Origin: Raja brachyura
Lineage: Eukaryota
DNA: 64,000 bases
Assembly (NCBI GenBank): GCA_963514005.1
Contig: OY740795.1
Location: 558,001-622,000, forward strand
Direction of reading: 5' to 3'
Part shown: piece after piece, positions 1-64,000 of the stretch
How the letters are laid out: every line of letters starts with the position of its first letter
How positions within the stretch are numbered: position 1 is the stretch's first letter
Notes under the pieces: model-generated
What the model was told of the DNA's origin: nothing
Database searches by the model: none
Seen by the model: the letters and a program-made list of their open reading frames with translations, nothing else
Made by a program: the position numbers and the translations under genes

Positions 1-1228
1 GTTCATTCCTCCGGTGAAGCAACATCTATGCAAAAGTAAATAGTGCAAAGACTTCACTGAGTCCTTGGGCACTTCGAGAGAATACGAGATGACTTTGCAG
101 TGCATATGACGTGCGGACAGGTTATTGGAACCATCCATAACAATTCGCGGCCAGAGTCAACGTGCGGATGCGTTGTCTCTGGTCTATGGTACAACGTGGG
201 TATTTAGAGCATTGCAGAGGGTTTTTTTTAATGCACAGTTGTAAATTGCAGGAATGTGGGGTTGCCTACCAAATTACGACGTGGGGATGGAAAGAGCAAA
301 TCGCAGGTACTCTCACTTGCAGCAGAAATGTCCGCTTCTGAGCTAGGCACGTGAAAGGGGTTAATGGAACTTAAAAAAAAGTAACCTTCAGATGCCGTAC
401 ATCGGAAATGTAAATCCCTTAATGTAAATAATTTAATATTGACTCCGATGGTCTGCATCTACACAGACAGTCGGAGGAATGCCATTCTGAAAGCTTGCCA
501 TAGGGCTTTGGAAAAAAGGGGAGGAAGTCACAGACAAATATCCTCGAAGTGTTTTTTTTTTGCATTTTGCTTGTATTATCCAGCTCAAAATGCCCATTTC
601 GAAATTCCCTTTCCCCTCTCAACTCCCTCCAACATCATCTCTGTAACTTAAGAATTAGCCATTTTTCCCACGTCATGCAAAATCACCTCTTATTGTCTCT
701 TTGCGTACACACTGCCTGACGTGCGCATTGTTTCCTGCGATCCTTTAATAAGTTTTAGAAATCCATCATTTGCATCGTTTTCGCAAAATACACTACTAAA
801 AGGATCACTTTGTATGCTAAATATTCTCCGCTGGTATCCACGTACTACTCCGACGATTGTTTGATAAAATCTAATTCGGTTGCTGTTGGGAATTAAATGA
901 GACAGATGGACCAAGATAGAACGGCATTTGGCAATATATGACAAAAGTAGCAGGGAACAACCATGGTCATCAGAAATAACACGGATCAGAGAGGGCGAAT
1001 GGCTTGATCCTGTCTTGTGAAATGTTTGAAGTTATTCATACAAATCTTCTGCCACGCACAGGAGAGACGCACAGTCAGGTCTATATGCTTGAACAAAGGG
1101 ACAAGTCACAAAAGGGAAATGCGATGCCGTAAAGACTGTTGGTTGGCAGTTCACTCACGTACGGATATATTAACTTTTAATCGCTTTAATCTTCTGGTGC
1201 ATTAAAAGTCATTTGAATTGCTCCGTAG

Positions 1229-1620
1229 CTCAACATCTGCTGACACCGTCCGTCTCAGTCCTTCTGCCGCCGACAGAAGAGATCAACGCTCACAAGACTA
1301 TCACCCTTACCTGCTTTGTGAGAGGATTCTCCCCTCGCAGGATCTTCGTCACGTGGACAGTTGATGACAAGCGGGTGGATGGGAGCAAGTACCGGAACAC
1401 CGAGGTGGTGGCGGATAACGGCAATTACACCTTCTTCACGTACAGCCTATTATCCGTTGGGGCAGAGGAGTGGGCCAGTGGAGCCTCCTTCTCCTGCCTG
1501 GTGGGGCACGAAGCACTACCCATGAAGACCATCATCAGAACGGTCAATAAATCAAGCGGTAAACCCAGTTTTGTGAACGTTTCCCTAGTATTGATGGACA
1601 CCATCAATTCCTGTCAATGA
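1229..1620 (+). CDS. IGHM: Immunoglobulin heavy chain (IgM-type) last constant exon (C-mu4) plus secretory tail
   Basis: AG acceptor at 1227-1228 (phase 1). C1-set domain ([11 protein letters not shown]...W...[11 protein letters not shown]). Tail [20 protein letters not shown] has an NxS sequon and penultimate Cys, as in cartilaginous-fish IgM. Internal donor G|GTAAA at 1558/1559 for the membrane form. Confidence 0.9.
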
Positions 1621-1647
1621 GAATGAATTAGTTGCATTTTGCTCTGA

Positions 1648-1663
1648 AATAAATACGAATAAA
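1648..1663 (+). terminator. Polyadenylation signals for the secretory mu transcript
   Basis: AATAAA at 1648-1653 and 1658-1663, about 30 nt after the secretory stop. Confidence 0.75.
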
Positions 1664-2192
1664 TACATTTCATTTCCTATCTTGAGCTGCACACCTGGCC
1701 ACCCAATTAATTATATAGATAATCATGCCAAAACGATGACTATATATTAACGTTAATACTGGAAAATCTTGGCGACAATTCACGGACACTGATGCAGTAA
1801 CATTGAGATTTTAGAGATAAATCACAGGTCCATCACTTTACGAATCGCGGACACATTTCAACATTATTACTCTTGCTGGGGAGATATGGGTCCATGTCTT
1901 TGGATTTCTGTTTCCCTCGTTCTCCTGTTTCCAATCCAATCAGATCTGAGGCAGGATCTCAGACGTTGCGCTTTGTAGGGCCTGCCGCTCCGTGAAAAAA
2001 GTAGCCACTCACCCTCCTCCACCCGCATGAGGGGGACGTGCATTTTGTCTGTCACGTATATTTCTGCACACATTTCTATTTCCACATATAGATTGAAATG
2101 CGCATGCACTGTTATATATGAACGCCCATCTGCAAAATCGCATACAATGTTTCAATCGTGCCACGTATTCAATATATATGAACACAATTGCA

Positions 2193-2410
2193 NNNNNNNN
2201 NNNNNNNNNNNNNNNNNNNNNNNNNNNNNNNNNNNNNNNNNNNNNNNNNNNNNNNNNNNNNNNNNNNNNNNNNNNNNNNNNNNNNNNNNNNNNNNNNNNN
2301 NNNNNNNNNNNNNNNNNNNNNNNNNNNNNNNNNNNNNNNNNNNNNNNNNNNNNNNNNNNNNNNNNNNNNNNNNNNNNNNNNNNNNNNNNNNNNNNNNNNN
2401 NNNNNNNNNN
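2193..2410. other. Assembly gap
   Basis: Run of N. Confidence 0.99.
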
Positions 2411-3217
2411 GGAATGAGGGAAGAATATATTAATGATAAAATAATGTAATCGTTCCTTTGATGTACGTGATGCTGAATGACTTCAGGAGTATAGGGCAGG
2501 AAAAGCATATATTAATTTAATAAAAACAACGTACGTCCAAGTACGTCTAAGTGGAATCTAAAGAACAAGAATAATGTGTCACCTTTCCCGATTGTTCCCA
2601 TGAAGACGTGGGTCATTTAACTCCGGGTCGTAAATGCCGTGGCTTTCAGTTATTAAACGGCCATCAAAATGTATGCAGGTGATTGATGGGATAACCGCTA
2701 TGAATGGGTAGTGAGAACACGAACTTAGTGCCAAATATCAGATGCGGCGAGAGATTGTGTAGCACGCCGGCTCGAGCATTAGATGAGGCAACATCCACTC
2801 CCAGCTCTCTCCCAGATGTACACGAAGTATACTAACCACAAAACATCAGCAAGCGCACAAAAATAAAATAATTTATCGGGGCGCATAGAAGCATACATAA
2901 AACGCAATTAACAACACATATGCCCCATAGCACGTAGACATACACCTAAACAGGCCAGCAATTAAACATTCTTTGAAATACAAAATAATTGGAACGATTA
3001 GCTAAAAGCGCATATTTGCACGACCACCCACTTTAGTACAATTCAAATACATTTAGGCACTCACTTTAATACTAATGAACTTTCAAAGCGAATTTCCCGT
3101 GACAATTGACGTTAGTAGATACATTGGCAAAACATTATATATTTTTTCTTCATAAATACTGATTGATGTTGAAATAGATTTCCCAAAACAACGCACGCAA
3201 ACATATGTGCTTGCACG

Positions 3218-3430
3218 NNNNNNNNNNNNNNNNNNNNNNNNNNNNNNNNNNNNNNNNNNNNNNNNNNNNNNNNNNNNNNNNNNNNNNNNNNNNNNNNNNN
3301 NNNNNNNNNNNNNNNNNNNNNNNNNNNNNNNNNNNNNNNNNNNNNNNNNNNNGCCCACGCTCACACGCGCACGCACACACACATACACGCACACGCGCAC
3401 ACGCACACACACACAAACACACACACACAA
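3218..3430. repeat. Assembly gap followed by (CA)n/(CG)n microsatellite
   Basis: N run then CA/CG dinucleotide repeats. Confidence 0.95.
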
Positions 3431-3989
3431 CCATGAACCAATACGAAAAAAATGTTAGGATTTAGGCAAACTTATACTTAGTGGTTCACAACAAACTAGT
3501 TACATCAAAAGGGAGGGCTATTCAGATCATTTAAACAGTAGTTTTCCGCGCGTTCCGAAAACGCAAGTATAGCAGTAGATCATTAATGCTCTATATTTTA
3601 CATTAGAAAAATAATGCTTATAAAATGGTTTAAAGCTATTTTTGTACACACGCCTTCCTCCACGCCCTAACCGAAAACAGGATACTACAGACAACAGGGT
3701 TCTACTGTGGGAAGTATGGCATATCATCGGGATCGAATGCTTACATTCAGTGAGTTTCTTCGCCGAGCTCCGGTCACCATCTACAAATAAAGGGTTATCT
3801 GTCAGCAGTAACCTGCATCTATGTTTATACCATCCCGGCTAGAACATTATATTAATGGGAAACGGACGTTTATAGAATTAATAATTAAACCCAGAAATAT
3901 ACATACACACGGCTTTCTCCAAAATCATTCATAAACGGTTCTTTATTAGATGCTGTGGCAACGTGGCCATGATTGTGTATACAATTAGC

Positions 3990-5785
3990 AAATAGCAACA
4001 GGATAACGAGGGATAAAATTGGACAAATAGGGAGCCAGAATGGACAGATATCTGAAAAGCCAAAAGAGATGGGGGAGATATTGAACAATTTATTATCTTC
4101 GGTATTCACCAAGGTGAAGGATATTGAACTTTGTGAGGTAAGGGAAAAAAGTAGAGTAGTAATGGCAACTATGAGATTCAAAGAGGAGGAAGTACTGACA
4201 CTTTTGAAAAATATAAAAGTGAATAAGTCTCCAGGTCCTGATTGGATATTCCCTAGGACATTGAGGGAAGTTAGTATAGTAATAGCAGGGGCTATGACAG
4301 AAATATGTCAAATGTCATTAGAAACGGGAATAGTGCCGGAAGATTGGCGTAATGCGCATGTTGTTCTATTGTTTAAAAAGGGTTCAAAGAATAAACCTAG
4401 CAATTATAGACCTGTTAGTTTGACGTCAGTGGTGTGCAAATTAATGAAAAGGATACTTAGAGATAATATATATAAGCATCTGGATAAACAGGGTCTGATC
4501 AAGAACAGTCAACATGGATTTGTGCCTGGAAGGTCATGTTTGACAAAACTTCTTGCATTTTTTGAAGAGGTTACTAGGGAAATTGTTGAGGGTAAAGTAG
4601 TGGATGTTGTCTTTATGGATTTCCGTAAGGCCTTTGACAAGGTTCCCCATGGAAGGTTGGTTAAGAAGGTTCAAACTTTGGGTGTTAATGGCGGAGTATC
4701 AAGGCGCATTCAGTGGCTGAATGGGAGATGCTAGAGAGTAATGGTAGATGGCTGTTTGTCAGGTTGGAAGCCGGTCAGCAGCGGGGTGCCTCGGGGATTT
4801 GTGTTGGGTCCACTGTCATGTTATCAATGATCTAGATGATGGGGTGAAAAATTGGATAAGTAAGTATGCAGATGATACTAAGATAGGTGGTGCTGTGGAT
4901 AATGAAGTAGATTTTCAAAGTCTACAGAGAGATTTGGGCCATTTGGAAGAGTGGGCTGAAAGATGGCAAATGGAGCTTAATGCTGATAAGTGTGAGGTGC
5001 TACATCTTGGCAGGACAGATCAAAATAGGACGTACATGGTAAATGGTAGGGAATTGAGGAATGCTGTGGAACAGACGGATCTAGGAATAACTGTGCATAG
5101 TTCCCTGAAGGTGGAATCGCATGTAGATAGGGTGGTAAATAAAGCTTTTGTTGTGCCGGCCTTTATAAATCAGAGCATTGAATATAGTAGGGAAGTAATG
5201 TTAACATTGTGCAAGACACTGGGGAGACCAATTCTGGAGCATGGTGTACAATTTTGGTCGACTAATTATAGGAAGGATATCAACAAAATAGAGAGAGAGA
5301 GAACAGAGGAGATTTACTAGAATGTTGCCTGGGTTCCAGCAACTAAGTTAGAGAGAAAGGTTGAACAAGTTAGGTCTTTATTCTTTGGAGCGCAGAAGGT
5401 TAAGGGGGGACTTGATTGAAGTCTTTAAAACGATGAAAGGGATAGACAGATTTGACGTGGATAAGCTTTTCCCATTGAGGGTAGGGAAGATTCAAACAAG
5501 AGGGTCATGAGAATTAAGGGACAGAAGTTTAGGGGTAACATGAGGGGGAACTTCTTTACTCAGAGTGTGGTGGCTGTGTGGAATGAGCTTCCAGCAGAAG
5601 TGGTGGAGGCAGGATCGATTTTAACATGTAAAAGTAAAGTGGATAGGTATATGGACGTGAAGGGAAAGGAGTGGTATGGTCTGAGAGCACGTAGATGGGA
5701 CTAGGGGAAAATAAATGGTCGGCACGGACAGGAAGGGCCGAGAAGGCCTGTTTACGTGTTGTAATTGTTATATGGTTTTATGGTT
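3990..5785 (+). mobile_element. CR1-type LINE, 5'-truncated ORF2 (RT) and 3' tail, in the C-mu4/TM1 intron
   Basis: Broken ORFs with KSPGPD, NYRPVSLTS, DFRKAFDKVPH, YADDTK, FFTQxVV motifs; near-identical to 40150-41790. Confidence 0.92.
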
Positions 5786-5939
5786 AATTGCTGAGGATGA
5801 TCACCGCAACATAAAAACAGCTCAGAGTAAATTAATATCCCTAATATTAGTATTCCTATTATGTTGGTAAATAATACATAAAATACAATGTTCTGTATTA
5901 GAATACTCTGTGAACGTCTTCGCGTTCTGCTTCCCGTAG

Positions 5940-6067
5940 ATTACGACGCCAATGTTCGACTTGAGAACAATGAGGACGACAGAGACAACCTCTGGCCAAC
6001 CGCCTCCACATTCATTATCCTGTTCTTCCTGAGCATTTCCTACGGATCTGTCTTAACTCTGGTGAAG
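5940..6067 (+). CDS. IGHM: IgM transmembrane exon TM1
   Basis: CCCGTAG acceptor, phase 1 matching the donor at 1558. Encodes DYDANVRLENNEDDRDNLWPTASTFIILFFLSISYGSVLTLVK (Ig TM motif). Donor GTGAGG at 6068. Confidence 0.92.
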
Positions 6068-6094
6068 GTGAGGTCATTCCACTTACAATAGACC

Positions 6095-6690
6095 ATAGAC
6101 AATAGACAATCGGTATAGTAGTAGGCCATTCGACCATTCGAGCAAGCACCGCCATTTAATGCGACCATGGCTGATCATCCCGTATCAGAAACCCGTTCCT
6201 GCCTTCCCCCCATATCCCTGACTCAGCTATCATTTAGTTCGCTCTTGAAGTATCCAGAGAACCGGCCTCCACCGCCCTCTGAGGCAGAGAATTCCACAGA
6301 CTCACAACTCTGTGTGAGAAAAAGTGTTTCCTCGTCTCAGTTCCAAATGGCTTACCACTTATTCTTAAACTGTGGCCCCTGGTTATGGACATCCCCCAAC
6401 TCCTGGAACATGTTTCCCGCCTCAAGTTTGTAAAAAGCCTTAAAAATCATATATGTTTCAATAAGATTCCCTCTCATCAAAACTCCACAGTATAGAAGCA
6501 CAACCGGTCCATTCCCTCAGCAAATGGCATTCCCGCCATCCTGGGAATTAATATTGTAAACGTATGCTGCACTCCCTCAATAGTAAGAATGTCCTTCCTC
6601 AAATTAAGGGACTAAAACTGCACATAATACACCAGGTGTGGTCTCATTAGGGCACCATGCAACTGCAGGAGGACCTCTTTGCTCGTTACT
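6095..6690 (-). mobile_element. CR1-type LINE 3' fragment
   Basis: Minus-strand TRGHSLRI...FFSHRVVSLWNSLP motif and typical 3' tail. Confidence 0.8.
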
Positions 6691-6804
6691 TATCCACTTG
6701 TTTGTAGAGTACAGCAAAATATCGATTATCATACTCTGTGGAGTTCCCGGCATCTATGTCACAGACTGCTAATGCACTTTCATATTATCTCTCTCTCTTT
6801 GCAG

Positions 6805-6813
6805 GTCAAGTGA
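6805..6813 (+). CDS. IGHM: IgM TM2 exon coding part (VK*)
   Basis: Pyrimidine tract + GCAG acceptor followed by GTC AAG TGA, giving the KVK cytoplasmic tail. Confidence 0.85.
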   Translation, partial: VK

Positions 6814-9009
6814 CGATTGAATATTGAAAATGGCGTATTTTTCTGACCGGTCTATAGACTTCGTTGTAACCAAAGAAAATGTTCAAAGCTGAAGCGGACA
6901 ATGTCATAAGCAATAGTTCATTCTGTAGATCTGACTTCTTTGATATTGCCTAGTTGCCTTTAATATGGCGTCAATGTATAATGTATTTTCTCAAACTGTA
7001 TACGTTTCTTTTTTTCTTTTTTCTATACGTTATATTTTTCTTGCTCATGCGTCGTGCTTGTGCCATTCCGCCGTTGTCTATAAAGTGGGGAACGCTGTTT
7101 GTGTGATATCGTAAACGAAATGTTAAATTCAGACACACTATCTATGCCTGTCATTATTCTAAAAACTTCTATCAGGTTTTCCTTCAACCTCCGACGCTCC
7201 CGAGAAAACAATCCATGTTTATGCAACTTCTTAGAGCTAATAACTCTAACCCCTGTAGCATTCCAGTAAACATCTTCAGCATCTTCTCTAAAGCCACCAC
7301 ATTATTCCTTCGAAGGGGGGGGGGGGGGCTGACCTACAGACAGTACTCCACGTGCGGCCTAACCGAAGTCTTGTAAATAAAACGTAATGTGAATGCAAGA
7401 GTAAATACATACCCAACAATCCAACGCGTGCGCACATTCCACGTATGATCAAATATCGATTTACTCATTTTCTGCTCAATCGTCCTTTCCTTAATTCAGA
7501 GCTACCCTTCGACTCTCGAGCTAAATGTTCAGTGTACCTGTTCTCAGTGTCGAATTCAGTTGTTTTGAACACTTTGTGTTCTGCTTTTAAAAGCGTCTCT
7601 GCAATATGTTTTCTTTTATATCACAAATAAAAGCGGAACTACAAAAAGCCTAACCTGGTTTGCTATGTTCGTTTCTCGAAGGAACAAACACCTTGCACTA
7701 AATCCGCTCTCGTATTTCTTCGTTCTCCACCATTTCCCTGAATATATTTTCTCTCAAATCTTCACTGGCTAGTTGAACAGGAGTGACTTCGATTATGCGG
7801 CCATGGCGCGCTCGGCTGTCCGATGACGTTAATGTCATGTATATTTGAATGCACTGTATGCCAAAGTTCCAGGAGAAGAGTGACCACACAGGCGCTTTTC
7901 AAAACCGCTCCTTGTACAGTGGCTATCTTCAACAAATAGGTCTTCGTGACAAACTGTCTGCTCCACAGCACTAAGCATCATAACAATACCTTCGTTATTC
8001 CAGTCGAATATACCAAAACATATTTCAATGCAACGAGAGTGCTCTACAGCCAACACCGGCAAGAGATCAGCAAAGTACGTGGGTAGGATTCTGGGTGTGG
8101 AGAGTAGAACGGGCAAGAGACAAGGACAGACATTAATAATTAATCGCCAGTATGTGGACTCACATTACTCCAGCGGATAGTAAATTAGTTCAGATGGATT
8201 TGCCTGTTACCCATCTTGTGTATGCTTTCACTTCGTCATTGGTGCGGCCTTTGACGGCGAGAGAGTGAGTAGTATTGGACCCCAAAATGAAAATAGGCCA
8301 CACGGAGCCAGAAAGCCAGAAAGCCACTCATCCCACTAGTTGGTTATCCTGGACTACTCTCGACTGTTTGCATTTGGCCCCTTTCAACGCACTATCTGGG
8401 TAAACGCGACTAAAGTTGTTGGGCCCAGATTAATTTGAATAGAGAGTGGGCCTACTTTCTGTAGCATAATGCAACACCAACACAGAATGGGCTTTGTGTT
8501 TTCGGACCTTACGTTGTTTGAATACTGATTAGGCCTGTTGTCATGTCGCCATGTATCGGGCCCGTGTTTCCCTCCAGATAGACCACCGGAGTAGACGTGG
8601 TTAGATGTTTTGCTGTTTTACCACAAAAGTGAAAGGAAGTGGAAGCAGTAATATGACGTGAACATGTTTCTTCGGCACCAGGGCCGAATATAATCCCTTA
8701 CCGTGTACATAAAAGTGCACCTGATGTGCTTAGATTCTCGTGGAGGCTCTTGCGAATAGTTTGGTAGGAGCAGGTCACTCCAATGGTTTAGCGTAGAACG
8801 GGGGGGTTGTTCAATTCCTGGAAGAAAGAGTCTCAAGAGTTAAGTCAGTTTAGGCTATATGTCTCCTAAATGTAAAAGGCAAGATTTCCTTCAGCATAGT
8901 GGCACAGAGTCCAGCAAGTTATTTAGAAAGAAAGAGATTAATTGACACCACAGTGCAGAAAGCAGGTATATTCGCTGGTAGCTCAGAACACATTAGCAAA
9001 CTAAAGATA

Positions 9010-10400
9010 CATAGAAAATATGTGCAGGAATAATCCGTTCAGCCTATCGAGCAAGCACCGCCATTCAATATGATTATGGCTGATTATCCAAAATCATTAT
9101 CCCAATTCTGCTTTCTCCCCATATCCATTGATTCCGTCAACCCCAAGGGGTATATCTAGCTCCCTTTTGGGAACATCCAGTGAATTGGCCTCCACTGCCT
9201 TCTGAGCCAGAAAATTCCACACATTCACAACTTTCTTACTGGAAAAAATGTATCTCCTCACCTCACCCTACTCCTCATTCTTCAACCGTGACCCATAGGT
9301 ATGGACTCCCCAAACAACAGAAACATTTTTCGGGCATCCAGCCTGTTCAATCCCCTAAGATTGCATATGTTTCTAAAATATCCCCTCTCATCCTTCTTAA
9401 TTCCTTCAAATAAGCCCAGTCGATCGATTATTTTATCATATGTCGGTCCTGACATCCCGGGAATTAACCTGGTCAACGTACGATGTACTCGTTCAATGAC
9501 AATAATGTCCTTCCGCAAATTAGGAGACTTTCTGAGTGCCAACCAATGCTCTGTCCGTAACAATATCATACCATGTGTGCTAATTGCGCGCACTAAGCAA
9601 CCGTGTCGAATCTTTTCAAAGGCCTGAAGGGAGTCCTGTTACACCACATCCATTGGCTCTCCCTTATCCATTTTCCCTCTTACATACTCAATAAATTCCA
9701 GATGATTAGTCAAGCATGATTTCTCCCTTCATAAATGCATGCCGAATTTGACCAACCCTGACAGTGCTTTCCAAATGCGCTGCTAATACATACTTAATAG
9801 TAGACTCAAGCATCTTCCCCACTTCCGATGTTAGGTTAACTATTCTATAATTCACCGTTTCACCATCCTTTCTGAAAAAGTGGTGTTATATCAGCTACCC
9901 TCCAGTCCACAGGAACTGATCCAGTGTCTATAGTACATTGGAAGATTATGACCAACCATCCACGATATCGCGGGCCACCTCCTTGAGTTGTTTGCGATGC
10001 AGACTATCAGGTGGCCAGGTCATATGGATTTCCTCACTCATGTGGATTTCCTTCACTTCCTCCGTCCTACTAGATCCTCGGTCCCCTTGTACTTCTGGGA
10101 GTATGTTCGAGTTTTCCTTAGTGAAGACAGAACCAAAGTATTTGTTTAACTGGTCTGCCAATTTCTTGATTCCCATCATAAATTAACCTGTATCTGACTG
10201 TAAGGGGCCTACATTTATGTTCACTAATATTCTCCCCGCAAGCTTCCTTTCATGCTCCATTTCCCCCACGCAATTGATTCCCTTGTCCTCCTCTGTTCAA
10301 TTTTAAATTTCTCCCAGTCCACCGGTTAGCTGTAGTATCTGGCCATTTGATATGCCAGGATTTAACACTGTCCCTAAATTCCATTGCTTGTCACGGTTGA
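9010..10400 (-). mobile_element. Decayed CR1-type LINE
   Basis: Minus-strand fragments (LNKYFGSVFTKE, RKDIIVIERV) and CR1 3' tail near 9010-9130. Confidence 0.8.
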
Positions 10401-12808
10401 GCAAATGTAACGCACGATTGAATAACCCAGGTGAAATCTTGACTTCCTTCACACCGGACTTGTCCGGCGTAACACACAGATAGACACAGATATACTTGTA
10501 ATCGAGGGTAATTTACTTAAAGCTGCGATCAAAATGAAGTCTGCTGTAGAAGCTGCATGTCATAAACAAACCAGACAATGTGCAGACATGGCACGTCAGG
10601 CAGCTTCTGCGGAGAGTTCCAGAAACGCAAACAGCGAAACTTGCCACGGCATCCTTCAAACTTGTTTTTTGTCCTTCGTGATCATGGCTGGTTTAGGTTG
10701 TATTCGTTTCATTTTTTGCGACAGTTCCCTGGATCCATTGATTCCGCCCTTTGTAAATATTTATATATGTTTGGCGAGATGCGTGGAGACCCGTTGGCTC
10801 TGCCAGAGAGCGCCAGGGAGGGAAGAGAATGGGGTTGAGAGCTGTAATATAAATCAGCCACGATTAAATCGCAGAGTAGACTTGATGTGCCGAATTGCCT
10901 AATTCTACTTCTGGCATAATGAACATGAATACTTTCACTTGTCCAGGAATTACAACTAATTTATCATGCCCCTGCATTCACGGGTTACACTCGCAGCTGC
11001 TGCTGGCTAGGTCAAGTCTTGTTTGATGTAACGCCAGCTCTCTCTGTGTTTAACCTCTTTGCACCTCGTGCAAATTACACAATTTACTTCCCACGCAGAC
11101 CTGGACACACACACAGGTTCGTGCGCGCTAGCAAATCCACGCAATGACGGTGTCGTTGACCAGTTCAACAAAGATATGCGTTGGGAAGATCTGCAGATGT
11201 TGGTTTACACCGAAGATAGACACAAAATGCTGGAGTAATGCTCCTGTCCCACTTAGGAAACCTGAACGGAAATCTCTGGAGACGCTGCGCCCCACCCAAG
11301 GTTTACGTGCGGTTCCCGGAGATTTTTGTCATTCTCCCTAATGGTCGAAAGTGGTTTCCGCTTCTTGTATAGGACGTAGAAGAAGCGGAAACAATCTTAA
11401 CAAACGTATATGTTTCAAATCAAGCCCTTAATTATCTTGTATGTTTCAATCCAAGCCATTGCCAATGATATATGTCTCCTTACTTCACTCCGCACCTGGT
11501 TATCTTCCCTAATATATTATCTTGGACTGACACAGGTTTCGATATGACACGTTATTGTCGTATCAGTTGGCAGATTTGTATTACTCTTTCGCTATTTCTG
11601 TGTTTTTGTGTTTTTGTGAATGGGGACGTTTCATTCTGTTTATATTGCTCAACTTTTCACATTGGACGTTTCGTGTCTGAATGTATTTCCTTGCATTCCC
11701 GGGACTCTGATCTTCGAAGGTACATAGCATCACATTTCCCTCCATTTCCTTTCACCTGACACCGCTCGTCTCCAAATTCAAACGGATTTCTTAAAAGCTA
11801 AAGAAGCGCTTCGCTATCTATGACTCTCCACATATTCGTCGTATTTAAACACCCTAATCTCATTTGCACCCAACCATATTTGCCTGTTTGTAACGTAATG
11901 CGTGCCAAAACGAATTTTTAAAAAACGCCGGCCCGAAACAGAAGGTGATGGAAAGAAAGAGATTAAATATTTTAAATATCCCGCAGTGTCTGAATGATTA
12001 AGTGGCTCGTATATTTTCTGTATTTTTAAGGGAGAAGCGCTGTGATATACGTTGACGCAGCCTACATTTTTCCCGAAATATAGAATAATAGAAATATAGA
12101 AATATAGCTTCAATTACACACTTGAAGTAAAAAAATATGTTGTCAAATCTCCTTAAAACACATAGATTTCCTTCGTAGGTTGGGAATCATCGGTGGAAAC
12201 AGAAATAGTTAAAATTTAATTACCAAGATTCTTGACCAGAACAGAAAAAGTAGAAAAAAACTGCAATTTTATTTTCACAGAGAAGTAGAGCTCAAGAGAT
12301 GGAATGCCAGAGGGAATCTCACCAATTGAAGTGTCCAAAGCTGACCTGGTGACACGTTGTTTATGAAGCTATCTGATTCGTGGTTAAGATATTAAACTAA
12401 AAGAGAGAAAGCAAACCTGTGGAAACGAAGTTAGCTCCAGTTCCTTTGAGTGAGTGGTTAACGAGAAGCCAATGATATCAGAGGCGGCTCCTACCAGAAC
12501 ATATTCCCTACTCACCGGACTCAATCAGAGGAATGTGGGTTAAGCATGTATGTGGCGCTTATAGACCTGAAGGAAAATCAGAACAATCATCCACCCTAGT
12601 TTATACCTAGTTTATACCTAGTTTATGGTGTGCTTACTCCATGGGCCGGAAAGTGCGTGTCTTCAGTAATTTACGGAGCCTAGACCAATGGAAACCAACC
12701 CGACTCACTGCGGTTTTGCAAGCCAACGCTGTGGCAGGTCAGCGGAGCTTTTCACGGCTGCCAGCCTCTAATTCACGTCACCGAAGTGAGTCCCCCTGAG
12801 ACTGAGCG

Positions 12809-13298
12809 ATGCGAATGCCACCGGTTTTCATCCTGGTGCCCTGCTTACATTGTGAGTACAGTTCGCACCTTAATATATAAATAATCGCATCCTTCCCGAT
12901 TTTCAGTTTTCCCAGTTTTATTTGTTCCTTCCCCGAGACGTGATTCGTTTTTGATGCACATTTCCCTCTCCATGTGGTTCATTTGCAGGGTCCTTTAGTC
13001 AGACAATGACGCAGTGCCCCTCAGCGGCGACGAGGGAGGAGTGCCAGTCTCTCACCATCAAATGCCGTTTCCAACCTGGTTCAAGGGGTGAATATACATT
13101 TCAAACTGGACGTTTCTTCAAACAAACCCAATCCGAACCAGGGCGGGAACGGATCACCAACGGGCCCCGATTCCGTACGTCGGTTAATGAAGCAGAAATG
13201 ACTTTCACGCTGGAAATTCGAGAACTGGCAGCTGGGGACAACTCCACCTATTACTGTCAAGCTGAGTACAGATGGCGTCGACAAAGAGTTATGGGGAT
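12809..13298 (+). CDS. NARTCR: NAR-TCR (IgNAR-like) V segment: leader exon 12809-12851, V exon 12989-13298, probably with a germline-joined D
   Basis: Leader MRMPPVFILVPCLH with GTGAGT donor; TTTGCAG acceptor. V-set domain SLTIKC...ERITNGPRFRTSVN...DNSTYYC with IgNAR-like CDR2 deletion and non-canonical FR1 Cys. 13 extra codons after the second Cys before the RSS. Confidence 0.88.
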
Positions 13299-13326
13299 CA
13301 CAATATAAGAGAGCAGCACATAATCT
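13299..13326 (+). other. 12-bp-spacer RSS of NAR-TCR V(D)
   Basis: CACAATA + 12 nt (TAAGAGAGCAGC) + ACATAATCT. Confidence 0.8.
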
Positions 13327-13637
13327 TCGGGCAATTAAACATCTATTTACGGGATGCGCCAACACAATGTAACACTTCTTCGTGACCCGGAGTCGAGCTG
13401 AATTCCATTGCAATCGGGAAGTTATTGTTATCTTTACTTGCCATTTGCTCCATCAATTTTCGAAGCGACCACCGCCTCAGGTACAGAAATTGCATTACCG
13501 GGGTGCTCGTCTCTTAAATGGAACAGATTGATCAACCTGCGATGGTGGAACTTGGAACATTTGGTTGTCGTCCTGAAACCACTGGAGGGATTTCACAGCC
13601 TCTGGTCATGACTGCCCGGCATATTTAGGCAGAGGGA

Positions 13638-13741
13638 GTTTCTCGTACTGAGGGGCCCTAGCGTCAGGCCACTGTGGGTTCATAATTCCGTGAAGACTTA
13701 CTATAAGGATGGGACTGGGTCTGCAGTGACTGTCACAGTCG
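13638..13741 (+). other. NAR-TCR J segment (13677-13741) with upstream 23-bp-spacer RSS
   Basis: GTTTCTCGT (13638-13646) + 23 nt + CACTGTG (13670-13676). Encodes VHNSVKTYYKDGTGSAVTVTV; donor GTAAGC at 13742 (phase 1). Confidence 0.88.
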
Positions 13742-14239
13742 GTAAGCATTCGAAAACCTCGGTTCCTACCCCTAGTTGTACCTGGGAATGTTCAGGAACA
13801 TGTAACACTGGAAACAAGGTGACAGTAATGTCATCACTGTGCAACCGGACGGTTTAATATAGCCGTTTCTGATAAAATGATCCAGAGTAAGCGTTTGCAG
13901 TCAAAACATATCTGGTTATGAGTTGGGGAATGGATTGCGGCGGACTCCGGCAGCAAACATGATATAACGATGACATAAATGATATAAACGATGACAGAGA
14001 ACGATAAATGCACAACAAAATCCTCAAAATAAATATGATTACCACAGCGATTTTGTGAAGACTGAGAAGAGTAGCAATGATCTATTAGCAGAAGGGACGG
14101 GGGGAGGGGGGCGGGGGTATCTGAGTTTCCGAGCGGACAAGGATGAGGCAAAAGGGAACAAAACCGCTGTTGAACCAGTTCACAACGCAATTAGATTGCT
14201 TTTGTAAAATGGTTTCCATTAGGGTGTGACGCGTACGAT

Positions 14240-15135
14240 AGGTTTAGTCAAGTCAAGTCAAGTCACTTTTATTTCTATAGCACATTTAAAAACCAACTCT
14301 CGTTGACCAAAGTGTTTTACATTGTTGGAGGTACTAACGTTATACAGCAGTGGTTCATAGATTAACTACATACATAAATACATACATATAGCTCAGAGGA
14401 CGTCAAGAAAGGCTTGAGATTAATGATGAGTTTTAAGTCACGACCTGAATGAGTCGAAGGAGGAGACAGTTCTGATGGGAAGAGGGATGCTGCTCCACTG
14501 TCTAGGAGCTGCAACCGCAAAGGCGCGTTCGCCCGTGAGCTTATGCCTAGACCGCGGGATGGTCAGTGACCCTCCAGTCGGCCGATCAGAGGGACCTAGA
14601 GGTGGTGTGGTTGGGAAACACACTTTTGATGTAGGTGGGGGCAAACCCGTTAAGGGCTTTTTAAACATAAATAAGGATCTTGAAATGCATTCGGAACCGC
14701 ACAGGGAGCCAGTGGAGAGGGGCCAAAATCGGGGTGATGTGGCCTTTTTTCGGGAGCCCGTCAGGTGTCTCGCTGCGACGTTTTGACCAGTTGCAGGCGG
14801 GACAGGAAATATTGGCTGATGCCAGTGTAAAGGGAGTTGCAGTATTCGAGGCGGGAGGAGACAAATGTTTGGATGATCTTTTCGAGGTCGTCAAACTTCA
14901 GGAATTGTTTTATATTACCTATCCTCTGAAGCTGGAAGAAGCTTGCTTTCACCACGGCATTGGCTTGTTTGTCATATTTCAACGCTGAGTCAAATATGAC
15001 GCCAAGTTTTTTGACTTGAGGTTCGAGTAATGGGGTAAGGCTTCCAAGGCTGCCTGCTATGGTTTGGATTGGATCTGAGGGGCCGAGAGGGATGACCTCA
15101 GACTTACTCTCGTTTAGTTGGAGGAAGTTCTGGGT
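14240..15135 (-). mobile_element. L2-type LINE 3' fragment
   Basis: Minus-strand SRLEYCNSL, HITPILAPLHWLPV, GERAFAVAAP motifs; (TTGAC)n tail. Confidence 0.8.
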
Positions 15136-15949
15136 TAGGGGGCGGTGAAGTAATCTCGTTATATTTCCGAAATGCTCGAGGGCGCTTGACTGGAAGAATG
15201 TTGATCAGTAAATGTAAAGACCAGTGGGAAAATTGCACAGACTGAATCAAACCGACAACATGCAGATTGTAGGAACATATCCTACGATGATAATGATAAA
15301 CCGCAAGTGATTAAAGCGAGATGCCCAGATCTGACAATATAAGGTGGAACGTAGAAATGAACGTGATACAAAGATAGATGCACCCCACCTAAGATAGAAA
15401 GGTTTGTAATAAGGTGGGAAACGTTTCATCTGGGTGTGCTAAATGCTGTCATAGAATAGCACTTTCCCCAGAAATATTCAATGTCGGCTTGGCTCATTCT
15501 GCGTGGTATAGTCTAATTTCACTCTCCTGTATATTCCAATGCACTGGCTGATAACCGAGACGTGGTCAATCTTTGTACGTGAGCAAAACAAATCAACATT
15601 TTACACGGTATGTTCTTCTAGAAACTTGATAATAAATTATATAATTTTCATTTATTGTTATTCTGGTCCATGATCTGAATGCAGGCTCTCTGAATGTACC
15701 CCATAGTTATTATGCGTGCTCCCAGTTCATTTTCGTAGCCATGATAAACCATGATGATAATTTAATGGTCAGTGATGTCCCATCGCTGCTCATGGTTTCA
15801 AGGATAACGAACAAAGTTCCAAGTTACCAAGGATAACGAACAAAGTTTGTGCACGTTGAGAGTTTCTCAAACCGATGCAGAGCTCAAATCGAGTGCACAA
15901 ATCTCTCCGGCAATGTATAGTAACGGAATAATGAATTTCTCTCTGACAG

Positions 15950-16301
15950 CTACAGCTTCTCTTTCCCAGTTGACCACGAGTCCGCCTCTACAGTCTTTTC
16001 CTGCTGGCAGCAACGTTACTCTTGAATGCGCATATTCTGGGTTCTGTTCGCTCACAATATATTGGTACCGGCAGTTCCCAGGATGGGCTCCACAATTCCA
16101 GCTCCTGCGACACAGTTCGGGAGAGCAGGATCAGAAACACTCTGCTGGAGAAAGAATATTCGCTTCTCTTGATCGTGGCCAAAAAAATCAGCCGGTTAAC
16201 AATCTCCAATTTACAGCTTGGCCACGCGGCTGTGTTCTTCTGTGCAATTAGGTCACGTACGGCACAGTGATACAAAATAGAGAGAAAGCCATACAAAAAC
16301 G
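15950..16301 (+). pseudogene. Leaderless NAR-TCR supporting V-delta with 23-RSS; single frameshift as assembled
   Basis: Phase-1 acceptor compatible with the NAR J donor and no leader exon seen upstream. VTLECAYSGFCSLTIYWYRQ has a CDR1 Cys. One extra A in the A7 run at 16181-16187. RSS CACAGTG (16263) + 23 + ACAAAAACG. Confidence 0.85.
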
Positions 16302-16499
16302 TCGATGTGGTCGAGCACAGACACGCACGGCGCTGCAGAGCTCAGATGGAGCTGCAAAAAAACGTAGGTGCGGTAGGAATTATTGCAGAAAAAGTGTTAG
16401 CAAGATCGTGAGATGATTGTCAAGTATCTGGTTAATTGGCGTCATAAGATAATGAATGAATGAATGATGAATGAATGATGAATGAATGAATGAATAATG

Positions 16500-17460
16500 A
16501 ATGAATTGATGAAGTGACGTGGAGGGTGAGACCGGTAATGTGGTGGGCACTGGAAGAATTAATTCGAGGACCGTAGGAAGGATGAGCAACCTGACCCAGG
16601 CCATTTCGCTCAGGGTGGCATTCGAGATAAAACAGGGAAGAAACACGTTGTTGTCATTGGGGATAGTATCGTTAGGCGCGTTGACACTGTTCTTTGTCGA
16701 GAGGTTTGAGAGTCCCGAAGGCTGTGTTCTCTGACTGGTGGCGGGGTTCAGGACATCCCGTTTGCCATGCAGAGCAACTTGCAGGCGAGGAGAAAAATCC
16801 CGTTGTCGTGGTCCATGTGGGTATCAATGACGTAGGTAGAACAAGAAAATAGGTTCTGCTGAAGGAACATGAAGATCAAAAGGAGAACCGAGTAGGTAAT
16901 AATCTCAGGATTGCTACCTAAGCCATGTGTGACGATCGGAGGTGGCAATTGAATGTTCAAAGTTAAACATTCTATCGGAAAGAAAGACAGGTGGGCGGAG
17001 GGGGTGGGGTATCACGGTTCGCACGGAATAAAACTCGGTCCGTAGGGAGGGCAGATAAGATCATGGGATGTAGACTCATTGTGAATAGAGCTGAGAGATG
17101 TTACGGGTAAAAATGCGATAATGGAAGTTATTTACAGGCCACCAAACAGTGGCCAGAATGCAGGATACAAGTTACACCAGTAGATAGAATTGGCACGTAA
17201 GAAAGGCGATTCTACGTAGGTCATGTGAGATTTCATTATGCAGGTAAACTGGGTAAATCAGGGTGGTACTGGACCCCAAAAAAGGGAATTCGTTGGGTGC
17301 CTCCGAGATGGATTCGTAGAACAGCTTGCTGCAAAGCCTATCAGGGTATAGATAATTCTGCAATTAGTGTTGAGTAGAGATCCGGTTTTGATAAAGGGAA
17401 CTCTAGGTAAATGAGCCGCTAGGAGTTAACGAGCAGACCATGATAAGTTTTAATCTGCTA
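16500..17460 (+). mobile_element. Decayed CR1 5' region (ORF1 SGNH esterase-like and endonuclease start); appears to continue at about 19945-20290
   Basis: Plus-strand VVIGDSIVR, VVVHVGINDVG and VIYRPPNS-like motifs. Confidence 0.65.
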
Positions 17461-17464
17461 TTTA

Positions 17465-19940
17465 ACACAAGAAACATAGAAACAAAGAAATGAGATGCTG
17501 GAGGAGGCCATTCGGCATTTCAAGCCTGCACCGTCATTCAATATGATCATGGCTGACCATCCAACTGTGTATTCCGTACCTGCTTTCTCTCCATACCCTC
17601 TGATCCCCTTAGACACAAGGGCCACATCTAACTCCCTCTTAAATATAGCCAATGAACTGGCCTCAACTACCCTCTGTGGCAGAGAGCTCCAGAGACCCAA
17701 CACTCTCTGTGTGAAAAAAATCCTTCTCATCTCGGTCCTAAAGGATGTCCCCCTTATCCTTAAGCTGTGACCCCTTGTCCTGGACCTCCCCAACATCGGG
17801 AACAATCTTCCTGCATCTAGCCTGTCCAAACCCTTAAGAATCCTTAAGTGTCTATAAGATCCCCCCTCAATCCCCTAAATTTAAGAGAGTATAAGCCGAG
17901 TCTATCCAGTACTTCTTCATAAGAGAGTCCTGACATCCCAGGAATCAATCTGGTGAACCTTCTCTGCACAGCCTCTATGGCAATAATGTCCTTCCTCAGA
18001 TTCGGAGACCAGACTGTACGCAATACTCCAGGTGTGGTCTCACCAAGACCCTATACAACTGAAGTAGAACCTCCCTGCCCCTGTACTCAAATCCTTTTGC
18101 TATGAAAGCTAACATACCATTCGCTTTCTTCAATGCCTGCTGCACTTAAATGTCTACTTTCAATGACTGGTGTACCATGACACCCAGGTCGCGCTGCATT
18201 TCCCCTTTTCCTAATCGGCCACCATTTAGATAATAGTCTGCTTTCCTGTTTTTGCCACCAGAGTGGATAACCTCACATTTATCCACATTATACTGCATCT
18301 GTCAAACATTTGGCCACTCACCCAGCCTATCCAAGTCACCTTGCAGTCTCCCAACATCCTCGTCACCGCTACCACTGCCCCCCAGCTTAGTGTCATCCGC
18401 AAACTTGGAGATATTGCCTTCAATTCCCTCATCCCGATCATTAAAGTATATTGTAAATAGCTGGGGCCCCAGCACTGAGCCTTGTGGAACCCCTAGTCAC
18501 TGCCTGCCATTGCGAAAAGGACCCGGCTACTCTTTGCTTCCTGTTTGCCAGCCAGTTCTCTATCCAGATCACTACTGAACCCCCAATGCCGTATGCTTTA
18601 AGTTTGTATACTTATCTCTTATGTGGGACCTTGTCGAAAGCCTTCTGGAAGTCCAGATACACCACATCCACTGGTTCACCCCTATCCACGCTACTAGTTA
18701 CATCCTCGAAAAATTCCACAAGATTCGTCAGACATGATTTACCTTTCGTAAATCCATGCTGACTTTGTCCAATGATTTCACCACTTTCCAAATGTGCTGC
18801 TATCCCATCTTTAATAACTGACTCTAGCAGTTTCCCCACTACCGATGTTAGACTAACTGGTCTGTAATTCACCGTTTTCTCTCTCCCTCCCTTTTTAAAA
18901 GGTGGGGTTACGTTTGCTACCCGCCAATGCTCAAGAGCTATTCCAGAATCTAAAGAGTTTTGAAAGATTATCACTAATGCATCCACCATTTCCGGAGCTA
19001 CTTCCTAAAGTATTCTGGAATGCAGCCTACCTGGCCCTGGGGATTTATCGGCTTTTAATCCATTCAATTTACCCAACACCACTTCCCGTCTAACCGGGAT
19101 TTCACTCAATTCCTCCTTTGACCCGCGGTCCCCAGCTATTTCCCGCAGATTATTTATGTCTTCCTTAGTGAAGACGGAACCAAAGTACTTATTCAATTGG
19201 TCTGCCATATCCTTGTTCCCCATGATCAACTCACCTGTTTCTGACTACAAGGGACCTTCATTTGTTTTAACTAATCTCTTTCTCTTCACATATCTATAAC
19301 ACATTTTGCAGTCAGTTTTTATGTTCACTGCCAGTTTTCTTTCATAATCTATTTTTCATTTCCTAATTAAGCCCTTTGTCTTCCTGTGCTGGTCTCTGAA
19401 TTTCTCCCAGTCTTCTGGTATGCTGCTTTTTCTGGCTACTTTGTACGCATCATCCTTTGCTTTGATACTATCCCTGATTTCCCATGTTCTCCACGGACGC
19501 ACTACCTTCCCTGATTTATTGTTTTGCCAAATTGGGATGAACAATTTTTGTAGTTCATCCATGCAGTCTTTAAATGTCTTCCATTGCGTATCCACCGTCA
19601 ACCATTTTAGAATTGACTGCCACTCAATCTTGGCCAATTCACGTCCCATACTCTCAAAGTTACCTTTCTTTAAGTTCAGAACCATTGTTTCTGAATTAAC
19701 AATGTCACTCTCCATCCTAATGAAGAACTCGACAATATTATGGTCACTTTTGCCCAGGGGTGCACGCACAACAAGACTGCTAACGAACCCTTCCTCATTA
19801 CTCAATACCCAGTCTAAAATAGCCTGCTCTCTCGTTGGTTCCTCTACATGTTGATTCAGATAACTATCCCGCATACATTCCAAAACATCCTCTTCCTCAG
19901 CGCCCCTGCCAATTTGATTCACCCAATCTATATGTAGATT
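17465..19940 (-). mobile_element. CR1-type LINE ORF2 fragment nested in an older CR1
   Basis: Minus-strand ORFs: QHVEEPTREQAILDWVL, NYRPVSLTSVVGK, DFQKAFDKVPH, TRGHSLRI. Confidence 0.9.
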
Positions 19941-20389
19941 GAAGATATGTAGATTAAGAGGAGAAGATGACATCGGATGTGTCTGTATTGCAGATGAGCA
20001 AAGGGGACTATCGCTGCACGAAGGGTGATCTGGTGAAAGATGACAGGGAAGGGAACATAGCAGGGATGACAGTGAAACATTAATGGCAGGAATTTCTGGG
20101 AATAATTCGGAAGATGCAGGACTGTTTCGTTCCAAAAAGGAAGGACGATTCTAGGTGGAGAAAGCCATGGCTGACAAGGGAAGTCTGGACAGTATAACAT
20201 TAAAAGAGAAGGCGTATAACATTGCAAAGATTACTGCGAAGCCGGACTATTGGGACACTTTTAATGAACAACAGAAAGTAAATAAAAAGGGTTGATGATA
20301 CTCCAACATTTTTCTAATTCAAAATGCAGAAATTCAGTTTCTATCAGTTTAGTCTTTCCATCTCCGTGAATTACATGCTCCATCAATGA

Positions 20390-21120
20390 CGGGTGGCGCC
20401 GTCAGCGATAGCAGCCTCGCCCATAGTATAGCTGTCTTTTCTTCATTTTTGTTATTTTAAGTCTGTTTTAAACTACGTGTTAATGTTCCCTGGTTTGTTT
20501 TATGAGGGAGGCGGGGGTTGGGGTCGGCCGAAACTTTTTTCAATCTCTTATCTTGACTCAGATCCGATTGATTTTTCGGATCGTATATCCGATCCATCTG
20601 CGGCCTGTGATCATGGAGTTGGCGGCTTTGCTCGAGACTGACTTTGAGCCCCACCGCGAGGGACCTTGCCTGGGATCGACGCTGCAACCACGGCCTGCGG
20701 ATTTCAACATCGAGGATGTCGCAGTCTCCGGCAGAGACTGATGTCGGGAAGCTCCAAGTCGCAGAAGGTTCGGCCTGCCCCGACCTGGGGGTCCAATCGC
20801 CAGGCGCTAGGGAGCTGGGAGCCCCCCGATGCGAGAGCATGATCGCCCCGACGCGGAGGGAACGACCGCGGGCTGCGGGAACCAAGATCTCCCCGACAAC
20901 GGAAGGTTCCAGTGCCCCGACCGCGCAAGGACAAAGAAGGGAAGAATATTGAACTTGTTTTGCCTTCCATCACAGTGAAGAATGTGGGGAAGTCGCTGTG
21001 GGCGATGGCCATGTTTAAAATTTATATTGCTGTATTGTCGCTGTTTATTGGTATGAGACGGCATGGCAAATCAAATTCCTTGTATGTTGCAAAACATACT
21101 AGGCTAATAAAGTACTATTA
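20390..21120 (+). repeat. Interspersed repeat, second copy at 63380-64000
   Basis: Shared segments such as GACTGACTTTGAGCCCCACCGCG and GATCGCCCCGACG between the two loci; family not identified. Confidence 0.7.
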
Positions 21121-21743
21121 TGAGTATGATTATGAATATGATATTATGCCGCAGAGGTAGAAAATAGATAGGTGACCACCGGTAAACGGATTATGGAGAA
21201 GTAGTCATGTGAAGGGGAATGATCAGAGGGTAGAGGGGAGTCTCGGCAGTTGGTCCAGGCGCGGATGAGAGCGGGGTGCGGGGAAAGCAGACAGTGCGAC
21301 GATCATAGGAGACCTATTGGAGGGCGGGGGGGGGGGGGGGGGGTGGGGGGGGGCGGGACGCAGATAGAAGATTCAATTTACTATGCGACACATTCCAGGA
21401 TAACGATTTATTGCTTTGGGATCAATGCGCAAATGGTTACAGAATATTCCAAACGCCATTTGAAGAAACCTTATTATTTACTTGTCAGAAGCCTTTTTCA
21501 CCGCATTCACATAATATGTTTCAGTTCATGTAGCAACAGTAGTTAGTTTCGCTTTTAAGCCACATTGGTCAAACAATATAATTTCATGAATAATTACAAG
21601 ATAGAACTACATACTGTCCTTTGGTTATTCGGCAATTATGATGATGCAATTAATTGTCGCTCCAGAGATTACCCTGCGGTATAAATAGTTCTGAGAATGT
21701 TGATGCAGAAATTTCTTGCCAGTTAATCGTGCTCACTGAAGTA

Positions 21744-23622
21744 ATGCACGCACCTGGGAATGGACCGGTTTTTGCCATTTATTATTCGTTTCTTGCTGCT
21801 TTCGGAGTTCCAGGTAAGAACAAAACATATGCACGTCGCCTTTCATTTAAAAAGCATCTGCCATTCATTTAAATCTGCCATTCAGGCACTTTCATCTGCA
21901 ACGAATATCACCGTCGCTATCTGTTCCTTGTGATCTCGTACGAAATGACGAATTCAATCAAATTGTCTGTTGCAAAGGAGGATGTTCCAAAAACTATTCT
22001 CTTGCCATTCCTGCAAGAAAGAAATGTGTTTTTTTTTCACCGTCCTTTTCCGCCAAGTCAGCAAGCTGTTAAATGGGAGTATCTGTATTTTCTGATCAGA
22101 GACACAAAGGTATTATTGGAAGCATAATTTAATTATTGTAAGTTGTCTCTCTTCTCCGAAACTCGCCCGACAAAAATGCCGGTGTCATTTACAGAATTTG
22201 GTGGCTGATGTAGCACCTTCGATCATATAATTTATTCGAATTACACTTCGGATACCATTTAACGTAATACTGTTCAGAATGCAGGCATTGAATCAATTTC
22301 ATCTACCAAGGTTATTTTCCTGTTTGCTGACCGCATTTGGCAGCTATTAACGGCAAGTAACGTTATTAGGAAGCGCTCTTGTTAGTTTGGCATGGACATT
22401 TATTATTTTATTTAATTTTCACACACAGTATTCTAAATGATCTCTTCTCCTATTAACATCGTTATTTGCTTTCAGTATGATGTGCTAATGGATTGGTATT
22501 TCTTTTTGTTTTTCAACAAATTGGCATTATGTTTGTGAAGCTAGTCTTTTGTATTCCATTCCATAACCCTACGCGGGCGTGGCATGACCCTAACAAAGCA
22601 CAATATATTTGGTGATTAGCTGAATCGTCGAAATATTATACGATTTTATCCAGTGAATCCATTGACTTTATCGGTGGCGGACTTATTATCAATGGACTGC
22701 TATATTATTTTATTTTGCAGCGAATTTGGTGACGATTGTGATTTTGTCCCAGGGAAGATGCGGCCTCTCGAAATGCGTAACTCGTTACCTGGTGTTCATG
22801 GCGGTGGCGGATCTCCTGGTCATTATCACTGCTGTGATATTAAGTCGGCTTCGGGCTATTTATTTCCCACGTAGTTTCTTGTCCACCACTCCTGCCTGTC
22901 GTCTCGTTATTGTCTTCAGCTGGATTTCAAAAGATATCTCAGTATGGTTAACGGTAGCGTTCACGTTCGATCGCTTTTTAGCTATTGGCAGCCATAAACT
23001 GAAGGTTAGATACTGCACCGAGAAAACTGCGGCTGTGATTATAGCAACCATCTGCGTGCTAGCGTCCTTGCGAAACATCCCTTTATATTTTCAATATGAG
23101 CCCATGTATGTCGTTGTTAACGTACCCTGGTTCTGCAGCATTAGACCAATCTTCTATACATCACTTGCATGGAGAGTGTTTGAATGGTTCCACTGTATGT
23201 TAAATCCATGTATCCCATTCCTCCTCATTTTGCTGCTTAATGTTCTGACGATCAGACACATTCTAGCGGCCAGTCGGGCCCGCCGGAGACTCCGGGCGCA
23301 GAGCAACGGAGATAAACAGAGTGACCCCGAGATGGAGAGCCGGAGAAAGTCAATTATTTTACTTCTCTGCATTTCCTGGAGTTTTATTTTATTGAGGTTT
23401 ACCTATGTTGTAAATTTCCTATTTATGCAGTTTACAAGCAACATTTATCCAACTAATTCCAATGACCCACAATTTATTCTTCAAGAAAGCGGATACATGT
23501 TAGAGATTCTTAGTTCCTGTACCAACACGTGTATTTATGTTGGGACGCAGTCTAATTTCAGGGAACAGTTGAAGGATGCTCTCCAATATCCCTTCAATCT
23601 CATTACTGGCTGGTTCAAGTAG
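21744..23622 (+). CDS. GPR139/GPR142-like class A GPCR, copy 1 (exon 1 21744-21813, exon 2 22721-23622)
   Basis: Exon 1 MHAPGNGPVFAIYYSFLAAFGVP (70 nt, GTAAG donor) splices in phase to ANLVTIVILS. 7TM ORF with SVWLTVAFTFDRFLAI and SSCTNTCIY motifs. Confidence 0.9.
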
Positions 23623-24401
23623 TGCACATAACAATTCTATACTGAAGAGAACAAGCAAATCAGAAACGACAAGTGCTGAAGAATTCGGACAAAGATGGCG
23701 CCGGAGCGTGGCGACGGTTTGCGTGCTGATATCAAATTCGGATCTACTATCATCCGATACAATCTCGTTACAATCTATTTACTCTTTCTGTTGTATTTTC
23801 TATCCATTGTACCTGAGTTTGGCTTGACTGTATGCATGTATAGTATTATCCGATTTATTGGGAAAACAAGCTCAACGACATTTCGCTGAAACTCGAATCA
23901 CATGGCAATAATAAAGTTAAAAGCACACTTAAACTTTATTAAAATAGTCAACAGTCCCGGCGGAATTCATATTAAAAAAATGTTGTTTCAATTCGAATAC
24001 CCATCATCAGTACCCTATTCTGAAAATTAATTATCCAAGTTCAGTAATAATAATTAAGACAAGCGCTTTGTTTATTTTGAACAGTGCAACGGCAATAGTA
24101 CGTTGACAAGTAAACGTTTTTCCAATGGTGAGTACGTTTCGTGTTTTACTGTTTACAAATTACTTCGGATTTGCTAGCTACAGACATCTGCTGCCACAAA
24201 TACGATGCATTTGAATGGGTTGGTGGATAAACGTAAGCACTCAAAGTATCATATTGTGGCAGCCGTTGCAACACCAAGATTGGCAGTGAGGAGGAGGAAT
24301 CTTTGGCACGAATGCAGTCGGCAGTTCGGCAAACAGTACAGCACATGGATACGTCCATGGCGTTCATGCTCAGCCGCCAAATAAACTGCTGATCCGGCTA
24401 T

Positions 24402-24723
24402 TGCATTTTTATCACAATAAATGATAATGTGCTGTATCACCATAGTGGACATTTGCGAACCAAAATGTATCTGCATCCCAGACATCTGCAGTCTGTCACT
24501 ATTTTAAATCCAGATTGGCGATCCAACTCAAATAGCTGAATAGCGCTGGTCTCAATGCCACGTACAAATGCTACTCAAATGCTATTCAATCATTTGAGTT
24601 GGATCGCCAATCTTGATTTATAATAGTAACAGACTGCAGAGGTCTGGGATGCAGTTGAATTTTGGCTCACAAATGTCCACAATGGTGGTACAGCACATTA
24701 TAATTTATTGTGATGAAAATGCA
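24402..24723. repeat. Imperfect long inverted repeat (foldback/MITE-like)
   Basis: About 140-bp arms (24402-24544 vs 24581-24723) are reverse complements; near-identical spurious ORFs on both strands. Confidence 0.85.
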
Positions 24724-26447
24724 GCTGCAAGCCGACGAAGCCTATTTCTCACGTATTCGTGTGATTGGAGTCGCCATGCTCACATTAGAGTACAAGGTTG
24801 GATGACACGGCTTGGCCAATGCATTGCTTAATGGGGAGCAAACACAATGTGCTGGAATAATCCATTGGTCTGCAGTGTGGAAAGAATGGAGAGACGCGTT
24901 TACCATTCTTCCCGCTTAAGAATTATCCCACATATGTTGCTTGACCCGCTTAGTTATTTCAGCACTTATCGAGCACTTCTGGCTTATGCCTCCAGCATCC
25001 GTAGTTTATTATAGCTCAGTTGGGAGGGGAACATGGTACAGGGAGGAGGTTGCCGGAAAAGTCAGCGAAAGAAGTAAGCAGAAGCCCATTCAGTTAGAAT
25101 CAGAACCGGGTGCCGGATGCCCTCACCGAGCCGCCGACTCAGAAGCAGCTGTGAAAGGGCAAACAGCCCCCCCCCCCCGTTGAGTACGAGGCAATGAGCC
25201 AGAAAAAAAAGAGGGACAAATAAGAGAGTAAACAGAATAGTGCGGTACAGGAACAGACATTGCGGCCCAAAGTGTTCGCGCGAAACATGATGCCTAGTTA
25301 ACCCATTCCCCTCTGCCAGCAACGGATCGATTTGCATCCATGCCGCGCATATCAATCCTATCCCTGCATATCCACGTGCTCACCGACAAACTTTTCAAAT
25401 ACCATACGGCATTATGTCTGCCAGTGCGTTCCAGCTGCCCACCATTGTATAAAATTCTCTGCCGCGCATATTTGAAAAATCGTTTGAATATCCCTATCCG
25501 GCTACGGGAAAATGATACTGACTCTCTGCTCTTTCTACGCTTTCTCCGAGGCTGCAATGGGAACAATCCACGTTTGCCCAACTGGTTCTAATGTGTAATA
25601 ATTTGCAATTCGGCCAATAATCTGCTAAACCTCCAGCAACCTATCCAAACCCTAAGCATCATTCGAGTAATGTTGCGGCCACAATTCCAATCCAGGTGTG
25701 GCGTAAACCAGGATGAGGTAAACTGCTGCGACCAAAGTTTTCTACTCCTATTCTATTATTTTGAACCGTTCTCAAGTTGAGCCAATCAGCAACATTGGGA
25801 CCGCCCTGTATTAAGATTAAAAGTACACTGCTCAGATACCGCAGCCGATGGAAAGTAATTTGATCATTCCCGTGAGTTAACAGCAGAGGGCACAGTAGGA
25901 GGTGTGACGTTTGAAATCGCCCCAGCGCGAAGGCACAAAAACTGACGACGCCCAAGAATGTCATTCCGCTCAGCGCAGCACTGCCCAACCAACCAACCAA
26001 TCTGCTCACACCTTCGAACATTGCGCAATAAATCTTGCACACTAATCTGCAGTGCCGAAGCCACAACATTCCAGGTCCGTTCCCTTTTATCTTTCCAGAT
26101 ATACAGAATTGTGAATATTGCCAATATTTTTCCTTTTCCTGATAGATTTCGAAGATGTGACAAGATATTTTTTTTCCATCATCCGCTGAAATATTACATC
26201 AACTTCCATTAGTATGTTGCAAGAGGATAATCCCTACTGCTGACTCCAAAATACATGCACTGATGGGGAAGTCATAGTATTTCTAACTAATATCGATTGG
26301 CATCCCGTTATTTACCTACTTCATACGGTATCTGTCCTTTGCGCAACATTGGTGGTTTCGGTCCAGGTTTACCGAATGTTTCCCCACTTCTGCTACCGCC
26401 ACAATCTAATCCTAATGTTCTCGCGATGTTTTTTTCTGAGGCGGCAT

Positions 26448-40149: not shown

Positions 40150-41790
40150 AACCTATGAGATTCAAAGAGGAGGAAGTACTGACACCTTTGAAAAATATAA
40201 AAGTGGATAAGTCTCCAGGTTCAGACAGGATATTCCCTAGGACATTGAAGGAAGTTAGTGTAGAAATAGCAGGGGCTATGACAGAAATATTTCAAATGTC
40301 ATTAGAAACGGGAATAGTGCCAGAGGTTTGGCGTACTGCGCATGTTATTCCATTGTTTAAAAAGGGTTCAAAGAATAAACCTAGCAATTATAGGCCTGTT
40401 AGTTTGACGTCAGTGGTGGGCAAATTAATGGAAAGGATATTTAGAGATAATATATATAAGCATCTGGATAAACAGGGTCTGATCAAGAACAATCAACATG
40501 GATTTGTGCCTGGAAGGTCATGTTTGACAAACCTTCTTGATATTTTTGAAGAGGTTGCTAGGGAAATTGATCAGGGTGAAGCAGTGGATGATGTCTATAT
40601 GGACTTCAGCCTTTGACAAGGTTCCCCATGGGAGGTTGATTAAGAAGGTTCAATGTTTGGGTGTTAATGGCGGAGGAGCAAGATGGATTCAACAGTGGAT
40701 GAATGGGAGATGCCAGAGAGTAATGGTGGATGGCTGTTTGTCAGGTTGGAAGCCGATGACCAGCGGGGTGCCTCAGGGATCTGCATTGGGTCCACTGTTG
40801 TTTGTCATGTACATCAATGATCTAGATGATGGGGTTGCAAATTGGATAAGTAAGTATGCAGATGATACTAAGATAGGTGGTGCTGTGGATAATGAAGTGG
40901 ACTTTCAAAGTCTACAGAGAGATTTGGGCCATTTGGAAGAGTGGGCTGAAAGATGGCAGATAGAGTTTGATGCTGATAAGTGTGAGGTGCTACATCTTGG
41001 CAGGACAAATCAAAATAGGACGTACATGGTAAATAGTAGGGAATTGGGGAATGCTGTGGAACAGAGGGATCTAGTAATAACTGTGCATAGTTCCATGAAG
41101 GTGGAATCGTATGTAGATAGGGTGGTAAAGGAAGCTTTTGGTGTGCTGGCCTTTATAAATCAGAGCATTGAATATAGGACTAGGGAAGTAATGTTAAAAT
41201 TGTAGAAGGCATTGGTGAGACCAATTCTGGAGTATGGTGTACAATTTTGGTCGCCTAATTATAGGAAGGGTGTCAACAAAATAGAGAGAGTACAGAGGAG
41301 ATTTACTAGAATGTTGCCTGGGTTCCAGCAACTAAGTTACAGAGAATGGTTGAACAAGTTAGCTCTTTATTATTTGGAGCGCAGAAGGTTAAGGGGGGAC
41401 TTGATTGAGGTCTTTAAAATGATGAAAGGGATAGACAGAATTGACGTGGATAAGCTTTTCCCATTGAGGGTAGGGAAGATTCAAACAAGAGGGCATGACA
41501 TGAGAATTAAGGGACAGAAGTTTAGGGGTAACATGAGGGGGATCTTCTTTACTCAGAGAGTGGTGGCTGTGTGGAATGAGTTTCCTGCAGAAGTGGTGGA
41601 GGCAGGATCGATTTTAACATTTAAAAGTAAAGTGGATAGGTGTATGGACGGGAAGGGAATGGAGGGGTATGGTCTGCGTGCAGGTAGATGGGACTAGGGG
41701 AAAATAAATGGTCGGCACGGACTGGAAGGGCCGAGAAGGCCTGTTTCCGTGCTGTAATTGTTATATGGTTATATGGTTATCTGGTTATAT
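40150..41790 (+). mobile_element. CR1-type LINE, 5'-truncated ORF2 and 3' tail
   Basis: RT motifs GVPQGSALGP, YADDTK; (TATATGGT)n-like tail; same subfamily as 3990-5785. Confidence 0.93.
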
Positions 41791-42282
41791 GGTGTTAGAC
41801 GACGGTAAACTAACGAACAAACGGCAATCATTCCCGTTCAACGGACAAACTGAGATGAGTGCCACTGGATTCTATTTCCCGGCAATAGAATTGTTCATCA
41901 CTTTATTGATGCCACAGTTTCCATTATTGTATCGACATTAGCTTTGATAATACTCAACATTCATCATAATTGAATTCATAATTACGTAACTTCCTGTTGA
42001 CAGATCAATTCCCTCAGCCCACACACTGCTAGAATTGGCGCACCAGATGCATGCTCGACGGGTAGATACGCCCACAAAACAGGCAAAAATCAAGTTTCGT
42101 CTTAAACTCCGTCACTCGTGCACTCACCACGTAGTCAGTTAAATCCGGGACACCGCCCTAAGCACGTGAACCAGATCACAGAAGGCGTTTCACTTCAGTC
42201 CTTTGGAACAATTTCCAAGACCCGTCGAGGGCCACTGTTTCGATCTCCCGTTTACACAACCACTCGGTGCTTGAGCGAAAAG

Positions 42283-43728
42283 ATGGAGATCGTCATTCTG
42301 CTTACACTCATTGTATGTTTCCTCGGTGAGTAGCTCGCAGAGGAGCATAGGATAAAGAAATAACATTTCCCTGATGAGTTCCCGATTGATTATTGGTTCT
42401 GTATAATTTTAGTGAGCTAAACGGCCGGGGCCCACGGATGACCCGAGTGACGTCTCCATGTTGTGTTTAAAGTTGGTAACGTAGCAGAGGCCAAGTTCCA
42501 CCTCGCAGACTAATCAATATAAGCATTTCGCATTTGCTTGACCATTCTCCCGCCACCCCCCCCCCCCCCCCCCCCCCCCCACTGTAACACTATATCCGAG
42601 CATACACTCCCTGAAGGACATTGTCCTGTGCTGGAGTGTTGTAGTGAAGGGGTCCAACTCTAGTATTGTCTGCCAATATTGTGCAGATATACCTTCATGT
42701 GATTCTGCTGTAGTACAATGCGATGATAAAGAAGTTATTGGGACCCTCTGTGGGTAAGACACTTGAATTGACCACATTACATGTTTATGTAGGAAAGAAC
42801 TGCAGATGCTGCCTTAAATTACCTGCTTAAGCTATGTATTGTGTTTATTTATCGCCTACACTGTCGGACAGTGAGAAGCTTTGTTTTGCAAATTACCAAA
42901 TCAAATCAGATAATAAATAAATACGATCAAGGTCAACTTAAGTACCATAGATCGAGCAAAGTGAAAGATGCGGTGTGCAAAATATTATTCTCAGCATTGC
43001 AGTGCACGAGTTCCATGGACAAAGTCCAATGTATGTAATGTGTAACTGTACATTGGACAGTACCCAAGTGTTTAGTAGGACCGCTCAGAATCCTGATAAC
43101 AGGGCAGGAGAAACTGTTCCTCAGTCTGCTGGTGCGCGCTCCCAAACTTCTGTATCTTATGCCCGGCGGGGGCGGGGAGATGAAGGAATCAACAGGGAGT
43201 GAGACATCTTTGATTATTTTGACCGATTTTCCAAGACATCGTAAAGTGCTCATGGAGCCCGACAAGTGACCCGGGGCCTATTCCTCCAGAGTGGTGTTTC
43301 TTCCAAATTAACGAACATAAAACATTTTTTGAGGGTCACTTTTAATCAATGGTCCTTTTATTGTTTCTAAACCCGGTCATAGGTCGGAGTGCTGGAAATT
43401 CGGTAAGTCAGCCGCAATCATCAGAAAAAAAGATAGAAGGCGAAGGGGTGATGCTTTCATGCAGCTACAACACTGCAGAAAGCACCTATTCTTTGTACTG
43501 GTACAGAAAACAGGCGGAGAATGAACCTGTGTTTATTGTGCGGCAGAAGTCTTGGAGAGGAGAAGAGAGAGGAGAGGGATTCGGGACACGTTTCTTTTCG
43601 GATCTGAACACCAAGACGAAGTGGAATAATCTAATGGTCACCGGGTTGCAACTGACCGACTCTGCCCTGTATTACTGCGCTTTCGAAGGCACAGCGATGG
43701 AAAGTAGCTTCATACCAGTACGAAAACT
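42283..43728 (+). CDS. TCR alpha/delta V segment V5 (leader 42283-42325, V exon 43383-43689, 23-RSS 43690-43728)
   Basis: Leader MEIVILLTLIVCFL with GTGAG donor; NSVSQP...MLSCSY...YWYRKQ...TDSALYYCAFEG; CACAGCG + 23 + ACGAAAACT. Intron about 1 kb, apparently expanded by repeats. Confidence 0.9.
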
Positions 43729-44829
43729 CCAATTGCCTGTGGTTCAGAACACCTGCCTGTTGCAGGCTTTGTGAACACATGCCAAGTGCCACCGCAACGC
43801 TCAGGCACACGCCGACAGGAAACCGTGGGTACTTCGGTTTAAACTGTCAGCAACCGTTCCCATTAGCACCGTAGCCATGAAGCCAATTCAAAATCGTGGA
43901 CATTGTTGCAAGATTCACCAGGGTATCTTTACGCAAATTTCATGAAAAAACAAAAGCATCAATTAAGCATCGATGGCAGATGTCGAGAAAATAATCTATG
44001 TAAAAGCAATCCACGTTTACGTCCAACAGTCAATCCATGTGCGTGCCGAACGTACTACAGTCCCCATATCTACTCACTGCATCCGGTGGAGCGTTTGTAC
44101 AAGAATGCAGGGTGGGACGGCTGCTGCGATTTGCACAGCAGGTTAGTGTCAACGTGGAAGCATAGCCGTGGCAGTTTTATTAAACACCGGAGATGGTTTA
44201 AAACATTCCAATATAATTGAACCAGAGTCGAAGCAGATCAGGACATTCCGACGTGTACAGACATTTTCGGCACCAGCATCAGTCTGGCTACTTCCGCAAG
44301 ACTAAATACAGAAGCAGTCCATAACTGTGTGCCATTTTAATTCAGCATCCCATTCCAACATGAATGCCTCCGGATTCCTCCAATGTCAATGTGAAGCCAA
44401 ACTCAAACTAATGGAACATCCCACTGGGATGGACACAAAAAGCTGGGTACAAGTAGCATCTCTGGAAATAAGGAATTAGTGACGTTTCTGATCGAGACCC
44501 TTCTTCAGACGATCCCCCCCGGATAGTTTATATCAGCAACGTAAAGATTTAACTCTCCAATATCATGTAACACGCTTCCCCTCTCGCCCTTTCTCTTTCT
44601 TTCTTATGTATTCAGGTTGTCTCATACAATTTATTCCGAAAATCCCGTTTCTAACACACGATTCCTACTCCTACCGGCACCCCACTGGGCCCCTATCCAG
44701 TCTATTCCTGTGCGTCACGATCACGATCTTACTTAATTCCACTTTTAATTTCTCATCAGATTTGATCACCTGCAGCCTTCGGAAGTCTCCACTTAAACCT
44801 TACGATTCGCTGCCCACACTATTCACAAG

Positions 44830-47150
44830 TTCCCACGTTCACAAGTTATAGTAGAAATAGTCCATTCGGCTCACCGAATCTACTCCACCATTCAACCATG
44901 GCCTGCCTCCAAATCCTAGTTTATTGCCTTCTCCCCATAACCCTTGACACCCGTTCTAATCAAGAAATTGTCTGACTTCAGCAAATATTCAGCGACTTGG
45001 TATCCACAGCCCCCTGTGGCAATGGGTTCCAGAGATGAATTACCCTCTGACTAAAGAAGTTTCTCCTCACATCATTTCCAAAAGAGCGCCCTTTAATTCT
45101 GAGACGATGTCATCTAGTCCCAAGACTCCCCCAACTGTGGAAACCTCCTTTCCACATCCAATCTATCTATGCTTTTCATTATTCTTCAATTTTCGATGAC
45201 CCACCTCAACCTTCTAAACTCCAGCGAGTAGAGGCCCAGTGCTCTCAGACGAGCATTATATGCTAACCCTCTTATTCAATATACCACAAGGAATAGACTA
45301 AAGCCAATAGTTGTAGGAGTAGGCCATTCGACCCTTCGAGCCAGCACGGCCATTCAATGAGATCATGGCTGATCACCCACAATCAGTACCCCGTTCCTGC
45401 CTTCGCCCCATATCCATTGACTCCGCTATCTTTAAGAGCTCTATCTAACTCTCTCTTGAAAGCATCAAGAGAATTGGCCTCCATTACGTTCTGAGGCAGA
45501 TAATTCAACTGATTCGGTGAAAACGTTTTTTCGCGTCTCCCTTCTAAATGGCCAACCCATAATTCTCAAATTGTGGCCCCTGGTTCTGGACTTCCCCAAC
45601 ATCGGGAACATGTTTCCTGCCTCCATCGTGTCCAGTCCCTTAATGATCTTATATGTTTCATAAGATCCCCTCACATCCTTCTAAATTACATCGTATACAA
45701 GTCCAGCCGGCCATTCTTTCAACGAAAGAAAGTCCCTCCATCCCGGGAATTACCCTCGTAAATCTACGCTGCACTCCCTCAAGAGCAAGAATGGCGAACA
45801 AAACTCCAGGCGAGTACCCCAGGCGTGTTCTCACTAGGGGCCTGTGGAACTACAGAAGGACCTCGTTGCTCCTATACTCAACTCCTCTTGTTCTGATGGC
45901 CAACTTGCCATTAGCTTTCTTCACTGACTGCTGAACCTGCATGCTTACTTTCAGCGACTAATAAACAAGGACACCAAGATCTCGTTGTACCTCCCCATTT
46001 CCTAATTTGACACCGTTCAGGAAATAATCTGCTTTCCTGTTCTTGCCAGCAAAGTGGATAATCTCACATGTATCCACATTAAGCTTCATCTGCCATGCAT
46101 CTGCCCGCTCATCCAAGCTGTCCAAGTCACCTTGCATCATCATAACATCCTCCTCACATTTCACACTGTCACCCAGCCTTGTGCCATCTCCAAATTTGAT
46201 AATATTACTTTTAATCCCTTCATCTAAATCATGAATTTACATTTTAAATAGCTGTGGTCCCATCACCGAGCCTTGCGGTACCCAACTAGTCACTGCATCC
46301 CTTTCTGCAGGGAACCCATTAATCCCTGCTCATTGTTTTCGGTCTAACAACCAATTTTATATCCATTTCAGTACCCTACCCCCAATACCATGTGCTCTAA
46401 TTTTGTCCACTAATCTCCTATGTGACTACGTATCAAAAGCTGTCTGAAAGTCCAGGTCATATTTCTACTCGCTCTCACTTGTCCATTTTCCTAGTTACAT
46501 CCTCAAAAAATTCAAGAAGATTAGTCAAGCAAATTCAAGAAGATTAGTCAAGCATGATTTCCCCATCGTAAATCAATGCTGATTCAGAACGAATTTGTTA
46601 CTGCTCTCCAAGTGTGCCACTATTTAATATTGTATAATTGAATCTAATATATAGTATAACATACAATATAACTGAATATAATTATAACCTTTTATAACTT
46701 TTTCCCCACCACCGATGTTAGGCTAACTGGTGTATAATTCCCTGTTTCCCTCTCCTTCCATTCTTAAACAGTGTGATATCAATAGCCTCCAAGCCACAGT
46801 AGCTGATGCTTAATATATAGAACATTGGGAAATGATCACCAATGCGTCCACGATTTCTCAAGCCACTTCCTTGCATGCCCTGGGATGCAGACAATCAGGC
46901 CGTGTGGATGTCAGCCTTCTGTCCCACGAGTCTACCCAACACCATTTCCTGCCTAATGTGGATTTCCTTCGGTTCTTCCATTACCCATGATCCTCTGGCT
47001 AGTACATCAGGAAGATTGCTTGTGTCCTCCATAGTGAAGACGGATCCATAGTTCCTGTTCAACTCATCTGCAATTTCCTTGTTCCCCCATAATAAATTCA
47101 CACTGTTCAGTCTTCAAGGATACAACTTTGGTCTTACCTATTTTTTCCTA
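44830..47150 (-). mobile_element. Decayed CR1-type LINE fragments
   Basis: Minus-strand WQMKLNVDTCEIIHF, TRGHNLRI, ELNRNYGSVFT motifs. Confidence 0.8.
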
Positions 47151-47211
47151 CGCAGGGGCTCAGGGAGAACCCTCGGCACCGCTGATATGGACAGAAAATA
47201 CTAGCTCTCAC

Positions 47212-50200
47212 CTATTTCAAAATCATATCAATTTGATAATTTTCGGTCGTGGAATGTAAGACAGAGACTATCTGTAATGCGTAAGATTTGAACCATGTTT
47301 TAATTAGTTTGAATGGGAATTGAACAGCACTCTTCAATTGTCTTCTGAACTTAATCTGCGTCCCCGCGTAAATGCAGGAGTTGGTACAAGAACTGAGAAG
47401 CTCCAGCATGTATCCGCTTTCCTGTAGGATAAACTTTGGATCAGCAGAATTGGAGCCGCTGGCATAGTTATTGCTGGTCAATTGCACAAATAGAAAATTC
47501 ACGACATACGTCAATCGCAACAGGAGAAAACTACCCGATATCGCCATGAGTAAAATAATAGACTTTCTCCTGTTCTCCATCTCCGTGTCATTCTGTCGGT
47601 CTCCATTGCTCTGGGCTCGGAGCCTCCTACGGGCTTTATTCGCCGTTAGGATGTATCTGATCGTCAGAACATTGAGTAGAAAAATGAGAAGGAACGGAAC
47701 ACATGGGTTTAACATCCGGTGCAGCCAGTCGTAAACCGTCCATGCAATGGAAGAGTAGTACATTTCGTTTATCGTGCAGAACCAGGGCACGTTATCAACC
47801 ACGTACACTGGCTCGTATATAAAGTAAGAAGGGACGTTTTTGAAACAACCCACCGCACAGACAGTTGCAATAACGGCAGCCGCGGTTTTTTCCGTGCAAT
47901 ATCTGAGCTTCCGTCGGTGACAGCAAATGGCGATGAATCGATCGAAGGTGAAGGCGACGGTCAACCAAACAGACGTGTCCTTGGATGCCCAGCTGAGGAG
48001 AATAATAAGTTTGCAGGCGGGAATTGTGGACAAAAAACTAACAGGGAAATAAATAGCACGTAGCCGACTCAGTATCACTGCGGTGATAACAACGAGGAGA
48101 TCCGTCACCGCCATGAACACAAGGTAGCGGGTGATACACTTCGTGAGGCCGCATCTTCCTTGCGCCAGGATCACAATGGTCAACGCGTTCGCTGTGTGAG
48201 AGAGATGGAGAGATAGATAATCCAGTAACGAAAATAACGTCTGCCTGTTATATCAACATGTTTGGAAGGCGACTATGCATTCGTATCCTTCACTGCTGAT
48301 ACCGCGATCGAAACACATTCGTTTAACGACGGACGTTTGTTCCATTTCGCTTTAAAATTACTCTCAAATAACAGAGAGAAAGAAATAAGGCTTAAAAGAA
48401 AATTAAGGCGTCGAATTTCAAAACGAACAATATTGGCAATAATGTGCAGGAAGGAATTGCAGATGCTGGTTTAAACCGAAGGAAGACACAACATGCTGGA
48501 ACTACTCTGCGGGACAGGCAGCATCTCTGGAGTGGAATTCCAGAGATGCTGCCTGTTCTGCTGAGTTACTACAGCATTTTGTGTCAAATATTGGCAATAA
48601 ACCTGGCGAGAGTTATAATCGCCTGCGAATGAAGTGAACTTCAAGTGAAGTTACAGAAGCTTACAAAACCACTCATAGTAGCATTAAAACAACACGTGGG
48701 GCTGAACATCAATGGCATTGTGAAGCGTATGATCTGAAAGGACACGACAGATCACGGGAGATCACATGTTCAAGAAGAAACTGCAGATGCTGGAAAATCG
48801 AAGCTAGACAAAAATGCTGGAGTAACTCAGCGGGTGAGGCAGCATCTATGGAACGAAGGAAATAGGCAACGTTTCGGGTCTGAAGAAGGGTTTCGGCCCG
48901 AAACGTTCCTATTTCCCTCGCTCCATAGATGCTGCCTCACCCCCTGAGTTTCTCCAGCATTTTTGTCGACAGGAGATCACATGATTGATTGCAGTGACGT
49001 TCATTCTCGTGGACGGACAGTAGGTTTTGCAAAGGTAATAAATCTTGAAAATTCTTCCGTGCGTAGTTATGCGGACGAGTGATGAATCGACACGGGGAAC
49101 GAACATGAAAATTGCACTGTATCCATGCAAACATTTTGCCAAAGGCAAGCGAGAAATCCCAGTGCTGCATTTCGTCTTGAGAAATGACAGATCGCTCAGT
49201 ACTCAGCAAATAGAGAAATATAGAAGCACGAAAGACAGTGAATAATTGCGCTCAATGCACGTTGCAATTGCATACGAGCACAAGAACGTTCACTCTCATA
49301 CAATAGCTGGAAAACAATTATGTTTCTGTCTCACTGTCGACCTTTACTGCCACACGATGATAAGAACGGAAATGAATTATCATGATAACCAATTATTGCC
49401 GAACATCAACGGCAGCATTATCGGTCTGAATATCAACAATAAAATGTAATTAATACAACATCTCTTCAAAAAGGAAACACCCGTGGAATGGGAACGGGGA
49501 AGGCAAGCACGCATATACAATTAAGGAAACGTAATGTTAGTGTCGGTTATTGGTTTAATATCTTTGCATTTATGGTTCAATATTATGCTTAATTTGTTTA
49601 TTACACGACATTGCCAAATCCAAAAGACAGATGCATATAATAAAAGTGGCAAAGCAGGACACTACCTCATGGAACCCTTCTGTAACCACGAAAAAAAATC
49701 GATCTGATCCAGGAAAGAAAACTAAATTAATGGTTTAATTCACAAGGCTCCGTGCTATTTGCAATCATAATTGCAATCAAGCCGTTCACGAAGTGCAGCT
49801 ACAGGATGAAGAGCATAACGGTTAGTGCAATATAAAGTCCAATAGTGTCCGATCAAAGGTAGAGTCCGATTAAAAATGCAGTCCAATTAATTATTGTGAC
49901 ATGATATATACCGTTATAGAAAAACAAGCAGGTTATTAGACAAATGCTGCGCTCTATGTTAGCTGATCAGCGGACAGTAGAGGAAATCAGCGTGGTCATA
50001 GAGTCATAGATTAATGCAGTGTGGAAACAGGCCCTTCGGCCCAACTCGCCCACAACGTCCAACAATGTCCCAGCAACTCGACTCCCACTTGATCGCGCTT
50101 GGCCCAAACATGTCCTATCCATGTACCTGTCCAACCTGTACCTGTTAAACGACTAGGTAGTTCCAGTCTCAACTACCTCCTCTGGGAGCTTGTTCCATAC

Positions 50201-51936
50201 ACCCACCACCCACTGTGTGAAAAAGTTGCCTCTCGGATTCCTAGTAAATATTTTCCCCTTCACCTTGAACCTATGTCATCTGGTCCTCGATTCCCCTACT
50301 CTGTCTAAAAGACTGTACACATACGCGGTCTATTCCTCTCATGATTTTATACACTTCTACACAATCTCCCCTCCTCGTCCTACGCTCTTTCGGATCGAGA
50401 CACAGCCTACTCAACCTCTCCCTGCAGCTCACACATTTTAGTCCTGGCAATATCCTCGTATATCCTTTCTGAACCCTTTCAAGCTTTACGATATATTTCC
50501 TATAACATCGTGCCCAGAGCTGAACACAATATTCTAAATGCCGTCTCACCAAAGTCGTATACAACTGCAACATAACATCCCAACTTCTATATTCAATACT
50601 CTGACTGATGAAAGCCAAAGGGCCAAAAGCTTTTTTGAACACCTTATCAACCTGCGACTCGACCTTCATGGAAGCATGCACTTGTGCTCCTAGATTCCAT
50701 TGCTCTATAACACTACCAGCCTATCATTTGCTTGTTCGACGTCGCAAAATGCAAAACCTCACACTTCTCTGTATTACATTGCATTAACCATTCCTCAGCC
50801 CACCTGGCCAATCGATCCAAATCCTGCTGCAATCGTTCACAACCATCTACACTAACTTGCTAATCTTACCCTTTATGTTCTCATCCAAATCATTGATGTA
50901 GATGACAAACAGTAACAGGGGCAACCCTGTGGCACACCACTAATCACAGGCCTCGTTTCTGAGAAGCAACCTTCCACCATCACCCTCTGCTTCCTCCCAT
51001 GGAGCCAATTTGCGATTCATTCAGCTATCTCTCCTTGGATGCCATAAGATCTAACCTTCCAGAGCAGCCTACCACGCTGTACATTGCCGAACGCCTTACT
51101 ATACTCCTTGTACACGACATGTACACTTACTGCCTTCATCGTTTTTGTTCGCATCTTCCTAAAACTAAAACAAATTTGTGAGACAGGGCCTCCCACGTAC
51201 AAATCCATGCTCACTGTCCCGAATCAGCCCTTGACATCCAAATGCCTGTATATCATATCCCTCCGAATACTCTCCAGTAATTTACCAACTACAGATGATA
51301 ATCCCACCGGCATATAGATCCCAACATTTTCCTTCCAGCCCTTCTACAAAAGAGGCACGACATTTGCCACCCTCCAATCCTCTGGCGCCTCTCCTGTATT
51401 TAAGGAAGATTCATAAATTTCAAGCAGCGCTCCCGCAATTTAATCTCTAGTTTCTCGCAAAGCCCTCGGATGCATCGGATCAGACCCCGGGTATTTGTCT
51501 ACCTTCAAATACGACAGTACCTTCAGTACTTCCTCGACGGTTACCCTGGCTGCTCTTCTAAATAGATCTGTAAATACTTAAGAAAAAGTTAAAATATGTT
51601 CATGGCTACTCGAGAAAATCGAAAGTTTTTAGTGGATGCTGAGCAAATAAAACAACGTAAAAGAGGTCAATATTCAAACAATGATATCTGGAGCATTATT
51701 GTGGCATGTATCGATTCCATATCAAGTCTTCAGGCATCACCGCGCAGGCCCAATGGTAGGCTGTGTACAATAGCCATGCCATGAAGAGTAAGGTGGCAAA
51801 ACATATAATTAACACGATGTTACATTTGCTGTTTTGGACTAATCGTCCTCAATCGCCAAACGTCACCTGGAACACCGAAAGCTGCAAGAGCAGAATAGTA
51901 AACTGCAAAAACCGGGCCGTTCCCAGGCGCGTGCAT
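47212..51936 (-). CDS. GPR139/GPR142-like GPCR, copy 3 (exon 1 51936-51867, exon 2 48191-47212)
   Basis: Exon 1 MHAPGNGPVFAVYYSALAAFGVP (70 nt, GTGAC donor); acceptor CTCACACAG; intact 7TM ORF with FDRFIAICC and SSCTNSCIY. Confidence 0.9.
49995..51560 (-). mobile_element. CR1-type LINE fragment in the GPCR copy 3 intron
   Basis: MKVESQVDKV...LEYCVQLW ORF and 3' tail. Confidence 0.8.
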
Positions 51937-52289
51937 TTTCCGTGTGAACGCAGTGCTGATCACTTGCACTCTGAAGCAAGCACCTTGCCCCATCTATTTA
52001 TGCCAGGCGGTCGTCCCTGGGGCGGCTGTTGCCATGGATCATATCTGTTGCTCGTCACAATTTTCCAAACAGATAGATTCTCGCTGTTTTTAATGCTGAT
52101 CCGAGTTAATCAACTAGAAAACTCTTAGTGCGATGATAACCGCATTTAAAGACGTTTTGGATATTTTAATGTATAAATGCAAATCATATGTGTACGAAGG
52201 AAGCAGGGCTGCTGGTTTAACCCGAAGATAGACACAACGAGCTGGAGTTACTCAGTGGGCAGGCAGTACGTTATCTTAGGTTAGTTTAG

Positions 52290-52607
52290 TTTGGAGATAC
52301 AGCGCGGAAACAGGCCCTTCGGCCCAACAGGTCTGCGCCGACCATCGATCCCTGCACATTAAGATACTACCACTATCCACCACCCAATAGGGACAATATT
52401 TACATTTACTAAGCCAATTAAAAAACAAACCTGTACGTTTTTGTGGTGATTGTGGAGGTAACCGATGATATCAGAGAAAATTCACGCCGCTCACGGGGAG
52501 AACATACTTTCTCCGTACAGACAGCAACCGTAGTCGGAATCGAACCTGGGTCACCGGCGCTGCATTCGATGTAAGGCAGCAACTCTACCACTGCGCCACC
52601 GTGACCA
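52290..52607 (-). mobile_element. tRNA-derived SINE
   Basis: Minus strand begins GGTCACGGTGGCGCAGTGGTAGAG (A box) ... GGTTCGATTCC (B box), followed by a non-tRNA body. Confidence 0.75.
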
Positions 52608-52779
52608 GCATCTTCTCTGGAGAGAAGGAGTGGGTGAGGTCGGGTGAGATCCTTCTTCAGCCGGACATTGTCTAATGTAAATCATATAATAACGTTAAGC
52701 ACAAATTCAGAAGATGTTGTGGACTACAATAAGGATTTCGGATGAAAGGCAAATATACTAGCGAAACTAAACCGGAAAT

Positions 52780-54838
52780 TAGTATTCATGTGCTGTTTAA
52801 TGTTATAACTAAATTTAGCACATTTTCTGGATATAGGATTAATTGGAACAAAAGTGATATTATGCCCATAACTGGAATAAATTTAAATATATTACAACAA
52901 TATCCACTAAAAATAGTCACAGATAAATTTAAATATTTAGGTATCAATGTATCTAAATCTTATAACTCATTAATTAAATCTAATTATCCTCAACTATTAG
53001 ATAAACTTAGAAAAAATATTTTATATTGGAAAACACTTCCTATATCTATGATTGGTAGAATAAATGCTATAAAGATGTTTTTTTAACCACAATTGTTATA
53101 TTTGTTTCAGGCTATTCCTTTTTTTCTCCCGAAAACTTGTTTTAAGAAAATTGATAATATTGTTAATAGTTTTATCTGGGACTATAAAAATCATAGAATA
53201 AGTAAAAAACATTTATGTAAATCTAAGATAAATGGAGGATTAGCACTCCCAAATTTCTTATATTATTTCTGGGCAGTCCAGATTAAGAATATGAATTTCT
53301 GGTGGGTAAATATGGATCATGAACCAATGTGGTTAAAGATGGAAAAGGAAGACTGTTTGCCTTTCAACGTAGGCTCGATTCTCTTTGCCCCAAAGGAAAT
53401 ACAAAAAAAAAAAATTAGGGACAACCCTATAATTTATAATAATGGACGCATTTGGAAACAAATAGTTAAGACTTTACACTTAGATAATTTTTCACTTAGA
53501 CTACCAATTACGAATAACCCATTATTTAAACCCTCTATATTAGATGGGGGGTTTAGACATTGGGACGATTTAGGAATTAAAAGGATAGAGCACCTTTATA
53601 GAAAAGGAAAATTTCTTTTATTTCAGGAGTTACAAGATATCTACGGATTGTCTTCACAACACTTGTTTAGGTACTTACAAATTAGAGATTATATTAAATC
53701 TAATACACAAGATTATACAAATAAAGAACCAGGAATATTAGATGAATTGTTTAATTTGCACGCAAATACAGAAAAATTAATAGCTTATATATATAACATT
53801 ATCCTGGATAAGGAGAATCCAACAACTGAAACATATCGACAAGCATGGGAAAATGAAATTGGATTATCTATAACAAAAGAAAATTGGGAAGAAAGTTTAC
53901 AACGAATACATCGGTGTTCGTTAAATGCTAGACACACATTGATACAATTTAAAGTATTATATAGATTACATTATTCGAAAAGTAAATTAAATAGTATTTT
54001 TCCTAATGTTTCCTCTATCTGTAATAAATGTAAGAATTTAGAAGCAAATTTAATACATAGTTTTGTTACATGCCCCAAATTGAATTATTACTGGACAGAA
54101 TTTTTTTAATTTATTTCTGAAGTTCTTAAAGTTAAACTGGACCCTGACCCAAAGTTAATAATATTTGGAATTCCGGATTCAAATTTGGTACTTACAGTAA
54201 ATCAAAGAAATTTCTTTGATTACTGTTTGATAATAGGGAAAAAATATATACTGAAATTTTGGAAGGGAACATTATCCCCCACAATTAAAATGTGGGCAGC
54301 AGAGATGTTGGATACTTTACATTTAGAAAGAATTAGATTTGTCCTATTGGACAAATATAATTCCTTCGAACAGACATGGTCTCCATATGTACAGTATTTA
54401 GAGAAGTAGCTGTTCTTGGCATCACGGCTCGACAGGTACCCTACGGGATTTGAAGAAAATAATTCATTTTCACACTAGTGTTAATATGCATGTCTCTATT
54501 GATATTATCATTGGTAACAGTTTCATTTACAATATATTTTGTTGTTTTTCGTTTATGTATATATATATATATATATATAATATTTTACCGTTTGGTTTGT
54601 GGTTTTTCTTTTTTTTTCTTTTTCTTTTTTCTTACATATAATCAAATCATTATTTAATCACATCTTTATTGATTTATAACTGTTCTATTCTTTTTCTGTC
54701 TTTATTTCCAAAAAAAATAGATAATAACTATCAATGTGTTATTTGTATAAATATTGAATTAAGTTGATGCTTGTAAATTTGTTTTAAACATTGTAAATTG
54801 GTTACTTCTGATAAAAAAAATAAAAAAAAATAAACTAA
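52780..54838 (+). mobile_element. L1/Tx1-type LINE, 3' part of ORF2 with A-rich tail
   Basis: SGYRINWNKS, KYLGI, GRINAIKM, GGLALPNF motifs; Cys/His knuckle CNKC...HSFVTC; A-rich end near 54810-54838. Confidence 0.88.
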
Positions 54839-54959
54839 ACCTTGTTGGGTGTAAAAAGACGCGGAGGTGCTCTTACTAAATTGGTTTAAGAGTCAAAACG
54901 TAAAGGTGAGCAGTTGTTTATCGGAGAGGAGGGAAGTTTTGAGTGCCGCCACCTTTAGT

Positions 54960-55335
54960 GTTGTGTTAAGGGGTTGGACAGGCTAGATGCAGGAAGATTG
55001 TTCCCGATGTTGGGAAAGTCCAGAACAAGGGGTCACTGTTTAAGGATAAGGGGGAAGTCTTTTATGACCGAGATGAGAAAATTATTTTTCACACAGAGAG
55101 TGGTGAATCTGTGGAATTCTCTGCCACAGGAGGTGGTTGAGGCCAGTTCAATGGCTATATTTAAGAGGGAGTTAGATGTGGCCCTTGTGGCTGAATAGAT
55201 CAGGGGGCATGGAGAGAAGGCAGGTACAGGATATTGAGTTGGATGATCAGCCATGATCATATTGAATGGCGGTGTAGGCTCGAAGGGCCGAATGGCCTCT
55301 ACTCCTGCACCTATTTTCTATGTTTCTATGTTTCT
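54960..55335 (+). mobile_element. CR1-type LINE 3' end
   Basis: TRGHCLRI...FFTQRVVNLWNSLP; (TTTCTATG)n tail. Confidence 0.85.

Positions 55336-64000: not shown

What the first reader, a model, noticed from the sequence alone, without database searches (positions are those of the whole stretch)
12809..16301. NAR-TCR cassette with an apparently germline-joined V-D needing a single 12/23 join
Seen: the IgNAR-like V runs 13 codons past Cys2 (QAEYRWRRQRVMG) and ends in a 12-RSS, whereas every other V here has a 23-RSS. No free D was found in the 378 bp before a 23-RSS J. A precise join (AT+G) is in frame, and the J donor is phase-compatible with the leaderless V at 15950. Known: NAR-TCR is a two-V-domain TCR-delta chain of cartilaginous fish, and germline-joined segments occur in their Ig clusters. 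Inference: the 12-RSS is a former D 3' signal left by germline RAG activity, which fixes a long Arg-rich CDR3 half.
Basis: partly seen in the sequence, partly recalled or inferred. Interest (0 to 1): 0.72.

Follow-up and report, generated by a model that had tools for sequence, protein, structure and literature searches.

The report
Cartilaginous-fish T-cell receptor cassette lacking D
This is a gene cassette of a known shark-and-ray T-cell receptor that has lost its middle (D) piece in the inherited DNA of several related species, so it would need one cut-and-join instead of two; the extra coding tail likely comes from its own old cutting signal rather than from D, and this copy's partner gene reads broken.

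Summary
Anatomy confirmed: leader, NAR-TCR V running 41 nt past Cys2, weak 12-RSS, no D, 23-RSS J, leaderless supporting V-delta. The 311 nt behind the V align to D-J spacers of 4 of 4 unjoined paralogues (z 4.9-9.3), not to V-D spacers (z -0.3 to 1.3), so the 12-RSS is a former D 3' signal. Contigs of 3 of 4 related organisms carry the same form: inherited, not artefact. Three corrections. (1) The tail shows no D homology; its last 15 nt match paralogue V heptamer plus spacer (best 11/15, p about 0.001-0.007, post hoc). Deletion from inside the V's own RSS (~0.55) beats a RAG V-D joint (~0.3). (2) The supporting V has a +1 frameshift, absent in 4 of 4 related runs: decay or assembly error. 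(3) The in-frame precise join rests on a 1-nt J loss that relatives lack. The same genome holds clearer joins: an intact-looking D-J-joined cassette and dead V-D-joined orphans. Germline-joined NAR-TCR is labelled in a 2025 supplement, and this scan noted D-less cassettes in other genomes. Expression untested.

The parts
12809..12851 (+). Leader exon of the NAR-TCR V (14 codons + 1 nt, phase-1 donor)
   Evidence: same position as paralogue leaders
12989..13283 (+). NAR-TCR V exon proper (IgNAR-like; a-b loop Cys present, no W of WYRK; Cys2 at 13255)
   Evidence: 49-57% identity to own-genome paralogues
13284..13298 (+). 15-nt open tail; likely decayed V heptamer plus 8 spacer nt (rival: a diverged D)
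13299..13326 (+). Weak 12-RSS, former D 3' signal
   Evidence: 16-19 of 28 nt identical to paralogue D 3' RSSs; flank homology
13327..13637 (+). Spacer homologous to the D-J spacer of unjoined cassettes; holds no D
13638..13676 (-). 23-RSS of the NAR-TCR J (3 nonamer mismatches; one is not shared by relatives, position 13644)
13677..13741 (+). NAR-TCR J, phase-1 donor at 13742; one G shorter near 13691 than in organisms B and D
15950..16262 (+). Leaderless supporting V-delta with CDR1 Cys; +1 frameshift in A-run 16181-16187, stop at 16249
16263..16301 (+). 23-RSS of the supporting V-delta, co-oriented with D-delta about 480 kb downstream

Best explanation
[quoted passage not shown] Shown: the D-J-type spacer and D-type 12-RSS now follow the V; the form is shared by related organisms; the supporting V is frameshifted in this assembly and has one base fewer at that place in 4 of 4 related runs. 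Inferred: the stranded V heptamer and 8 spacer nt decayed and became a fixed tail ending R-V-M-G (paralogue V-RSSs read T-V-M-G or similar in that frame). In relatives RAG would join this tail to J, the exon would splice to a separately rearranged V-delta-D-J, and the chain would carry a half-fixed, Arg-rich CDR3, probably at low frequency because the 12-RSS is weak. This copy is more likely decayed (about 0.6) than mis-assembled.
For: Spacer aligns to D-J spacers of 4 of 4 unjoined paralogues (z 4.9, 9.1, 9.3, 9.2; 0 of 300 shuffles each) and to none of 4 V-D spacers (z 0.0, -0.3, 1.3, 0.4). The tail's last 15 nt score 47 of 75 against five paralogue V ends at the heptamer register, rank 1 of 350 registers, next best 34; p 0.0011 (random 15-mers) and 0.0015 (shuffles); gapped test p 0.007 and 0.006. 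D test negative: 2-5 of 15, p 0.71-0.80. Control behaves oppositely: the C3 orphan L008 has an exact 24+15 nt tail with 10 of 15 D identity (p 0.008) and no V-RSS likeness (p 0.31-0.34). Single contigs of organisms B, D, F (3 studies) bridge the junction with no insertion. D-delta, J-delta and J-alpha lie downstream on the same strand. Decay: changes absent from relatives at the D-x-A motif of both V exons, in the J nonamer and the frameshift.
Against: The V-RSS match was noticed by eye before it was tested, is only 15 nt long, and 10-11 of 15 matches also arise by chance elsewhere in single spacers. The 41 nt also fit V + D + 1-2 nt (24-25 + 15). True D segments of unjoined paralogues can share only 5 of 15 nt, so missing D homology is weak evidence. 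The same genome shows two RAG-like joins (L006, L007-L009), which raises the prior for RAG. The 3' break lies at or near the D heptamer, where RAG cuts. No transcript was seen. The frameshift is in a homopolymer, and two other supporting Vs of this assembly (L036, L041) have 1-nt indels at A-runs, so an assembly error is possible.
Confidence: 0.55

Rival explanations
1. One reading: RAG joined V to D in a germ cell; the tail is V end + about 2 added nt + a D that has since diverged beyond recognition.
For: Length 41 = 24-25 + 15 + 1-2. RAG-like joins exist in this genome: V-D in L007-L009 (exact 39 nt, D identity 10/15) and D-J in L006 (V-D spacer kept, z 36; D identity 10/15, p 0.03). Germ-cell RAG joining is reported for shark Ig (PMC2193156 abstract; PMC5192425 passages). 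A shared origin with L007/L008 is not rejected (p-AU 0.435).
Against: No D homology; V-RSS likeness at p about 0.001-0.007; the tail does not resemble the L008 tail (p 0.14); the trees leave the window and L007-L009 unresolved.
Confidence: 0.3
2. An aberrant RAG event in a germ cell: a cut at the D 3' signal was joined to a break inside the V signal. Same product as the best explanation, but RAG-initiated.
For: The 3' break is at or within a few nt of the D heptamer; RAG-like joins at sister cassettes.
Against: Any deletion ending inside the 15-nt D gives the same geometry; the break cannot be placed to the base.
Confidence: 0.08
3. A native V-12/23-J family that never had a D.
For: Shared by several organisms; L013/L014 are also D-less with spacers that match neither type.
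Against: The flank is a D-J spacer and the RSS is D-type; 4 of 4 unjoined paralogues have V-22/12-D-12/23-J.
Confidence: 0.04
4. Assembly artefact, or a somatic rearrangement captured in the sequenced tissue.
For: No run of the window's own sequence was found (highest word share 0.43).
Against: Contigs of three other organisms from three studies hold the same junction.
Confidence: 0.02

Closest known systems
NAR-TCR, doubly rearranging TCR-delta of cartilaginous fish (Criscitiello 2006, not held; features read in PMC1845163 passages)
   Same: Leader + IgNAR-like V with a-b loop Cys and no WYRK Trp, own J, leaderless supporting V-delta with CDR1 Cys, in the TCR-alpha/delta locus.
   Different: No D; the V faces J directly through a D-derived 12-RSS and carries a 5-codon fixed tail; supporting V frameshifted in this assembly.
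Partly germline-joined Ig clusters (VD-J, VD-DJ) of sharks and skates (PMC5192425 passages; PMC2193156 abstract)
   Same: Inherited loss of one rearrangement step in a V-D-J minicluster; one join left.
   Different: In a TCR; the junction looks more like a deletion that kept V-signal sequence than a RAG coding joint.
White shark gene labelled 'NARTCR V(gj)V(gi)V' in table S1 of PMC12227049 (supplement read whole)
   Same: A NAR-TCR marked, as I read 'gj', as germline-joined (the table also has 'IgM (gj)'; the abbreviation is not defined in what I saw).
   Different: A label only, with no description; 1 row; no partial-join or D-less form is described.
Marsupial TCR-mu V-mu-j and D-less platypus V-mu2 (PMC7615758 passages)
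   Same: Three-domain TCR with reduced rearrangement in one V domain. [quoted passage not shown]
   Different: There the supporting domain is fixed or D-less; here it is the N-terminal, presumed antigen-binding domain.

Membership tests
NAR-TCR cassette | N-terminal V related to IgNAR V, with leader | tested here: met
   Most of the 10 PDB hits are VNAR domains; leader splices in frame
NAR-TCR cassette | Cys in the a-b loop; no Trp of WYRK | tested here: met
   C18 invariant in 8 of 8 rows; motif reads RFFK; feature
NAR-TCR cassette | Leaderless supporting V-delta with CDR1 Cys downstream of the J | tested here: met
   V at 15950 with CDR1 Cys, closest to paralogue supporting Vs. A 13-codon ATG mini-exon near 15540 is not conserved and such pieces occur in 6.6% of random 600-nt pieces
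NAR-TCR cassette | In the TCR-alpha/delta locus with D-delta and J-delta in cis | tested here: met
   12-D-23 at C15:1052762, J segments at 1.055-1.067 Mb and 1.12-1.24 Mb, same strand; the C exon was not located
NAR-TCR cassette | Both V domains open | tested here: inconclusive
   Frameshift in this assembly; one base fewer in 4 of 4 related runs; no reads of this species
NAR-TCR cassette | Two independent somatic rearrangements giving a V-V-C transcript | not testable with these tools
   No RNA holder listed
RAG-made germline V-D join | V-D spacer absent, D 3' RSS and D-J spacer retained | tested here: met
RAG-made germline V-D join | D sequence retained at the V end | tested here: not met
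   2-5 of 15 nt, not significant; the test is weak because paralogous Ds can share only 5 of 15
RAG-made germline V-D join | V RSS removed cleanly at the coding end | tested here: inconclusive
   Tail resembles V heptamer + spacer, p 0.001-0.007, post hoc
RAG-made germline V-D join | Present in the germline | tested here: met
   3 of 4 laid organisms bridge the junction; the fourth has no cover there

The most novel reading that the evidence does not exclude
A lineage of cartilaginous fish keeps and expresses a one-step NAR-TCR in which a former recombination signal has been recycled into the fixed half of the antigen-binding loop. Beside it, RAG-made V-D and D-J germline joins show that TCR cassettes are repeatedly pre-assembled in germ cells, giving semi-invariant, innate-like T-cell receptors.
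Probability: 0.2. Interest if true: 0.7.

Novelty: new variant of a known kind. Interest (0 to 1): 0.42.

Why it matters
[quoted passage not shown] This genome holds NAR-TCR cassettes in unjoined, V-D-joined, D-J-joined and D-less states, which lets one compare junctions directly and test whether half-fixed NAR-TCR loops are used. It also warns that a V with a 12-RSS is not proof of a RAG V-D join. The weight is limited: the outcome mirrors known Ig clusters, a germline-joined NAR-TCR is already labelled in a supplement, this copy reads broken, and expression is unshown.

Tried and rejected
A hidden D or alternative 22/23 spacer: none. D homology of the tail: not found. One shared join with the C3 orphans: trees unresolved, neither shown nor rejected. 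Expression: no RNA holder listed, no evidence either way. Organism C (run X7) has no cover at 13229-13336, so it was not counted. Only 40 of 170 difference rows were shown, so the relatives' tail and RSS letters were not all seen. Protein searches returned no orthologue; the hits I opened (15 proteins, 13 of them named) are predicted gene models from sharks and a sawfish, several apparently reading through the V RSS, so I did not use them as evidence of joined exons. C-exon searches missed TCR C. Papers not held: Criscitiello 2006 and 2010, Ott 2021, Deiss 2019, PMC12010099; they may describe D-less cassettes. Searches (listings) and the passages I opened showed no description of partly joined or D-less NAR-TCR; one search was uninformative. 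The supplement of PMC3964593 gave 0 hits for all four terms, which may reflect unreadable text.

Full report
Observation. The window holds a leader exon (12809-12851), an IgNAR-like V (12989-13298; Cys2 at 13255), a 12-spacer RSS (13299-13326), a J with a 23-RSS (13638-13676; J 13677-13741) and a leaderless V with a 23-RSS (15950-16301). Most of the 10 PDB hits are VNAR domains. The V has the a-b loop Cys and lacks the WYRK Trp, and the second V has the CDR1 Cys; these are the NAR-TCR marks given in PMC1845163 (passages). A 12-D-23 segment and J segments lie 0.48-0.67 Mb downstream on the same strand of the same contig. The 12-RSS is weak (2 + 3 mismatches to the recalled consensus); 11 sites this good occur in the window's two strands, and no D-like signal lies in 13327-13637. 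The other 7 V exons of the window have 23-RSSs.

Paralogues. A search of the own genome gave 16 matches. Four are unjoined cassettes, V-22/12-D(15 nt)-12/23-J (L002-L005), with 24-25 nt after Cys2 and D-J distances of 376-395 nt; the window has 41 nt and 378 nt. The window's 311-nt spacer aligns to all 4 D-J spacers (z 4.9-9.3) and to none of the 4 V-D spacers (z -0.3 to 1.3). Its RSS shares 16-19 of 28 nt with the D 3' RSSs. So the V-D spacer is gone and the 12-RSS is the D's.

Germline status. Contigs from four public runs were laid on 12700-13900. In organisms B, D and F (three studies) one contig bridges the V end, RSS and spacer without insertion (4, 14 and 39 other letters over 349, 549 and 631 nt); organism C has no cover there. 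No indel in the V exon is listed for B, D or F. The form is therefore inherited and older than these species' split. Only 40 of 170 difference rows were shown, so I did not see every letter of their tails.

What the tail is. That alone is weak, since L002's D shares only 5 of 15 with the others. But the last 15 nt (13284-13298) match the V heptamer plus 8 spacer nt of the paralogues: 11 of 15 with L006, summed 47 of 75 over five paralogues, rank 1 of 350 registers, p 0.001; p 0.007 in a gapped test. I noticed this by eye first, so the p values are post hoc. Read in this frame the paralogue signals give T-V-M-G or T-A-M-G; the tail ends R-V-M-G. A control separates the two cases: orphan pseudogenes on contig C3 (L007-L009) have exactly 24+15 nt, a D-J-type spacer (L008: z 3.4-13.5) and 10 of 15 D identity (p 0.008), with no V-RSS likeness. 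I infer a deletion from inside the V signal to the D 3' heptamer (0.55), against a RAG V-D joint with an eroded D (0.3) or an aberrant RAG cut (0.08). Whether the window and the orphans share one event is unresolved.

Is it working? The supporting V has seven A's at 16181-16187, which shifts the frame to a stop at 16249, upstream of its RSS, so rearrangement cannot rescue it. All 4 runs laid (organisms A, B, D, F) have one base fewer there. The window also differs from the relatives that cover each site at the Asp of the supporting V's D-x-A motif (His here; 4 of 4), at the Ala of the NAR V's motif (Ser here; 3 of 3) and in the J nonamer (3 of 3). I read this as probable decay (about 0.6); a homopolymer error is possible, as L036 and L041 show similar indels. 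Organisms B and D also show a second, more diverged supporting-V contig with further deletions. The J of B and D, and of a relic on C3, has one more G, so the in-frame precise join is not conserved. No RNA run was listed. By established 12/23 logic, an open allele would need one join for the NAR domain and a second for V-delta, with a half-fixed CDR3; this is predicted, not shown.

Known work. Partly joined Ig clusters are known and ascribed to germ-cell RAG (PMC5192425 passages; PMC2193156 abstract). [quoted passage not shown] Searches showed no description of D-less or partly joined NAR-TCR, but the primary NAR-TCR papers were not held. Earlier notes of this scan report D-less and joined cassettes in other genomes; I did not check those.

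Verdict. A real, inherited, D-less NAR-TCR cassette; new variant of a known kind; interest 0.42. The intact-looking D-J-joined cassette L006 is the better candidate for a functional RAG-made germline join in this genome.

Noticed in passing
L006 (G000:C15:664106-664800, +) with supporting V L038 (C15:670906): NAR-TCR cassette with D and J joined in the germline: V-22-RSS, V-D spacer kept (z 36), 12-RSS, then a 68-nt D-J with an open frame and 10 of 15 D identity; V and supporting V are open.
   Followed up: partly
L007-L009 (G000:C3:128.68-128.89 Mb): Orphan NAR-TCR pseudogenes on another contig with an exact V(24)+D(15) join, degenerate 12-RSS, D-J spacer and J; L011/L012 nearby are further deleted copies.
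   Followed up: partly
L055, L056 (G000:C3:128837205, 128729324): Two 310-nt relics, 87% identical to this cassette's spacer and J start, next to the orphan cassettes; a loose end in organism B matches their flank.
   Followed up: partly
L013, L014 (G000:C15:87375, 326900): NAR-TCR pseudogenes with V-22-RSS facing a 12-RSS J and no free D; possibly D-J joined, but the spacer matches neither type.
   Followed up: partly
L036, L041, L035 (G000:C15:820064, 721743, 684633): Other supporting V-delta exons with 1-nt indels at A-runs (L036, L041) or a stop and lost Cys2 (L035).
   Followed up: no
L010, L016 (G000:C15:4.87 and 4.99 Mb): IgNAR-like V-D-D-D-J clusters with C1 exons downstream on the same contig as the TCR-alpha/delta locus.
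   Followed up: no
window 1252-1518 (G000:C15:559252) and C15:554802: C1-set exons just upstream of the cassette, probably an Ig heavy-chain cluster inside the TCR V array.
   Followed up: no
window 57690-58450: Two V exons tail to tail on opposite strands with 23-RSSs only about 40 nt apart (57998-58036 +, 58117-58079 -).
   Followed up: no
P0001, P0003, P0004, P0007 (database gene models): Predicted sawfish and shark proteins with V running into a short J-like piece and then the supporting V; could be fully joined NAR-TCR exons or prediction artefacts.
   Followed up: no
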